NCBI GenBank assembly: GCA_046570105.1 | Contig: JBKHVI010000006.1 | Location: 19,347-83,346, forward strand | Source of the DNA: Bacteriovoracia bacterium | GTDB lineage: Bacteria > Bdellovibrionota > Bacteriovoracia > Bacteriovoracales > Bacteriovoracaceae | Direction: 5' to 3' | DNA length: 64,000 nucleotides | In this document: positions 1 through 64,000 of the stretch, piece after piece | Layout: every line of letters begins with the position of its first letter | How positions within the stretch are numbered: position 1 is the stretch's first letter | The notes under the pieces: model-generated | Told to the model about the DNA's origin: nothing | The model's input: the letters and a program-made list of their open reading frames with translations, nothing else | The model's database searches: none | Translations under genes and position numbers: made by a program

Positions 1-1
1 A

Positions 2-412
2 CAAAATGCAGTTTTCGGTTTGCCTGAAGTGAAGCTAGGTTTGATTCCTGGTTTTGGTGGCACGCAACGCCTTTCTCGTCGCACGAATCCTGCTCTCGCC
101 AAAGAATTAGTTTTCTCAGGCAGAAATATGAAAGCCGATGAAGCCATCGTTCGCGGCATTGTCATTCAAGTTTTCACTGACAAATCTTCGCTCATTCAAG
201 GGGCCAAGGATTACCTCGCGATGGTGGCGAAGAATTCACCACTCTCGGTCAGCGTAGCAAAAAAAGTAGTCGACCAAGGGGCGCAAACGACTTTGGAGCA
301 AGGTCTCACTGTTGAGGCGAGCGCTTTTTCACAATTATTCAGTTCTGCGGATATGAAAGAAGGAACAGCGGCTTTCCTAGCGAAGCGTCCAGCTGTTTTT
401 AAAGGAGAATAA
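2..412 (+). CDS. Enoyl-CoA hydratase/crotonase family protein (5'-truncated by window edge)
   Basis: Frame is open to the window start (QNAVFGLPEVKLGLIPGFGGTQRL, crotonase motif); C-terminal DMKEGTAAFLAKRPAVFKGE. Confidence 0.9.
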   Translation, partial: QNAVFGLPEVKLGLIPGFGGTQRLSRRTNPALAKELVFSGRNMKADEAIVRGIVIQVFTDKSSLIQGAKDYLAMVAKNSPLSVSVAKKVVDQGAQTTLEQGLTVEASAFSQLFSSADMKEGTAAFLAKRPAVFKGE

Positions 413-413
413 A

Positions 414-1556
414 ATGTTACTCGGTACTCAATATAAAGAAATCCAAGACATGATGAAAAAATTCTCCGATGGAGAAGTCGGTCCGCTCGCAATGAGTATC
501 GATCACAACGGTGAGATGCCGAAAGCTCTTATAGCTAAGCTGGGAGAAAACGGATTCTTAGGATCATACGTTCCCGAAGAGTACGGCGGCGCAGGTCTTG
601 ATTATCAAAGTTACGCGATCTTAATTGAAGAACTTTCACGCAATTGTGCTTCTACTGGCGTATTCGTTTCAGCACACACTTCTCTGTGTGTTTGGCCGAT
701 TCTCAATTACGGAACAGAAGCGCAGAAGAAAAAATATCTTCCAAAATTGGCAAGCGGTGAATGGATCGGCTGTTTTGCTCTCTCAGAACCTAACGCAGGA
801 TCTGATGCTGGATCACTCACCACCAGTGCTGTCGACATGGGAGATCACTGGGAAATTAACGGCGTAAAAAATTGGATCACTAACGGCAAAGAGGCCAACG
901 TCGCTATCGTTTTTGCTAAAACAAAAAAGACACCCGACTACAAAGGCATTTCTGCTTTCATCGTTGAAACTTCATCGCCTGGCTTCTCGATTATCAAAAT
1001 CGAAGACAAGCTAGGTATTAAAGGTTCATCCACCGCGCAATTGGCGTTTGATAAAGTCAAAGTTCCCAAAGACGCATTGCTGGGTGACCCAGAGAAAGGT
1101 TTCCGTGTTGCTATGGGCACACTTGATGGTGGGCGTATTGGTATCGCTGCGCAAGCTTTGGGTATCGCCCAAGGGGCTTTCACCTACGCCGCTAAATATG
1201 TTCAACAGCGCGTGCAATTTGGTGCTCCGTTGTCGAATCTTCAAGGCATTCAATTTATGCTCGCAGACATGAGCACAAAAATTGCTTCTTCTCGCTTGCT
1301 GATTTATCACGCCTCAGCTCTTAAAGACGCAGGGCTTCCTTATTCTAAGCAATCGGCACAGGCCAAGCTCATGGCATCAGAATCGGCCATGTGGGTCACC
1401 ACTAAAGCGATTCAATTGTGCGGTGGCAATGGATACACCAAGGAATATCCTGTGGAGCGCTATTTCCGAGACGCTAAAATCACTGAAATCTATGAAGGAA
1501 CGAGTGAAGTTCAGCGTATGGTGATCGCTTCTGCGGAGTTGAAAGAGCTGCAATAA
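414..1556 (+). CDS. Acyl-CoA dehydrogenase (short/branched-chain type)
   Basis: GCFALSEPNAGSD, WITNG, GGRIGIAAQALG, ERYFRDAKITEIYEGTSEVQR motifs. Confidence 0.95.
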   Translation: MLLGTQYKEIQDMMKKFSDGEVGPLAMSIDHNGEMPKALIAKLGENGFLGSYVPEEYGGAGLDYQSYAILIEELSRNCASTGVFVSAHTSLCVWPILNYGTEAQKKKYLPKLASGEWIGCFALSEPNAGSDAGSLTTSAVDMGDHWEINGVKNWITNGKEANVAIVFAKTKKTPDYKGISAFIVETSSPGFSIIKIEDKLGIKGSSTAQLAFDKVKVPKDALLGDPEKGFRVAMGTLDGGRIGIAAQALGIAQGAFTYAAKYVQQRVQFGAPLSNLQGIQFMLADMSTKIASSRLLIYHASALKDAGLPYSKQSAQAKLMASESAMWVTTKAIQLCGGNGYTKEYPVERYFRDAKITEIYEGTSEVQRMVIASAELKELQ

Positions 1557-1641
1557 CCAACTGTTTCTGTTAGACGTTAAGGGGATGCTTTGATACGGTG
1601 TCCATGATTTTTATTGTATTTTTGGTGGAGTTGGAAATTCT

Positions 1642-2823
1642 ATGGCGAAAGCAAAAGCTAAGACTAAAATGAAGGCCGTGAAACCTGCAGCAAAAGCGAA
1701 AGGAAAAGTCGTGGCCACAAAAACTACTGTGAAAGCAAAAGCAAAACCAGCAGCTAAAAAAGTCGTCGCTAAGAAACCAGCGGCACCTGCTAAGAAAAGC
1801 ATTTTAAAAACTGCCGGCAAACTTGCTGGTAAAGCGATGGCTGCTTTGTCGAAAGTCGACAAAGAGCGTGCCAAGAAAGAAGCCCTCAAGGCGAAGGCAC
1901 TTGCTGCCAAAGAAAAAGAGCTCGCTAAGAAAGAAGCTGCCAAAGCGAAGCTTGAAGCTGCTAAAGAAAAAGAGCGCGCGAAGAAAGCGGCAGCTCTTGA
2001 GAAAGCCTCTGCTCAAAAAGAAAAAGAGCTCGCCAAGAAAGAAGCTGAAAAAGCGAAGATTCAAGCAGCGAAAGACGCTGAAAAAAATAAAAAGCTCGCA
2101 GCTAAAGATGCTGAAAAAGCAGCTAAGCTTAAGGCCAAAGAAGACGAGAAAGCCGCTAAGATGAAGGCCAAGGAAGACGCTAAGAAGCGTGCTCGTGGCG
2201 AAGAAGTCGAAGACGAAGCTCCTCGCGCTCGCGGCGGCGATGAAGATGATGATGAAGCTGACTTTAAGCGTGTGGCCGCTAAAGGTAAGGGCGGACGCAA
2301 GTTTGATGAAGAAGGCTCGCACGATCTAGAGCGTGGTTTCAAAAAATATTCAGTGAACGATCTCGAAGGCAAGATTGCTGACGAAATCGCCGAACTCCGC
2401 GAGCATTTCGCTTGGAAAGACATTCTGAGTGCCATCGCCACTCTTGAATTTTTCGTTGATCCAAAAGACGACTCATGTGTTGAGAAGGGATGTGACAACA
2501 TCCGCACCACTTTGAGCTGGTGCCGTTTGCATTACCTCAAAAACTGGAAAGGCATCCAACGCAAAAAAGAAATTTTGGCGGAAGGAAAACTTCAGGAATA
2601 CATCGAAGAGTTGATCTCGAAGTATCCACCAAAGTATATCGATGCCATCACTAACGATCTCTCTGATGATAAAGAGTTCTACAAAGTCTTGAACGAACTC
2701 AATATCACTAACGAGTTCGACTTCGAAGAAGAAGACTTCGAGGCTGACAACGACGAAGCCGATACTGACGACATCAGTATCGAGCGCTTCAGCGGCTCAA
2801 TGAGATACGAAGATACCGAGTAA
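1642..2823 (+). CDS. Histone H1-like Lys/Ala-rich protein with C-terminal CxxxxC...CxxH domain and acidic tail
   Basis: About 185 aa of K/A-rich repeats, then CVEKGC-x9-CRLH and a D/E-rich end; GGAG/GGAA upstream; strong terminator downstream. Confidence 0.8.
   Translation: MAKAKAKTKMKAVKPAAKAKGKVVATKTTVKAKAKPAAKKVVAKKPAAPAKKSILKTAGKLAGKAMAALSKVDKERAKKEALKAKALAAKEKELAKKEAAKAKLEAAKEKERAKKAAALEKASAQKEKELAKKEAEKAKIQAAKDAEKNKKLAAKDAEKAAKLKAKEDEKAAKMKAKEDAKKRARGEEVEDEAPRARGGDEDDDEADFKRVAAKGKGGRKFDEEGSHDLERGFKKYSVNDLEGKIADEIAELREHFAWKDILSAIATLEFFVDPKDDSCVEKGCDNIRTTLSWCRLHYLKNWKGIQRKKEILAEGKLQEYIEELISKYPPKYIDAITNDLSDDKEFYKVLNELNITNEFDFEEEDFEADNDEADTDDISIERFSGSMRYEDTE
1909..2058 (+). repeat. Imperfect ~42-bp direct repeat inside the K/A-rich CDS (KEKELAKKEAxKAK x2)
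   Basis: aaagaaaaagagctcgc(t/c)aagaaagaagctg..aaagcgaag at ~1909 and ~2017. Confidence 0.75.
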
Positions 2824-2828
2824 AAATG

Positions 2829-2857
2829 AAAAAGCCCCGAAAGGGGCTTTTTTTTTT
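2829..2857. terminator. Rho-independent terminator, probably bidirectional
   Basis: AAAAA-GCCCC-GAAA-GGGGC-T10 between convergent genes. Confidence 0.9.
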
Positions 2858-2925
2858 GAGACAAATCTTTCAATTTAACCCGCTTAGAACTCAATTCACC
2901 CGTTACCTTTGAGTTGGTTTAATTA

Positions 2926-3393
2926 CTACTCTTCTTCCGGATCAAATCCCGCTTCTTTCAAAAGACGATCGGCTTCGAGCGTGAGAGTGACGTTTTCGCG
3001 GGTGAGTTTGTAGAAGTAGGTTTTGCCTTTCCATTCAACTTCCTGCCAGTTGGGTTCCCAATCAGACCATTCGTCAGTGGCGAAGATTTCATCGAAGAAA
3101 AGTCCGGCGACATCGATCAGAGCGGCCTGAGTGATTTTGAGTTTTTCTGGAGTTGTGAATTCACTCGCGTCACAAGAGAGAAAGCAAGTTGTCGCCGACT
3201 CAACCGGCTCTTTGGGATTAAAACCGATAATGATCAGCAATTCTTCAGAGTAAATCTGACCATAAACATCAAAAGTGCGTACTTGTGCGTCGCATTCCTT
3301 AGCGTAGGTCTGATTTAAGAGTGATTTAACGGTTTCAGACCATTCCGAGGGAAGTGGTTGACCTTCAAGTGAGCTTGATTTGCGGCCGAGCAT
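2926..3393 (-). CDS. Hypothetical acidic protein
   Basis: 155-aa ORF, AGAGGA upstream of ATG, fills the gap between terminator and thiolase. Confidence 0.75.
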   Translation of the reverse strand: MLGRKSSSLEGQPLPSEWSETVKSLLNQTYAKECDAQVRTFDVYGQIYSEELLIIIGFNPKEPVESATTCFLSCDASEFTTPEKLKITQAALIDVAGLFFDEIFATDEWSDWEPNWQEVEWKGKTYFYKLTRENVTLTLEADRLLKEAGFDPEEE

Positions 3394-3498
3394 AAGAATT
3401 CCTCTGCGACAGGGCGAGTTTTTTACTTGGAGTCGCCGTTGGGTATTACTAGAATAGGGGAATAGTTAAATCGCGACTCTTTTTCAAGGATTAAAGTT

Positions 3499-4662
3499 AT
3501 GGCCGTCTATTTAGTTGCTGGTGCTCGTACTGCTTTCGGAAGCTTCCTTGGAAGTTTGTCGGGTGTGTCAGCGCCGCGGTTAGGCGCTGTTGCGATTAAG
3601 GGTGCAGTAGAGAAGGCCGGACTCTCTGGTGACCGAATTGATGAAGTCTTTATGGGTAACGTCGTACAAGCAGGCGTTGGGCAAGCTCCAGCACGTCAGG
3701 CGACGATCTTTGCTGGTCTTCCTGAATCTGTTCCAGCCACCACCATCAACAAGGTCTGTGGCTCAGGTCTGCAATCAGTCATCTTGGGTGCACGCTCGAT
3801 TTTGACCGGTGATAATCAAATCGTCGTTGCTGGCGGCATGGAAAATATGTCGATGGCGCCGCATATGTTGATGGGGTCGCGTAATGGTGTGAAGTTTGGC
3901 GCTACTGAAATGAAAGATAGCATGCAGTGGGATGGCCTATGGGATGTGTACTCAAATCGTGCCATGGGAAATTGTGCAGAAGAATGTGTGAAGAAATTTG
4001 CGATGACTCGCGCAGAACAAGATGCATTCGCGATGGAGTCATTTAAGCGTGCGCAAGCTTCTCTAAAAGATGGCTCATTTAAAAATGAAATCGTTGCGGT
4101 TTCTATTCCGGGTAAGGGTGGCAACACTGATATCCTCGAAGATGAAGGCCCATTTAAAGCTAACTTTGAAAAAATGCCCGGTCTTCGTCCGGCGTTTGAA
4201 AAAGACGGCACCATCACGGCCGCCAATGCATCGACCATCAATGACGGAGCGGCCGCTCTGGTTTTAGGTGGGGATAGTTTTGCCGGGACAGCGAAATACA
4301 AAATCGTTTCGTGGGCATCTCACGCGCAGAATCCAACATGGTTCACGACTGCACCTGTCGCTGCTATTCAAAAAGCACTCGAGAAGGCTAAACTCAAAAC
4401 TGAACAAATTGATGCTTGGGAAATTAACGAAGCTTTCGCTGCTGTTACTATGGCAGCGATGCGTGAGTTGAAACTCCCTCATGAAAAAGTGAATAAACTC
4501 GGTGGTGCGGTAGCGATTGGACATCCGATTGGAGCTTCAGGCGCGCGTATTCTTTTAACACTGACTACTGCTCTGGAAAAATCGGGCGGTAAGTTTGGTT
4601 GTGCGGCGATTTGTATCGGTGGTGGTGAGGCACTTGCTGTCGTGGTGGAGAAGGTGAAGTAA
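3499..4662 (+). CDS. Acetyl-CoA C-acyltransferase (thiolase)
   Basis: INKVCGSG, NEAFA, GHPIGASG, CIGGG motifs. Confidence 0.95.
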   Translation: MAVYLVAGARTAFGSFLGSLSGVSAPRLGAVAIKGAVEKAGLSGDRIDEVFMGNVVQAGVGQAPARQATIFAGLPESVPATTINKVCGSGLQSVILGARSILTGDNQIVVAGGMENMSMAPHMLMGSRNGVKFGATEMKDSMQWDGLWDVYSNRAMGNCAEECVKKFAMTRAEQDAFAMESFKRAQASLKDGSFKNEIVAVSIPGKGGNTDILEDEGPFKANFEKMPGLRPAFEKDGTITAANASTINDGAAALVLGGDSFAGTAKYKIVSWASHAQNPTWFTTAPVAAIQKALEKAKLKTEQIDAWEINEAFAAVTMAAMRELKLPHEKVNKLGGAVAIGHPIGASGARILLTLTTALEKSGGKFGCAAICIGGGEALAVVVEKVK

Positions 4663-5789
4663 TGGTCAATCCAACACCGGCCGCTAAACCAGCAGCAGCA
4701 GCTCCTGCCCAACAGGCCAAGTCGGGACTCAGACAAATGCGCCCGGGCGAGATTCTATTTAATGATGGCGAGAATGCTGATTCACTCTACATCATTCAAA
4801 AAGGTCAGATTCGTCTCTATAAACCCAAAGGCAAAGGGTTTATTGAGATTGCTGTTTTGCGCGCTGGTGAAGTTATCGGGGAGATGGCCTTCTTTGATGA
4901 AGATGGTTCAGGTAAAAAACGTTCAGCTTCTGGTGCCGCCATGGTTCCGACTGAGATTATTGAGATCTCGTTTGTGGCCTTTGCTAAAACCATGGCCACT
5001 TTGAATCCATGGTTCAAAACTATTATTAATACGCTGGCGAATCGTTTACGTAAGGCGAATTCAAGAATTAAAGAACTGGAAAGCAATTCAACCACTCAGT
5101 ACGGTGCCAAAGTCGGCGAGTACGAGTTTATGAAGCCAGCGGAAGTGCTGAAAGTGTTGAGCACGCTTTTCTTAGTTTATAAAACCCATGGTGAAAAACA
5201 CGCCAATGGCGTTTCACTTCATAAGAAGACGCTCGATCTCTATTCTAACGAAATTTACAACATCGCAGAAGCCAAGATGGATGCTGTTTGTTTGACTTTG
5301 AAAGAGTTGGGCTGGATCGAGATTTTAGAAGATGCCGATAAACTTCCTAATCTTTATATCGCTCGTAATATCGAACTTCTTCGTTCGCTCTTTATCTTTT
5401 ACAATACCGAGAAGCACCTGCCAGACGAGAAGAAACTCAAAGTTTCGCAAAACTGCACAACATTCTTAGAAAAGATTTTGCAGTACGCCCCGAAGTATCC
5501 GCCCAAAGATATTCCGAATTTGAAGCCGCAAGATGAGAACGATCGCACTCATCGCTTCACGCAATACTTCAATATCAAGCCTATCTTGGAAGAGTTTAAA
5601 GCGCGCAACGTAGCGATCAACGCAGATCACTTAGATGATGCTCGCTCTGTTCAAGTCGTGGGTGAGCGCTCGATGCAAGGTGATGAGGTCTTGGTTGAGA
5701 TCGACATGGCCAAGCTTCAGCGCATGTATCCCATCATTAAATTTGTGAATTCAGTCACAAAACAGAATAGAGAGAAGGCCGGCTACTGA
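4662..5789 (+). CDS. Cyclic-nucleotide-binding (Crp/Fnr-like) domain protein
   Basis: LFNDGE..DSLYIIQKG..GEVIGEMAF..RSAS cNMP fold; TAATG coupling to thiolase. Confidence 0.85.
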   Translation: MVNPTPAAKPAAAAPAQQAKSGLRQMRPGEILFNDGENADSLYIIQKGQIRLYKPKGKGFIEIAVLRAGEVIGEMAFFDEDGSGKKRSASGAAMVPTEIIEISFVAFAKTMATLNPWFKTIINTLANRLRKANSRIKELESNSTTQYGAKVGEYEFMKPAEVLKVLSTLFLVYKTHGEKHANGVSLHKKTLDLYSNEIYNIAEAKMDAVCLTLKELGWIEILEDADKLPNLYIARNIELLRSLFIFYNTEKHLPDEKKLKVSQNCTTFLEKILQYAPKYPPKDIPNLKPQDENDRTHRFTQYFNIKPILEEFKARNVAINADHLDDARSVQVVGERSMQGDEVLVEIDMAKLQRMYPIIKFVNSVTKQNREKAGY

Positions 5790-5790
5790 T

Positions 5791-7191
5791 TTACAGTGGC
5801 GCCGGCGTATAGAAGAGTTCAATCGTGTCGCCTGAGGCGTACTTCGCAGTACCATTGAGTTGAATGAAATAACCTGTACGATTCAAGGCCGGAGTCGCAG
5901 GATTACCATTCACATCGACTTTAATGTTTTGATTCTCTTGGTACCCAACATAAGACCAACCATTGGTTGAGCTCTGTGGAATATTAGATCCGCGGACGCG
6001 AACAACTATTGTTTCGACGCGAGGAGCGGTGGGGGCGACAGCATAACCGTAATACTCCGTTGGCGTGCGCGTACGAACCACCAAACAGTCCGGATAACTG
6101 ACTCGACCAGCGAAGGTCAAATCAATAAATGTACCTGTTTTAGGTTCACCTGGAGTTGGAAGGATACGTGTATCAACATTGGTGCCCTTTGAGCAACAAG
6201 TGAAATCTTGGTTCATGGTAAGTCGAGTGGCGGTACCACTAGGGGTGAGGGTGAGTTTATCGACGACGATATCGACCGGATCAATGGCATTGTCAGCGGT
6301 GCTGGTGCTGACTTGCCATTTGTTATAAGTATGGCCCACGATCTCTTGGCGAATCGAAGAATTCACACCTGAGTAAATAGCGTACTCATCTTTACACAGA
6401 TCATAACTATCTTTCGTGGCACGAGCCGATTGGTCACTCGCTTGTTCAATATTATAAATGTCTTTCGACATATCGATATAGACTTTGCCTAAGAAGTGAC
6501 CACTGCGGCAGTTGGACGTGTGGGCCACCATACTGAAGAAGCGGAATTGTTGAGCAGCCAAATTCGACTTTAGAGTAACAAAGCGTGCTCTCGCATTATC
6601 GTAGGCAGTTTGATTTACAATAGGAAAGCCATTCAAGTACGACGACGTTTCATTGTCATTACCGTTAGAAACGAGAACAACAAGCGTGTGAGCGCTGTTA
6701 CGGAAAACGAGACCGCCATTAGAAATACGGTTTTGATTGATCAGAGTATAAGCGCGCTCAAAACCACGCTCGTTACTACCTTGTGGAGGACCAAAGAAAG
6801 TGGCGCTATCCGGAGGGACGACGTTGACACTGGTACTCATCGCACCAGCATTGTTAGTAATAACTGGGCGGAAGGTATCCGAGCCACCATCTGGAAGAAG
6901 GGGAGCGACCATCACGCGATAGTCAAATTCTTGTGAGAGACTTTGAATTGTCAGAGCAATTTGGTTGCGAACTGTTGGAGTCAAATAATTCGCCGACGAA
7001 GAGTTATCGACGAGATAAAGAATATCTACCGGTGGTTTCACCAAAGTGTGGTTTGAGCAGGTGAGGTTCTGAAACACTTCCACATTATTGGCGGTGTATT
7101 TTTCAGACTTAGGAGTGCTGGCGAATTCTTCCTTACTACAGCCCCACATCGTCAGGAGTGCAATAAAAAGAACAAGTGTTGGTTTCATCAT
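5791..7191 (-). CDS. Lipoprotein with vWA-like (MIDAS DxSxS) domain
   Basis: Start moved to MMKPTLVLFIALLTMWG-C (lipobox, AGGTG upstream); VDILYLVDNSSS motif. Confidence 0.75.
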   Translation of the reverse strand: MMKPTLVLFIALLTMWGCSKEEFASTPKSEKYTANNVEVFQNLTCSNHTLVKPPVDILYLVDNSSSANYLTPTVRNQIALTIQSLSQEFDYRVMVAPLLPDGGSDTFRPVITNNAGAMSTSVNVVPPDSATFFGPPQGSNERGFERAYTLINQNRISNGGLVFRNSAHTLVVLVSNGNDNETSSYLNGFPIVNQTAYDNARARFVTLKSNLAAQQFRFFSMVAHTSNCRSGHFLGKVYIDMSKDIYNIEQASDQSARATKDSYDLCKDEYAIYSGVNSSIRQEIVGHTYNKWQVSTSTADNAIDPVDIVVDKLTLTPSGTATRLTMNQDFTCCSKGTNVDTRILPTPGEPKTGTFIDLTFAGRVSYPDCLVVRTRTPTEYYGYAVAPTAPRVETIVVRVRGSNIPQSSTNGWSYVGYQENQNIKVDVNGNPATPALNRTGYFIQLNGTAKYASGDTIELFYTPAPL

Positions 7192-7222
7192 AAGGCACCT
7201 GTTTGGTTCATATCGATTAAGC

Positions 7223-7250
7223 TGATCGGTTATTGAGGGGGGAAACTTGA
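7223..7250 (-). promoter_or_regulatory. Putative sigma28/FliA promoter for the vWA lipoprotein
   Basis: Minus strand TCAA-N16-ACCGATCA. Confidence 0.45.
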
Positions 7251-7335
7251 GATCAGGAAAAGATTGCCTCTCACCTTCACCTTCTTTTGATGGGTTACAA
7301 TAAGAAACAATAGTTTCAAGCGGTTGGGAGGACAT

Positions 7336-8139
7336 ATGTCAGAGAGCTGGTACTACGTATTAAAAGGTCAAAGAACAGGCCCGGTCGATGCGAGTGTTAT
7401 TGCGTCTTTAGTGCAAGGTCAGGAACTTCGACCTGATGATTATGTTTGGAAAAAAGGTTTTGAGAACTGGCGCAAAATTAAAGATGTGCCGGAGATCACA
7501 GAACTCAAAGCAGCAGCACCTGTCCCACCGGCCCCACCTAAAATGAATGCACCTGTTGCTGTGAGTGATAGCTTTCGCTTGAGTTCATTGGATGCAGAAG
7601 ACAAAGCCATCTATGTGCGCATCGGAGTTGATCGTGGCGGTTCTCCTTCTGAGTATGGCCCTTACTCTCTCACTCTACTGAAACGTCTCTATGATGAAAA
7701 TCGTATCAACGGTCGCACACAATTTTTTGTTCGCGGGCATTTACAAGAGTGGATGTTCCTCGCAGATCTAAAAGATTTTGAAGAGGTCTTTCATGATATG
7801 CCACCTGTCATTCAAGAAACGGAACGCCGTCGCTGGGTGAGAAAACCTCTCTTGGCCCGCTTATTTGTGCAAAATAATAAAAAAGTATTCGAAGGTGTGT
7901 GCCGCGATATTTCAGTCGGTGGAATGCAAATTCTTACTGATACTTTTCCCGGTAGAGCAGGGGACAAGATTTCAATAAACGTTCATCCAGACAATTCTGA
8001 ATACCACTTCACTGCTGCTGGTACAGTGGTTAGACTTCTGGAAGGAAATCAAGGGTTCTCATTTCGCTTTGATCCCTTGCAAATGGAAGCTCAGAAAGCG
8101 ATAGAAAAGTATATTCAAGATGTGGATCCGACCGTCTAA
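7336..8139 (+). CDS. GYF_2 (DUF4339) x2 plus PilZ domain c-di-GMP receptor
   Basis: WYY..GQRTGP..VWKKGFENW GYF_2 unit, second GPY..QEW unit; PilZ RRRWVR and DISVGG; GGAGGA SD before ATG 7336. Confidence 0.85.
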   Translation: MSESWYYVLKGQRTGPVDASVIASLVQGQELRPDDYVWKKGFENWRKIKDVPEITELKAAAPVPPAPPKMNAPVAVSDSFRLSSLDAEDKAIYVRIGVDRGGSPSEYGPYSLTLLKRLYDENRINGRTQFFVRGHLQEWMFLADLKDFEEVFHDMPPVIQETERRRWVRKPLLARLFVQNNKKVFEGVCRDISVGGMQILTDTFPGRAGDKISINVHPDNSEYHFTAAGTVVRLLEGNQGFSFRFDPLQMEAQKAIEKYIQDVDPTV

Positions 8140-9022
8140 CGAATTTGAAAGACGCGCTCAGCGAGTTAAAACTCACAAAGAGTTGCGCCATTTTCCTTCC
8201 GCTCAAACTGGAGCGAGCTTTAGTGTGCAAACTTGGCGCGCGGAAGGAGTTCAACCTGAGAGACAATTATTATTTTTGCATGGAGCTCTCTCTCATGGTG
8301 GTCGGCACAGCTCAATGTTTGAATGGTTAATACGTTATTTTGGTGGTCGCTTAGAAATTCACGCACTGGATTTTGTTGGCCATGGAATTTCATCTGGTGC
8401 ACGAGCACATATAGAAAAGTTCTCATACTGGGTGGAAGATTTAATTCATCTGCTGACAGATTTATCTCGAGATCAAGAATTAAGCGTTATGGGCCATTCA
8501 ATGGGTGGATTAATCGCATTGAAGGCGATGCTTGAGCATGAGGCGCGCATTCCTGCCAACGTCAAAGCACTTATTTTAAGTAATCCCTGTATTCGGCCAG
8601 TTCAGGTGGTAGATTTTCCCAAAGTCGAAAATTTACTGAATGGAATTGCCGACAAGTTGCCGACCTTTCGCTTTCCGCGAGTTCATAAAGGCCCCATGCT
8701 GGTCAATGATGCGGAAGCGGCCAACGCTTTTGAAACAGATCCACTAATTCCTAATTTTATCACTGCTCAGATGACTCGAGAGATTTGGTACGCTTCTCAA
8801 GAAGTCAGGTCATTGTCTTATTTTCTTAAGCGTCCAACGCTCTTTCTCGTCTCAGACCAAGATCAAGTGGTTGACCGGGATGCTACTTTGCTTTTCGCTC
8901 GTGGTATCGACAAGCATTGGCTTAAGGTCATAGAATATAACAATGTAAAGCATGAGCTGTTGCATGAAACTATCCGCCAACAAGTCTGGCAGGATGTCGC
9001 CTCATGGCTGGAGAACACATGA
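8120..9022 (+). CDS. Alpha/beta hydrolase (lysophospholipase L2-like)
   Basis: LHG, DFVGHG, GHSMGG nucleophile, HELLHE. Confidence 0.88.
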   Translation: MWIRPSNEFERRAQRVKTHKELRHFPSAQTGASFSVQTWRAEGVQPERQLLFLHGALSHGGRHSSMFEWLIRYFGGRLEIHALDFVGHGISSGARAHIEKFSYWVEDLIHLLTDLSRDQELSVMGHSMGGLIALKAMLEHEARIPANVKALILSNPCIRPVQVVDFPKVENLLNGIADKLPTFRFPRVHKGPMLVNDAEAANAFETDPLIPNFITAQMTREIWYASQEVRSLSYFLKRPTLFLVSDQDQVVDRDATLLFARGIDKHWLKVIEYNNVKHELLHETIRQQVWQDVASWLENT

Positions 9023-9552
9023 AGTATTTGATTTTAACAGCTGTTCTATTCATCACTTCATGTGCTGCCTATCGCACTTTTAACCAGACGACTGATGGAA
9101 AAGTGCGCTTCCCTGGCGGAGTGAAGGGAAGTGAATCATGGGACGATTCCATGTATTTCCGCCGCGCCAGTTGGTATCACGGTATGACTCTTTACTACGA
9201 TGCCCTCATCTACAAGGCCGATGCAAAATCACCTTTCAGTCGATGGTTCTCAGATGCTGAAAAAGAATACTTTCAGCGCTGTGATAAGTTGCTCGTAGCA
9301 GTCAACTATAGTGCTGACGCCACTAAGATTTCCCACGTTATGTTTCGTGAACAAATGCGTGCCAATGGTTATGACGATGTGGTGGTGAATACTTTTGCTT
9401 CTTCCGTTAAGACCCATCCCACTTTTCAGGCCTGGAATCTGCAGAACTATAAAATTATTGGCTACTGCAAGCGGCAGGCCTCTCGCGTTGGAAATGGCAA
9501 AGACCTCTACGTAAGCTTCCCATCTTTTAGTGAACTTAAGATTAAAATATAG
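9019..9552 (+). CDS. Hypothetical lipoprotein
   Basis: MKYLILTAVLFITSC lipobox; GGAG SD; ATGA overlap with the upstream gene. Confidence 0.75.
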   Translation: MKYLILTAVLFITSCAAYRTFNQTTDGKVRFPGGVKGSESWDDSMYFRRASWYHGMTLYYDALIYKADAKSPFSRWFSDAEKEYFQRCDKLLVAVNYSADATKISHVMFREQMRANGYDDVVVNTFASSVKTHPTFQAWNLQNYKIIGYCKRQASRVGNGKDLYVSFPSFSELKIKI

Positions 9553-9598
9553 TCTAAATTTCAAGTGGTTAGCTTTCGATTTATCACGCCATATAGAC

Positions 9599-9625
9599 TA
9601 AAGAAATCTCAAAAATATCCGATAG
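9599..9625 (+). promoter_or_regulatory. Putative sigma28/FliA promoter for the Ser/Thr kinase
   Basis: TAAA-N15-TCCGATAG versus consensus TAAA-N15-GCCGATAA. Confidence 0.6.
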
Positions 9626-9639
9626 GACTTTGAGGTCTT

Positions 9640-11610
9640 ATGGCAGATTCCAAGTTTGAAAGATTCGGTAAATATCTCATTCTCGACCATTTGGTTGATG
9701 GTGGGATGGCAAAAATTTGTCGTGCACGCTATCTGGGCGAGCAGTCGAATAAAATTGTCGCGATCAAAATGGTGCAACCACAGTTTTCGCGAGATCCGTC
9801 TTTCGTTCGCATGTTCCAAGACGAACTTTCAGTAACGTTTGGTTTGCAACATCCTAACATTGCCCAAACTTATGACTATGGCAAAGTGAATGATCAACTC
9901 TACACCGCCATGGAGTATGTGGATGGCGCAAACTTAAAGCAATTCCTAGATCGTTTGAAAGATAAGAACTTTGTTTTTCCAGTAGAAATCTCAGTTTATA
10001 TTATCTCGCAAGTTTGTCAGGGTCTGCATTACGCTCATACCTTTCAAGATAAGTTGAGTGGTCAGCCGCTCCATATCGTTCACCGAGATATTTCACCTCA
10101 CAACATCATGCTTACCTATGATGGTGCTGTGAAGGTTATTGACTTTGGTATTGCGAAATCAAACGCCAACTCTGAAGCCACTCAGGCCGGTACCATTAAA
10201 GGTAAATTGTCATATCTAGCTCCAGAGTACCTTGAAGGTCTCGAGCTTGATGCTCGTTATGATGAGTTCGCGGTAGGTATTACTTTGTGGGAAATGCTTT
10301 GCTCACGCAAAATGTTTACCGCTGCTAATGACCTTGCAGTTCTTAAGCAGATTCAGGCCTGTAAGATTGCTCCACCTTCAAGTATCAATCCAAACGTGCC
10401 TAAAGAGCTTGATGCGATTGTTATGAAGGCGCTTTCGAAAGATCGTTCTCAACGTTTTGAAGATATGGATAAGTTTAACCGTGCTTTGGTTAAATTTCTC
10501 TATGCTAAATATCCCGACTTTAACCCATCTGACTTAAGCTACTTTGCAAAAGAACTTTTCAAGGATGAGATTAAGCGCGATAAAGACAAGTTCTTTGAAT
10601 ACGGTAAGATTAATGTTCAGCCCTATATCGAAGATATGGAGAAGAACGAATCAGGTAAGCCAGCGGCCGCTGCTGCTCCTGCTGTCAGTGTAGATGAAGA
10701 ACCTCAGCGTCAAGAACGTCGCGAAATCGAAATGGATTTGACCGCTGGTGCATCTACTTCACCAGGCACTAAATCTGCAACAATCGAACTGGCTTCTCCG
10801 AGTACCCTCGGTGGTACACGTAAAGTGGCCCGTAACGTGTCAACGCGACCAGGTAGTAAAACAGAAGTTAACAATAAGACGAGCACTGGTATTCGTCGTG
10901 CTCCTGTAAAGTCGGGGACGACGACAGGCAAAACTTCCGTCAAATCCAAAAAAGAAATGGAAGCTGCTGAGCCAAAACAGGCCAGTGGCCTTACAGTCGT
11001 GATCGTATTGGTCGCTTCATTATGTGGTGTTGCTTATTTCCAATCTGATTTTATTGAAGAGATGACGGGAATAAATGTTTATAAAATGATCCACGGGGAA
11101 GAGTCAGATCGTGGGATTTCATCAGTTTCAAATCCTGTGCCGGATAAGAAACCTCGTGTGAAGCGTGAGCCAATTCGTGAAGGTGTGATTACTTTAACTG
11201 GCGTCTCACTTGAAATGGAAGTTTTTGTTAATGGTGCTAAGACAAGTTACATGAGTGGTTCACCTCTTAAGGTGCCGTTTGATCAAAGTACGACAATTCT
11301 CGTGAAGCGACCTGGCTACAAGAGCTTCATGAAGCCGATTATCTTAACGATTGAAGAGCCATCGATTCATATTCAGGTACCTGAAATGGCACGTGCCAAT
11401 ACGGGTCTTCTAACTTCGTCTTTAAATTATGGTGCGGGCTCGGTCTTAGTTTTTGAGGTTGATGGTGAGAAGGTCGAGAGACAGATGCCATTTAAAGACA
11501 TGTCGATTCCAGAAGGAACTTACTCAGCAGTGGTTAAAAACCCAGTGCTAGGTACTGAGAAGGAAGTTCAGTTTACTATTGAGCAAAATAAGATTCAATT
11601 GCTCGAATAA
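9640..11610 (+). CDS. Membrane Hanks-type Ser/Thr protein kinase with TM and PEGA-like extracytoplasmic domain
   Basis: GGMA, VAIK, HRDISPHN, DFG, YLAPE; TM LTVVIVLVASLCGVAY; EVFVNG..KRPGYK. Confidence 0.92.
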   Translation: MADSKFERFGKYLILDHLVDGGMAKICRARYLGEQSNKIVAIKMVQPQFSRDPSFVRMFQDELSVTFGLQHPNIAQTYDYGKVNDQLYTAMEYVDGANLKQFLDRLKDKNFVFPVEISVYIISQVCQGLHYAHTFQDKLSGQPLHIVHRDISPHNIMLTYDGAVKVIDFGIAKSNANSEATQAGTIKGKLSYLAPEYLEGLELDARYDEFAVGITLWEMLCSRKMFTAANDLAVLKQIQACKIAPPSSINPNVPKELDAIVMKALSKDRSQRFEDMDKFNRALVKFLYAKYPDFNPSDLSYFAKELFKDEIKRDKDKFFEYGKINVQPYIEDMEKNESGKPAAAAAPAVSVDEEPQRQERREIEMDLTAGASTSPGTKSATIELASPSTLGGTRKVARNVSTRPGSKTEVNNKTSTGIRRAPVKSGTTTGKTSVKSKKEMEAAEPKQASGLTVVIVLVASLCGVAYFQSDFIEEMTGINVYKMIHGEESDRGISSVSNPVPDKKPRVKREPIREGVITLTGVSLEMEVFVNGAKTSYMSGSPLKVPFDQSTTILVKRPGYKSFMKPIILTIEEPSIHIQVPEMARANTGLLTSSLNYGAGSVLVFEVDGEKVERQMPFKDMSIPEGTYSAVVKNPVLGTEKEVQFTIEQNKIQLLE

Positions 11611-12492
11611 TTACTCTTCGTCTTTCTTTTCCTGAGTCTCATCTCCAAAACGTTTGCTCTGTTTGAAACGATTTACTTTTCTCATATTGAGAAGTTTAAG
11701 AATTTCAGCTGCCGTCTCTTCGAGTGCTTTTCCAGTGACATTAAAAACCGGCCAGCGCTTATTTTCTGCAAATAAACTATTCGCCCATTCAACTTCATCA
11801 CTAACCTTATTGAGGTCGGCATATTCACCACCTTTATCAACACCTAAACGCGTAAGGCGATTACGACGAATTTGATGAAGTGTTTCAGCTTCAATCGTAA
11901 GGCAGAAGATTTTTCGCTGATCGATTTGTAGTAACTTCTCTGGAAGAGGCAGACCTTTTACGATAGGCACGTTGACTACCTTGAGCCCTTCTAATGAGAG
12001 ATAGATGGAAAGTGGTGTTTTGGAAGTTCTCGAAATGCCAACCAGAACAACATCCGCCGATTCAAGGCTTTCAATGTTGCGTCCATCATCATGATTCAAA
12101 GTAAATTCAATGGCGGCGACACGACGAAAGTATTCATCGTTGACTGCATGGAGTAGGCCAGGAACATGACTTGGCTCAGCTTCAAAGAAATTAGAAAACG
12201 TTGTGAGCAGTGGTCCCATAAGATCGACTGAGCGAACATGCTCGCGACGGGTAAGTTCAGCAATATGCTGACGCATCTCAAGAGAGACGATCGTGTACAC
12301 AATCACATCGTGATGAATGGCGGCTTCTTGGAAAATGGCATCAATCTGCTCTTTGGTGCGCACATTCTTGTAGCGAGTAAAGAAAATATCCTTGTCTGCG
12401 AATTGAGTCATCGCTGCTCGGGTAATCGCTGTGGCCGTTTCACCAGTCCCGTCGGAGATGACAATGACCTTTAGCTTATCTGTTGCATTCAT
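11611..12492 (-). CDS. ppsR: PEP synthase/PPDK regulatory kinase-pyrophosphorylase (DUF299)
   Basis: ISDGTGETA, AIEFTLNHDDG, GISRTSKTPLS motifs. Confidence 0.9.
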   Translation of the reverse strand: MNATDKLKVIVISDGTGETATAITRAAMTQFADKDIFFTRYKNVRTKEQIDAIFQEAAIHHDVIVYTIVSLEMRQHIAELTRREHVRSVDLMGPLLTTFSNFFEAEPSHVPGLLHAVNDEYFRRVAAIEFTLNHDDGRNIESLESADVVLVGISRTSKTPLSIYLSLEGLKVVNVPIVKGLPLPEKLLQIDQRKIFCLTIEAETLHQIRRNRLTRLGVDKGGEYADLNKVSDEVEWANSLFAENKRWPVFNVTGKALEETAAEILKLLNMRKVNRFKQSKRFGDETQEKKDEE

Positions 12493-12605
12493 CAAGTTCG
12501 CCTATGATTGATTTTTATTTCTGTTGGATGCCTCTTTGGTTTATCATTTTTACATTTATAAGTTAATCGATCTATGAGCGATTTTGATCTGCTGGGAGGC
12601 AGCCT

Positions 12606-13634
12606 ATGAAATTTGTGCAAATGACTCTGGTATTATGGATAATTTTAAGCCATGCCTCGGCCATGGAAGCTCTGCCCAAAGCGGTGCCAATTCCTGCTGA
12701 TAATCCACAAACACCAATTAAAATTGAGCTTGGTAAGTCACTCTATTTTGACCCTCGTTTGTCCAAAGATGGAACGGTGTCATGTAACTCGTGTCACAAT
12801 GTGATGGCCGGTGGCGAAGATGGAAGACCAGTGGGTGTGGGTATCATGGGTCAACGTGGAGGGCGCGGATCTCCTACCGTTTGGAACTCAGCTTTTCACA
12901 CAGTGCAATTCTGGGATGGCCGTGCAGCAAGTCTTGAAGAGCAAGCTAAAGGCCCTCTGACAAATCCAGTAGAAATGGGAATGGAATCTCATGATGCTGT
13001 CATGGAGCGTGTTAAGCGTTTACCAGGATATGTTGCTTTGTTTAAGCGGGCCTTTCCCAAGGATAAAGAGCCCGTTACTATTGATAATTTAGCAAAAGCG
13101 ATTGCCAGTTTTGAACGTACACTTGTTACGCCAGACAGTCCTTTTGATCTATATAAGCGTGGAAATAAAAAAGCTCTTTCCGCTGCTGCTTTGCGTGGAA
13201 TGAAATTAGTAGATGAGGTGGGTTGTACCGCCTGTCATACGGGGGCCAACTTTGCTGGCGAAGGATTTAAAATGGGAGAAGGAAATTACCAGCCTTTCCC
13301 GCAAATCCCCGGATCTAAGTACGACAAGCAATACGATCTGTTGAGCGATAAAGGTCGTTATGAAGTCACTAAGAATAAGGAAGATATCAACAAATGGCGT
13401 GTTCCTACATGGAGAAACGTTGCGATCACTGCTCCCTATTTCCACAACGGGAAAGTGAAGACCTTAGACGAAGCGGTTCGAGTGATGGCAAAGACACAAC
13501 TTGATGCTGATCTGACGGATGATCAAGTGAAAGACATTGTAGAATTCTTAAATGCCTTAACGGGAAAATTTCCAAAGATTACCGCTCCTCAGCTTCCGCT
13601 GTTAGTGAACGATACTCTTACTCCTGAGAAATAA
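12606..13634 (+). CDS. ccp: Di-haem cytochrome c peroxidase
   Basis: Signal peptide; CNSCH and CTACH; QFWDGRA; PYFHNG. Confidence 0.92.
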   Translation: MKFVQMTLVLWIILSHASAMEALPKAVPIPADNPQTPIKIELGKSLYFDPRLSKDGTVSCNSCHNVMAGGEDGRPVGVGIMGQRGGRGSPTVWNSAFHTVQFWDGRAASLEEQAKGPLTNPVEMGMESHDAVMERVKRLPGYVALFKRAFPKDKEPVTIDNLAKAIASFERTLVTPDSPFDLYKRGNKKALSAAALRGMKLVDEVGCTACHTGANFAGEGFKMGEGNYQPFPQIPGSKYDKQYDLLSDKGRYEVTKNKEDINKWRVPTWRNVAITAPYFHNGKVKTLDEAVRVMAKTQLDADLTDDQVKDIVEFLNALTGKFPKITAPQLPLLVNDTLTPEK

Positions 13635-14544
13635 AATTGTGACATTTCGCCATGAGGGCTTCGCTCTCATGGCGAGGGTCAAATACAAATTTTTCTTTTT
13701 TCTTAAACCATGTTCGTTGAGATTTTGCCAATCTTCGGGTGTTAATCACAATCCTCTCGATGTAGGCCGCCTGATCCGATCCATATACTCCGTTGAGCCA
13801 GTCGAGTGTTTCTTTATAACCTATCGCCTGCAATGGCTTTTCAGTCCCGATAAAGCCATTTTTTAATAGCGTTTGTACTTCATCGACCAAACCACTTTTT
13901 ACCATCAGCTCTGTACGGGCCTCAATGATTTTTAAATGATCTTCCTTGGGAAGATCGAGGTGAAGATGGAGCACTTGCCAGTGCTGAGGCTTCTGAGGTG
14001 AAAAAACATTTCGCTGGAGAGAGAAAGGTGAATGGTGTGTCCAAAAGTGCTCTACGGCGCGCCTGATGCGGTAATGATCATTGGCATGTAAACGATGAAA
14101 ACTTTCGCGATCATTTTTCTCTAAGACTTCCAGGAAGGGCGTTATGCCTTCCTTAACGTAGAGTTCATCGGATCTTTGGGAAACCTCGAGGGGAGTGGTA
14201 GGAGAGTCCCACATTCCTTCTAAGAGTGCCTGTAAGTAAAAGCCAGAGCCACCCACCAGCAAAACATTTTTTTTGCGTTGATGGATTTCTTCAATAATAG
14301 GAGCCGCCAATTTGGCAAAATCAGCAGCGTTCATAGGCTCAGCAATACTGCAAACATTGATAAGATGATGAGGGATATTTGCTTGTTCATCTTTGGTGGG
14401 TTTCGCCGTGCCAATTGAGAGCTCGCGGTAAAAAAGAAGCGAATCAAAATTAACTATTTCGAGCCCGAATTTTTTTGCCAGAAGAATAGCTTGGCCCGTT
14501 TTGCCGGTCGCGGTTGGCCCGGAGAGGACGAGCACCTTGTTCAT
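13618..14544 (-). CDS. miaA: tRNA dimethylallyltransferase
   Basis: GPTATGKT, SIGTAKP, VGGSGFY, AKSQRTWF; adjacent to mutL. Confidence 0.95.
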   Translation of the reverse strand: MNKVLVLSGPTATGKTGQAILLAKKFGLEIVNFDSLLFYRELSIGTAKPTKDEQANIPHHLINVCSIAEPMNAADFAKLAAPIIEEIHQRKKNVLLVGGSGFYLQALLEGMWDSPTTPLEVSQRSDELYVKEGITPFLEVLEKNDRESFHRLHANDHYRIRRAVEHFWTHHSPFSLQRNVFSPQKPQHWQVLHLHLDLPKEDHLKIIEARTELMVKSGLVDEVQTLLKNGFIGTEKPLQAIGYKETLDWLNGVYGSDQAAYIERIVINTRRLAKSQRTWFKKKEKFVFDPRHESEALMAKCHNFISQE

Positions 14545-16154
14545 AGCTTTTTACCGAACAGGAGTGGGGAAATGGTTTGAGAAATTTGAGGTGCTTCCTT
14601 GGTCGATTCGCTGAGGGCGTTCCATATCTCCTCCCATTTGTGGACTGAGATTTCATGAAAATCGATCGACGGTACATCTTGATTTAACACCATCGGAAGC
14701 AAGACTGAGAGAGGAATGCCTTGTGACCAAGTCGGTATTTCTCTGACGACATGAAAATTAGTTTCGAGAGAATCAATTTCAAAACCGGTCTGATTCAATC
14801 GTGCCAATGTCATGGCAGAGATATCTGTGTTTCTAAGCGGATGACTTACAAGTAAAGGAGTGCGTGTTGAACTGTCGGCATTTTGAGTTTTCACCCATGC
14901 TACGAGGAGTTCGCGGCCATCAATATAAGTAGGTGAATTTTTTTGAGGTAGTTGCCAAATAAAATAGGGGCCTTTTTCTGAATGCAGCAGGCGAGGCCCG
15001 ATACTCAGTTCAAACTCTTCAGTCGAGTTCATGCGTTGCATATGGCCGGCATAGCTCTCGGCTCGGTCGCGCCCTAAATCAACTGAGTAGGATGGAGCAG
15101 GCAAATTGAACTCAGTCATCTTTTCGGTAGGTGCTACGTTTTGTGGAAGTGCTTCACGCAGAGTCGCCGTAACAAGAGAGAGAATCTCACCCATCTGATG
15201 AAATTTAACCATCGTCTTGTTAGGATGAACGTTCACATCGATTTGATCACCGGGCACATCGAGTTGGATCAGGATGGTGGGTGTTTCCGGTAAGACCAGT
15301 TTTTCGAGAATCTGTTGTGAAACACGAATATAGGCCTTATCTAAAACAGGGCGTTTATTGATAATCACATGCTCGATGGGACCTTGAGCTTTTGATCCTT
15401 GTTGGAAAATCGTAAGAACATGACAAGTAAGTCCCTGCCATTCACGACGGGCCTCATGAATGCGTACTCGCTCTTGTGCTTTGCTGGAGAAGAATTGACG
15501 AATTCTTTCAAGAGAAGTGTTTGTCGATGGATAAATAAGTCGCTCATCTTGATCCCACTGTAGAGAAAAACCGACAGTTGGATAGGTTATCGCGAAGGCG
15601 TAAAAGAATTTTTTTAACCAATTCTTTTCACTGGTGGCCGATTGTAGAAATTTCAATCGTGCTGGTGTGTTAAAAAATAAATCCTGCACAGTCATAATCG
15701 TGCCGTGATCTTTGCCACTTTTATTGACCGAGAGTACTTCGCCTTGCATTCCGCCTTCAAAGCGCAGACTGGCTCCTGTTTTGGATTCTTGTGTCCAAGA
15801 AACGCACTCAAGTCGTGCGACACTGGCAATTGAGGGAAGGGCCTCTCCACGAAATCCAAACGAGCTAAGACGGTAGAGATCTTCAAAGCGATTAATCTTT
15901 GAGGTGGCATGACGGCCAAAAGCGACCGCCAACTCACTGGCCGGTATGCCACTGCCATTGTCACTGACACGTAAAAGTGTGAGTCCGTTGTCTTTTATTT
16001 CGATATCGATTTGCGTGGCACCCGCATCGAGCGCATTTTCAAGCAGCTCTTTTAAGACGTTGGCCGGGCGTTCAATAACTTCTCCCGCTTTGATTTGATC
16101 AATCAAATGCTCCGGGAGAAGACGAATAGGATTTCTTGCGGGTGTCGCAGTCAC
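14541..16154 (-). CDS. mutL: DNA mismatch repair protein MutL (short, divergent C-terminus)
   Basis: AGEVIERPANVLKELLENALDAGA, GFRGEAL, DVNVHPNK. Confidence 0.92.
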   Translation of the reverse strand: MTATPARNPIRLLPEHLIDQIKAGEVIERPANVLKELLENALDAGATQIDIEIKDNGLTLLRVSDNGSGIPASELAVAFGRHATSKINRFEDLYRLSSFGFRGEALPSIASVARLECVSWTQESKTGASLRFEGGMQGEVLSVNKSGKDHGTIMTVQDLFFNTPARLKFLQSATSEKNWLKKFFYAFAITYPTVGFSLQWDQDERLIYPSTNTSLERIRQFFSSKAQERVRIHEARREWQGLTCHVLTIFQQGSKAQGPIEHVIINKRPVLDKAYIRVSQQILEKLVLPETPTILIQLDVPGDQIDVNVHPNKTMVKFHQMGEILSLVTATLREALPQNVAPTEKMTEFNLPAPSYSVDLGRDRAESYAGHMQRMNSTEEFELSIGPRLLHSEKGPYFIWQLPQKNSPTYIDGRELLVAWVKTQNADSSTRTPLLVSHPLRNTDISAMTLARLNQTGFEIDSLETNFHVVREIPTWSQGIPLSVLLPMVLNQDVPSIDFHEISVHKWEEIWNALSESTKEAPQISQTISPLLFGKKL

Positions 16155-17062
16155 GCTTTAAAGAAGTTGACCTGATTACGGCCACCTTCTTTGGATTTAT
16201 AGACTGCTGAATCGGCGCGCTTAAATAAATCGGTGCCGGTGTTAATACCTTGGCGATAATCAGCGACACCAATACTGGCGGTAACTGGCAAACGTTTGCC
16301 ATCATAGATGAATTCGTATTTCTCAATCATTTTGCGAAGGCGTTCAGCAATCTCAAAACCTTGCTTGAGGTTGGTATTAGGGAGAAGAATACAGAACTCT
16401 TCACCACCATAACGAGCGACGATATCGCCTTGGCGAATACCTTGTTCACGAATCAGACGAGATTTTTCTTTGAGAACGAAATCTCCAGCATCATGTCCGT
16501 AGTTATCATTGAGCTTCTTGAAGTGATCAAGATCAAAAATGATAAGCGTCAGGGGTTTTCCTGTCACTTTGCATTTCTTGACTTCATTCTCAAGAGCATC
16601 GTTGAAATAGCGCTTGTTATAAACTTTGGTAAGTCCATCAGTATTGGCTTCTTCATGAAGCTTATCGTAAGTCAGGCGCTCAGGATCTCCCTTAGGAAGA
16701 TACTTTAGGGCGACGGCTCCAACCTTAATCATGTCGCCACGAGAAAGCGGGGCACTGCCTTCGACTTTTTTATTATTCAGATAAGTTCCGTTGGCAGAAC
16801 CTAGGTCTTGCAAAACAACATTGCCATCTTCGCTGACGAGAATGGTGAAATGCTTGCGAGAGATACCTTGAAAATCGAGAGGGACTTGGCAGTCGGGATT
16901 TCTTCCCGCCACAGTTTCACCCGGCATGAGATCAAAGATGGAACCGTTAAGATCACCACCCACCACGAGTAGGCAGGCAGGTTTGGCTTCAGCTTCTTTC
17001 TCTGAAGCTGAAAGCGCAGCTTTGATATCACGGATGACTACGGTAGCGTTGTCGTCACTCAT
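16151..17062 (-). CDS. FHA-GGDEF diguanylate cyclase (DgcB-like)
   Basis: FHA GR..SRKH..SANGT; DLDHFKKLND, RQGD I-site, GGEEF; GGAG upstream of GTG/ATG at 17065/17062. Confidence 0.9.
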   Translation of the reverse strand: MSDDNATVVIRDIKAALSASEKEAEAKPACLLVVGGDLNGSIFDLMPGETVAGRNPDCQVPLDFQGISRKHFTILVSEDGNVVLQDLGSANGTYLNNKKVEGSAPLSRGDMIKVGAVALKYLPKGDPERLTYDKLHEEANTDGLTKVYNKRYFNDALENEVKKCKVTGKPLTLIIFDLDHFKKLNDNYGHDAGDFVLKEKSRLIREQGIRQGDIVARYGGEEFCILLPNTNLKQGFEIAERLRKMIEKYEFIYDGKRLPVTASIGVADYRQGINTGTDLFKRADSAVYKSKEGGRNQVNFFKA

Positions 17063-17158
17063 CACTTTCTCCAAATACGAACGATCAGATCATCAAAGTA
17101 TTGTAATCCTGAGGCCCGCGACATTCAAGACGCGAGTAACAGGTAGACCACTTATCGG

Positions 17159-18397
17159 TTAGGGTGCGTGCTGGCCAAGCCAATCGTGAGCATATTTTTT
17201 TCCGGCCTCAACACCGGGCTGATTAAACGGATCTACTCCTAGAGTTATTCCGACGGCGACAGTCAAGGACTCAAAGAAAAGAATGAGTTGGCCCAATGTA
17301 TCAGCATTAAATTGTTGAAGACGTAGATCGAGTAAAGGACGGCCCTCTTCTTCTAGGGCCTTTAGTGTACCAGCATGCTCAGCTTTCATGAGTTCACTTA
17401 AAGTAAAAGGAGCAAGTGCTTCGAGATGAGGATATTTAAGAGAATTTTTAAGTGGCAGCGAATGTTCACTCTTTTCGATGCCCAGAAGCAGCATGGTTTT
17501 ATCGGCAGGACCTTGCATGAAGAGCTGCATTTGCGAATGCTGATCGGTGGCACCGTAACTCATAACAGGAGTGAGGCCTTTGCCATCTTTACCAAGAGAT
17601 TCCGCCCAAAGTTGCACCCACCAAGCCGTAAATTCTTTTAGGAGCGAGCTATAGGGCATGAGAACCGTCAGGGTACGGCCAGCTTTTCTTTGCTCTTCTA
17701 ACCAAAATGTCATTTGTGTTAGAAGATTTTTCTCAGCTTGTGGTTCAAGCAGATTCGCCTTCATCGCTTCCGCGCCATGAAGGAGTTGATCAACCGAAAT
17801 GCCGGCCCAAGCGGCAGTAAATAATCCGACGTCAGTTAAAACACTAAAGCGCCCACCAATCGAGGGGGGAACATCTAAGCATGAGAGTTGGTGATCACGA
17901 GCAAACTTTCTGAGATCTCCATTCTTGGGATCGGTGCAAACGACAATAAACTCTTTCCACTGAGCAGCCGTGACTTTATGTTTCTCTAGCCAGCTAAGAA
18001 TGATTGAGAGAGCCGCCAAGGTTTCAGCAGTATTGCCTGACTTTGAAACGATATAAAAGAATGTTTCGTTAATATCCCAATCGCGCTGTTGGCGCACCAA
18101 CATATCGGTATCGATGTTATTAATAAATTGAACTCGTTTGTCGGCACTAACTCCCAAAGCTGAAAGCAGCATTTCAGGACCTAGGCTTGAACCACCAATA
18201 CCAACATGAACCAAACGTCTCTTGTGAGCAAAACGACGGGCCGTTGTTTTAGCGGTAGTGGCAATCGCTCTGTCACTTGAGTGACGATAAAAACCAATAT
18301 CCTCTCGATCGACTGTAGCCTTAAATTTCTTTAACAGCTCTTGATGAAAAGCTTGATTGGGTGTCAAAGCTGGAAAGGCATGGGCGAGCTTGATCAT
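17159..18397 (-). CDS. pgi: Glucose-6-phosphate isomerase
   Basis: GIGGSSLG, SKSGNTAET, GGRFS, QLWAESLGK, DQHS, FNQPGVE. Confidence 0.93.
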   Translation of the reverse strand: MIKLAHAFPALTPNQAFHQELLKKFKATVDREDIGFYRHSSDRAIATTAKTTARRFAHKRRLVHVGIGGSSLGPEMLLSALGVSADKRVQFINNIDTDMLVRQQRDWDINETFFYIVSKSGNTAETLAALSIILSWLEKHKVTAAQWKEFIVVCTDPKNGDLRKFARDHQLSCLDVPPSIGGRFSVLTDVGLFTAAWAGISVDQLLHGAEAMKANLLEPQAEKNLLTQMTFWLEEQRKAGRTLTVLMPYSSLLKEFTAWWVQLWAESLGKDGKGLTPVMSYGATDQHSQMQLFMQGPADKTMLLLGIEKSEHSLPLKNSLKYPHLEALAPFTLSELMKAEHAGTLKALEEEGRPLLDLRLQQFNADTLGQLILFFESLTVAVGITLGVDPFNQPGVEAGKKYAHDWLGQHAP

Positions 18398-19527
18398 GGG
18401 GCATACTCTTTTTTAAGTTGGCGTGCGATGACCATGCGTTGAATTTGGTTCGTTCCTTCAACAATCTGGAGAACTTTCGCATCTCGCATAAAGCGCTCGA
18501 CTGGATACTCACTGGTATAACCAACGCCACCGTGGATTTGCACAGCATCGGTCGTCACCTTCATGGCCGTATCTGTTGCTTTGAGTTTGGCCATTGAGGA
18601 GAGTTTAACGGAACTCTGACCGATATCAACGAGGCGAGCGGCTTCTTGAACAAGCAGTCGTGAAGCTTCTACTTCAAGCGCCATATCCGAAAGCATGAAT
18701 TGTAGACCTTGAAATTCAAAAATAGGCTGCTTAAATTGCACGCGCCCAAGCGCATAACGTGTGGCCTCATCAAGCGCTCTTTGCGCGCAACCCACACCAA
18801 TCGCACCAATCGCGATTCGTCCACGATCTAAACCTCCCATCGCCACTTTAAAACCTTCACCTTCAGTGAGTAGCAGATTCTCTTTTGGGATGAGGCAATT
18901 TTCAAAAACCAGTTCGCGAGTCGGAGAAGCTTTCCAACCCATTTTCTTTTCAGCTTTACCGTAAGTGAAACCTGGTGTGCCATCACGAACGATAAAAGCT
19001 GAGACACCTTTGGCGCCTTCAGCTCCTGTGCGTGCCATCACGATATAAGTTTTGGCGACACCCGCTGAGGTGATCCACATTTTCGTACCGTTTAAGACAT
19101 AACCATCAGCGGTGGCTTTTGCGGTACACTTCATTGAAGCTGCATCTGAGCCAGAGTGAGATTCAGAAAGAGCAAAAGCTCCGATCTCAGTACCAGCCGT
19201 TAACGCCGGAAGATATTTTTTCTTTTGTTCAGTGTTGCCGTAATCTTTTAAAATCGATTGCACCATGCTGGAGACTGAAACTGTCACAGCATAAGCGACA
19301 GAGTACTGCGCGATGGTATCAAGACAGGCGACATAATCTTGAAAGGAGAGACCGGCCCCGCCAAACTCCTCAGGTTGTGTGATTCCCGTGTAACCTTGTT
19401 CACCTAACCCCTGGAAGATTTCCATGCGAAAGCGCGCTTCCTCATCATCGTGCTCCATATGAGGTTCGATGTGAGTTGAACACCACTTGGCCAAATTCGT
19501 TTGTAACTCTTTTCGAAGATCAGTCAT
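18394..19527 (-). CDS. Acyl-CoA dehydrogenase
   Basis: FALSESHSGSD, RGRIAIGA, RDAKVLQIVEGTNQIQR. Confidence 0.95.
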   Translation of the reverse strand: MTDLRKELQTNLAKWCSTHIEPHMEHDDEEARFRMEIFQGLGEQGYTGITQPEEFGGAGLSFQDYVACLDTIAQYSVAYAVTVSVSSMVQSILKDYGNTEQKKKYLPALTAGTEIGAFALSESHSGSDAASMKCTAKATADGYVLNGTKMWITSAGVAKTYIVMARTGAEGAKGVSAFIVRDGTPGFTYGKAEKKMGWKASPTRELVFENCLIPKENLLLTEGEGFKVAMGGLDRGRIAIGAIGVGCAQRALDEATRYALGRVQFKQPIFEFQGLQFMLSDMALEVEASRLLVQEAARLVDIGQSSVKLSSMAKLKATDTAMKVTTDAVQIHGGVGYTSEYPVERFMRDAKVLQIVEGTNQIQRMVIARQLKKEYAP

Positions 19528-19529
19528 GA

Positions 19530-20675
19530 CTAATCCTTAAGTGCATCTTGGAGTAAGTTTTTAGCGATGATCATAATCATGACTTCGTTAGTGCCGGCCC
19601 CAATTTCCATCAATTTGTTATCACGCATGAGTCGCTCAAGTGGAAACTCGCGAGAGTAGCCATAGCCACCATGAAGCTGAATGGCGTCGAGTGCAATTTT
19701 TGTCGCCATCTTCGGCAATTGCAATTTCACCATAGAAGCGAGTTGGTTTGACTTGTGGCCATGATCGTACTCGTAACAAACAGTGTAGAGTAGGCGGCGC
19801 ATAGTTTCAGTTTCGGTCGCCATTTCGGCGATCATCTTTTGAATCATTTGGAAATGCGCAAGATTTTTGCCAAATTGTTTTCTCTCGCCAGCATACTTCA
19901 CACACTGATCGACACAGGCCTGGGCAATACCAAGAGAAATACCTGCGATAGTGATGCGTTCAAGTTCCAAGTTCTTCATCATGTGAATGACAGAGTCACC
20001 TTCAGCACCCACACGAGCACTCAAAGGAACTTTACAGTTTTGGAAAGCGAGCTCTGCTGTAGGAGAGGTGCGCATTCCCATTTTATGAATTTCTTTAGAA
20101 ACCGAAAAACCAGGCGCGGTTTTCTCAACGATAAAAGTGGTGAGATCTTTTTTGCCAGCCCCTGTGCGGGTATAGAGGTATGTCACGTCGGCCATATTGC
20201 CGTTGGTGATCCACATTTTTGAACCGTTGATGATGTAATGATCACCCGTTTTGACAGCTTTAGTTTGCATGCCGACCGCATCTGAACCAAAACCGGGCTC
20301 TGACATGCCCATACAACCGATGTGCTCGCCACTGATGAGTTTAGGCAAGTACTGCGCTTTGTGTTCTTCTGAAGCATTTTTGTCGATGTTGTTAACGCAT
20401 AAGATGCTGTGGGCCAAATAGGAGAGTGTGGTGCCGGGGTCGGCCTTGCCAAATTCTTCCATGACAATCGTAGCTGCCGTTGCACCTAGGCCTGCGCCTC
20501 CGTATTCCGGATCCGCTGTGATGCCGAGTACTCCTAAATCGCCCATGCCTTTAAAAGCTTTGAGATTAAATTTTTCTTCTGTGTCGAGCTTTTCAGCTAC
20601 CGGTGCAATTTCCGCGCGCGCAAAGTCGCGACAGGTTTTTTGTAACTCACGTTCTTCAGAGGTGAAAAACCACAT
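19530..20675 (-). CDS. Acyl-CoA dehydrogenase (isovaleryl-CoA dehydrogenase-like)
   Basis: MGMSEPGFGSD, LELERI, EIGAGTNEV (IVD-type). Confidence 0.92.
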   Translation of the reverse strand: MWFFTSEERELQKTCRDFARAEIAPVAEKLDTEEKFNLKAFKGMGDLGVLGITADPEYGGAGLGATAATIVMEEFGKADPGTTLSYLAHSILCVNNIDKNASEEHKAQYLPKLISGEHIGCMGMSEPGFGSDAVGMQTKAVKTGDHYIINGSKMWITNGNMADVTYLYTRTGAGKKDLTTFIVEKTAPGFSVSKEIHKMGMRTSPTAELAFQNCKVPLSARVGAEGDSVIHMMKNLELERITIAGISLGIAQACVDQCVKYAGERKQFGKNLAHFQMIQKMIAEMATETETMRRLLYTVCYEYDHGHKSNQLASMVKLQLPKMATKIALDAIQLHGGYGYSREFPLERLMRDNKLMEIGAGTNEVMIMIIAKNLLQDALKD

Positions 20676-20813
20676 AAGCTAAGATCCTTATCTAGGGGAA
20701 TGAGAGGCTAAAGCTTACAGGAAAAATCGGTCTTTGCAAAATGAACGCCTCGTGAATTTTGCTCCCCAGGCCGTAGAAGTGTAGACTAGAATATAACTAT
20801 TAAGGGCGGCTAA

Positions 20814-22580
20814 TTGGACATTTCGTTAACTCCAGCAGAAATTAAAGAAACGGAAAATGTTTTCCCAGGGGAGAACTGGTTCTGTTATTGGCGCACGTCA
20901 GCGGCGTTATGGGAGTCAAAGCTGGCTTCACTTAACGCTCACGGGACGCCTATTTTCATTCCTATTTACTGGGGATTTCATTCGGAGAATTCGGAAACAT
21001 TTGATTTTGGTGAACAAAAACCGGAAGCAGATCTAGGTCGTCTCCACAAGGCCATACAGAAAGCTGGTTGTGACGCGATTTGGCTTATGCCATTGACGCC
21101 CGTTCCATTTATGCCCAATGGTGGTCTGCCATCTTTCATCGCGCGTCATCCTTCTCATGACGTCAATGGTATGACTCAAGCCTTCCTGGATACCGATGGC
21201 AGTATCAATAAAATCCATTCTTTTTATGACCCACGTGTCTATCAGGCCTTTCGCAAATGGGCGTGGCAGTTGGGACAAACATTAACGCAAAAAAGTGTGG
21301 CGGCTCCGATCAAGGGTTTGCGTGCGTACTGGGTCGGTCCTTTAGCAGCTCATTCTTACTTAGAAGATCATTCACCGACTTTTTTGGCGGGACTCACGCG
21401 CTATTTGAAACAACAGAAATTAGCTGTGCGCATGAATGATGATGGAATTGAAGTACCTCATTTGCCACCAGCAGAAGAAAAAATACACACTGCTCGTTAT
21501 CGTAAATTAATTGCTGATCTTTATTCACAAACAGCTTCTGAGTCTTTGGCGGGCCATTGGATTGGAGAGCAAGACTACGCTTTCTTAGGTGGCGCTCCTC
21601 AAGATATTTTTCCACGCTCATCGGAAGTTTGGAATCATCAGACAGAGCTCATGCAAGATTTGTGGACTCAGCTGGAATGGAATTTACTACCATCCAGCGT
21701 ACTGCTTCCTTCGCGATCTAAGAAAGGTGTCATCAGTAAATTTTTAAAAGATCATCTAACGCCTTCTTATCTACGACAAGCTCTTCAGCACCAAGTGGCC
21801 GAAGAGGAAGAAGCAGGTAATTTCTCTCCACTGGTTTTCTTTGACTTTTTTTGGGACGACGATTTGGCACAAGATGCTCCTCATCGTCTGAATGAGATAG
21901 GTCTCTTGCCTCATGTTGATAAAGAGTTTCATGGTTGTTGGCGATGGCGTGGCCGTTTCAACTACGATCGCGAGACGGAAGAAGGCCATACTGAGCGTTT
22001 GAAGTTTTTCTTTGGTCAACAGATGGATCGCACACGCTTTCAACAAGTCTTGCGGCTATTTTTAAATGGTCAGCGGATCATTCTTGATCGCGCTGGGCTC
22101 GAGCCTGTACTTGAAAAGAAGTTACAAATTTTCATCACTGAGAATGAGTTAAAGACACAAGATATTAACTTCCTCACTCAAATCTCGTTGATTCGTTTGG
22201 GTGATGGAATGCTGATGATTTATGATAGCCGGGCCCTTGCGGAGCATCCGATTGCAAAAAAAGTGGGCTTCTGGGAGCACGTGACGAAGTATCTCAATCT
22301 TAAGCACCTCGTACTCAAAGGCGAAAATTCGTCATTTTATACTTGGAAAACCAGAACGACGGGAACCTACGAATTAAATTACAACGAAGTTCGACGTCTC
22401 TCGATTTATAATCCTACGCCTCATCGCATTCGCTGTCAGGTGCCTGGCTCTAAGTTATTTGCCTTCTTAAAAGTTGTTGATCCCATTCAGGCCCAGGCGA
22501 AAAGTACGCCGATGGGTGTAGAAATTGAAGTGATGACCCAAGGTTCGATTAGCCTCGACTTCGGTCACTTTGAAGGATGA
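20814..22580 (+). CDS. Hypothetical protein with divergent GH35 beta-galactosidase-like N-terminus
   Basis: YWR...WESKL...IYWGFH...FDF...DLGRL...NGGLPSF; TTG start. Confidence 0.65.
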   Translation: MDISLTPAEIKETENVFPGENWFCYWRTSAALWESKLASLNAHGTPIFIPIYWGFHSENSETFDFGEQKPEADLGRLHKAIQKAGCDAIWLMPLTPVPFMPNGGLPSFIARHPSHDVNGMTQAFLDTDGSINKIHSFYDPRVYQAFRKWAWQLGQTLTQKSVAAPIKGLRAYWVGPLAAHSYLEDHSPTFLAGLTRYLKQQKLAVRMNDDGIEVPHLPPAEEKIHTARYRKLIADLYSQTASESLAGHWIGEQDYAFLGGAPQDIFPRSSEVWNHQTELMQDLWTQLEWNLLPSSVLLPSRSKKGVISKFLKDHLTPSYLRQALQHQVAEEEEAGNFSPLVFFDFFWDDDLAQDAPHRLNEIGLLPHVDKEFHGCWRWRGRFNYDRETEEGHTERLKFFFGQQMDRTRFQQVLRLFLNGQRIILDRAGLEPVLEKKLQIFITENELKTQDINFLTQISLIRLGDGMLMIYDSRALAEHPIAKKVGFWEHVTKYLNLKHLVLKGENSSFYTWKTRTTGTYELNYNEVRRLSIYNPTPHRIRCQVPGSKLFAFLKVVDPIQAQAKSTPMGVEIEVMTQGSISLDFGHFEG

Positions 22581-23005
22581 GTATGAAGGAAGGATTAGCA
22601 CTTAATCTGATTTATAAGTTTGGCCACGACGTCAGCAGTGAGTTTCCTGATTTGGCCGGCCGCTACAGTGTTATTTATTTTTTCTCGGAAGCAGGTCCCG
22701 TTGCCCATGAAATTCAAGATGAAGTGGCGCAGAAAATTTTTGGCAAAAGTGTTGGGCAGCCACCGATGTTTTCTTCCCTCGATGATCTCAAGGATTTTGC
22801 CATGTCGGTCACGCAGGCGCTCAAGGCCCCTGAGGTTTTTATTCTTTCAGTGCAGGACTATAACGTGGGAGTAGAAGCGACTCGTGATGTACGAGCATTT
22901 CGTGAGCTCTATCGTCGCTATGGTTTGAACCTAGCGAACCCCGATATTATTAATCGGGGTCCAGGTCTATTTGGAAAATTCTTTAATTCGAATCGTAAAG
23001 GTTAG
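22577..23005 (+). CDS. Hypothetical protein with C-terminal amphipathic segment
   Basis: ATGA overlap with the upstream gene; ends GPGLFGKFFNSNRKG. Confidence 0.7.
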   Translation: MSMKEGLALNLIYKFGHDVSSEFPDLAGRYSVIYFFSEAGPVAHEIQDEVAQKIFGKSVGQPPMFSSLDDLKDFAMSVTQALKAPEVFILSVQDYNVGVEATRDVRAFRELYRRYGLNLANPDIINRGPGLFGKFFNSNRKG

Positions 23006-23409
23006 TGAATCTCACTACCGTCTACCGTCTCATCTTCTGAGATAGTTGTGCGATTGCCACAAAACCAAAATGTTATGGGTGACTGATTTGACCAGTAGGC
23101 GACTTCAGGTTTTTTACGAGCATTCGTGACGTAACGAACGAAACTCTCATCACCGCCATCAGTAATGCCCACTTCGTAACCAGTGATGGCACCATTGCGG
23201 TAGCGCGCAGTAACGGATTCAATTTCAACAGGAAAACTGGGCATCAAAGACTCACGGTAGTGAGAGAGGATGAGGCCAAACTGACGGTAAGTCGCTGAAG
23301 TGATTTCGAGAGATTTTTTTCCAGGACCCAAGGCCTTTCTGACGTTCTTTGGACAGGCTGCGATTACGCTCGTGCTTACGAGTAGGCACAGAAGGATAAC
23401 AATCTTCAT
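23002..23409 (-). CDS. Secreted hypothetical protein
   Basis: Signal peptide MKIVILLCLLVSTSVIA; AAGGAG SD. Confidence 0.75.
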   Translation of the reverse strand: MKIVILLCLLVSTSVIAACPKNVRKALGPGKKSLEITSATYRQFGLILSHYRESLMPSFPVEIESVTARYRNGAITGYEVGITDGGDESFVRYVTNARKKPEVAYWSNQSPITFWFCGNRTTISEDETVDGSEIH

Positions 23410-23526
23410 GGGATAAACTCCTTAAATAGTGTGAATAGGGAATATCGAGAAGCCGTTAACCTGTCTGCCTCTCCGGGTAATTATTCCATGCTGGACGGAT
23501 GCAGTTCATGGGCCTATCTTGGGCCC

Positions 23527-24627
23527 ATGCTAGCCTCATTTTTTGACTTAACCTTAGCTGACCTCAACACGCTTTTAACTGAGCGTGGGTTGAATAAATT
23601 TGCCAGCTCACAAGTCTTTGATTGGGTTTATAAAAAGGGTGTGCGCGATCCTCAACTGATGAGCAATATCAGTAAAGATACCCGCGAATGGTTAGCTTCC
23701 ACGCTCGATTTTAGTTTGCCAAAAATTGTCTGGCAGGGTCTCTCTAAAGATGGCACTCGTAAATTTTTGATTGGCTTTAGAGATCAACAAACGGTCGAAA
23801 CCGTTGCCATTCCAGCGCGCGATCGACTCACTCTTTGTGTCTCATCACAAGTGGGCTGTGCCATTGGTTGTACTTTCTGTCATACCGCAACTCAGGGCCT
23901 CAAGCGTCATCTCAAACCTTCCGAAGTCGTAGGCCAGTTTCTCGCCGTTCAAGAGTGGTTAGCACAAAACGTTCACGTAGAAGAGAAGCTCACAAATATC
24001 GTTTATATGGGCCAAGGTGAACCGCTTCATAATTACGATAATATCAAGAAAGCCACTGAGATTTTCCTCGAGCCCAAAGGCATGGGACTAGGTCAGCGCC
24101 GAATTACTCTCTCTACATCTGGACTGGTTCCAGCGATACAGAAACTCATCGATTTTCCACCAGTTAATATTGCCATCTCTTTGCATGCCGCTCACAACAA
24201 TGTGCGCACAGAATTGATGCCCATTAACAAGGTCTATGATCTCGACAGATTGTTTGCTGCTATCAAAACGATTCCGCTCAAAGCGCATCGTCGTATTACT
24301 TACGAATATCTTTTGATTGATGGTCTCAACGACGGACCGGCCGATGTGGCAGGACTCGTGGGCCTGTTGCCGAAAGGTGAGAGTAAAGTGAATCTCATTC
24401 CTTTCAATGAATATCCTGGCTCAAAATACAAAAGACCGTCTGAAAAGACGGTCTATTGGTTTATGCAAGAATTAGAATCTCAAGGTGTCACTTGTACCGT
24501 TCGCACCACCAAAGGCACGGATATCTTGGCCGCCTGTGGGCAGCTCAAAAGTGCTTACGAAGACGGCTCCCTTAATTTGTGGGAGATTCCTCGTAGCGCC
24601 AGTACTTCATCGGCTGCTCTTCCTTAG
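23527..24627 (+). CDS. rlmN: Dual-specificity rRNA/tRNA m2A methyltransferase (radical SAM)
   Basis: CVSSQVGCAIGCTFC, YMGQGEP, ISLHA, AACGQL; start moved to MLASFFDL. Confidence 0.95.
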   Translation: MLASFFDLTLADLNTLLTERGLNKFASSQVFDWVYKKGVRDPQLMSNISKDTREWLASTLDFSLPKIVWQGLSKDGTRKFLIGFRDQQTVETVAIPARDRLTLCVSSQVGCAIGCTFCHTATQGLKRHLKPSEVVGQFLAVQEWLAQNVHVEEKLTNIVYMGQGEPLHNYDNIKKATEIFLEPKGMGLGQRRITLSTSGLVPAIQKLIDFPPVNIAISLHAAHNNVRTELMPINKVYDLDRLFAAIKTIPLKAHRRITYEYLLIDGLNDGPADVAGLVGLLPKGESKVNLIPFNEYPGSKYKRPSEKTVYWFMQELESQGVTCTVRTTKGTDILAACGQLKSAYEDGSLNLWEIPRSASTSSAALP

Positions 24628-24811
24628 GCTCACTCGCCATATCACGGTCAGCTTCTTCAGCTACACCACGTTGACGAACTTTTTGAGCACTCGGTTCTTC
24701 ATGCTTTTGCTGAAGAGCATCGTCGATAGATTCGGCGACCACCGGATGCGCAGCATAAGAAGCCGTGAACCAGATCAGACCTGCTAGTACCATCAAATTT
24801 TTCCAAATCAT
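24572..24811 (-). CDS. Small secreted protein overlapping the rlmN 3' end
   Basis: Signal peptide ending ASYA; AAGGA SD; contains RGVA(E)/RDMASE motifs. Confidence 0.65.
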   Translation of the reverse strand: MIWKNLMVLAGLIWFTASYAAHPVVAESIDDALQQKHEEPSAQKVRQRGVAEEADRDMASEPKEEQPMKYWRYEESPTN

Positions 24812-24848
24812 GGGAATTCCTTGGTTTACCCCATAGGGTCTATCTTAC

Positions 24849-24875
24849 TTATCGGTCGCTCCCTCAAAAGCTAAA
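24849..24875 (-). promoter_or_regulatory. Putative sigma28/FliA promoter for the small secreted protein
   Basis: Minus strand TTTAGCTT-N11-ACCGATAA. Confidence 0.5.
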
Positions 24876-25010
24876 ATCATGTTTATTTAAGGGGTTAGGC
24901 AGAAATGACAGAAGTTGTCATAGACTGTCAGGAAATACTTCGAGACAACCTGAAATCATATAAGCCAAAATCACCCCTCATCATTAGAAAGCCTAATACT
25001 TCGAGGTTGC

Positions 25011-26336
25011 ATGCGTTTATCGCTAACGATCGCTTTGCTACTGATCTCCGGTTTGGCCGAAGCGGCTATCAAAAGCTACTTCAACAACCGTGAAGGCGTG
25101 AGCTACATGGATCCCTATCGCCAAGTCATGCGCTCAGGCGATGATCTCGAGGCCGTGATTTTGCAAGAAATCGAAGGCGCTCGTTCCACCATTTTTTTGG
25201 CCGTTCAAGAAATCCGTTTGCCTAACGTGGCAAAAAAACTGGTTGAGAAATATCGCCAGGGACTTGATGTTCGTATCGTTTTAGAAAATAGCTACAATCA
25301 CAATGTGCTCGCTCAACCTGACGCTCCTGAGGGCGAAGATCCAGACTCACACGACTCAACTCGTTTCCGCGATCTGGTGGCTCTCGTTGATATGAATAAC
25401 GATGGCAAAATCACACGTGCAGAGATGCTTGAGCGTGACGCTGTTTTTATTCTTCAACAGGCCAAGCTTCCCATGATTGATGATACCGAAGATGGTTCGA
25501 TTGGCTCAGGTCTGATGCACCATAAATTTATGGTGATCGATGGGAAACGTGTGCTTTTGAGTTCTGCGAATTTTACTCCTAGCTGTGTTCATGGAGATGT
25601 GCTGGCTGCGCGCTCACGTGGTAATGCTAATGGCCTGATGACTGTGGGCTCGGTTCCTTTGGCGAAAATTTTTGCTGAAGAATTTGATCATATGTGGTCG
25701 GCTCGCTTTGGCATGAAAAAACCATTCCGTGGTGCTCGCACCGTTTCAGTGGGTGGAAAAAAAATCACTGTGCAGTTCTCACCCTCAACACGCAACGTTG
25801 ATTGGTCGATGACGACGAATGGTTTAATCGCTAAGACCTTAACAGCTGCTAAAACTTCTATCGAGGCTTCGTTGTTTGTTTTCTCTGAACAAAAACTAGC
25901 TGATGCCATGAAGAAGGCCGCTCATCGTGCGGATATCGAAGTTCTGGTGGAACGTAAGTTTGCTTATCGTTCCTACAGCGAGGTGCTTGATCTTTTAGGT
26001 GTCGAGCTTCCTGATGCTCGTTGTGTCATTGAGCCAGGTAACGCGCCTTGGCGTCCTGCTATTGAAAAAGCCGGAGTTACCACACTCGCAAATGGAGATG
26101 TGTTGCATCACAAGTTTGGTGTGGTTGATCAACGTAAAGTCATCTTCGGCTCTCATAATTGGTCTGATGCTGCTAATGCGATCAATGATGAATTCTTAGT
26201 TGTGGTCGATGATACTTCCACGGCCAGTGAGTTTTCGCTTGAGCATCAACGTTTGGCCAAGCGCGCACAGTGGGGTGTTACCACCCGAATTAACCAAGAA
26301 ATTGAACGTATGTCTGAGTTCTGCTCTCCACTCTAA
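25011..26336 (+). CDS. Secreted phospholipase D-superfamily protein (two HKD motifs), ComA-like nuclease
   Basis: HHKFMVID..SANF and HHKFGVVD..GSHNW; signal peptide; EF-hand DMNNDGKITRAE. Confidence 0.88.
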   Translation: MRLSLTIALLLISGLAEAAIKSYFNNREGVSYMDPYRQVMRSGDDLEAVILQEIEGARSTIFLAVQEIRLPNVAKKLVEKYRQGLDVRIVLENSYNHNVLAQPDAPEGEDPDSHDSTRFRDLVALVDMNNDGKITRAEMLERDAVFILQQAKLPMIDDTEDGSIGSGLMHHKFMVIDGKRVLLSSANFTPSCVHGDVLAARSRGNANGLMTVGSVPLAKIFAEEFDHMWSARFGMKKPFRGARTVSVGGKKITVQFSPSTRNVDWSMTTNGLIAKTLTAAKTSIEASLFVFSEQKLADAMKKAAHRADIEVLVERKFAYRSYSEVLDLLGVELPDARCVIEPGNAPWRPAIEKAGVTTLANGDVLHHKFGVVDQRKVIFGSHNWSDAANAINDEFLVVVDDTSTASEFSLEHQRLAKRAQWGVTTRINQEIERMSEFCSPL

Positions 26337-26414
26337 CTCGCTCCATTCGCTTTCCCTTTCATCTGCTTGGTGGTTATACTTAAGCATCTGAAAAAACTTA
26401 GCGGAGGAGTTTTT

Positions 26415-27338
26415 GTGTCGCGCGAAAGATCCAAGGGTATTGTTGGTATTTTTGTTTTGATCACTGTGTTGTTCACGGTGTTCATGGGTTTTGCCTTCTA
26501 TACCATCGCTGGTTTAAAAGACACCTCTGACATTACTGCTAAGGCCATGAAAGGTGATGAGGACGGTCCGATTGCCGTGATCACCATTGAAGGCGCGATT
26601 ATGGAATCAAAGAAAGTCGTGCAACTCTTGCATGCCGCTGAAGAAGAAGAATCAATCAAGGCCATCTTGTTACGTATCGATAGTCCGGGGGGAGCTGTCG
26701 CCCCGACCCAAGAGATCTACGAAGAGATTCGTCGTATTGATGCAAAGAAGCCAATCTTCTCATCATTTGGAAGCCTTGCCGCTTCGGGTGGCTACTACAT
26801 CGGTGCGGCCACTCGTAAAATCTATGCCAGCCCAGGCACACTCACTGGCTCGATCGGTGTGATCATGCAGTTTGCTGATATGTCAGAGCTGTTTGCCTTC
26901 GCTAAATTTAAACCGGGTGTGATTAAGGCCGGTAAGTATAAAGATGTGGGCTCTCCTCATCGTCCGATGACAGAAGAAGAGAAAGGCATTTTGCATGCCA
27001 GCCTTCAGGTGACTCATAAGCAATTCATCAATGATATTTTGAAGACGCGTGAAGATCGTTTGAATAAAAAACCGGAAGAGTTTGCTCAAGGGCAGATCTT
27101 CAACGGCGAAGAGGCCCTCGCGATTGGTTTGGTCGATGAGCTTGCCGGTATGTGGGAAGCTGGCCGTCGTATTCACAAGGATCTGAAGTTGAAAGAGAAG
27201 CACGGACTTCGTTTCATCAAGCCGAAGAAAAAGAAAATGAGTTTTATGGATCTTCTGCAAGAAGGCGAAGAAGCGATTTCATTTATTAAAGAAAGTTTGG
27301 TTCGTCGTAGTGGACCGGCTTTTCTACTGACTTGGTAA
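26415..27338 (+). CDS. sppA: Signal peptide peptidase SppA (36K type, S49)
   Basis: RIDSPGG, AASGGYY, TGSIGV; GGAGGAG before GTG. Confidence 0.92.
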   Translation: MSRERSKGIVGIFVLITVLFTVFMGFAFYTIAGLKDTSDITAKAMKGDEDGPIAVITIEGAIMESKKVVQLLHAAEEEESIKAILLRIDSPGGAVAPTQEIYEEIRRIDAKKPIFSSFGSLAASGGYYIGAATRKIYASPGTLTGSIGVIMQFADMSELFAFAKFKPGVIKAGKYKDVGSPHRPMTEEEKGILHASLQVTHKQFINDILKTREDRLNKKPEEFAQGQIFNGEEALAIGLVDELAGMWEAGRRIHKDLKLKEKHGLRFIKPKKKKMSFMDLLQEGEEAISFIKESLVRRSGPAFLLTW

Positions 27339-27339
27339 G

Positions 27340-28575
27340 GTGCTGATGGATTGGCCGCTCGTTCTTGATTGGATTAAGGACAACCTCTTAACTGTTGCTG
27401 CTGTTGTGATCACGGGTGTTCTCATTTACCACTATGTAATTGAGCGTGATCGTGCCGTAAAACTATCTAAAAAATACCGTAACAGTATTTTTGAAGCTCA
27501 ATCGCGTATCTTTTTGAACGCCACTCAATACCTCATCTCAGGAAATAAAGATTTGGCGATCAAAGAATTTTTGAACGCCGTTGATCTTAATCGTGAAACG
27601 ATTGATACCTATTTCGCCTTGGGCGGGCTGTTCCGATCGAACGGAGAAGTCGAAAAAGCCATTTCCATTCACCGCTCACTGATCGCTCGCGAAAACATTT
27701 CAGAATCAACACGTTTGATGGCCTTGAAAGAGCTGGCAGTGGATTTCGATAAGGGTGGCTTTGTTGATAAGGCGATTGAAACCTATAAAGACGTTTTGAA
27801 AATTAATCGCGATCAGTACGATGTGATTCAAAATCTTTGTCGAATCTATGAAGACACGGAAGATTGGGATCAGGCCTATAACTATCGCATCATGCTTTCT
27901 AAAGTGGGTCATGAGAATCAGAGTGAGACTATCTCCCACATTCTCGTACAAAAAGCTAAGGCGCAATTTGAGAAGGGAAGCTTTCGTCAGGCCGTCGAGG
28001 ATCTCGACGATGCATTTCGTTTTGCACCTTCGGTGTCAGCTAAGATTTTGCGACTAAAATTGTTCTTAGTGCAAGGCCAGATGGAGGATGCCAACATCCT
28101 GCTTCTTGAACTCTTGAAAGAACATCCGATGTACTCATCTTTCTTGTTCGTTACTTTGGATGAGTTTCAAAAAAGTCTTCCCTATGCGACTGAATATTTT
28201 CAACGTCTCGATCAATTGAAGCAATCATTCCTGAATATGCAGGATGTGGATTTGATGAGCGCACCTTCGGTCATTCTTTCAAAGATTCGTTTGTTGAAAG
28301 CGGTCGAACGCTCTCAAGAGGCTTTTGAGCTTTTAGATAAATGGATGAAGACCCATGGTCAAAGTGATGTGCTTAAAATGGAGTACATCAAACTTCTGAT
28401 TGCCGTGGGAAGAAGCCAAGATGCTCTTGATCAAACTCAAGAACTTTTGAATACACTTCGCAGTTCTCTGACTCGTCACTTCTGTTCTCAGTGTGGCTAC
28501 AATTCGGATGAAATTTTCTGGCGTTGTCCGCAATGTCATAATTGGGAAACCATTCAATTTAGGTGGAAAGTGTGA
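27340..28575 (+). CDS. lapB: LPS assembly protein B-like (TM + TPR + rubredoxin)
   Basis: ALGGLFRSNGEVEKAISIH; C-terminal CSQCG..WRCPQCHNWET. Confidence 0.85.
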   Translation: MLMDWPLVLDWIKDNLLTVAAVVITGVLIYHYVIERDRAVKLSKKYRNSIFEAQSRIFLNATQYLISGNKDLAIKEFLNAVDLNRETIDTYFALGGLFRSNGEVEKAISIHRSLIARENISESTRLMALKELAVDFDKGGFVDKAIETYKDVLKINRDQYDVIQNLCRIYEDTEDWDQAYNYRIMLSKVGHENQSETISHILVQKAKAQFEKGSFRQAVEDLDDAFRFAPSVSAKILRLKLFLVQGQMEDANILLLELLKEHPMYSSFLFVTLDEFQKSLPYATEYFQRLDQLKQSFLNMQDVDLMSAPSVILSKIRLLKAVERSQEAFELLDKWMKTHGQSDVLKMEYIKLLIAVGRSQDALDQTQELLNTLRSSLTRHFCSQCGYNSDEIFWRCPQCHNWETIQFRWKV

Positions 28576-28955
28576 GGAGTGCACTCCTTGTGCTGTTATT
28601 TTCCGTTTCTGCTTGGGCGCAAGATAAAGCGGTGGGAGTTTTTTATTTTACTCCGATCTTGGGCCATGTTCACCAATCACCAGCGCGCACATCTCCTAGC
28701 CTGACGACGATTCAATGTGGTCATCCATTAAAAGTGATTGAAGATAGTAAGGTTATTATCGGTGAAGAGTGGTCGCTCGTAAGTGTTGCCGACTGGAAAG
28801 GCTTCGTTTGGAAAAAACATCTCGCGACTAAGAAGCCAGATTGTATCCAATCCAGATATCCCAAGTTTTTCGATGGGCTCTCTCTCGATCTCGCTGAATT
28901 ATATTACTGGGGTCGCTTACACGATCACTGGACTGAAGGGCAGGTGAGGCCATGA
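28572..28955 (+). CDS. Secreted hypothetical protein (SH3-like)
   Basis: Signal peptide ending SAWA; W..V....WKGFV pattern; start uncertain (28563/28572). Confidence 0.65.
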   Translation: MRSALLVLLFSVSAWAQDKAVGVFYFTPILGHVHQSPARTSPSLTTIQCGHPLKVIEDSKVIIGEEWSLVSVADWKGFVWKKHLATKKPDCIQSRYPKFFDGLSLDLAELYYWGRLHDHWTEGQVRP

Positions 28956-29821
28956 TGTTCAGCTGGATTTTTTATGCCATCTTCAGCGCCTTTGCTCAAG
29001 ACACGACATTGGCGCAGGAAAAAGAACTTGATGTAGTGGACTTCCAGCATGTCAAAGATGTCTTGAAGAAAGATGGTCTGATGCAAGAAGTGCAAAAGAA
29101 GAAAAAAGAAGTCAGTCAGATTAGAGAAATTCGTGCCGAAGAAGAGAAGGCACGATATTTATGGCCTACTGAAGATGATTTTTGGCCACTAGCGACTGAA
29201 TACTGGTTAGTAAAAGAAGCACCCTTGTTGTTATGGGATTTTGATCGACCAGATTATGGGTTAGAAGGTTCATTTGCGACGGTACTTAAAACGGTCGGTA
29301 TGTTGCAAAAACGTTATAGGATTTTGGCGCTCAATGCTCCGGCGCCAGGACACCTCGGATTACCATGGTCGGATCAAGAATTCTGTCTGCTTTTTTCGGT
29401 ACCATTTGTACGTGCAATGGATCTAAGTAAATTAGAAATTTCGCTCCTCCTTCTCGAAGATGTTTTACGTTTACAAGAAGGATGGTTGAAAGATTTTGCC
29501 CGACCGGCCAATCTAAAAACTCTGGTAGGTAGTAATTTCCAAGGGAAAAAGCCTGATTACTCTGCCTTTTATGAGGTCGGTAAGTCTTATCGCAAGTTCT
29601 TAAGTGAAAAGGGCTACAGCTTTCAGCAACAATTTAAGATCACAAAAAAAATGAACGATCTTTTAAAGTCGCATCCGGATTTATGGAATGCTTATGTACG
29701 ATTGTTAGGAAAGATTGATCGACTGGTGAAAGGCAATCGTCAGTTTGCCGATTACGTAAAACTTTATCCTTCTCCTGAAATGCAGATTCGTTGGCTTGCG
29801 CCCGAGGAAAAAGTTCCGTGA
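28952..29821 (+). CDS. Secreted hypothetical protein, degenerate M48-peptidase-like
   Basis: Signal peptide; NAPAPGHLGLP..LLFSVPFVRAMDLSKLEISLLLLED; ends YPSPEMQI. Confidence 0.65.
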   Translation: MMFSWIFYAIFSAFAQDTTLAQEKELDVVDFQHVKDVLKKDGLMQEVQKKKKEVSQIREIRAEEEKARYLWPTEDDFWPLATEYWLVKEAPLLLWDFDRPDYGLEGSFATVLKTVGMLQKRYRILALNAPAPGHLGLPWSDQEFCLLFSVPFVRAMDLSKLEISLLLLEDVLRLQEGWLKDFARPANLKTLVGSNFQGKKPDYSAFYEVGKSYRKFLSEKGYSFQQQFKITKKMNDLLKSHPDLWNAYVRLLGKIDRLVKGNRQFADYVKLYPSPEMQIRWLAPEEKVP

Positions 29822-30660
29822 TTCTTGATATGACCCTTGATGAAAAGCTGGATTTTCGGCGCAATCTTCGATGGTGGTCTTTCTATATTCTCATTCAAGT
29901 GACCTGCCATATTTGTCTTAGTTCTATTGGCGCTTTTTTCCATTTCTTGCTCGATCACGGCATCTCCTTGGTTGAAGGGTGGCTGCATAATAATGGTTGG
30001 GAGCTGGCGGTCGTTTCAAAACTCTTTGCTCTGTGGATTGTTCATCGCATGCTGCGTATTCGTTTATATAATCCGCGAGGATTACGAGATTTTGTTAAGG
30101 GCCAAGGACGCTGGCCTGATCAGCGAGCGATTGTTGTTTCGGTAGTGCTATTAATCGTACTTATTTTGGTTGGTGGCCCCGTTCATCAGGTCCAAAATTC
30201 GAGTTATTTGAGTTATCACATCGTTTCATTTTTTGCCGCGGCCACTTGGCTAATCGCCGACTATTTTACTGCAGCAATTTTACAAGATCTGTTTCCTGTC
30301 ACTCATAAAAAGGCCAATCGTTGGCGCCTAGCAGTTTATCTTTTAGGTTTTTGGATTTCTTTTCGTTTGGTTGTTCCAGACTATTTTGGAACAAGCGTTA
30401 TGATGTATCTGCATTTTTTAGTGCTTCTCCTTATGACTGGAAATCATCTTCAGCATTTAGGTAATGCCTTAGCATATGTGTTACTGATGGCAGCCCCCAG
30501 TGCTGCACTCTTAGGGGTAGATCCAATTTGGGGAGCAGATTTCTCTCCATTCAAATTAATTAGAATGCCGCCAGCACCTTTCCTTCTGTTGGTGTGGGTG
30601 CTATCTTTGTTCTACTATCGTTACCGTCATCGCTGGCGCTGGCGTTTTCCTGTTTCATAG
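29818..30660 (+). CDS. Polytopic membrane hypothetical protein
   Basis: About 7-8 hydrophobic segments; start uncertain. Confidence 0.7.
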   Translation: MILDMTLDEKLDFRRNLRWWSFYILIQVTCHICLSSIGAFFHFLLDHGISLVEGWLHNNGWELAVVSKLFALWIVHRMLRIRLYNPRGLRDFVKGQGRWPDQRAIVVSVVLLIVLILVGGPVHQVQNSSYLSYHIVSFFAAATWLIADYFTAAILQDLFPVTHKKANRWRLAVYLLGFWISFRLVVPDYFGTSVMMYLHFLVLLLMTGNHLQHLGNALAYVLLMAAPSAALLGVDPIWGADFSPFKLIRMPPAPFLLLVWVLSLFYYRYRHRWRWRFPVS

Positions 30661-30695
30661 AGGAAAACTACGCGCCCGACACAAAGGAGTGTGGT

Positions 30696-31394
30696 GTGCA
30701 CGGCAATCTCAATATCTGGGAAATTCTTTGGCAATCTGGTCCAGTTGTAAAAATCGTACTGCTACTTTTGGTAGCATGCTCGGTTCTTTCGTGGGCGATC
30801 ATCATTCAAAAGATGAAAGAACTCAAAACTGTCGATGAGGCCAACTCTAAGTTTATGAGTGCGTTTCAAGGCAACACCAATATGGGTGAGCTTTTTCAAG
30901 CGGCGATGGGTAATCATGATTCCACCATGGGCCTGATGTATCGCCGCGGTTATGAAGAAATTAATCGCCTTAACGAAAAGTTGTTAGATAAAGCGGCGCT
31001 TGCCGAATATCTCAAAAGCCAAAACTTTGTTCCCGTAGAGCGCGCTTTAAAACTAGGCGTTTCACAAGCGCAAGAAAAACTCGATCTGCGTATTGCTACA
31101 CTTGCTACTATTGGAGCAGTTGCACCCTTTATTGGTTTGTTTGGAACTGTTTGGGGAATCATTGATGCCTTCTCTGGTCTCGCATCTGGCGGAGGCTCAA
31201 TCGAAGCAGTCGCTCCTGGTATTGCTGAAGCCTTGGTTGCCACAGCAGTAGGCCTTGCGGCCGCTATTCCGGCCGTGTGGTTTTTTAACGGATTCAATAC
31301 TCGCTTGGCCCGTATGTCGGGTCAGATGGAAGCGTTTGGACAAGACTTTTTAAATATGGTGGAGCGTTCATTACTTTCGCTTCGTCGTGAGTAA
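30696..31394 (+). CDS. tolQ: TolQ (MotA/TolQ/ExbB family)
   Basis: APFIGLFGTVWGI, VAPGIAEALVATAVGL; AAGGAG before GTG 30696. Confidence 0.92.
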   Translation: MHGNLNIWEILWQSGPVVKIVLLLLVACSVLSWAIIIQKMKELKTVDEANSKFMSAFQGNTNMGELFQAAMGNHDSTMGLMYRRGYEEINRLNEKLLDKAALAEYLKSQNFVPVERALKLGVSQAQEKLDLRIATLATIGAVAPFIGLFGTVWGIIDAFSGLASGGGSIEAVAPGIAEALVATAVGLAAAIPAVWFFNGFNTRLARMSGQMEAFGQDFLNMVERSLLSLRRE

Positions 31395-31402
31395 GAGGTT
31401 GT

Positions 31403-31816
31403 ATGGCATTTTCCACTGGAAATAAAAAAGGTCCCATCGGCGATATCAACGTAACTCCACTGGTGGATGTTATGTTGGTACTTTTAGTTATCTTCATGGT
31501 GACGGCACCGATGATGTTTAGTGGTATCCCTTTGAAGCTTCCTAAAACAGGAAAAGTTTCTCCACTTAATATGCGTCCAGAATTGGTCATTTTATCTGTT
31601 ACGGTTGGCGAAGAATTTTTCTTAGGCAAAGAAAAAGTGGCTCGTGATGTGTTGGTCACTCAAATCAATGCCAAGCTTAAGGCCAACAATACGGACGTGG
31701 TCTATTTACGTGCTGACTATGAATTGAAGTATGAGAAAGTAGCAAAGCTCATCTCGGCTTTAAAAAATGCCGGCATCTCCAATATCGCACTCGTGACTGA
31801 AATCGAGAAAACGTAA
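31403..31816 (+). CDS. tolR: TolR (ExbD/TolR family)
   Basis: INVTPLVDVMLVLLVIFMVTAPM. Confidence 0.92.
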   Translation: MAFSTGNKKGPIGDINVTPLVDVMLVLLVIFMVTAPMMFSGIPLKLPKTGKVSPLNMRPELVILSVTVGEEFFLGKEKVARDVLVTQINAKLKANNTDVVYLRADYELKYEKVAKLISALKNAGISNIALVTEIEKT

Positions 31817-31826
31817 AGGATCATAC

Positions 31827-32627
31827 TTGAACGTTTGGGAGCGCGACCGTCATTTCGTTTCTGATGATTTTAAATCTAGCTTCATGCTGGCGATCGCTCT
31901 GCATCTCTTTTTAATCATGATTGCCTTCATTGCCGGCCGAGTGATTTATAAAACCATGAAACCCGACGCAGCGATGGAAATCATGCGAGCTTCTGTGCGA
32001 GTTGATGTTGTCGGCATGCCTAAGATGACTCTGCAGGAACTCAAAGAAATGCAATTGCCTGCAGAAGCACCAACGACTGAACCCAATCCTGCTGAAGCCA
32101 CCAAAACTGAAATCACCGAAGCACCAGCGAAGCCTGATGATGTGGTCATGCCCGATGAGAAAAAAACCACCAAGTCTTTTTCAAACTTTCTGCAAGAATA
32201 CAGTACAAAAAAAGTGAAGACTTCTACCAAAACCAAACAAGGTGATCGTGCTGGTAAGCCGACTGGTCTTGATAGTTTGATCGTCGAAGGTAATCGTTTG
32301 AGCAAGGGAACAGCTCTCACGGGTGATACCAGTGATATGGCGAACTCGGCTTTTGTTGGCTACGTGCAAACACTGCCTGATCAAGTACGAGAGCATTGGC
32401 GTCTGCCGGGCTTTTTGCGTGAACAGCAATTGAAGTGCCGCATTCATATTTGGATTGGGTTACGTGGAGAAATTTTAAAAACTGAAATTCGTGAATCCAG
32501 TGGCAATAGTGAGTTTGATTCAAAAGCAGAAGCAGCAGTCAGAGCGGCGGCACCCTTTGGAGCACCACCTGTCGATGCCGCCCCTCAGCTATCAGCTCGC
32601 GGTATAATTCTAGGTTTCCCACTCTGA
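31827..32627 (+). CDS. tolA: TolA/TonB-like energy transducer
   Basis: TM with LHL motif, Pro-rich linker, TonB_C SSGNSEFD..A..AV..AAPF. Confidence 0.8.
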   Translation: MNVWERDRHFVSDDFKSSFMLAIALHLFLIMIAFIAGRVIYKTMKPDAAMEIMRASVRVDVVGMPKMTLQELKEMQLPAEAPTTEPNPAEATKTEITEAPAKPDDVVMPDEKKTTKSFSNFLQEYSTKKVKTSTKTKQGDRAGKPTGLDSLIVEGNRLSKGTALTGDTSDMANSAFVGYVQTLPDQVREHWRLPGFLREQQLKCRIHIWIGLRGEILKTEIRESSGNSEFDSKAEAAVRAAAPFGAPPVDAAPQLSARGIILGFPL

Positions 32628-32637
32628 AGGAGTTGTT

Positions 32638-33978
32638 ATGAAGTTCTTTTTTGCGATCTGTTTATTTTCTTTTTCATTGCTGAGCTACTCACAAGAGGAA
32701 GGAAAAGTTTCAGTTATCGCAGTGGGTGAGGCACAAGCAGAGAAAGACCAAGTCGCTTTCGGGACGGCGCAAGTCGTGGGTACGATGACCCCTGCTCAAT
32801 CTAAAGTGATGAATGAGCTGATGGGACTGATTAAAAACGATTTTGCTTTTTATAAGCATCGCTTGGAAGCCGTTGAATTGTCAGGTCCTGTAACTGCACC
32901 TCAATGGGATGAATGGAGTTCTAAGCAATTTGTCATTGGAATAAAAGCCGAGGGAGCAGGTGCCGGAGTGAAGCTCACTGCGGAAGTGTATAGTGTTTTA
33001 AAGCGACAAAGTATGGGCAGTGATTCAATTACCGCCGCAGGCATAAATGTACGTGATCAAGGCCATAAACTGGCCGATGCCATTTATCGTAAAATCACCG
33101 GCAAAAAATCAGTCTTCCAAGAAAAGATTATTTTTGTCTCGGATCGCTCGACAGTTGGGAAAGACACCAGAAAAGAGCTCTACAGTATGGACTTCGATGG
33201 CCGCCGAGTAGAGCGTCTGACATTTTTTAATTCCACCGTTATTTCTCCGTCGGTGGCGCCAGGCAATCGCAGTATTATTTTTTCTTTGATTCAGTCACAT
33301 AAACAGACTGATCGTAAAAACAAAGAAACCAAAAACATCGATTTAAAAGTGCTAGATCGTGACACCAAAAAATTCACCACTGTCTCGGGCCATCCGGGAG
33401 TGAACTCAGGTGCCGTTTATAGTGCTGATGGAAAAAGCATCTATTTTACTCTCACGAAATCAGGCAACGCTGATATCTATGAAATGAATCTTGCGACTAA
33501 GCAGTTGCGCCAGATTACCAAGCACTATGCGGATGATGTTGATCCCACTGTGACTGCCGATGGAAACAGTATGAGTTTTCTGTCGAATCGCGCTGGCAAA
33601 GCGCACATCTATATCATGGATCCTCGTGGCAATGATCAGGCCGCCCGTCGTGTGAGTTTTGTTGGTCAATTCAACGCTTCTCCACGCTATTCACCCAACG
33701 GCCAAGCGATTGTCTTTACCTCGTGGGTAGATAATGGCTTTGATCTTTACCGCATCGATAGTCAGGGAAATAATCTCGCTCGTCTTACTAAAGACTTTGG
33801 CTCGAATGAAGAGCCCTGGTGGTCACCTGATGGCGAGTTCATCATCTTTACATCTCAACGAGTTCTCTCGCGCTCTAAAGCGCTCCAGGATATCCATATT
33901 ATGAATCGCGATGGCGAGATCCTGGGTCAGCTCACTCAAGACTTCGGCCGCTGCTATAGCCCGCGCTGGACGAACTAG
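32638..33978 (+). CDS. tolB: TolB beta-propeller protein
   Basis: Signal peptide, HKLADAIY..TG, PD40 repeats (P.WSPDG). Confidence 0.9.
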   Translation: MKFFFAICLFSFSLLSYSQEEGKVSVIAVGEAQAEKDQVAFGTAQVVGTMTPAQSKVMNELMGLIKNDFAFYKHRLEAVELSGPVTAPQWDEWSSKQFVIGIKAEGAGAGVKLTAEVYSVLKRQSMGSDSITAAGINVRDQGHKLADAIYRKITGKKSVFQEKIIFVSDRSTVGKDTRKELYSMDFDGRRVERLTFFNSTVISPSVAPGNRSIIFSLIQSHKQTDRKNKETKNIDLKVLDRDTKKFTTVSGHPGVNSGAVYSADGKSIYFTLTKSGNADIYEMNLATKQLRQITKHYADDVDPTVTADGNSMSFLSNRAGKAHIYIMDPRGNDQAARRVSFVGQFNASPRYSPNGQAIVFTSWVDNGFDLYRIDSQGNNLARLTKDFGSNEEPWWSPDGEFIIFTSQRVLSRSKALQDIHIMNRDGEILGQLTQDFGRCYSPRWTN

Positions 33979-33992
33979 CCTAATATATAGAC

Positions 33993-34020
33993 GGCCCCCT
34001 TGATCCTAGGGGGTTTTTGT
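33993..34020 (+). terminator. Rho-independent terminator after tolB
   Basis: GGCCCCCT-loop-AGGGGGTT-TTT. Confidence 0.7.
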
Positions 34021-34206
34021 TGATATTTCTGTCCAAATCCTAGTTGCTGACTGGCTAACTATTCAAAACTGCGTGGTTTTTCGTACATTTATTGAACACC
34101 GCAGCAAAATAGTCTTGTAATATTTTTAGGCATAATGTACTCTTTTCATAGTTACGCATTGCACAAAATGTGTCTTTAAACTCGTTTAAGTGTCAAGGAG
34201 TTCAAC

Positions 34207-35718
34207 ATGAAAAGCGCTGCCCTAAAACCTGAGCTAGCTACCCTTTGTACCCAGCTTCTCTCAAATCTTGATGAGGTAGTATTCTTCTCTCAATTGAGTG
34301 GCTTCTTTGCTCAGTCCTTGAACGAACACAAAATCCAAGTTTATGAAGCACTGGCAGACGGCTCAACTCGTCTAGTTGCTGAGAACGGTTTGTCAGTTGA
34401 TGGAGCAATCCTTGCGAAAGGCATTGGCCTCTCAGGCTACGTCGCTCGTATGAAGCGCGCTTATTACTCAAACAATGTTAAGCGTGATCCTATTACAGCT
34501 CACTCAACTCGTGATGAAGTAGTAGAAGCTGAGCTTGCTGTTCCAGTCATGATCGACGGAACTGTCATCGCCACTATCCACGTTCAATCAGCTAATAAAG
34601 AGCGTCAGTTCTCTGATAAAGATGTCACGGGCATTAACGAAGATCTGAAAGCTCTCTCGGCTCCGATTCGTAACATGCGTTTGTACTTGGTTGCTCGTCA
34701 TATGGCGCGCGAACTTGAAGCAAAGCTCGCTGTTCGTGAACAAGAGCGCATTGCTGGTCCAAAATTTGATATTAAAACGGGCTCACAAGATAACGGCGAG
34801 CGCGTAAATTTGATCGCGGTATCTAAGTCGATGCTTGAAACGATCAATATTGCTAAGAAGCTTGCCACTCAAGACTTCCCAATCCTTTTGGATGGCGCTC
34901 ATGGTGTTGGTAAGAAGATTCTTGCTCGCAAAATTCACTTCTGGAGCCACCGTAAGAACGGCGCTTGTGTCCTTGTTCACTGTACTTCAATGAACGAAGT
35001 AGCTTTGGATATCGAGCTTTTTGGTAAAAAAGGTAAGAAGGGCGCGTTTGCAGAAGCGAACGGCGGCACCTTGATTCTTGATGATATTCAAGCTCTTTCA
35101 CACAGCTTGCAGGCGAAGATTCTTCGCGCCATGGTGACTGGTGAAGTGGTTTCTTCAGACAACGAAGAAAAAACTATGATCAACGTACGTGTGATCGCCA
35201 CTTCGAAAGGAAGCCTTTCTGAAGCTGTTGAAAAAGGTGACTTCAAAGCAGAACTTTTCATTCGCTTGAACACCATGAATGTAAAAGTCGCTTCACTTCG
35301 CGATCGTACTGAAGATATCCGCGCTATCTCTGAGTTCTTCTTGAACGAAGGCCGTGCTCAGAATGAAACAAAGATTTTGACGGCAGCTGCTCAAGCAAAA
35401 TTGGCAGCTTATCACTGGCCAGGAAACGTTCAGGAATTGAAAGGGATCATGGAGCGCGTCGCCATCGTGGTTGAAGGCCAGTATGTAGACGAAAGCCACC
35501 TTCCTGAGTTGCGCTGCGAAGAAGTGAAAGAAGAAGTAAAAATCGAAGTTAAGTTTGAAGAAGTGGCCCTGCATGACCTCGAGAAGAAGCATATCTTGGC
35601 GACACTTGATCACTTGAGTGGCAACAAGACGCGCGCTGCGAAGTCTTTGGGCATCACAGTGAAGACGCTTTATAACAAGCTGCACAGTTATGGAATGATC
35701 GAGGCTCGCGAGGTTTAA
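34207..35718 (+). CDS. GAF-AAA+-Fis HTH regulator (atypical bEBP)
   Basis: GAF N-terminus; WPGNVQEL; GNKTRAAKSLGITVKTLYNKL; GAFTGA absent. Confidence 0.88.
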   Translation: MKSAALKPELATLCTQLLSNLDEVVFFSQLSGFFAQSLNEHKIQVYEALADGSTRLVAENGLSVDGAILAKGIGLSGYVARMKRAYYSNNVKRDPITAHSTRDEVVEAELAVPVMIDGTVIATIHVQSANKERQFSDKDVTGINEDLKALSAPIRNMRLYLVARHMARELEAKLAVREQERIAGPKFDIKTGSQDNGERVNLIAVSKSMLETINIAKKLATQDFPILLDGAHGVGKKILARKIHFWSHRKNGACVLVHCTSMNEVALDIELFGKKGKKGAFAEANGGTLILDDIQALSHSLQAKILRAMVTGEVVSSDNEEKTMINVRVIATSKGSLSEAVEKGDFKAELFIRLNTMNVKVASLRDRTEDIRAISEFFLNEGRAQNETKILTAAAQAKLAAYHWPGNVQELKGIMERVAIVVEGQYVDESHLPELRCEEVKEEVKIEVKFEEVALHDLEKKHILATLDHLSGNKTRAAKSLGITVKTLYNKLHSYGMIEAREV

Positions 35719-35790
35719 TACCCTCGCGTCCTGATCAAGAGTTGTAATCCTTGTAGCAAAAAAGTATTATTTATCCTTTAAGGAGCTTGT

Positions 35791-36003
35791 ATGAAAGCCA
35801 CGATCGAAGAAAAAGTAACTCCAGCAGCACCAGAAGTGATGACACTTAAAAACTTCCGCACTAACAATGCTGATATCGAGAACTTCTACCGCTTCTTGCA
35901 TGACAACGGGATCCGTCGCGAAGCTGGCATGATGATCGAGTACGCAATGGACAAGCTAAAGAAGGCCCGTAAAGGCAAGCGCGCAGCTAAAACGTTACAG
36001 TAA
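35791..36003 (+). CDS. Small basic hypothetical protein
   Basis: AAGGAG SD, 70 aa, followed by a terminator. Confidence 0.75.
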   Translation: MKATIEEKVTPAAPEVMTLKNFRTNNADIENFYRFLHDNGIRREAGMMIEYAMDKLKKARKGKRAAKTLQ

Positions 36004-36016
36004 AAAATTGATTATT

Positions 36017-36044
36017 AAGGGATCCATGGAGGATCCCTTTTTTT
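36017..36044 (+). terminator. Rho-independent terminator
   Basis: AAGGGATCC-atgga-GGATCCCTT-TTTTT. Confidence 0.85.
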
Positions 36045-36063
36045 CTCTTCTCAAAGAAAATAC

Positions 36064-37497
36064 ATGGATGTGACAGCGAACCAACTCAAGCAAAGAGTCT
36101 TCTACGATCCTCTCTACGGTCATATTTCACTGACCAACCTAGAGTGGGCGATTATCCACACACCTTTTTATCAACGTCTGCGCTGGATTCGTCAGCTCGG
36201 TTTCACTTTTTATACTTTTCCTGGCGCTGAGCACTCGCGCTTTGGTCACTCCATTGGAGTGATGCATAACTCACACATGATATTGAAGGCCGTCGGCCGT
36301 GCTGTTTCTGATCGCGAACTCTATGACGACAAAGTGGTGTCGGGTGCGAAGACCTATCACCAAAGCTTGCGTCTCGCGGCACTCTTGCATGATTTAGGGA
36401 CTTTTCCATTCTCTCATACTACCGAGATGAGCTACATCCGTTACGGTGAAACGACCAAGGTGAAAAATGGCAAAGGCCATCCGGATGATCATGAGCACTT
36501 GGGGTCTTTTATTATTAAGAATACCGACTATGAAGGCGGCATTACTTTTCTTTTGAAGCGTTATGGAATTGATCCCCAACGCATTTCTGATCTTGTGAAA
36601 GGTCAGGACAAGAGCGTGCTGGCCAATCAAATTTTGCATTCAGAAATTGATTGTGATCGGATGGATTATCTTTTACGTGATGCTCACTACTCAGGCATTC
36701 ATTACGGCACTTATGATCGTGATTATCTTTTGAACCACTTTCGCTCAGTGAAGGTTGGCGATCACGATATTATGGCGATTAACCATAATGCTCTTCATGC
36801 CGTCGAAGATTTTTTGATGGCCCGTTATGCCTGGTACTCACAAGTGATTCGCAGTGCTCGCGGGGCACGCTTTGATGCTATCGCTGAAGAGATGTGTTAT
36901 CACTTGTTGGAAAAAAATCGTATTTATACCTATTCCCAGTTAATGGATATGGTGGCCCACGATCCTAAGCGCTTCTATGGTTTTAATGATCAGTACTTCA
37001 TGCAAGTGGTGCATAGTAACTACATGACAGGGGAGTTTGATAAAACTCCACGCTTTAAAGATATGGCGAACCGACTGTTGTTTGAGATTGCCCCGCGCAC
37101 AGTCCGTTGTGATGAATTTAAGCAACGTCTCCTTGACCAAGATGATGATCAAGGTAATGAAAAAATTCTTCGTCGTGCCCAAGAAAAACTTCAAGAGATC
37201 AAAGATGTCTTGAAGAAGAAGGGGACTGATGTGGATTGGGTCTTAGAAGACTTCCCTAAAAAACATATTGTCTTCGTCAAAAGTCGCAAGAAATTGGTGA
37301 AGTCCAAAACCACCGATAATCTCCTCTTAGAGCGTGATCCGGCCAAGATTCTGTTGGATAACGGGGAAGTACGTTTGTTAGGGGATATGGAAAATTCGGT
37401 GATTGCCAGCCTTCAGAACAAATTTAACTTTGTACCAAACGTCTATTGTACTGAATCTGCGTGGGAGATCCTACGTCAGGAAGGTATTGTTTCCTGA
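36064..37497 (+). CDS. HD-domain dNTP triphosphohydrolase (SAMHD1-like)
   Basis: DPLYG, FYQRLRWIRQLG, HSRFGHSIG, LLHDLG, FSH, HE, DCDRMDYLLRD. Confidence 0.88.
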   Translation: MDVTANQLKQRVFYDPLYGHISLTNLEWAIIHTPFYQRLRWIRQLGFTFYTFPGAEHSRFGHSIGVMHNSHMILKAVGRAVSDRELYDDKVVSGAKTYHQSLRLAALLHDLGTFPFSHTTEMSYIRYGETTKVKNGKGHPDDHEHLGSFIIKNTDYEGGITFLLKRYGIDPQRISDLVKGQDKSVLANQILHSEIDCDRMDYLLRDAHYSGIHYGTYDRDYLLNHFRSVKVGDHDIMAINHNALHAVEDFLMARYAWYSQVIRSARGARFDAIAEEMCYHLLEKNRIYTYSQLMDMVAHDPKRFYGFNDQYFMQVVHSNYMTGEFDKTPRFKDMANRLLFEIAPRTVRCDEFKQRLLDQDDDQGNEKILRRAQEKLQEIKDVLKKKGTDVDWVLEDFPKKHIVFVKSRKKLVKSKTTDNLLLERDPAKILLDNGEVRLLGDMENSVIASLQNKFNFVPNVYCTESAWEILRQEGIVS

Positions 37498-37631
37498 GTG
37501 AACTGGGCAGGTTTTTCCCTGACCAAAGGACGCTTGCCGAACGTTTCTGCACCCCGATACAATAAAGGGGCCTACACAATAGGCACGCCAAGATGGCGAT
37601 TTAGCATAACTTTTCCGCCGAGGATGCACGG

Positions 37632-38330
37632 ATGTATACCCAGCGTTATTCCCCTCAATCATCAGCGGTCCCTAAGGTCCGCCCTGTTTTTCATTTTGAT
37701 AATGTCACCGTCGACTTTGGTAAAATCAAAGCTCTTCGCTCCATTCAATTAAGCGTGTTGCCCAAAGAAATTCTTTTTGTAACTGGTGCTTCAGGCGCAG
37801 GTAAATCGACATTGTTAAATTTGATGGCAGGCCTGGTTGATCCCACCAGTGGGAAAATGCATCGTATGCAGGACGACTCGAAATTTTTCGTCGCTTCTGT
37901 CTTTCAAGACTTACGTTTATGGTCACAAAAATCATGCGAACAAAATATGTGGGTCAGCTACGATCCACGTCTGTATGATTCACGCGAACAATTTCACAAA
38001 GAATTGATCGAACTCTCTCGCGTGATGGGTGTTTACGAACATCTTGAGCGCAAGATTGAAGACTGTAATGGTGGGCTCAAGAGTAAAGTGGCCATGATCC
38101 GTGCACTATTAGCAAAACCAGACGCACTCTTGGCGGATGAACCCACTTCAGCGCTCGATCGCGAGGCCAGTTTCCGTTTATTTGAACTACTCAGTCACTA
38201 CAATCAACGCAAAGGTTTGACCTTGGTTTGGGCGACTCACAATCGTGAGATGGTGAAGCAGTTCCCAGGTAAGGTGGCGCACCTCGATCAAGGGCGCTTA
38301 ATGTATGCGGGGCAAGCATGTTTTATCTAA
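37632..38330 (+). CDS. ftsE: FtsE-like ABC ATP-binding protein
   Basis: GASGAGKS, VFQD, LADEPT, ATHN; upstream of FtsX/EnvC-like genes. Confidence 0.75.
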   Translation: MYTQRYSPQSSAVPKVRPVFHFDNVTVDFGKIKALRSIQLSVLPKEILFVTGASGAGKSTLLNLMAGLVDPTSGKMHRMQDDSKFFVASVFQDLRLWSQKSCEQNMWVSYDPRLYDSREQFHKELIELSRVMGVYEHLERKIEDCNGGLKSKVAMIRALLAKPDALLADEPTSALDREASFRLFELLSHYNQRKGLTLVWATHNREMVKQFPGKVAHLDQGRLMYAGQACFI

Positions 38331-39118
38331 AAGAATTTTTTGCCGTCATTTGGGAATTGAAAGGTCGTGGAGTGTTCTTTTTTGCGAGCACACTTTTGCT
38401 GGCCACAGTTTGTATCTATCGCCCGAGCGTCAACTTAGGTTTAGTGTCACTGGCCCCTGATGCCTGGGCACGCCCTTACTTTACGGCTTTATTTGATTCA
38501 TCAGTGAATCGTGAAGAAGTCCTGGAAGAAATTCGTCGTCATCCAGAAGTTGTGACTGTTGAAGCGATGGCAAAAAATGAAACAGGCGGAGTCTTAGGTC
38601 GCTTGATTCAGCAAATGGGCGAAAGCTATTCGGCCGATGCGAACAATATTGCTGCTTTTGGTTTACGAGTGGTGCTTAAAAATAGCGCGGCTCAACGCTC
38701 TGGGGAAACACTAGTTACAGGACTTGAAAAGAGTTTTGGAACTGAGCATGTCACGACTTCGGGTGTACGCACTCCGAAAGTCGGTGGTTTATTTTCCACT
38801 CATCCAATTTTTCGCTATCTCTCGCGCTTTGGATTTCCTGGGATCTTAGTGCCTGTCCTTTTAGTTTGGGCGCTGGCCTTCGCACTTTGTTTTAGTCATT
38901 TTAGTCGACGAGCCTTTTTGGTGGAACGTTTCCAGCGTCGCCAACTGGTGCGCGCTAAAACAACGGCAGCAGGTCTTACTTTAGTCGCGGCCATGACTGC
39001 CATCTCATCATTGATATTACAAGGCCCTGATCTCGTGGGAATAGCACTTTGCTTAGCTGCTTTCTCTATTCCGTGGACCGCCACTATGCGTGAGGTAAAA
39101 TGGCGTTCGCAAAACTAA
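38318..39118 (+). CDS. FtsX-like membrane protein (divergent)
   Basis: One N-terminal TM, periplasmic domain, three C-terminal TMs; position in operon. Confidence 0.6.
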   Translation: MFYLKEFFAVIWELKGRGVFFFASTLLLATVCIYRPSVNLGLVSLAPDAWARPYFTALFDSSVNREEVLEEIRRHPEVVTVEAMAKNETGGVLGRLIQQMGESYSADANNIAAFGLRVVLKNSAAQRSGETLVTGLEKSFGTEHVTTSGVRTPKVGGLFSTHPIFRYLSRFGFPGILVPVLLVWALAFALCFSHFSRRAFLVERFQRRQLVRAKTTAAGLTLVAAMTAISSLILQGPDLVGIALCLAAFSIPWTATMREVKWRSQN

Positions 39119-40077
39119 TCCTCATTTTCTCGCTCGCCATCTCTCAGGTACTCGCGGCCAATACGCTAGCGAAGAGCCGTAGCGAAATATTGCAATTAGG
39201 GGCACGCCTTAATGCTTTAGAAAAAAATCTGGGTCAGCATAATAATAAATATCTCGCCGCGATTGAACGCATCCGCGTTTTTGAAACGGATGTGGTGACA
39301 TATCAGCAGCGGCTGACGGAAGTGAAAGCTGAAGCGATCAAGCGTGAGCAAGAAATGGCTTCTATCTTGCGCTCACATGCCCTGGCGATGGTGGAAGATG
39401 AGATTGTTCCTAATGAAGCTTATAAAAAATTAGCTGAAGAAAATCGTGCCCGTGCTGTCGCGGCCACGCGTGAAGCCGAAGCACTGGAGAAGATTGTCGC
39501 TGAATTTCATGAACGGCTTGCCACCCTACGTGCAGACGAACAAGAACTCTTGAAGCTCAGCCAAGATTTAGAAGCTAAGAAACGTCAAATGACGGAAGTC
39601 TATTTGGCCAAACTAGAAGAGCGCCAGAAGTTAGAATCACGTGAACAAAAACAAAAAATTACTACGCGCTTAAGTGCCATCAAACGTGCTGAAGTGACGG
39701 GGGCCCTTATTCCAGCGAGTCTTAAATTTCGCTCACCCGTATTGTCATGGAATGAAGTCGTTCCCTCAGACAAAGGGATAACCTACAAATTGGGCAAGAT
39801 GCAGCCGATTGCAGCTCCGCGTGAAGGCAGAGTCGCTTATAATGGAGAATTGGCCTCATACGGTAAAGTTTTAATGATTGATCATGGCGATGATATTCGT
39901 ACAGTCATGCTGGGTCGCTTTACTTCTAATTTGGAGAAGAATGCTCACGTAAAGGTGGGAGACGTTCTAGGACAGACAGAGGGAACAGCTGATTCTCTCT
40001 ATTTCGAAGTTCGTAAAAAGAACGTCGCACAGAAGACAATTCACTGGATGGAGCCAGCAGCGACAGGTAAAATCTGA
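39100..40077 (+). CDS. envC: EnvC-like murein hydrolase activator (coiled coil + inactive M23)
   Basis: Signal peptide, long coiled coil, YGKVLMIDHG..LYFEVR without Zn ligands. Confidence 0.75.
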   Translation: MAFAKLILIFSLAISQVLAANTLAKSRSEILQLGARLNALEKNLGQHNNKYLAAIERIRVFETDVVTYQQRLTEVKAEAIKREQEMASILRSHALAMVEDEIVPNEAYKKLAEENRARAVAATREAEALEKIVAEFHERLATLRADEQELLKLSQDLEAKKRQMTEVYLAKLEERQKLESREQKQKITTRLSAIKRAEVTGALIPASLKFRSPVLSWNEVVPSDKGITYKLGKMQPIAAPREGRVAYNGELASYGKVLMIDHGDDIRTVMLGRFTSNLEKNAHVKVGDVLGQTEGTADSLYFEVRKKNVAQKTIHWMEPAATGKI

Positions 40078-40101
40078 GGACACCAATTCTGGGAGATCCT
40101 C

Positions 40102-41514
40102 ATGCGTCGCACACTCTTTTCTATTCTAATTCTTTGCTTTTCTCTATTTGCTCACGCTGAAGAAAAGACTGCAGCAAAACCAAATTTAACTAATGCTCAA
40201 CAACGTTCACGTTTTGAACAGTTGGAACTTTTTAACAAAGTACTTTATCTCGTAGAGAATCAATACTATCGCCAAGTCGATACAGAGAAGTTAATTGAAG
40301 GCGCTTTAAAAGGCATGATGGAAACATTGGATCCTCATTCCTCTTTCTTGAATAAAGATTTCTTTCAAAAAATGCAAAACGATACTTCTGGTGAGTTTGG
40401 TGGTCTTGGTCTTGAAGTCACCAGTCGTGATGGCGCGATCATGGTGATTACTCCGATTGAAGACAGTCCGGCTTTCCGTGCTGGCATTCGTCCTCGCGAT
40501 CGTATTGTTGAAATTAATAATGAATCGATTGTGGGCCTTACACTTGATCAAGCGGTTAAACGCATGCATGGCAAGAACGGTGATGTCATGATCCTAGGGA
40601 TTCTTCGTGAAGGTGAGGAGAGTGTAAAAACCTTTAAACTCAAACGCGAAATCATCAAGGTTAATCCTGTTAAGTCTGAGTTGGTGCAGGGAACAGTCGC
40701 TTACGTCCGCCTGACACAATTTCAAAAACGTGCTGCCGTTGCAGTTCAAGAGGCATTGATCAAATTGACTGCCGAAGCAAAGAAGAGTGGTGGACTTTCA
40801 GGCATCATTCTTGATTTACGTTCAAATCCAGGTGGCCTCTTGGATCAAGCGGTGGATGTCTCATCTTTATTTTTAAAAGAAGGCATCGTCGTTTCGACGG
40901 AGTCACGTGACCCGCAAAATAAAGATATTCGCTATGTGAAGAAACAAGGCTGGAAAGACCTCAGCACTCCTCTCGCGGTTTTAATTAATGGTGCTTCAGC
41001 ATCTGCATCTGAAATTGTGGCGGGAGCTATTCAGGATCATAATCGCGGTCCAGTCGTAGGCCTTCAGTCATTTGGTAAGGGCTCTGTGCAAACGGTAGCG
41101 CAGCTTGATGGAGGAACAGGGGTAAAGCTTACTATCGCTCAATACCTCACTCCCAAGGGCCGTCGTATTCAGGGGATTGGTATTGCACCAGATATTACAC
41201 TTGAAGATCTTGATCCCGTGGCGTTTGAGCGTGCAAAGCGTTCAGATCGTTATGTACGCGAGCGTGATCTGCGCAACCACCTCACCGCCACCGTTGAAAC
41301 AGCTGAAGAAAAGAAGATTCGTGAAGCGTGGGAAAAAGAAGATCGTTTGAAGCGTGCCGATGCGATTGCGCAAAAACGCAAAGCTGCTAAAGAAGGTAAG
41401 AAAGAAGAAGATGATATCTTTCATATCTATAAGCCTTCGGAAGACTACCAAGTGCAGCAAACAGCATCGCTTCTAAAAACGATTCAATTGGTGGCACCTA
41501 AGGTCATTAAGTAA
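40102..41514 (+). CDS. ctpA: Carboxyl-terminal processing protease (S41A, PDZ)
   Basis: LDPHS, GLGL, DLRSNPGG, SASASEI, FGKGSVQ. Confidence 0.93.
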   Translation: MRRTLFSILILCFSLFAHAEEKTAAKPNLTNAQQRSRFEQLELFNKVLYLVENQYYRQVDTEKLIEGALKGMMETLDPHSSFLNKDFFQKMQNDTSGEFGGLGLEVTSRDGAIMVITPIEDSPAFRAGIRPRDRIVEINNESIVGLTLDQAVKRMHGKNGDVMILGILREGEESVKTFKLKREIIKVNPVKSELVQGTVAYVRLTQFQKRAAVAVQEALIKLTAEAKKSGGLSGIILDLRSNPGGLLDQAVDVSSLFLKEGIVVSTESRDPQNKDIRYVKKQGWKDLSTPLAVLINGASASASEIVAGAIQDHNRGPVVGLQSFGKGSVQTVAQLDGGTGVKLTIAQYLTPKGRRIQGIGIAPDITLEDLDPVAFERAKRSDRYVRERDLRNHLTATVETAEEKKIREAWEKEDRLKRADAIAQKRKAAKEGKKEEDDIFHIYKPSEDYQVQQTASLLKTIQLVAPKVIK

Positions 41515-42797
41515 TGTTGACGCTCGGGCAGAAGGCGGCAAGCGTATCTGAGCTGGTCGCCCACATTAAGCAAACTCTCGAAGAGACTTTTTTTGAAGTC
41601 ATGGTTGAGGGTGAGATCACGGGTATCTCTCATGCTCATAGTGGGCATTGTTATTTCAATCTAATGGATGAAGAAGCTTCCATCTCTTGTGCGTTTTTTC
41701 GCCAAGATGTATTACGTCACCCGGGTTTCAAAAATATCAAAGAAGGCGATCGCGTTTTAGTTTATGGACCTTTGACGGTTTATCAAAAACGCGGCTCATT
41801 TCAGATACAAGTTAAAAGAGTCATGCCGGCCGGAGAAGGTCTGTGGAAATTAAAGTTTGAGGCGCTAAAGAAAAAACTTAGCAGTGAAGGCTTGTTTGAT
41901 CCTGAAAGGAAGAAACCAATTCCGGCCTTTCCACGACGAATCGCTCTGATTACAGCACCGGGTGGCGCTGCCCTTCATGACTTTTTAAACGTCTATGAAC
42001 GACGCTCAATGGGGTTTGAAATTGTTTTGATTCCCGCATTGGTTCAAGGCGACAAAGCACCTAGCTCACTTATCAATGCTCTCAATAAACTTGAGAAAGT
42101 AGAGCCCTTTGATGTGGTCGTTCTTACTCGAGGCGGTGGTAGCCCTGAAGATCTGTGGTGCTTTAATGATGAAGCTCTCATTCGCAAAATGGCAGAATGT
42201 CCTTATCCCATTATCAGTGCTGTGGGCCACGAGGTGGATTGGACTTTAAGTGATCATGTTGCTGATCTGCGCTGCGAGACTCCCACGGCAGCGGCCGAAA
42301 CTTTGACTCAGCCTCAGACAGAAGTATTACGTCGTTTGGTACAAACGCGTGATCGTTTGATTAATCATTTAAAGACGAAGCAAGCGGAAGCTCAGCGTTT
42401 GTTGTTGCGCTATCATCCTCGTCAGCTCATAGGTATTTTGCGCGAAAGACTTCAGGAACAAATTCAGCGTGTAGAAAAACTAAACCCGCTTCATCGGGCC
42501 GATAAGTTTGTTCCGGTCAATCAGCGCAGTATGGAACTTGATGATCTGGCCAGTCGTTTAGAAAAACGAGTCAAAGAGCAATGGCAAAATTCTCAGCATC
42601 GCTTGGATAAGGCGCACGCTCGTATCGAAGCGTTGAATCCAACGAAAGTTCTCTCGCGTGGGTACTCGATGGTGACATCTTCAGCGGGAATTATTAGCAC
42701 TCAATTACAATTCAAAAAAATGAAGACAGGTGAAGTCTTGCAACTCGTTTTCCAAGATGGGACGGGACAAGTGCAAAAGATTGGAGGCGATTTATGA
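41514..42797 (+). CDS. xseA: Exodeoxyribonuclease VII large subunit
   Basis: VEGEI..SGHCYF, RGGGS.EDLW.FNDE, AVGHE.D, TPTAAA. Confidence 0.95.
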   Translation: MLTLGQKAASVSELVAHIKQTLEETFFEVMVEGEITGISHAHSGHCYFNLMDEEASISCAFFRQDVLRHPGFKNIKEGDRVLVYGPLTVYQKRGSFQIQVKRVMPAGEGLWKLKFEALKKKLSSEGLFDPERKKPIPAFPRRIALITAPGGAALHDFLNVYERRSMGFEIVLIPALVQGDKAPSSLINALNKLEKVEPFDVVVLTRGGGSPEDLWCFNDEALIRKMAECPYPIISAVGHEVDWTLSDHVADLRCETPTAAAETLTQPQTEVLRRLVQTRDRLINHLKTKQAEAQRLLLRYHPRQLIGILRERLQEQIQRVEKLNPLHRADKFVPVNQRSMELDDLASRLEKRVKEQWQNSQHRLDKAHARIEALNPTKVLSRGYSMVTSSAGIISTQLQFKKMKTGEVLQLVFQDGTGQVQKIGGDL

Positions 42798-43663
42798 AAT
42801 ATTTATTCTTGGTGATGTTAATATCTCAAGCCTGTGCCACTGCTCCTAAGACGCCGGTTATTAAGGCGGAGAGCTTACCTGAACTCATGAAAATTGATAC
42901 CCAGCCAGGCATGGTTCGGTGGGTGACATTTAAAGTTCCCAGCGGCTGGGAGAAAGCGGAATTGTGGTGCAAAGATCAGCGCCTCAAGCACGTCAGCATG
43001 AATCCTGGTGTACACTTTGCCTATATCGCAGAGACTTACTTCTCTGATCTTAATACTCATCAGTGTCGTCTTAAGAAAGACAAAGAAGAGCGCTCGGTCG
43101 TGGAGTTCTCAATCAAGCCTTACAAGTACAAAGAAGAGTATTTAAAAGTGAATCCTCGCAAGGTGACACTGGCGAAAAAAGATCTTGAGCGTGCCCAAAA
43201 AGAGCAACGCATGCTGAATGAACTCTACAGTCAATCGGCCTTGACTCCCTATTTTGCGGAGCCATTTAGGGCGCCATTAAATTCACATATCACGAGTGTC
43301 TATGGCATCAAACGTGTCTACAATAAGGCCCATCGAGGTCAACACTTAGGGACTGATTACCGAGCGGCGGTAGGTGTCCCTGTTCCGGCGGTCAATCGTG
43401 GACGTATTATGTTTGCTGGCGATCTGTTTTATACTGGCGGAACCGTCATCATCGACCATGGAATGGATATTTTCACCGTCTACGGGCATCTGTCTGAGGT
43501 GAAAGTTGAAGCCGGTCAAATCGTGAATGCAGGAGATATTGTTGCTCTGTCTGGAAATACTGGCCGCTCCAGTGGGCCTCACCTGCACTGGGGTGTGAAA
43601 ATTCATGGGCATTATATCGACGGATATTCCCTGATTGAAGAGACGAAAAAACAATTTCCATGA
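42794..43663 (+). CDS. M23 family metallopeptidase (lipoprotein)
   Basis: ISQAC lipobox; HLGTD and GPHLHW Zn ligands. Confidence 0.9.
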   Translation: MKYLFLVMLISQACATAPKTPVIKAESLPELMKIDTQPGMVRWVTFKVPSGWEKAELWCKDQRLKHVSMNPGVHFAYIAETYFSDLNTHQCRLKKDKEERSVVEFSIKPYKYKEEYLKVNPRKVTLAKKDLERAQKEQRMLNELYSQSALTPYFAEPFRAPLNSHITSVYGIKRVYNKAHRGQHLGTDYRAAVGVPVPAVNRGRIMFAGDLFYTGGTVIIDHGMDIFTVYGHLSEVKVEAGQIVNAGDIVALSGNTGRSSGPHLHWGVKIHGHYIDGYSLIEETKKQFP

Positions 43664-45363
43664 ACACACGCACGCTGCTTAACGATCAGGCACATCGTTT
43701 AGTTTTTTTGTTAGATCCTCTCCATCCTCAAGATGTGCGTACCACTCTTGAAGGTTGGATTAAACCATTGAGAGGGGCCACACTGGGAACTTGGGGTGAG
43801 AAAGTTCCCGCTGGAAAGCTCGCGTTGTGTCTTCCATCTCCTGCCTGGGAGAAGCCTAAGCGCTTCCAGGGCCACGCCGTTTTCGTTCGACCCATTCATC
43901 AAGATCTTTTAAGTCTCAGTGAGACTTCTCAAATTGAAGAGCAAGTCGATGCTGTCTTGGAGGCCCATGAAGGAGAGACACCTTTTTATGTGGTGGTAGC
44001 AGGACTTCTGTCTCGCGCGATGGCGCGAGAAGGCGAGAGTGCGCGCAAGATGGCCTTGAAGTATTCCCGTCAGTTTGAGCGACAATTAAAAAATGCCATG
44101 ACTGAGTTAAGTGAAGATCCGGCACTTCATACTCTGTACCTAGAGAACTTTGAACGATTCTTAGATTTACAAGAAGAGCTAGCCGGTGCGCCTGGTGTAG
44201 AAACACTGACACAAAATTTGGAATTACTGGCACGTCGCTTGGATCGAAAAAAGAATTGGCGCCTCCATTTTTCTGGAGCACCAGCTTCTGAGGGCGCGGG
44301 ACAGCTTTTTTATTTGGGACGTCTACAGGGAGCGCCGGTTTTTTTAGAGAACCTTACTCAGCTGGAAACAACACTTGATATCACCGCGGCCGCCTTGATT
44401 GCCGCCTCACTCACTAAAATTGTTAAACGGTGGGAGAGTGATCAGTCAGATATTAAGCCCGGACAAATGGTGCAAGAGGCGTTTCAAGCGCTGCCTTTTC
44501 CGATGCTACTTTTAGGTGGTAAAGGTGAAGTCCTGCAACACAATACTGCCTTTGTAAAAATGAATCTGACACCTTCACGCGTGCATAAACTACAAGACAT
44601 TGATCAAGTTCAGCTAAAAGAACAGAGCTGGACTGTCAGAAGAACGATGTTGAGTGGCAGCCAAGACTCTCGACTGTTATTTACTTTTTTACCTGAAAAG
44701 ATCAAAGGGATGTCGACTGATTCGAATATGGGTGGCCAAGATTTAGGGATTATCACCAGCTCGATTGCTCATGAACTTAATAATCCTATCGCTGGCCTAT
44801 TAGTCGCTCTTGAGATGTTATCCATGGAAGATTTTTGGGATGAGGAATCGAGAGAGCAGTTGAGTGAGATGCGACAGGGTACACTCAGATGTAAGCAGTT
44901 GGTTGAAACCTTCCTTGGTTTTTCTCGAATGAAGCCTATGGATGGGGAAGTTCGCGATAAAGATCTATTAAAGAACTGTTTTGAGCAGGCGCTTAATTTG
45001 CAGCGTTTTCGCATGGTGGAAAGTGGCCTTAGGGTGAATATCTCTCACATACAAAAACACCCCTTTGCTTATTCGCTTCACGCACCCACTGCTACTATGC
45101 TCGCCTATCTCGTGATTGGCGACATCATGACGGCGTTTCATCATTTGAAATTATTGGAACGCAGATCGGCCCGCGGGATGGTTTTAGAGGCAGAAGTGTT
45201 TGAAGATGCTGATAGATTTCAAATTGTTTTGAAGCCGCAAATAGCTCTGAAGCAGGGGCTCTCCTCAAAACTATTGCATTATCTTCTTCAGCAAGAAAAG
45301 TTGCTGCTTGAAATGAGCAGTGAAGGTGAACTTATGTTTACTCACCAGAATGTTCTTATCTAA
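43660..45363 (+). CDS. PAS-like + HisKA protein with degenerate ATPase domain
   Basis: IAHELNNPIAG H-box; no N/G1/F/G2 boxes visible. Confidence 0.75.
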   Translation: MNTRTLLNDQAHRLVFLLDPLHPQDVRTTLEGWIKPLRGATLGTWGEKVPAGKLALCLPSPAWEKPKRFQGHAVFVRPIHQDLLSLSETSQIEEQVDAVLEAHEGETPFYVVVAGLLSRAMAREGESARKMALKYSRQFERQLKNAMTELSEDPALHTLYLENFERFLDLQEELAGAPGVETLTQNLELLARRLDRKKNWRLHFSGAPASEGAGQLFYLGRLQGAPVFLENLTQLETTLDITAAALIAASLTKIVKRWESDQSDIKPGQMVQEAFQALPFPMLLLGGKGEVLQHNTAFVKMNLTPSRVHKLQDIDQVQLKEQSWTVRRTMLSGSQDSRLLFTFLPEKIKGMSTDSNMGGQDLGIITSSIAHELNNPIAGLLVALEMLSMEDFWDEESREQLSEMRQGTLRCKQLVETFLGFSRMKPMDGEVRDKDLLKNCFEQALNLQRFRMVESGLRVNISHIQKHPFAYSLHAPTATMLAYLVIGDIMTAFHHLKLLERRSARGMVLEAEVFEDADRFQIVLKPQIALKQGLSSKLLHYLLQQEKLLLEMSSEGELMFTHQNVLI

Positions 45364-46664
45364 AAGTAATGTCCTGGGAACTTAAATTCATCGGGATGAA
45401 TTTTAACTAAACCTTCAATCTTGCTAAAAAAGTTTCGCTGCTCTTTTTTGAGTTCATTGCGTGATAAAAAGAGATGACTCGTATCACCTGCTGATTTCTT
45501 CTTTAAAATATGAGCTTCAATCAGCGGCTTCACTTCGCCTAAAAGTTGATGGCGACGTTTGCCTTTATTTTGATCAAAGCGCACAACTTGGCCTTGAAGA
45601 AACTGCGCCACTTTCTTACGATGGGCCGGGAATTTGAAAATCAATTGTGAGAAAGGTCCCAAACTCATCAGTGAATAAATGAGTAGCTGACCTTGGATGA
45701 GATGTGGAACCACTAAGAAATCATCATCCTCAAGTGGAGAGTGCTCAAGAGGAGGAGTCGGGTGTTGCTCTTGCAGATAGGCGAGTGTTTGCAGGCGAGT
45801 GGCTTCTGGGATTTTGAGATAGTGAGAATTAAATTGCATCAATCCTTCGATATGAGGACCAATTAAGCGCACGGTAATTAAATTCCAATCGAGTGTGCCT
45901 AAAAATACTGAAAGCTTTTTCCATTCTTCTTTTGGGTTCTCAATCGGAAGCAGAGAAAGAATCACTCCTTGTGTGCCTTTGACAGTCAATAGAACAGGTC
46001 TCGTTTCAGAAGAAAGGATCTGCTCAATATCTTTAAGACTTTTATCTTGTGAGTCGTAATGACGACGATCGAGTTCAAAACGATTGCGGGGGTAGTAGAG
46101 CTGATTAACTTTACGAATCTCTTTCTTTTGAAAAATATCCAGATACTTCAAAAGTAACTTGGCAGTGGTACGAGCATCTTCCACCGCACGGTGGGCTTTC
46201 TGATCTCCCAGATCAAAAATTTTGCCCATATACTCCAAGTTAGAATTCACAATTTCAGGAATCATGTACTTGGTCATGACATTGGTACAAAGTACTTTAT
46301 TCTCAAGAGAAGGAAGCTGAGCTTCTGTCAGTTTGGCATTGAGAAAGGGAATATCAAATGATGTGTTATGGGCGACCAAAATCGCATCGCCGGCGAACTG
46401 ACGAACTTCATCAGCAATTTCTTTAAAAGTCGGAGAACCAAGCACATCGGCCTGCTTCACACCGGTTAGACGCTGTACGAACTCAGGAATTTCGCGCTCT
46501 GGGTTTACCATGAAGCTGCGCTCTTCAGTGACTTTGAGATCTTCAATGCGAATCATGCCAATTTCAAAGATTTGATCTTTTTCAGCACTGCCACCGGTCG
46601 TTTCCAGATCGATAACACAAAATTTAAGGGAACGAAGGAGGGCCTCAGGTGATTGATCTGTCAT
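45360..46664 (-). CDS. DEDDh 3'-5' exonuclease (DnaQ/PolC-like) with C-terminal extension
   Basis: IDLETTG, AHNTSFD, HRAVEDA. Confidence 0.88.
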   Translation of the reverse strand: MTDQSPEALLRSLKFCVIDLETTGGSAEKDQIFEIGMIRIEDLKVTEERSFMVNPEREIPEFVQRLTGVKQADVLGSPTFKEIADEVRQFAGDAILVAHNTSFDIPFLNAKLTEAQLPSLENKVLCTNVMTKYMIPEIVNSNLEYMGKIFDLGDQKAHRAVEDARTTAKLLLKYLDIFQKKEIRKVNQLYYPRNRFELDRRHYDSQDKSLKDIEQILSSETRPVLLTVKGTQGVILSLLPIENPKEEWKKLSVFLGTLDWNLITVRLIGPHIEGLMQFNSHYLKIPEATRLQTLAYLQEQHPTPPLEHSPLEDDDFLVVPHLIQGQLLIYSLMSLGPFSQLIFKFPAHRKKVAQFLQGQVVRFDQNKGKRRHQLLGEVKPLIEAHILKKKSAGDTSHLFLSRNELKKEQRNFFSKIEGLVKIHPDEFKFPGHYF

Positions 46665-46701
46665 GTTTTCTCGCGAAACATTCGCTTCGCGCTCCGAGAA
46701 A

Positions 46702-47088
46702 TTATTTTTTCGTTAAATGCTCTGGGGTAAAAGCCAGGGGCATAATGTCTTTAAACTTTAAAATTTGTTCTTTGCCAGCTTTGTCACCGATGATGATTTC
46801 TAACTCTGGGGCAGCAAACTCGGACATCACTTGGCGGCACATTCCACATGGAGGCCAGCCGGCATCAGTGTAGACGTAAACACGCTTTACGCGTTTGTGG
46901 CCTTCTGAGATGGCCTTCCAGATAGCAACTCTTTCAGCACAGACCGTTCCACCAAAACTTGAATTTTCAATGTTGCAGCCTTGAAACACAGTGCCGTCTT
47001 CCATCACAATCGCGCTTCCCACTTTGGCATGGGAATAGGGTGAGTGAGAATGCTGAGCGGCCGCCAGGGCTAATTGTCTTAAATCCAT
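46702..47088 (-). CDS. cdd: Cytidine deaminase
   Basis: GCNIEN, CAER, PCGMCRQ. Confidence 0.95.
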   Translation of the reverse strand: MDLRQLALAAAQHSHSPYSHAKVGSAIVMEDGTVFQGCNIENSSFGGTVCAERVAIWKAISEGHKRVKRVYVYTDAGWPPCGMCRQVMSEFAAPELEIIIGDKAGKEQILKFKDIMPLAFTPEHLTKK

Positions 47089-47091
47089 AAT

Positions 47092-47907
47092 TTATTTTAA
47101 ACCCTGGATTGTTTCAGTCAACACAGTGGCGAAACCTGCCATCGCCTTTTGGGCCACAAGCTTCACATCGGCGTGATTAAGCTTCTCGGGCTTCAGTCCT
47201 GCTGCGTAGTTAGTGATACAGGCCACACCGGCCACGCGAATACCTAAGTGAGCTGCTGCGATAACCTCTGGTACTGTGCTCATGCCGACCATATCGCCGC
47301 CAAGCTTGGCGAGCATGCGGATTTCAGCAGGAGTTTCGTATGTAGGGCCTAAAAGCCAGCAATAGACGCCCGATTTCATCTCAATTCCATGGGTCTTGCC
47401 ACTGGCCTTAAGAAGCTCGCGCAACTCTTTAGGGTAGGCCTCCGACATATCCGGGAAGCGCGGACCCAATTGATTGAGGTTAGGTCCTACCAATGGATTG
47501 CGACCAGAGAGATTCATGTGGTCTTCGATGATAACCAAATCACCGGGATGATAATTACTGTTGATACCACCTGAGGCGTTCGTCACAAAAAGCGTTTTAA
47601 CTCCCAAGAGGGCCATTACACGAACAGGAAGAACAACATCTTCCATTGGATAGCCTTCATAGGCATGCAAGCGGCCAGAGAGAGCGACGACACTTTTGCC
47701 TTTCACTTTACCAAAGATCAGACGGCCATCATGACCTTCAACAGTGGTGCGGTGGAAGTGGGGAATATCAGTGTAGGGAATCGTGATGCGATCTTCGATG
47801 TGATCAACATAAATACCAAGTCCTGATCCCAAGACGATTCCGATCTCAGGAGTGACGGCAATCTTTGAGCGCAAGTACTGAGCGGCTTCTTCAATTTTTT
47901 GATACAT
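47092..47907 (-). CDS. punA: Purine nucleoside phosphorylase (trimeric type)
   Basis: LGSGLG, GRLHAYEG, GPTYETPAE, VGMSTVPE. Confidence 0.93.
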   Translation of the reverse strand: MYQKIEEAAQYLRSKIAVTPEIGIVLGSGLGIYVDHIEDRITIPYTDIPHFHRTTVEGHDGRLIFGKVKGKSVVALSGRLHAYEGYPMEDVVLPVRVMALLGVKTLFVTNASGGINSNYHPGDLVIIEDHMNLSGRNPLVGPNLNQLGPRFPDMSEAYPKELRELLKASGKTHGIEMKSGVYCWLLGPTYETPAEIRMLAKLGGDMVGMSTVPEVIAAAHLGIRVAGVACITNYAAGLKPEKLNHADVKLVAQKAMAGFATVLTETIQGLK

Positions 47908-47918
47908 CTTAAGCTCCT

Positions 47919-49238
47919 TTAGGCGCGGACAATTTCAGTTATAAGTTTCGGGGCCCGCACCACACTGGCAGAGAGAGCGAGTACATCTTTTAAAAATCTT
48001 GCTTCAACTTCTTTAACGATATCTTTTTGATGAGCATGATGATGAATTGTCATGATGGCATCACCTTTTTTTAACTTCGTTCCAATCCGAGCATGCATAG
48101 TGAAGCCCACAGAGAGATCGAGCACATCGGCTTTAGTTTTTCTGCCACCACCTAATTCAATGAGCAAATAACCGATCTGATCATTAGCAAAACTTTTTAC
48201 ATATCCATTCTTGGGCGCACGAATAATAGTTTTAACAGGTGCAACTGGTAAAAGATCAGGATGCTTGATAACTTTCGAATCACCACCTTGCCATTCAATC
48301 AGTTCAATGAATTTCTTTAAAGCCGAGCCATCATGTAAAGTTGCGAGCGCTTTTTTGCGGGCCTCAGCGATGGTTTTAATTTTTCCAGCAAGGACGGCCA
48401 TGTGAGCGGCAAGCTCAACTGAGAGATCAGTTAAATCTTTAGGGCCCTGACCTTTAAGCGTGAGAATGGATTCTTGAATTTCTAAAACGTGGCCCACTTC
48501 CTGACCCAGCGGTTGGTTCATGTCAGTGAGAAGTGCAATCGCTTTTCGCTTAAATCTCTTGCCGGTTGCGATCAAACTTTTGGCAAGAATGCGTGCGTCT
48601 TTTTTCTCGCGCATAAAAGCACCCGAACCGTGCTTGATATCAAACACTATTCCCTCCGCGCCTTCCGCCAATTTTTTGCTCATAATTGAGGCAGTGATGA
48701 GTGGGATACAATCAATCGTCGCTGTGACATCACGAAGAGCGTAGATTAATCCATCTGCAGGAGCGATTTCAGGAGTCTGGCCCATTAAGACCAAACCTTT
48801 GTCTTCAAGCTGAGCAGAAAAATCATCAAGACTAAGATTTGTGCGAAAGCCAGGGACACATTCAATTTTATCGATCGTGCCACCAGTGTGACCGAGTCCA
48901 CGGCCCGCGATCATGGGAACTTTTACACCGAGACAAGCCGCGATAGGGGCCAGAATGAATGAAGCTTTATCACCAATTCCACCAGTAGAATGTTTATCCA
49001 CCACTGTCTTGTCATTAAACTTGAGTGCGCGACCTGAATAAACCATGGCATCAGTAATTGCCGCGGTTTCGTGAGCGTCCATCCCTTTCAAAGTAATCGC
49101 CATCAGCATAGCGGCCAATTGGTAATCAGGAATTTTCTTAGCAGTATACTCGGCAATCATCCACTTGATCGCCTCACTGGAGAGTTTCTGGCCACGCTTT
49201 TTTGCGTCGATCAGCTTAAACATGGAATAGGCACTCAT
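47919..49238 (-). CDS. pdp: Pyrimidine-nucleoside/thymidine phosphorylase
   Basis: DKHSTGGIGDK, GRGLGHTGGT, SIMSKK; start at MSAYS. Confidence 0.93.
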   Translation of the reverse strand: MSAYSMFKLIDAKKRGQKLSSEAIKWMIAEYTAKKIPDYQLAAMLMAITLKGMDAHETAAITDAMVYSGRALKFNDKTVVDKHSTGGIGDKASFILAPIAACLGVKVPMIAGRGLGHTGGTIDKIECVPGFRTNLSLDDFSAQLEDKGLVLMGQTPEIAPADGLIYALRDVTATIDCIPLITASIMSKKLAEGAEGIVFDIKHGSGAFMREKKDARILAKSLIATGKRFKRKAIALLTDMNQPLGQEVGHVLEIQESILTLKGQGPKDLTDLSVELAAHMAVLAGKIKTIAEARKKALATLHDGSALKKFIELIEWQGGDSKVIKHPDLLPVAPVKTIIRAPKNGYVKSFANDQIGYLLIELGGGRKTKADVLDLSVGFTMHARIGTKLKKGDAIMTIHHHAHQKDIVKEVEARFLKDVLALSASVVRAPKLITEIVRA

Positions 49239-49347
49239 GAATTCTCTCTTTCGAAAATCGACAGCTTCAATTGCCATCATGAAACGGGAAAATTATGATA
49301 CTTATAAGGAATCATCTCTGAAAACAAACTTTTGCCTGGAATCACCT

Positions 49348-49764
49348 ATGAAAGTTATCTTCTCGCTAGTTTTGACCCTTAGTCTTCTCTCACCAAGCCT
49401 CGTTTGGGCCCAGGTCGCCGAAGGTGAAGAGGACATTGTTGCCAATACTCAGAACGATATTTTTCTCATCGCTGGTGCGGGTGTAGGGGGGGCGATTCTC
49501 GGACTTTCTACTCTCTCATTCTATGATAAGCCTTCAAAAAACCTGGCCAACGTCTGGACGGGAGCCGCTTTAGGAATTATCGCTGGGGTCGTAATTGTTG
49601 CAATTGGTCACGCGAATAAATCACAAGAGACTTTGGCAGTCGAAGCCAAACCTTCGCAAGATTTCTCCACAGCTGAACGCGAGTCGTGGCATGTTGCGCA
49701 ACTAGACTTCTCGACGCTCTCAAATACACAAATTGCTGCACCGGTCTGGGGAATGAGCTTCTAA
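49348..49764 (+). CDS. Exported glycine-zipper hypothetical protein
   Basis: Signal peptide ending VWA; GAGVGGAILG and GAALGIIAG helices; C-terminal Phe. Confidence 0.7.
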   Translation: MKVIFSLVLTLSLLSPSLVWAQVAEGEEDIVANTQNDIFLIAGAGVGGAILGLSTLSFYDKPSKNLANVWTGAALGIIAGVVIVAIGHANKSQETLAVEAKPSQDFSTAERESWHVAQLDFSTLSNTQIAAPVWGMSF

Positions 49765-49847
49765 ATCCTGACTGAAGAGCTTGCCAATAGTCTTGGGGTT
49801 ATTCAGAATAAGTTAACTGAATAAAACTCTATGCTTAAGGCAGGCCT

Positions 49848-51065
49848 ATGGAACGTCTGGTGTCACTCTTTGGTCTTTTTGTGCTTTTGTCAGTGGCCTA
49901 TGGCCTTAGTGACAATCGTTCTAAAATTCAATGGCGAACAGTTATCTCAGGAATTCTTCTGCAAATAGGTTTTGGCCTCATCATTCTCAAAACGAGTTTT
50001 GGGCGTGCCATTTTTGAAGCGGCCGGCAACGGATTTTCTGCCATCCTTAATTATACCACTGAGGGTGCGAAATTTATTTTTGGAACACTCGCGACTCCTT
50101 CGCAGTCGCTTGGTTTTATTTTCGCCACCATGGTATTGCCGACCATCATTTTCATGAGTGCTTTGATGAGCGTTCTGTATCACCTCGGCATCATGCAGAA
50201 AGTGGTGGAACTCGTTGCACGTGTCATGATGAAAGTTATGAAAGTTTCTGGTGCGGAATCTCTCGCTGCAGCGGCCAATATTTTCGTCGGCCAAACAGAA
50301 GCTCCGCTCGTTATTAAGCCTTATGTGAATAGCATGACTCGCTCTGAGATCATGTGTCTTATGACCGGTGGTATGGCGACAATTGCCGGTGGTGTTTTGG
50401 CGGCGTTTGTTGGTTTCGGAATTGATGCAGGCCACTTATTGGCAGCCTCTGTGATGTCGGCACCAGCAGCTTTGGTGTGTGCCAAATTAATGATTCCAGA
50501 AACAGAAGTTTCTAAAACAGCTGGTGTGGTTAAAATCGAACTTCCAAAAATGGCGACAAACGTAATTGATGCCGCTGCGACAGGTGCATCGGATGGTTTG
50601 AAGTTAGCGGTGAACGTAGCAGCGATGTTGCTTTCATTTATCGCATTGATCGCCATGCTGAACGGATTGTTGGGTTGGGTAGGCGGGTTTGTAGGTTTTC
50701 CACAAATTACTTTTGAATTGATTGCGGGCTATATCTTTGCACCTGTCGCCTGGATCCTTGGCTGCCCATGGGCCGATTGCGTGATCGTTGGTAACTTCCT
50801 TGCTAAGAAACTAGTCTTGAATGAATTCGTGGCCTACCTCGATCTCAAAGAGCAGATGGGGAATATCTCTTCTCGCTCGGTTATTATTTCAACTTACGCT
50901 CTTTGCGGTTTCTCAAACTTCAGCTCCATCGCCATTCAAGTTGGTGGTATCGGAACACTTGCTCCTGAGAAGCGACCCACGATTGTCGCGCTTGGTGTGA
51001 GATCTCTTATCGCTGGCACATTGGCCTGTCTCATGACGGCCGCGATTGCTGGGATTATGTTGTAG
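49848..51065 (+). CDS. nupC: Concentrative nucleoside transporter (NupC/CNT)
   Basis: ANIFVGQTEAPL, NEFVAY, LCGFSNFSSIAI. Confidence 0.93.
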   Translation: MERLVSLFGLFVLLSVAYGLSDNRSKIQWRTVISGILLQIGFGLIILKTSFGRAIFEAAGNGFSAILNYTTEGAKFIFGTLATPSQSLGFIFATMVLPTIIFMSALMSVLYHLGIMQKVVELVARVMMKVMKVSGAESLAAAANIFVGQTEAPLVIKPYVNSMTRSEIMCLMTGGMATIAGGVLAAFVGFGIDAGHLLAASVMSAPAALVCAKLMIPETEVSKTAGVVKIELPKMATNVIDAAATGASDGLKLAVNVAAMLLSFIALIAMLNGLLGWVGGFVGFPQITFELIAGYIFAPVAWILGCPWADCVIVGNFLAKKLVLNEFVAYLDLKEQMGNISSRSVIISTYALCGFSNFSSIAIQVGGIGTLAPEKRPTIVALGVRSLIAGTLACLMTAAIAGIML

Positions 51066-51091
51066 AAACGTTCATTCAAATTTAGCCGTCT

Positions 51092-51283
51092 CATCCTGGT
51101 GACTAGCTTGTTTTTCAAACAACACTGGTTCCAGGATGTAACAGTCAACTTTGATCGCTATCTGTAGCATTTTTCCGACTACGCCGCTCCGGTCTAATTT
51201 GCCGCGCCTTTTCAACGAGAGGGTAGACGCGCTATCCTAATCTTAATTTTGATTTTTAGTTTTTAAGATTTTTACGATTAGGA
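51092..51283 (+). promoter_or_regulatory. Structured 5' leader of the RNase E/G gene
   Basis: Stems CATCCTGG/CCAGGATG, CCTTTTC/GAGAGGG and TCCTAATC/GATTAGGA (the last covers the SD). Confidence 0.55.
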
Positions 51284-51288
51284 CATTC

Positions 51289-52872
51289 ATGGCTAAAGAA
51301 CTTGTGGTCAACCAGACTCACAATGAGTGCCGTATTGCGCTCATTGAGAATGGTGAGATCCTGGACTTCCTAGTGGAGCGACATTCGCACCACCATCATC
51401 ACGCCAGCGTCGGTGACATTTATCTTGGAAAAGTTTTGCGTGTGCTACCTGGCATGCAATCGGCTTTCATTGATATTGGTCAAGAGCGCGCCGCTTTCCT
51501 CTATGTCGACGATGCTTATCTTCCTACTTTGGAAGAGCAGCGTACTGCTATGGAGAAAGCGCAAACCAGTGAGGCACCCACATCTCGTCGAGTCGGCGAA
51601 GTGATCCCTGATGAACTTTCATCTTTAAGTGAAACGGTGGACATGAAGTTTCGGCCCGACATCAAGATTCAGGATTTCTTGAAAGAGGGTGATGAGATCG
51701 TTGTGCAAATTGCTAAAGAGCCGATCTCTACTAAAGGTCCGCGTGTCACTCGTCATATCACGCTAGCGGGCCGTCATATTGTTTATATGCCTTTCATTGA
51801 ACATACCGGTGTCTCTCGTCGAATTGAGAGTGAAGAAGAGCGTAAACGTTTGAAGGATGTACTCGACAGTATACGTCCTGAAGGCTGTGGCATTATTGCT
51901 CGTACCGTCGCCGAAGGGCAGAGCTATAAGATTTTGAAGAACGACTACAACATGCTGGTGAAGTTGTGGAAGGACACGCAGAAAAAGCTAGAGAAGGCCA
52001 AGGCTCCTTGTGAGCTCTATCAAGATCTCACATTCGTTCAACGTGCTTTGCGCGATATTACGGATGAAGACGTAGATCAAATTGTGGTTGATGCCAAACC
52101 CGTTCTTCGTCAGATTGAAAAATTCACCAAAGGCTATTTGCCTAATCTCAAAGCGAAGTTGAAGTTTCATGATCTCGATATGCCAGTCTTTGAGCATTTT
52201 GGGATCGATCTGGAAATTGAGCGTGCTCTTTCAAACCAAGTATTTTTGAAGTCGGGTGGCTCAATTAATATTGATCAAACCGAGGCGCTGGTTTCGATTG
52301 ATGTGAACACTGGCAAGTTCGTTGGTAAAAAGACACTTGAAGAAACCATTTTGAAAACCAATCTTGAAGCGGTTAAAGAAATTGCTTACCAACTACGCGT
52401 GCGTAACTGTGGCGGTATTATCATTATCGATTTCATCGATATGGAAAAAGAAGAAAATCGTCAGGCAGTTTATAGTTCTTTACTAGAAGCTCTCAAAAAA
52501 GATCGCTCAAAAACAAATGTACTGCCTATTTCGGGCCTAGGTCTCGTTGAGATGACTCGTAAACGCACGCGTGATACGTTGATTCGCACCATGTGTGAAA
52601 CATGCCCGTATTGCGAAGGCGTCGGGCGCGTAAAGAGTGTCGATACTGTCAGTTATGAAATCATTCGTGAAACGATTAAGACATTGAAGCGCACCAAGGC
52701 CAACAAAGTTACGATCTTTGCTCATCCGGAAGTGTGCGCTCGTTTATCGAGTGAAGAATTTGGCATGATCGAGATGATGGAAGAGACTTATCAGAAGACT
52801 CTCTTGATACGAGCTGATAACAGCTATCATATCGAGCAGTATGAGATTTACTCACACGAGCCGCAATCTTAA
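51289..52872 (+). CDS. rng: Ribonuclease E/G family (RNase G-length)
   Basis: PGMQSAFIDIG, SIDVNTG, GGIIIIDFIDM, CPYCEG. Confidence 0.93.
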   Translation: MAKELVVNQTHNECRIALIENGEILDFLVERHSHHHHHASVGDIYLGKVLRVLPGMQSAFIDIGQERAAFLYVDDAYLPTLEEQRTAMEKAQTSEAPTSRRVGEVIPDELSSLSETVDMKFRPDIKIQDFLKEGDEIVVQIAKEPISTKGPRVTRHITLAGRHIVYMPFIEHTGVSRRIESEEERKRLKDVLDSIRPEGCGIIARTVAEGQSYKILKNDYNMLVKLWKDTQKKLEKAKAPCELYQDLTFVQRALRDITDEDVDQIVVDAKPVLRQIEKFTKGYLPNLKAKLKFHDLDMPVFEHFGIDLEIERALSNQVFLKSGGSINIDQTEALVSIDVNTGKFVGKKTLEETILKTNLEAVKEIAYQLRVRNCGGIIIIDFIDMEKEENRQAVYSSLLEALKKDRSKTNVLPISGLGLVEMTRKRTRDTLIRTMCETCPYCEGVGRVKSVDTVSYEIIRETIKTLKRTKANKVTIFAHPEVCARLSSEEFGMIEMMEETYQKTLLIRADNSYHIEQYEIYSHEPQS

Positions 52873-53375
52873 AGTAGACCCATTCGCTTAAGGATACCAT
52901 CGACGTTTATTGCGCTGGTATCCGGAGCGTCCTTCGTGAGCTTCACAATCTGCTCAGCTAACCAAGTCAGACGCTTCTGAAGGGCAGGAGCGAAGTCCTG
53001 AATCGCCTTCTGGGCTTTGTCTTCATCACCTACATTGGCGCAAAGAGTTTCAACCATCTCTACAGTATCGGCCCAAAATGCTGCGAAAATCGGAATTAGT
53101 TGCGGCCTATTAAGTGTCGCGGCCTTATAGCCGGTGGCCTTACATAATTCACAAAATTTTCCGATCATCGGAAATGATTTGCTGTTAGGTGCCATCTCTT
53201 CAAACGTGCGCACAGTACCCATGATGCGATCCATCCGATTGGCAAAATCTTCGATGAGTTTTTTCGGCACTTCATCTTTGGTATCTTCAATCGCTTCTAT
53301 GATATTTATCGCTTCCTTCAAAAGGAGACTTGTTTCTTCTGTGAAACCATCTAAAATTTCTTTATCGAGAATCAA
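52869..53375 (-). CDS. Hpt/CheA-P1-like helical protein lacking the phospho-His
   Basis: LDGFTEET..FANRMDRIMG; likely TTG start at 53375 (alternative 53393). Confidence 0.65.
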   Translation of the reverse strand: MILDKEILDGFTEETSLLLKEAINIIEAIEDTKDEVPKKLIEDFANRMDRIMGTVRTFEEMAPNSKSFPMIGKFCELCKATGYKAATLNRPQLIPIFAAFWADTVEMVETLCANVGDEDKAQKAIQDFAPALQKRLTWLAEQIVKLTKDAPDTSAINVDGILKRMGLL

Positions 53376-53387
53376 GGAAGTGCCTTT

Positions 53388-54308
53388 GTGCAAAAGTTTT
53401 ATCCCGTTCGCCTCAACACTCTCAGGAAAGACGACGTTCTAGCGTTCGATGTCTATGTGAGCGTTGGGGAGAAGTTTGTACAGTATATCCACGCTCAGGA
53501 TGTGTTTGAAGGGGAGAGATTAGATAAACTCAAAAATAAAGGTGTACGAAAACTCTTTATTCCGACTGAACAAGAAAAGAATTATCTGCAATACCTTGAA
53601 AAAGCACTCGATCAACTGAGTAATACTTCGCACAGCATAGAAAATCGCACACAGCTGGCCCACGACTCTTTGATAACAGCGGCAGAGAATGCCGTTGTCA
53701 ATTTTGAAACGGAAGCGGGCCTTCGTCAGCAGCAGGATCATCTCGTAAAAATTGCTAACTTCGTCGGCTCAGATAGAAAAGTCATCAAGCAGATTATGGA
53801 GAATATCAATTCATCATTTGATAACAATCACCACGCTGCCAACGTCTCTTCACTTTGTATGAGTGTCGCTGCCAAAGCGGGGCTAACTGATAAGCAAGAG
53901 GTGAGTGAGCTTTCGATCGCGGCACTTGTTCATGATGTGGGCAAAGAGCGCTTCAAAGAAAATTACGATGCGCTTGGTGATAAGATGTCGGCCCAACAAA
54001 AGCAGGCCTATCGTGCCCATGTTTCGGATGGAGTGACTCTCTTGCAAGGGAAGCCGTTTATCAGTCCGCGAATTTTGGGCCTAGTTGCGGCCCATGAAGA
54101 ATTAGGTCAAGGCCGAGGTTATCCAGAAAAGAAAGATGTTTTCCAGCTGCCCCTGAGTTATCAGATTTTGATTATGTGTAATCGCTATGATCATTTTCAA
54201 ACGCAGCAACAATTGCCCACGATGAAAGCCATTGATGCATTTTTTGAAAAGCACAGTAACGATTTTCCTGACGAACTCATTACTGTGCTGGCGTCTGTCT
54301 TAACTTAA
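53388..54308 (+). CDS. HD-GYP domain protein (degenerate)
   Basis: HAANV, LVHDVGK, AHEELGQGRGYP; AAGGA SD before GTG. Confidence 0.8.
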   Translation: MQKFYPVRLNTLRKDDVLAFDVYVSVGEKFVQYIHAQDVFEGERLDKLKNKGVRKLFIPTEQEKNYLQYLEKALDQLSNTSHSIENRTQLAHDSLITAAENAVVNFETEAGLRQQQDHLVKIANFVGSDRKVIKQIMENINSSFDNNHHAANVSSLCMSVAAKAGLTDKQEVSELSIAALVHDVGKERFKENYDALGDKMSAQQKQAYRAHVSDGVTLLQGKPFISPRILGLVAAHEELGQGRGYPEKKDVFQLPLSYQILIMCNRYDHFQTQQQLPTMKAIDAFFEKHSNDFPDELITVLASVLT

Positions 54309-54889
54309 TCGAGCGCGTACTCAACCATGAGGCTGTCCCAATTGCGTCCATTCGTCACACGCATTTGCGCGACATAGAACATTTCGGATTGATAAATATT
54401 GATCCAGAAATCATTAACGATCATTTTATCAAAATACTTAAGCTGCCAATAACGAAGAATATTTGTTTCAGTCAGAAGTTCACTGTGGCGATAGATCTGT
54501 ACTGTTTGCTCGATCTCCCATTCACGAATCACTTCCGCATCATTGGTCAATTCCCAGGCATTACGTGTTTGAGCGAATTGAAATTTTAAACCATCGGCTT
54601 TAGCGAGAATAGTAGCCTTAAGTTTTTCACTGAGGTGTGGGTTAGTAATAAATTTCGAACAGATCGCTTGGGTGCTGGTTTTGTATTCACAAATGTAGCC
54701 ATTCGCTTGCAACTGGCCCATGCGTGCTCTCTCTGCTGGGCTTGAAAGATAGAGAGGTTGAAAGTTTTTAAAACTTACGATGCGATATTCGCCTTGAAAA
54801 CTTTTTGTCCCAGACATAATTTGTGGCGCTGACTGTGCCAGTGCATTGAACGATAAAAGCATGAAAAAAACTAATGACCTCATACCCAC
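54305..54889 (-). CDS. Secreted hypothetical protein
   Basis: Signal peptide ending ALA; Cys pair; start GTG 54889 or ATG 54883. Confidence 0.7.
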   Translation of the reverse strand: MGMRSLVFFMLLSFNALAQSAPQIMSGTKSFQGEYRIVSFKNFQPLYLSSPAERARMGQLQANGYICEYKTSTQAICSKFITNPHLSEKLKATILAKADGLKFQFAQTRNAWELTNDAEVIREWEIEQTVQIYRHSELLTETNILRYWQLKYFDKMIVNDFWINIYQSEMFYVAQMRVTNGRNWDSLMVEYALD

Positions 54890-55104
54890 CTCACTTTCTT
54901 AAAATGCTAAAGGTGGCCTTAGGCGGGCGGCATTGAGAAAAGCACTCCAGTTAAAAAAGAGTTTCACAAAGTGTTTGATTACGAGTGCGCATTGCGGCAA
55001 GTGTCGGAAATAATATAATGAATCTCGCTCTAGATTCACAAGTGATCGTAAACATGGACTTCAGAGGGAAGCGGTGTTAATTTCCTCGAACATTTATACG
55101 GTTA

Positions 55105-55153
55105 CCACTCGGTCATAGCGTTTTGACTATGGCCATAATTATATCCCAGGAGG
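55105..55153 (+). promoter_or_regulatory. Putative S6:S18-type ribosomal leader
   Basis: Hairpin GGTCATAG/CTATGGCC (55111-55134) followed by CCC-AGGAGG. Confidence 0.45.
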
Positions 55154-55157
55154 AACC

Positions 55158-55781
55158 ATGATCTATGAAACGGCGTTCGTCGTGAAGCCCGACGCCACGG
55201 AAGAAGCTATCAATTCCGTAAAAGCTCTCATCGCAGACACAGTTAAAGAGTTCGGTGGCGAAGTTCTCGTCAACGATACTTGGGGCGTAAAAACTTTCGC
55301 TCAACCTTTGGAGTCAGGCCTTCGTAAAGGCAACTTCTTCTACGTTATGTACAAGTCGAAAGGCTCAACTAACGCAGAAATCGAGCGTAAATTCCGCATC
55401 AATGAATCTGTTGTTCGTTTCATGATTGTTAAGCTCGGTGACGATGCTCAACAAGATGAAGTTGTTAAAGGTTACAAAAACCCGAACCACACTCAAGCCG
55501 CTGGCGCCGCAGTTGAAGGCGAAGAAGGCGAAGAGTTGACTGGCGATAAAGAGAAGCGCATGCACTCTAAGCGCCGCTCTTGCTGGTTCTCAGCGAAGAA
55601 AACTTCTCCAGATTGGAAAGATCCTAAGACTTACGGTTGGCTAGTAAACGAGTTCGGAAAAATTTCTCCAGCTCGTATCACTGGTTTGACTCCTAAGTTC
55701 CAACGTCAAGCTTGCGACGCTATTAAGCGTGGCCGCGCGATGGGTCTTATCAGTTACACATCTGGCGACTACGCTCGCTAA
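55158..55781 (+). CDS. rpsF-rpsR: Fused 30S ribosomal proteins S6 and S18
   Basis: S6: YETAFVVKPD..WG.K.FA..RINESVVRFMIVK; S18: DWKDP..EFGKISPARITG..QRQ..AIKRGRAMGL; one uninterrupted frame. Confidence 0.92.
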   Translation: MIYETAFVVKPDATEEAINSVKALIADTVKEFGGEVLVNDTWGVKTFAQPLESGLRKGNFFYVMYKSKGSTNAEIERKFRINESVVRFMIVKLGDDAQQDEVVKGYKNPNHTQAAGAAVEGEEGEELTGDKEKRMHSKRRSCWFSAKKTSPDWKDPKTYGWLVNEFGKISPARITGLTPKFQRQACDAIKRGRAMGLISYTSGDYAR

Positions 55782-55789
55782 TCGGGGAA

Positions 55790-56755
55790 GTGATGTCGAC
55801 TGAGATTTTACTACCACCACGCTTAAGCCTTTCGCGCTTGTTGCTCCTTGGAGCTTCGAGTGTTGTCTTGTGCCTAAGTTATTTGATGGCGCTTTTCACA
55901 CCGTTCCCTTTGGCGATGGCCACTGTGATGTACGGCCGTGTGAAAGGTTATGCTCTCGGTTTGGCGGGGTTCTCAGTTTGTCTATTGCTAGGAGCATTCT
56001 TCTTCAAAGACTACACGCTCGCCGCGAGCTACTTACTCCTTTTGACTATCTCAACGATCGTTTCAGAATCGTCGTTGCGCTCTTGGCGCCCTGTTCGCAC
56101 AGTGGTTGTCACGGGAGTCGTCTTTTTGGGTTTAGTGGTGGCGATTGGTGCTGGTTACTTGCAAGATCAAAATCTCACTCTGCACTCAGCTGTCACTAAA
56201 GAAGTGACTCTTATTCTCGAGCGCTTAACTGAAGCCCGTACACAAGGAATGTTAACTCAAGACTTAAGCGATCTCGGACTTAATCGTCCAGCAGGAGAGA
56301 TCGCTCAAGAGATGATCGAAACGCTGCCTGGCTATATGTTCGCTGGCACTTTCTTTATTCTTTGGGTCAACATGTACCTCGTGTTGAAAGGCCGTCGTTT
56401 ATTGCAACCGGAACAAGATCACACTTTTGATGAACGCACGCTTTTAGACTTCAAAGTTCCTTTTGCAGGAGCTTATTTAGTCGCCGCAAGTTTGGCGCTC
56501 GCCGTATGGGGAGATAAATTCCCATGGGGTACGGTCGCCGGATTAACAGCGTTACGTGCAGTCGGTGTCTTTTATTTCTTTCAAGGTTTTGGAGTGAGTT
56601 TGAGCTTTCTCAATCACTTCAATGTTGTGGGCTTCTTTCGCACACTCGCCATTATGGTGGTGGTGTTTTTTGCTCCATGGTTATTGGCAGTGGTGGGACT
56701 CTTCGATACGTTTTTCGACTTCAACCACAAATTTAAAAAACAGGTTTCAAATTAA
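55790..56755 (+). CDS. DUF2232 (YybS-like) membrane protein
   Basis: Polytopic; YFFQGF..GLFDTFFDF; typical position between rpsR and rplI. Confidence 0.85.
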   Translation: MMSTEILLPPRLSLSRLLLLGASSVVLCLSYLMALFTPFPLAMATVMYGRVKGYALGLAGFSVCLLLGAFFFKDYTLAASYLLLLTISTIVSESSLRSWRPVRTVVVTGVVFLGLVVAIGAGYLQDQNLTLHSAVTKEVTLILERLTEARTQGMLTQDLSDLGLNRPAGEIAQEMIETLPGYMFAGTFFILWVNMYLVLKGRRLLQPEQDHTFDERTLLDFKVPFAGAYLVAASLALAVWGDKFPWGTVAGLTALRAVGVFYFFQGFGVSLSFLNHFNVVGFFRTLAIMVVVFFAPWLLAVVGLFDTFFDFNHKFKKQVSN

Positions 56756-56764
56756 GGAGCTTTT

Positions 56765-57352
56765 ATGAAAGTTATTCTGCTAGAGAAGGTGAAGAACCTC
56801 GGCAACATCGGTCAAATTGTGTCTGTTGCTGAAGGCTTCGCACGCAATTTCCTTATGCCACGTAAATTGGCTCTCGTTGCTGACGAGAAAAACTCAAACG
56901 TTTTGAAAGATCGCCAAAAAGCTCTTTCAAAGAAAATCGCAGCTGAGCAAGCTGGTGCTGTTTCTATCAAGGGCAAACTTGATGGCATCACTATCGAAAT
57001 GATCAAGAAAGTGGGTCAGAACGGTAAATTGTTCGGTTCAGTGACTACTCAAGACGTAAGCAAAGAGCTTGAGACAAAAGGCATTCACGTTGAGCGCCGT
57101 GCAATCACAATCGAAGGATCTGTGAAGAGCGTTGGTGTTTACGACTGTAAGGCCCGTTTGTTCGGTAACGACGTCGTTGCTAACTTCAAGTTGAAAATCG
57201 CGATCGATCCTGTTCAAGCTGAAGAGCTCAAGAAAGCTCAAGCTGAAGCAGCTAAGCGTAACGCCGACAAGAAGAAAGCTAAGGCTGACGCCGAAGCTGC
57301 TGCGAAAGCCGCTGCTGAAGCAGAAGCTGCTGCAGCAAATTCTGAAGAGTAA
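56765..57352 (+). CDS. rplI: 50S ribosomal protein L9 with C-terminal A/E/K extension
   Basis: MKVILLEKV..LG..G..V.VA.GFARNFL, GKLFGSVT. Confidence 0.96.
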   Translation: MKVILLEKVKNLGNIGQIVSVAEGFARNFLMPRKLALVADEKNSNVLKDRQKALSKKIAAEQAGAVSIKGKLDGITIEMIKKVGQNGKLFGSVTTQDVSKELETKGIHVERRAITIEGSVKSVGVYDCKARLFGNDVVANFKLKIAIDPVQAEELKKAQAEAAKRNADKKKAKADAEAAAKAAAEAEAAAANSEE

Positions 57353-57374
57353 GATTTTATAATAATAAAATCGC

Positions 57375-57402
57375 AAAGGGGCCTCTTTATGAGGCCCTTT
57401 TT
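57375..57402 (+). terminator. Rho-independent terminator after rplI
   Basis: AAAGGGGCCTC-tttat-GAGGCCCTTT-TT. Confidence 0.85.
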
Positions 57403-57461
57403 ATTTTATTTAAACGCGACGAGTGTTGCAGCTCTGATAGTCAAAATGGCAAAGTTAACCC

Positions 57462-58808
57462 ATGCAAAACGACAAAATTGGCCAAGAACTTCCTCATGAT
57501 TTCACTGCGGAAAAAGCCCTGCTTGGGTCACTCTTAATCGACAATCGTGCTTTTGATGAGATCAGTGATTTGGGTTTAAAGTCGGATGACTTCTATCATC
57601 CCCAATACGGCATGATCTTTGAGGCCATGCGCGATTTGCATGTGGGCTCTGAGCCTTTTGATCTTGTGACGGTGAGTTCAAAACTGAACGATCTTGGACG
57701 TCTTGAGCGCGTCGGTGGGCAAAGCGCACTTGTGTCGCTGGCAGAAGATATCCCATCAGCGGCTAATATTCATTCCTACGCCAAATTAGTTAAACAGAAA
57801 GCGATTCTACGCGAAGTGGTAAGAACCGCATCTCGTGTCGTACAAGCGGGCACCAATTTTTCTGGCGACGTGGAAGATTTCTTAGGCGAAGTCGAATCAA
57901 ACTTCTTTAAACTCACCAGTCAAACGAAACAAAATCGCATGCGCTCTTTGAAAGAGTCGCTGCATGAATCACTCAAAGATCTTGAGCGATCAAGCCGCAG
58001 CAAAGGTGAGATTACTGGTATTCCTACCGGTTTTGCTTCCATTGATAGCAAGCTCTTGGGCCTTCAGCCGGGTCAATTAATTGTAATCGCCGCTCGTCCT
58101 GGTGTGGGTAAAACCTCATTGGTGCTCAACTGGGCAGTTAATGGTTGTAAACAATCTGGGCTTCCTATCGCTATTTACTCGATGGAAATGTTAACTAATG
58201 AATTAGGACTCAGGATTCTTTCTTCTGAGGCCAATATTGATTCAAGAAAGATTCGTACCAAAGACTTTGGCCCCCATGACATGAAGAACATGTTTACCGC
58301 CGTTCAAAATCTTTCGCGCTTGCCGATTGTGATTAACGACTCGGGTGCTAGTACCTTGATTGATATTCGTTCTCAGTGCCGGCGGCTTAAGGCCGAGCAA
58401 GGTTTAGGCATGATCATCATCGATTACCTTCAACTCATGCAGCCTCACGTAAGAAAGCCTTCACGTGAACAAGAAATTTCAGAAATTTCCCGAGGCCTAA
58501 AAGAGCTCGCCAAGGAATTGCAGTGTCCTATCATTGCACTTTCGCAGTTGAACCGTTCATCGGAAGCACGAACAGACAAACGTCCGCAGCTCTCCGATCT
58601 TCGTGAATCAGGCGCAATTGAACAGGATGCGGATATTGTGTGTCTCATTCACCGTCCCGACATGGGCGATCCGAATTCACCGAAGAAGGGGATTGCGACT
58701 TTGATTGTCGCTAAGAACCGTGCCGGTGAACCGGGTGATGTGGATTTGGCCTGGATTGCTTCTCAAACAAAATTCGCGGAACTCGACTTCCAGCGACCAC
58801 AGGCCTAA
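57462..58808 (+). CDS. dnaB: Replicative DNA helicase
   Basis: AARPGVGKT, IDYLQL, LSQLNR, DLRESGAIEQDAD, AKNRAG. Confidence 0.97.
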   Translation: MQNDKIGQELPHDFTAEKALLGSLLIDNRAFDEISDLGLKSDDFYHPQYGMIFEAMRDLHVGSEPFDLVTVSSKLNDLGRLERVGGQSALVSLAEDIPSAANIHSYAKLVKQKAILREVVRTASRVVQAGTNFSGDVEDFLGEVESNFFKLTSQTKQNRMRSLKESLHESLKDLERSSRSKGEITGIPTGFASIDSKLLGLQPGQLIVIAARPGVGKTSLVLNWAVNGCKQSGLPIAIYSMEMLTNELGLRILSSEANIDSRKIRTKDFGPHDMKNMFTAVQNLSRLPIVINDSGASTLIDIRSQCRRLKAEQGLGMIIIDYLQLMQPHVRKPSREQEISEISRGLKELAKELQCPIIALSQLNRSSEARTDKRPQLSDLRESGAIEQDADIVCLIHRPDMGDPNSPKKGIATLIVAKNRAGEPGDVDLAWIASQTKFAELDFQRPQA

Positions 58809-58813
58809 AGCGC

Positions 58814-60025
58814 ATGTGGTCCCTTTTCGCCCAAGGAAGAAAGGGGGAGTTTCTTTATTGCTTCAGGCCTTATCTGGCCCGTATGCATTATCGCCATCAC
58901 TCACTTGATCTTTTGACCGGTCGAAAAATTCCCGGAGGGATCACCCAGTTTCTGCAATCACTTCATGAAATTCCACTCAATGCTACTTTTGCTAAACCTA
59001 AAGTGCTGCATCTGACTTATGAGTTGGGCCATATGTTCCACGGCCAAGCAGATCTGGTACCGGGACACATGCCACTGGCGGTTGAGATTGAATATTTAAA
59101 GGTTAAGCGCATCAAGCTGGATGATCTTTGGACGAAGCCACTCACACCACCCAAGTTGCGTTTTCTGCAAGTACCGACCTGGGATGAATACCGTGAGTCT
59201 TATCAAAAAATTCGTGAAGAGCTTTTAAGTGGTCACTGCTACCAGGTGAACCTGACGTCACCGTTTTATCTTTCATGGTTGGATGATCACCGGCCTAGCG
59301 ATTTTATTCGTCATCTCTGGTCAAATCCCGATCGCATCGGCGCTTATGCACATGCCACGTGGTTTTCCACTATGGGCCGTTTGCTCTTGAGCAATTCTCC
59401 TGAATGTCTGGTGCAGCGGAAGGTGACTAAGAATAAGATTGAGCTCTATTCGATGCCGATCAAAGGTACGCTGCCGCTTAAGTCAAAAAAAGATTTTGCA
59501 GAAGTCTGGGATCAAATGCGCTCTTCGAAAAAAGAGAATGGCGAACTCAATATGATCACGGATCTGGTTCGTAACGATCTCTCAAAAGTAGCGAGACCCG
59601 AGGCACGCGTGATTGCTAAAGAGAAGCCACTGATTGTACCTGGTATTTTGCATCAGTACTCATTGATTGGTTGTCCTGTTCCACCGAGCACGAGTTGGGG
59701 CCAAGTTTTAGAATGTCTCTTTCCTGGTGGAAGTGTCACAGGTGCACCGAAGAAACGCGTGTTAGAAATTATTAATCAGGTGGAATCAGAGACGCGCGGA
59801 CATTATTGCGGCTCGACTTGGCTCGCTTACGGCAAGACATTGGCCGGTTCTATTAATATTCGCACAGCGGAAATTGATATGGGTTTGAAAGAGATGAAGT
59901 ATGGCGCTGGGGGCGGCATTACACTGCAAAGCCAAGACAGTGGCGAGTTTGCCGAGATGCTGCGCAAGACAGAGAGTTTTCTGTCACCCTTTTTACCCCA
60001 AAATATTAGGCCAGAAATGGAGTGA
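58814..60025 (+). CDS. Chorismate-binding protein (PabB/TrpE component I-like)
   Basis: GHCYQVNL, SPE, PIKGT, DLVRND, FPGGSVTGAPK, GAGGGI. Confidence 0.85.
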   Translation: MWSLFAQGRKGEFLYCFRPYLARMHYRHHSLDLLTGRKIPGGITQFLQSLHEIPLNATFAKPKVLHLTYELGHMFHGQADLVPGHMPLAVEIEYLKVKRIKLDDLWTKPLTPPKLRFLQVPTWDEYRESYQKIREELLSGHCYQVNLTSPFYLSWLDDHRPSDFIRHLWSNPDRIGAYAHATWFSTMGRLLLSNSPECLVQRKVTKNKIELYSMPIKGTLPLKSKKDFAEVWDQMRSSKKENGELNMITDLVRNDLSKVARPEARVIAKEKPLIVPGILHQYSLIGCPVPPSTSWGQVLECLFPGGSVTGAPKKRVLEIINQVESETRGHYCGSTWLAYGKTLAGSINIRTAEIDMGLKEMKYGAGGGITLQSQDSGEFAEMLRKTESFLSPFLPQNIRPEME

Positions 60026-60174
60026 AATTAAGGTATTATGCCCCTATTATTTTGATCTTCTAACATCGTCTTACATACAACCTCCCGTCATTGACTCTTC
60101 TTTCCATCACTCGATACGCTCACTGTCATCACAACCAAGGAACGGTTGTGGCCGCAACGTTCAAGGAGTTTAGA

Positions 60175-60393
60175 ATGGAGCAAGTGGTGGTACCAGAAGG
60201 TACTCAGGCAAAAGGCAAAGAGAGAGTAAGTCTCGATCAACTCGCAAAGTTGACTGGCTTTTCTCCTGAGTTGATTCAAGAAGAGCTGTTTGCTGGAAAA
60301 GCAGACGGTGAAGGCGTGAGTCTTGAAGAGCTTCGCTCTCTCATGCTCAACTTCATTGATGCCACTATGTTGAACGATACTGAAACGAAATAG
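60175..60393 (+). CDS. Small acidic hypothetical protein
   Basis: AAGGAG SD; 72 aa; TTGACT..TACGCT upstream; terminator downstream. Confidence 0.75.
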   Translation: MEQVVVPEGTQAKGKERVSLDQLAKLTGFSPELIQEELFAGKADGEGVSLEELRSLMLNFIDATMLNDTETK

Positions 60394-60416
60394 TCCGACC
60401 AAAAAACTTCGAATTC

Positions 60417-60448
60417 AAAAAACCCGCGTCCCATGCGGGTTTTTTTTT
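60417..60448 (+). terminator. Rho-independent terminator
   Basis: AAAAAACCCGC-gtcccat-GCGGGT-T8. Confidence 0.88.
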
Positions 60449-60452
60449 ACTC

Positions 60453-60480
60453 TAAGCTTCACCCCTTATTATTCCGATAC
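60453..60480 (+). promoter_or_regulatory. Putative sigma28/FliA promoter for motAB
   Basis: TAAG-N16-TCCGATAC. Confidence 0.5.
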
Positions 60481-60516
60481 TTACCCTAAGAACTTAATTT
60501 TTCTTGGGATGTATTT

Positions 60517-61284
60517 ATGGATTTGGCCTCCATCATTGGCTTTGTTCTAGCGATTGTTTCCATCATGTGGGCCATTTGGCTGGGTGGATCGTTTGGTATT
60601 TTCGTCGATATTCCTTCCGTAGTTTTGATCTTCGGTGGTGTTATCGCAACGACATTTATTAAGTGGCCGATGGAAGTGGTGAAGGACACCGCCAAGATTT
60701 ATATGAAGGTCATGTTCAGTAACGCCGCTAATCCCAAAGTCATGATTGATGAAATTATTAAGCTGGCAGAAATCGCTCGTCGTGAATCAGTCTTCGCACT
60801 GGAAAAAGTTCCTGTCGAAGATAAATTCTTAAAAAAATCAGTTACGCTTGCCGCCGATAACCGCCCACCTGAAGTTATTACTTCAATTTTGGGTTTGGAA
60901 ATCTCTGCTATGGAAGAGCGCCACTCAAAAGGTGCGGACATGATGGACGGTATGGGAGCTGACGGTCCGGCGATGGGTATGATCGGAACACTGATGGGTC
61001 TGGTGCAAATGTTGCAGAACATGTCTGATCCAAGCTCAATTGGTCCAGCGATGGCGGTTGCACTTTTGACGACGTTCTATGGTGCGATTATCGCCAACGT
61101 ATTTTGTATCCCTGTTGCGATTAAACTTAAGCAGCGCTCGAAAGAAGAATCTACGCGCATGAATATTATTGTTGCGGGTGTTCTTGGTATTGTGGCCGGT
61201 GAAAACCCACGTACCATTCGTGAGAAGCTCGAGTCATTCTTGCCACCTAAAGATCGCACACCTGGCGAAGAGAAGAAGGAGTAG
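60517..61284 (+). CDS. motA: Flagellar stator MotA/PomA
   Basis: PAMGMIGTLMGLVQML, GPAMAVALLTTFYG, GENP. Confidence 0.93.
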   Translation: MDLASIIGFVLAIVSIMWAIWLGGSFGIFVDIPSVVLIFGGVIATTFIKWPMEVVKDTAKIYMKVMFSNAANPKVMIDEIIKLAEIARRESVFALEKVPVEDKFLKKSVTLAADNRPPEVITSILGLEISAMEERHSKGADMMDGMGADGPAMGMIGTLMGLVQMLQNMSDPSSIGPAMAVALLTTFYGAIIANVFCIPVAIKLKQRSKEESTRMNIIVAGVLGIVAGENPRTIREKLESFLPPKDRTPGEEKKE

Positions 61285-61287
61285 CCC

Positions 61288-62067
61288 GTGGCCGACGGAA
61301 AATGTCCTCCTTGTAAAGTTGGTGCTCCCGCGTGGATGGCGTCGTTCGCTGACATGTGTACACTGCTTTTGACATTCTTCGTTCTTCTGTTGTCTTTCGC
61401 TAAGACGGAAACAGCGAAATATGAAGCGGCGATGGGATCTATTCGAAATGCTTTCGGTGGTAACGTTCTAAAGGCCGGTGAAACAACGACTTTGGGTAAA
61501 TCACCCAGTGATTCAACTACCATGATTGAATCTGATCAACCGCCACGCCCATTTCCTATTGAATTTTTAACTTCGGAAGGTTTGCTCGATAAGCATGAAG
61601 TCAATCGTGAGAGTGATACTCAGTTAGCTGAAGTCAAAGAAATGCTCAATGAGTACAGCTTGACTGAAGAGGCCAATGTGTATGAGATGCCTGAAAGCAT
61701 CACTGTGCGCATGAAAGACAAGTTCTATTTCAATGCTAATTCAACCTCAGTCGAAAAAGTCGATGCTCTAGTCTTTGATAGAATTCTTAAAATGCTCAAA
61801 GACAGTCCGTGGAATATCATCGTGGAAGGCCATGCCGCTAAAAATGAAACTGATGCTTGGTCACTTTCGGCCCAACGTGCCGGTGCGGTTGCTCAATTGC
61901 TGATGGCCCGAGGTGTTTCTCCTGAGCGTGTTTCAGTAATCTCTTATGGTGATTCACGTCCACAGCCAAATCAGGCCAATGACCCCACGATCAGTAATCG
62001 TCGAGTCGAATTCATGATCAGGAAGACTGATCTGCGCCAGGAAGGGAAGAAGGTTCGTGGAGACTGA
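61288..62067 (+). CDS. motB: Flagellar stator MotB/PomB
   Basis: WMASFADMCTLLLTFFVLL; OmpA-like WSLSAQRA..NRRVE. Confidence 0.92.
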   Translation: MADGKCPPCKVGAPAWMASFADMCTLLLTFFVLLLSFAKTETAKYEAAMGSIRNAFGGNVLKAGETTTLGKSPSDSTTMIESDQPPRPFPIEFLTSEGLLDKHEVNRESDTQLAEVKEMLNEYSLTEEANVYEMPESITVRMKDKFYFNANSTSVEKVDALVFDRILKMLKDSPWNIIVEGHAAKNETDAWSLSAQRAGAVAQLLMARGVSPERVSVISYGDSRPQPNQANDPTISNRRVEFMIRKTDLRQEGKKVRGD

Positions 62068-62938
62068 AATTGAGTGGAGTCCGCTGGAAGATCACACAAG
62101 CGGTGAAGCTCTACTCAAGACGGTCTTTAAGGCCTCTGGTCAGCAAATCAAAAAATACTCTTTTAATCGTAAGTGGCTAGCAACTCCAGTTAAGGCCCAT
62201 GCCTTAATCCGTTTACCAATCGCCCTGGTGAACGCCAAAGAGATCTGGCCTTGGGTCGAACATCAAGGCGTAGAAATTTTATTAGAGAATGATGATTTCC
62301 TCGCGCTTCATAAACCCGCTGGCATTCACACCCATCCTCTCGCCTATGAAGCGACACCGAACCTGGTGAGCTGGCTTGCGGTCGCTAGGCCTTCTCTGAC
62401 CAAGATAAATCTTGCTGGCATGGATAGAGGCTGTCTGTGGCGACTTGATCGTGAGACTTCTGGCCTGGTGTTATACGCCAAATCGGATGAAGCATATCAG
62501 CGCATTCGGCAAAACTTCTCGACCAGTTTTAAAAAGAAGTATTACTGGGCGATCGTTGAGGGTAATCCAGGTGCTAAAAAAGATCTCACTCATCATTTGG
62601 CGAGTTCTGGTCCAGGTGGAGAGCGCGTAAAAGTTGATGCCAAGGGACAGCTGGCTCAGCTTGATTTTGAAACCATCCTGACTCAGGAAAATAAATCACT
62701 GGTCTTAATTAATTTGAAGCATGGACTTCGTCACCAGATTCGCGTGCAAATGGCAGAGATAGGCTTTCCACTTTTGGGTGATGAGTTCTATGGTGGTGCC
62801 CGGTCAGAGCGACTTTTTCTTCATTGTTGGCGTTATGAAATGAACGAAGGCATTTATGAGGACAACAAAGCAGAGCTATTTGAGAGTTTCTTTGACCTGA
62901 ACCGTTTGTTGCAAATGCTCGCGGATAAAATCCGGTGA
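62057..62938 (+). CDS. RluA-family pseudouridine synthase
   Basis: HKPAG, RLDRETSG, GLRHQIRV, LLGDEFYG, FLH. Confidence 0.9.
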   Translation: METEIEWSPLEDHTSGEALLKTVFKASGQQIKKYSFNRKWLATPVKAHALIRLPIALVNAKEIWPWVEHQGVEILLENDDFLALHKPAGIHTHPLAYEATPNLVSWLAVARPSLTKINLAGMDRGCLWRLDRETSGLVLYAKSDEAYQRIRQNFSTSFKKKYYWAIVEGNPGAKKDLTHHLASSGPGGERVKVDAKGQLAQLDFETILTQENKSLVLINLKHGLRHQIRVQMAEIGFPLLGDEFYGGARSERLFLHCWRYEMNEGIYEDNKAELFESFFDLNRLLQMLADKIR

Positions 62939-63358
62939 AGTAAGTGTGGCGAGTTTCACAATATACTTACCTTCAGTCACTGCGTTCACTTCAATCTTTT
63001 CATGAATTAACTTAAGGCGAACGATATAAACCTTCTCAAGGATATCACTTTGAGAAGCGCGGCCGATTTCAACCAAGTAATTGGCCAATTGACGATACAT
63101 TAAAGCGGTCAGCTCTTTGCCTTGGAGTTTGTGATCTTTTTCAGTGATCTCCACGGCCAAATTGTTTTCTTCGCAGAAAAGCTTCCACTCGGAGGGCACG
63201 CGTTTTTCTAATTTAACCAAAGTGGCCTTACACGAGGTGGGCTTAAGGGCATCCCGTTCAAAGAAGGGGTTTTTCCCGCCTGAAGTCGCCCATACGAGAG
63301 CAAACATCAGGATGCCGATGGCGAGAATAGGCTTACTCATGAGGAATTTCGCAAACAT
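62876..63358 (-). CDS. Membrane-anchored hypothetical protein
   Basis: N-terminal TM, Cys pair; overlaps the 3' end of the RluA gene. Confidence 0.7.
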   Translation of the reverse strand: MFAKFLMSKPILAIGILMFALVWATSGGKNPFFERDALKPTSCKATLVKLEKRVPSEWKLFCEENNLAVEITEKDHKLQGKELTALMYRQLANYLVEIGRASQSDILEKVYIVRLKLIHEKIEVNAVTEGKYIVKLATLTSPDFIREHLQQTVQVKETLK

Positions 63359-63393
63359 GCGTCTATTATCTCAGGGTTCGCGCAAAAAGGAAC

Positions 63394-63420
63394 TCAAGTT
63401 CTTCTTTAAAAAGCCGATCA
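63394..63420 (+). promoter_or_regulatory. Putative sigma28/FliA promoter
   Basis: TCAA-N15-GCCGATCA, 27 nt upstream of ATG 63448. Confidence 0.6.
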
Positions 63421-63447
63421 ATTTGATCAAGGATTTAAAAGGAACTT

Positions 63448-64000
63448 ATGAAGCCGTTGAAATTGAATGCAGATGCTTTTCAGAAGTTGGCGCAATTCAC
63501 TGAAATGATTAAGGAAAATAGCTGGGAAGAGGTGGCAACTAAGCTCTCTATTCCGCTCCCTCAGGCCCGCAAACTGATGGTCACTTTAAACGATTCTCAA
63601 CATGAATTGATGGCCCAAACCGGCGAAGTTGATGATGTATTCCAAGTGTGGAATTGGGCCTATTGGTGCCAATTAACCCATACCCTCGAGCATATGGTGC
63701 AAGAAGCGACACCTGAAATGAAGTCGATGATTGTGCCGATTTTAAAACAACAGAGACAACATCCGGCCTATCCGGTTTATGTGCAACTTCGTCAACGCTG
63801 GCAAGAAATTGAAGCTGCCGCGGGCCCACATTTAGTAGGTTCGGTGGATGAATTCACCGAGCATAAAATCCGCTTGATTGAAGAGTGCCTCTTAGAAAAA
63901 GAAACCATTCTCATCGAGTGCACCACCGGAAAACTGATGACACTCATTCCATGTAAACTGGCCTACCTCGAGGGAGAGCTTTCGCTCGTCGCTGAAGAAA
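63448..64000 (+). CDS. WYL-like domain protein (3'-truncated; absent from the ORF track)
   Basis: AAGGA SD, ATG 63448, open to the window end: MKPLKLNADAFQKL...IEECLLEKETILIECTTGKLMTLIPCKLAYLEGELSLVAEE. Confidence 0.7.
   Translation, partial: MKPLKLNADAFQKLAQFTEMIKENSWEEVATKLSIPLPQARKLMVTLNDSQHELMAQTGEVDDVFQVWNWAYWCQLTHTLEHMVQEATPEMKSMIVPILKQQRQHPAYPVYVQLRQRWQEIEAAAGPHLVGSVDEFTEHKIRLIEECLLEKETILIECTTGKLMTLIPCKLAYLEGELSLVAEE

Follow-up and report, generated by a model that had tools for sequence, protein, structure and literature searches.

The genes for ribosomal proteins S6 and S18, rpsF and rpsR, are joined in frame into a single gene in the window, by which we mean the whole 64,000-nucleotide stretch of DNA analysed here, and this fusion is the sole source of both proteins in the genome to which the window belongs. 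S6 and S18 are normally separate chains of the small ribosomal subunit that pair with one another, and in bacteria core ribosomal proteins are seldom fused to each other. From the evidence taken as a whole, we consider it quite likely that a genuine rpsF-rpsR fusion, which would have originated early in the class Bacteriovoracia, supplies the 30S subunit with a single-chain S6:S18. We regard the single-chain S6-S18 as a real, modestly surprising variant of a very well known pair. Throughout the class two essential proteins appear to come, obligately, from this one gene, which offers a natural test of current ideas on 30S assembly: that S6 and S18 act as one unit, that free S18 is a liability and that stoichiometry matters.

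The open reading frame occupies positions 55158..55781 of the forward strand, starts with ATG and encodes 207 amino acids followed by a TAA stop, in one frame with zero internal stops. Its Shine-Dalgarno (SD) sequence, AGGAGG, was located by sequence scan at 55148..55153 of the same strand; in the comparative sample described below, 48 of the 55 fused genes have an SD-like motif of at least five bases ahead of the true start. Both halves score above curated cut-offs in Pfam and in NCBIfam. The S6 half matches PF01250 (Ribosomal_S6) over residues 3-92 with 73.5 bits (cut-off 27), covering positions 2-90 of the 90-position profile, and the S18 half matches PF01084 (Ribosomal_S18) over residues 148-198 with 53.8 bits (cut-off 21); the equivalog models TIGR00166 for S6 (51.6 bits, cut-off 42.9) and TIGR00165 for S18 (55.7 bits, cut-off 38.75) were passed as well. 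The S6 moiety, residues 1-110 (55158..55487, forward strand), takes in the S6 fold together with a C-terminal helix and a VK.YK.P motif, both conserved, as delimited by Pfam, an AF2 model and Foldseek. The S18 moiety, residues 134-207 (55557..55778, forward strand), was delimited by Pfam and by alignment to solved chains, and lacks the set of zinc ligands considered below. Comparison of this half with solved ribosomes matched 57 distinct S18 sequences; from residue 134 onward the fusion corresponds to residues 3-72 of the 76 of a solved free S18 chain and, since the alignment begins at residue 3 of the free chains, the S18 half is complete. An earlier sequence-only reading had described one 207-residue frame holding S6 and a complete S18 and had proposed a profile check for the two families; the description is confirmed on each of these points. 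The organism is an uncultured member of the Bacteriovoracia, a lineage of predatory bacteria. In the window's genome, an assembly of 3.0 Mb in 131 contigs that is 87.8% complete, there is a single S6 match and a single S18 match, both within this frame.

We surveyed 151 genomes of Bacteriovoracia, the window's own included. A single full-length match with no stop was found in 143 of them. The remainder consist of one genome with an in-frame TAA in the linker (G064), three with two separate genes as judged by direct translation (G072, G129, G172), one in which the gene is fused yet was detected as two matches (G025, the sole sampled member of a second family), one with a partial match only (G149) and two with no match (G161 and G170, which are 89% and 86% complete). 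Two genomes, G172 and G030, had been listed as fusions by the length of their open frames and were rejected when translation showed stops between the halves. In a per-genus sample of 60 loci with their flanks, from 59 genera, 55 loci are fused and five are split, the fifth split locus being that of G012. All seven outgroup loci, from other classes of Bdellovibrionota, have rpsF and rpsR split, directly adjacent in two and about 450-500 bases apart in five. The Pfam S18 profile (PF01084) was searched against 101 class genomes, of which 100 have a completeness of 90% or more, and matched exactly once in every one, so no fused genome retains a spare rpsR. The sole member of the second family, G025, stands somewhat apart: its genome is 0.9 Mb in 4 contigs, its linker is the shortest (23 amino acids), DUF2232 is absent between the fusion gene and rplI, and its basal position is uncertain on account of a long branch.

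The same architecture recurs in public collections. A protein database yielded 481 matches, with both Pfam domains present in all 120 matches listed, and a collection of species genomes yielded 207 fusion loci. The database entries are named 'S6', 'S18' or 'S18/S6'; annotation pipelines label the fusion by one half only, and it has gone unremarked in databases. The complete genome of the cultured Peredibacter sp. HCB2-198 carries the fusion locus at 70% identity, and such cultured relatives make proteomics and cryo-EM practical. By these genome comparisons, the S6-S18 fusion is a real, lineage-wide feature of the class Bacteriovoracia, for which it serves as a simple sequence marker. The sequence-only reading had raised the possibility of a lineage marker and had suggested surveying Bdellovibrionota for the fusion and for a second free rpsR. 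The marker holds at the level of the class (143/151 genomes; 55/60 per-genus loci) and fails for Bdellovibrionota as a whole, where the seven loci from other classes are split, and unrelated lineages also have fusions; no second rpsR came to light in the 101 genomes with their single S18 matches.

Alignment of the 55 fused proteins divides the region between the two domains into three zones: a conserved segment following S6, with the motif VK.YK.P, in which K104 and P109 are present in at least 90% of the 55 sequences; a variable middle zone with many K, E and D residues; and, leading into S18, a conserved basic segment. Between the domains lie 23 to 43 amino acids in the 55 genes, with a median of 35. 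An AF2 model computed with the 55-protein alignment has a pLDDT of 84.1 and a pTM of 0.76. Its S6 part is predicted with pLDDT 87-97 over residues 1-110 and 93-97 over residues 1-100, with the elements E2-9, H15-31, E35-46, E57-66, H69-81, E85-94 and H96-105, and crystal structures of S6 (1ris, 1lou, 2j5a and 1vmb) are among the best Foldseek matches to the model, at E values of 4e-9 to 3e-7 and with TM scores by target of up to 0.92. In the model, therefore, the N-terminal half of the fusion is predicted to adopt the alpha/beta fold of S6. The S18 part is also confident, and disorder is confined to residues 113-128 (55494..55541, forward strand), the variable acidic linker, where pLDDT falls below 50. 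The pTM of 0.76 suggests a defined arrangement of the S6 and S18 domains. Where an acidic, flexible linker of about 35-40 residues had been proposed, its acidic character and a disordered segment at residues 113-128 are borne out; the region is not uniformly flexible, since the predicted helix reaches about residue 105 and, with the VK.YK.P motif, accounts for the residues up to about 110.

Translation shows that G072, G129, G172 and G012 have real two-gene arrangements. In these split forms S6 ends 4-13 residues past the VK.YK.P motif. Within 10-50 bases there is then an SD-like motif and an ATG, and S18 carries an N-terminal extension of 45-65 residues, acidic and partly repetitive, whose final part is the basic lead-in also seen in the fused linker. 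The fused linker thus corresponds to tails that the split form already has. The locus of G064 is of another kind: an in-frame TAA in the linker is followed by no ATG, GTG or TTG before the S18 domain. The genome is 99% complete, and this TAA-interrupted gene is its sole S18. The TAA may have come from an error in sequencing, may mark a recent lesion or may be a stop codon that is read through.

Could the single frame itself be an artefact of sequencing or assembly, two ordinary genes being in fact separated by a stop or frameshift that it masks? The window's assembly is fragmented, at 131 contigs, and the TAA of G064 lies inside the linker of a relative; against this, independent contigs from other studies are identical to the window or differ by substitutions only. 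One DNA contig (run X3, record 17) spans 55000-55900 with 4 substitutions and 0 gaps, another (run X2, record 13) spans 55136-55612 with 0 differences, and no insertion or deletion at the fusion locus was found in contigs from the 4 runs compared. The portion of the linker singled out for a check of reads by the sequence-only reading, 55440-55560, is bridged by the X2 and X3 contigs with zero indels. Metatranscriptome contigs from two libraries, belonging to a related strain, also bridge the junction, one over 55456-55621 and one over 55373-55579, and differ from the window by substitutions alone; these RNA-library contigs speak to continuity of the sequence and are not proof of transcription. 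When the 20 substitutions of the related strain are applied to the frame, they produce 4 amino-acid changes and no stop. The frame is, moreover, kept in 143 of the 151 class genomes, and variation in linker length is made up of whole-codon differences alone. The artefact is effectively refuted. A second proposal concerns the in-frame ATG at 55560..55562 (M135; forward strand, sequence scan), from which free S18 might be made in the window's genus in addition to the fusion, giving two products per gene. M135 sits where a free S18 would begin, one residue past the position aligned to residue 3 of free S18 (fusion residue 134), and 11 of the 55 fused genes, mostly from the window's nearer relatives, have an ATG at the equivalent position. 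The ATG had been reported together with a weak SD; the codon is there, and no SD-like motif of at least four bases was found upstream of it in a scan of the window, against AGGAGG at the true start. Nor does an internal start look like a conserved requirement: 27 of the 55 fused genes have a linker with no in-frame ATG, GTG or TTG, and an internal start with an SD-like motif of at least five bases occurs in only 4 of the 55. On these counts, the fusion must be the sole route to S18 in most genera. Separate synthesis from 55560 is thus unsupported as a conserved feature, and we judge its additional use in the window's genus to be very improbable; given its place at the natural N-terminus of S18, the ATG could be a relic of the start region of rpsR.

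The remaining rival accepts the fusion gene and holds that the linker is cut after translation, so that ribosomes contain ordinary separate S6 and S18 and the fusion serves only for co-translation or co-folding. Residues 113-128 are predicted to be disordered and vary in length and sequence, as would befit a segment accessible to proteases, and the secondary split in G072 implies that a free zinc-less S18 is viable in the lineage. Yet the variable part of the linker has no conserved cleavage-type motif in the 55 sequences, no gene for a dedicated protease accompanies the locus, and the naturally long tails would let the pair sit on the 30S subunit without cleavage. We hold cleavage to be improbable and infer that the fusion protein stays uncleaved in the ribosome. 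Under the preferred reading of an intact single chain, one mRNA with one start codon would give a 23-kDa polypeptide in which the S6 fold and a short conserved helix are joined to a complete zinc-less S18 by about 16 residues of disordered acidic tether. It would most likely fold as an intramolecular S6:S18 unit, given that Fu et al. 2014 (PMC3895269) describe free S6 and S18 as dimerising ahead of their binding to the complex of S15 with the central domain of 16S rRNA, and S18 by itself as insoluble. The single chain would then enter the 30S platform, with a 1:1 stoichiometry fixed and no pool of free S18.

The fusion lies in a stable gene cluster. On the forward strand it is followed by a gene for a DUF2232 membrane protein (55790..56755; Pfam, 68.3 bits), by rplI, encoding L9 (56765..57352; Pfam and synteny), and by dnaB, encoding the replicative helicase (57462..58808; Pfam and synteny), and neither ssb nor priB lies between the S6 and S18 halves of the window locus, which agrees with the neighbourhood as it had first been described. 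Downstream rplI is present in 59 of the 60 ingroup loci, the exception, G131, stopping at a contig end. A DUF2232 gene stands between rpsR and rplI in 59 of the 60 ingroup loci and in 3 of the 7 outgroup loci, an unexplained stable insertion into a cluster of ribosomal-protein and replication genes. The window's L9 is 195 residues long, of which about 45 at the C-terminus form a tail rich in Ala, Lys and Glu; open frames for L9 span 174-236 amino acids in the ingroup versus 147-150 in the seven outgroups, indicating an extended L9 throughout the class.

Upstream of the gene, folding and alignment define a leader element at 55108..55134 (forward strand), made up of a CTCG anchor and an 8-bp hairpin in which 55111-55118 pairs with 55127-55134. 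The hairpin is located about 15 nt upstream of the SD, its CTCG and GGGC(C/T) flanks are conserved, and in the window it folds with a dG of -11.0 and a z of -3.49. The anchor is present in 55 of the 60 ingroup loci; of these 55, 47 fold at a dG of -8 kcal/mol or lower and 47 reach z < -1.5 relative to shuffles. In the upper stem the sequence changes between genera while pairing is preserved. A hairpin of the same form is found in 6 of the 7 outgroup leaders, before an unfused rpsF (z < -1.5 in 4 of the 7), and the hairpin therefore predates the fusion. An Rfam scan of 54300-56000 at E <= 1 returned no family, and so no match to the model of the known rpsF leader. Fu et al. 2014 (PMC3895269) describe a hairpin before rpsF that binds S6:S18 and has a conserved CC bulge. 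The Bacteriovoracia element resembles that leader in being a hairpin just upstream of the SD of rpsF, whereas the CC bulge was not identified in the window hairpin; it may be a divergent version of that leader, and we propose it as a candidate operator for S6:S18 feedback. Farther upstream, about 60-70 nt before the start codon, many genera share a conserved ACATTT motif (55088-55096 in the window), which may be a promoter or transcript-start element. A scan of 54850-55900 for sigma-70 promoters and terminators gave nothing above chance upstream of the gene on the forward strand.

The fusion is not unique to Bacteriovoracia. A search of 1.84 billion protein representatives gave 2880 matches, and among 23 distant fusion candidates, 149-295 amino acids long, 21 have both Pfam domains. 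Those matched over their full length are 26-32% identical. Gemmatimonadota/Longimicrobiales is the name attached to one cluster, and for 10 further distant fusions a look-up of clusters yielded no taxon. Short contigs with a singleton account for many of these putative fusions, and several are on megabase contigs. They have the same domain order, S6 then S18 in one chain, combined with unrelated linkers and the usual DYKD-type S18 sequence, and for these last two reasons they look independent. A full-text literature search of openly accessible main texts found no published description of a natural S6-S18 fusion. The main text of Yutin et al. 2012 (PMC3353972) does not mention a fusion, S18 or Bdellovibrio, and the genome paper on Peredibacter HCB2-198 (PMC13147790) does not mention rpsF, rpsR, S18, ribosomal proteins or fusion.

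The S18 half of the fusion had been said to lack zinc ligands, and this is correct: in alignment with the outgroups, C142 is kept, and S145, T178 and F181 stand in place of Cys, Cys and His. The window's S18 accordingly falls outside the zinc-binding (C+) bS18 subclass defined by CX2CXnCX2H. The full CxxC...CxxH set is found in 0 of the 55 fused genes, in 3 of the 5 split ingroup genes (G129, G172 and G012; it is absent in G072 and G064) and in 7 of the 7 outgroups; the first Cys of the motif is invariant among the 55 aligned fused proteins. Of the 21 distant fusions of other lineages, 19 could be scored and 0 of these 19 have the full set, which, as a count of fused proteins alone, is weak evidence. 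According to Boss et al. 2024, the CX2CXnCX2H motif of bacterial bS18 is common in Terrabacteria and nearly absent in Pseudomonadota, and the Cys motif of human mitoribosomal bS18m shares a [2Fe-2S] cluster with bS6m; the latter places the zinc site at the contact between S6 and S18. It is conceivable, though we think it unlikely, that the peptide tether replaces the zinc knuckle of S18, giving a zinc-independent 30S platform with an obligate single-chain S6-S18 and possibly feedback through the leader hairpin. This reading fits the counts for fused, split, outgroup and distant fused genes given above, and also the sharing of the same Cys region between bS18m and bS6m in mitoribosomes. It could run in two directions, the tether having made the metal site dispensable or loss of the site having made the tether necessary. 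The tight association of fusion with loss of zinc ligands provides a testable hypothesis on the purpose of the S18 metal site.

The order of events was approached with trees of linked and unlinked markers. In a maximum-likelihood tree of the linked DUF2232, L9 and DnaB (64 rows, 928 columns, LG+G4), the split taxa with zinc ligands are nested among fused taxa, with the pair (G072,G129) at 99/81 and the pair (G172,G012) at 99/99 within a clade of 38 rows at 99/97. A constraint that unites all ligand-less taxa in one clade lowers the likelihood by 53.8 lnL units (p-AU 0.016). The unlinked RpoB tree (41 rows, 1143 columns) lacks G012, G017 and G014, in which RpoB was not found with the query used; its backbone is poorly supported, it joins G129 with G172 (79/98), and a single-origin tree, at a difference of 7.3 lnL units, is not rejected by it (p-AU 0.316). 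For these tests the groups were defined by the trait after the first tree had been seen, and the models used were site-homogeneous. A quick linked-marker tree and its AU test (p 0.86) were discarded, the constrained tree lying 55 lnL units above the free tree and a careful search finding a better tree than both; a gene tree of S6 and S18 (180 columns) had too little resolution for the position of the split taxa to be read from it. A single origin of the fusion is thus disfavoured by the linked markers and not by RpoB. If the linked-marker tree is right, fusion and ligand loss would have changed together several times, and repeated, correlated changes of this kind are a possible alternative history. 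The most likely history, we hypothesize, begins with a zinc-binding ancestor whose genes were split and whose proteins had long tails; a single fusion, accompanied by loss of the ligands, would have taken place early in the class and been followed by a few secondary splits or lesions (G072, perhaps G064). A single early fusion is favoured in that twofold regain of a four-ligand site seems unlikely.

The canonical bS6:bS18 heterodimer, of which we take the S15-S6-S18-rRNA complex of PDB 1G1X to be an example, is built from the products of separate rpsF and rpsR genes. Both families and both folds are complete in the fusion as well; the difference is that two genes have become one polypeptide with one start codon and no second copy. 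The order of genes in the window is the arrangement that Fu et al. 2014 (PMC3895269) report for most Deltaproteobacteria, rpsF-rpsR-...-rplI without ssb or priB in between. For the zinc site, the closest comparison is with zinc-binding and zinc-less forms of bS18, the mycobacterial paralogue pair among them, whose motif positions are homologous to those of the Bacteriovoracia S18; in mycobacteria the two forms are paralogues, whereas the zinc-less S18 of Bacteriovoracia has no paralogue and is fused to S6. The mitoribosomal bS18m-bS6m pair, as described by Boss et al. 2024, likewise ties S18 physically to S6, and does so through the same Cys-motif region of S18. There the tie is a metal bridge between two chains, while in Bacteriovoracia it is a peptide tether, in proteins that have lost the ligands.
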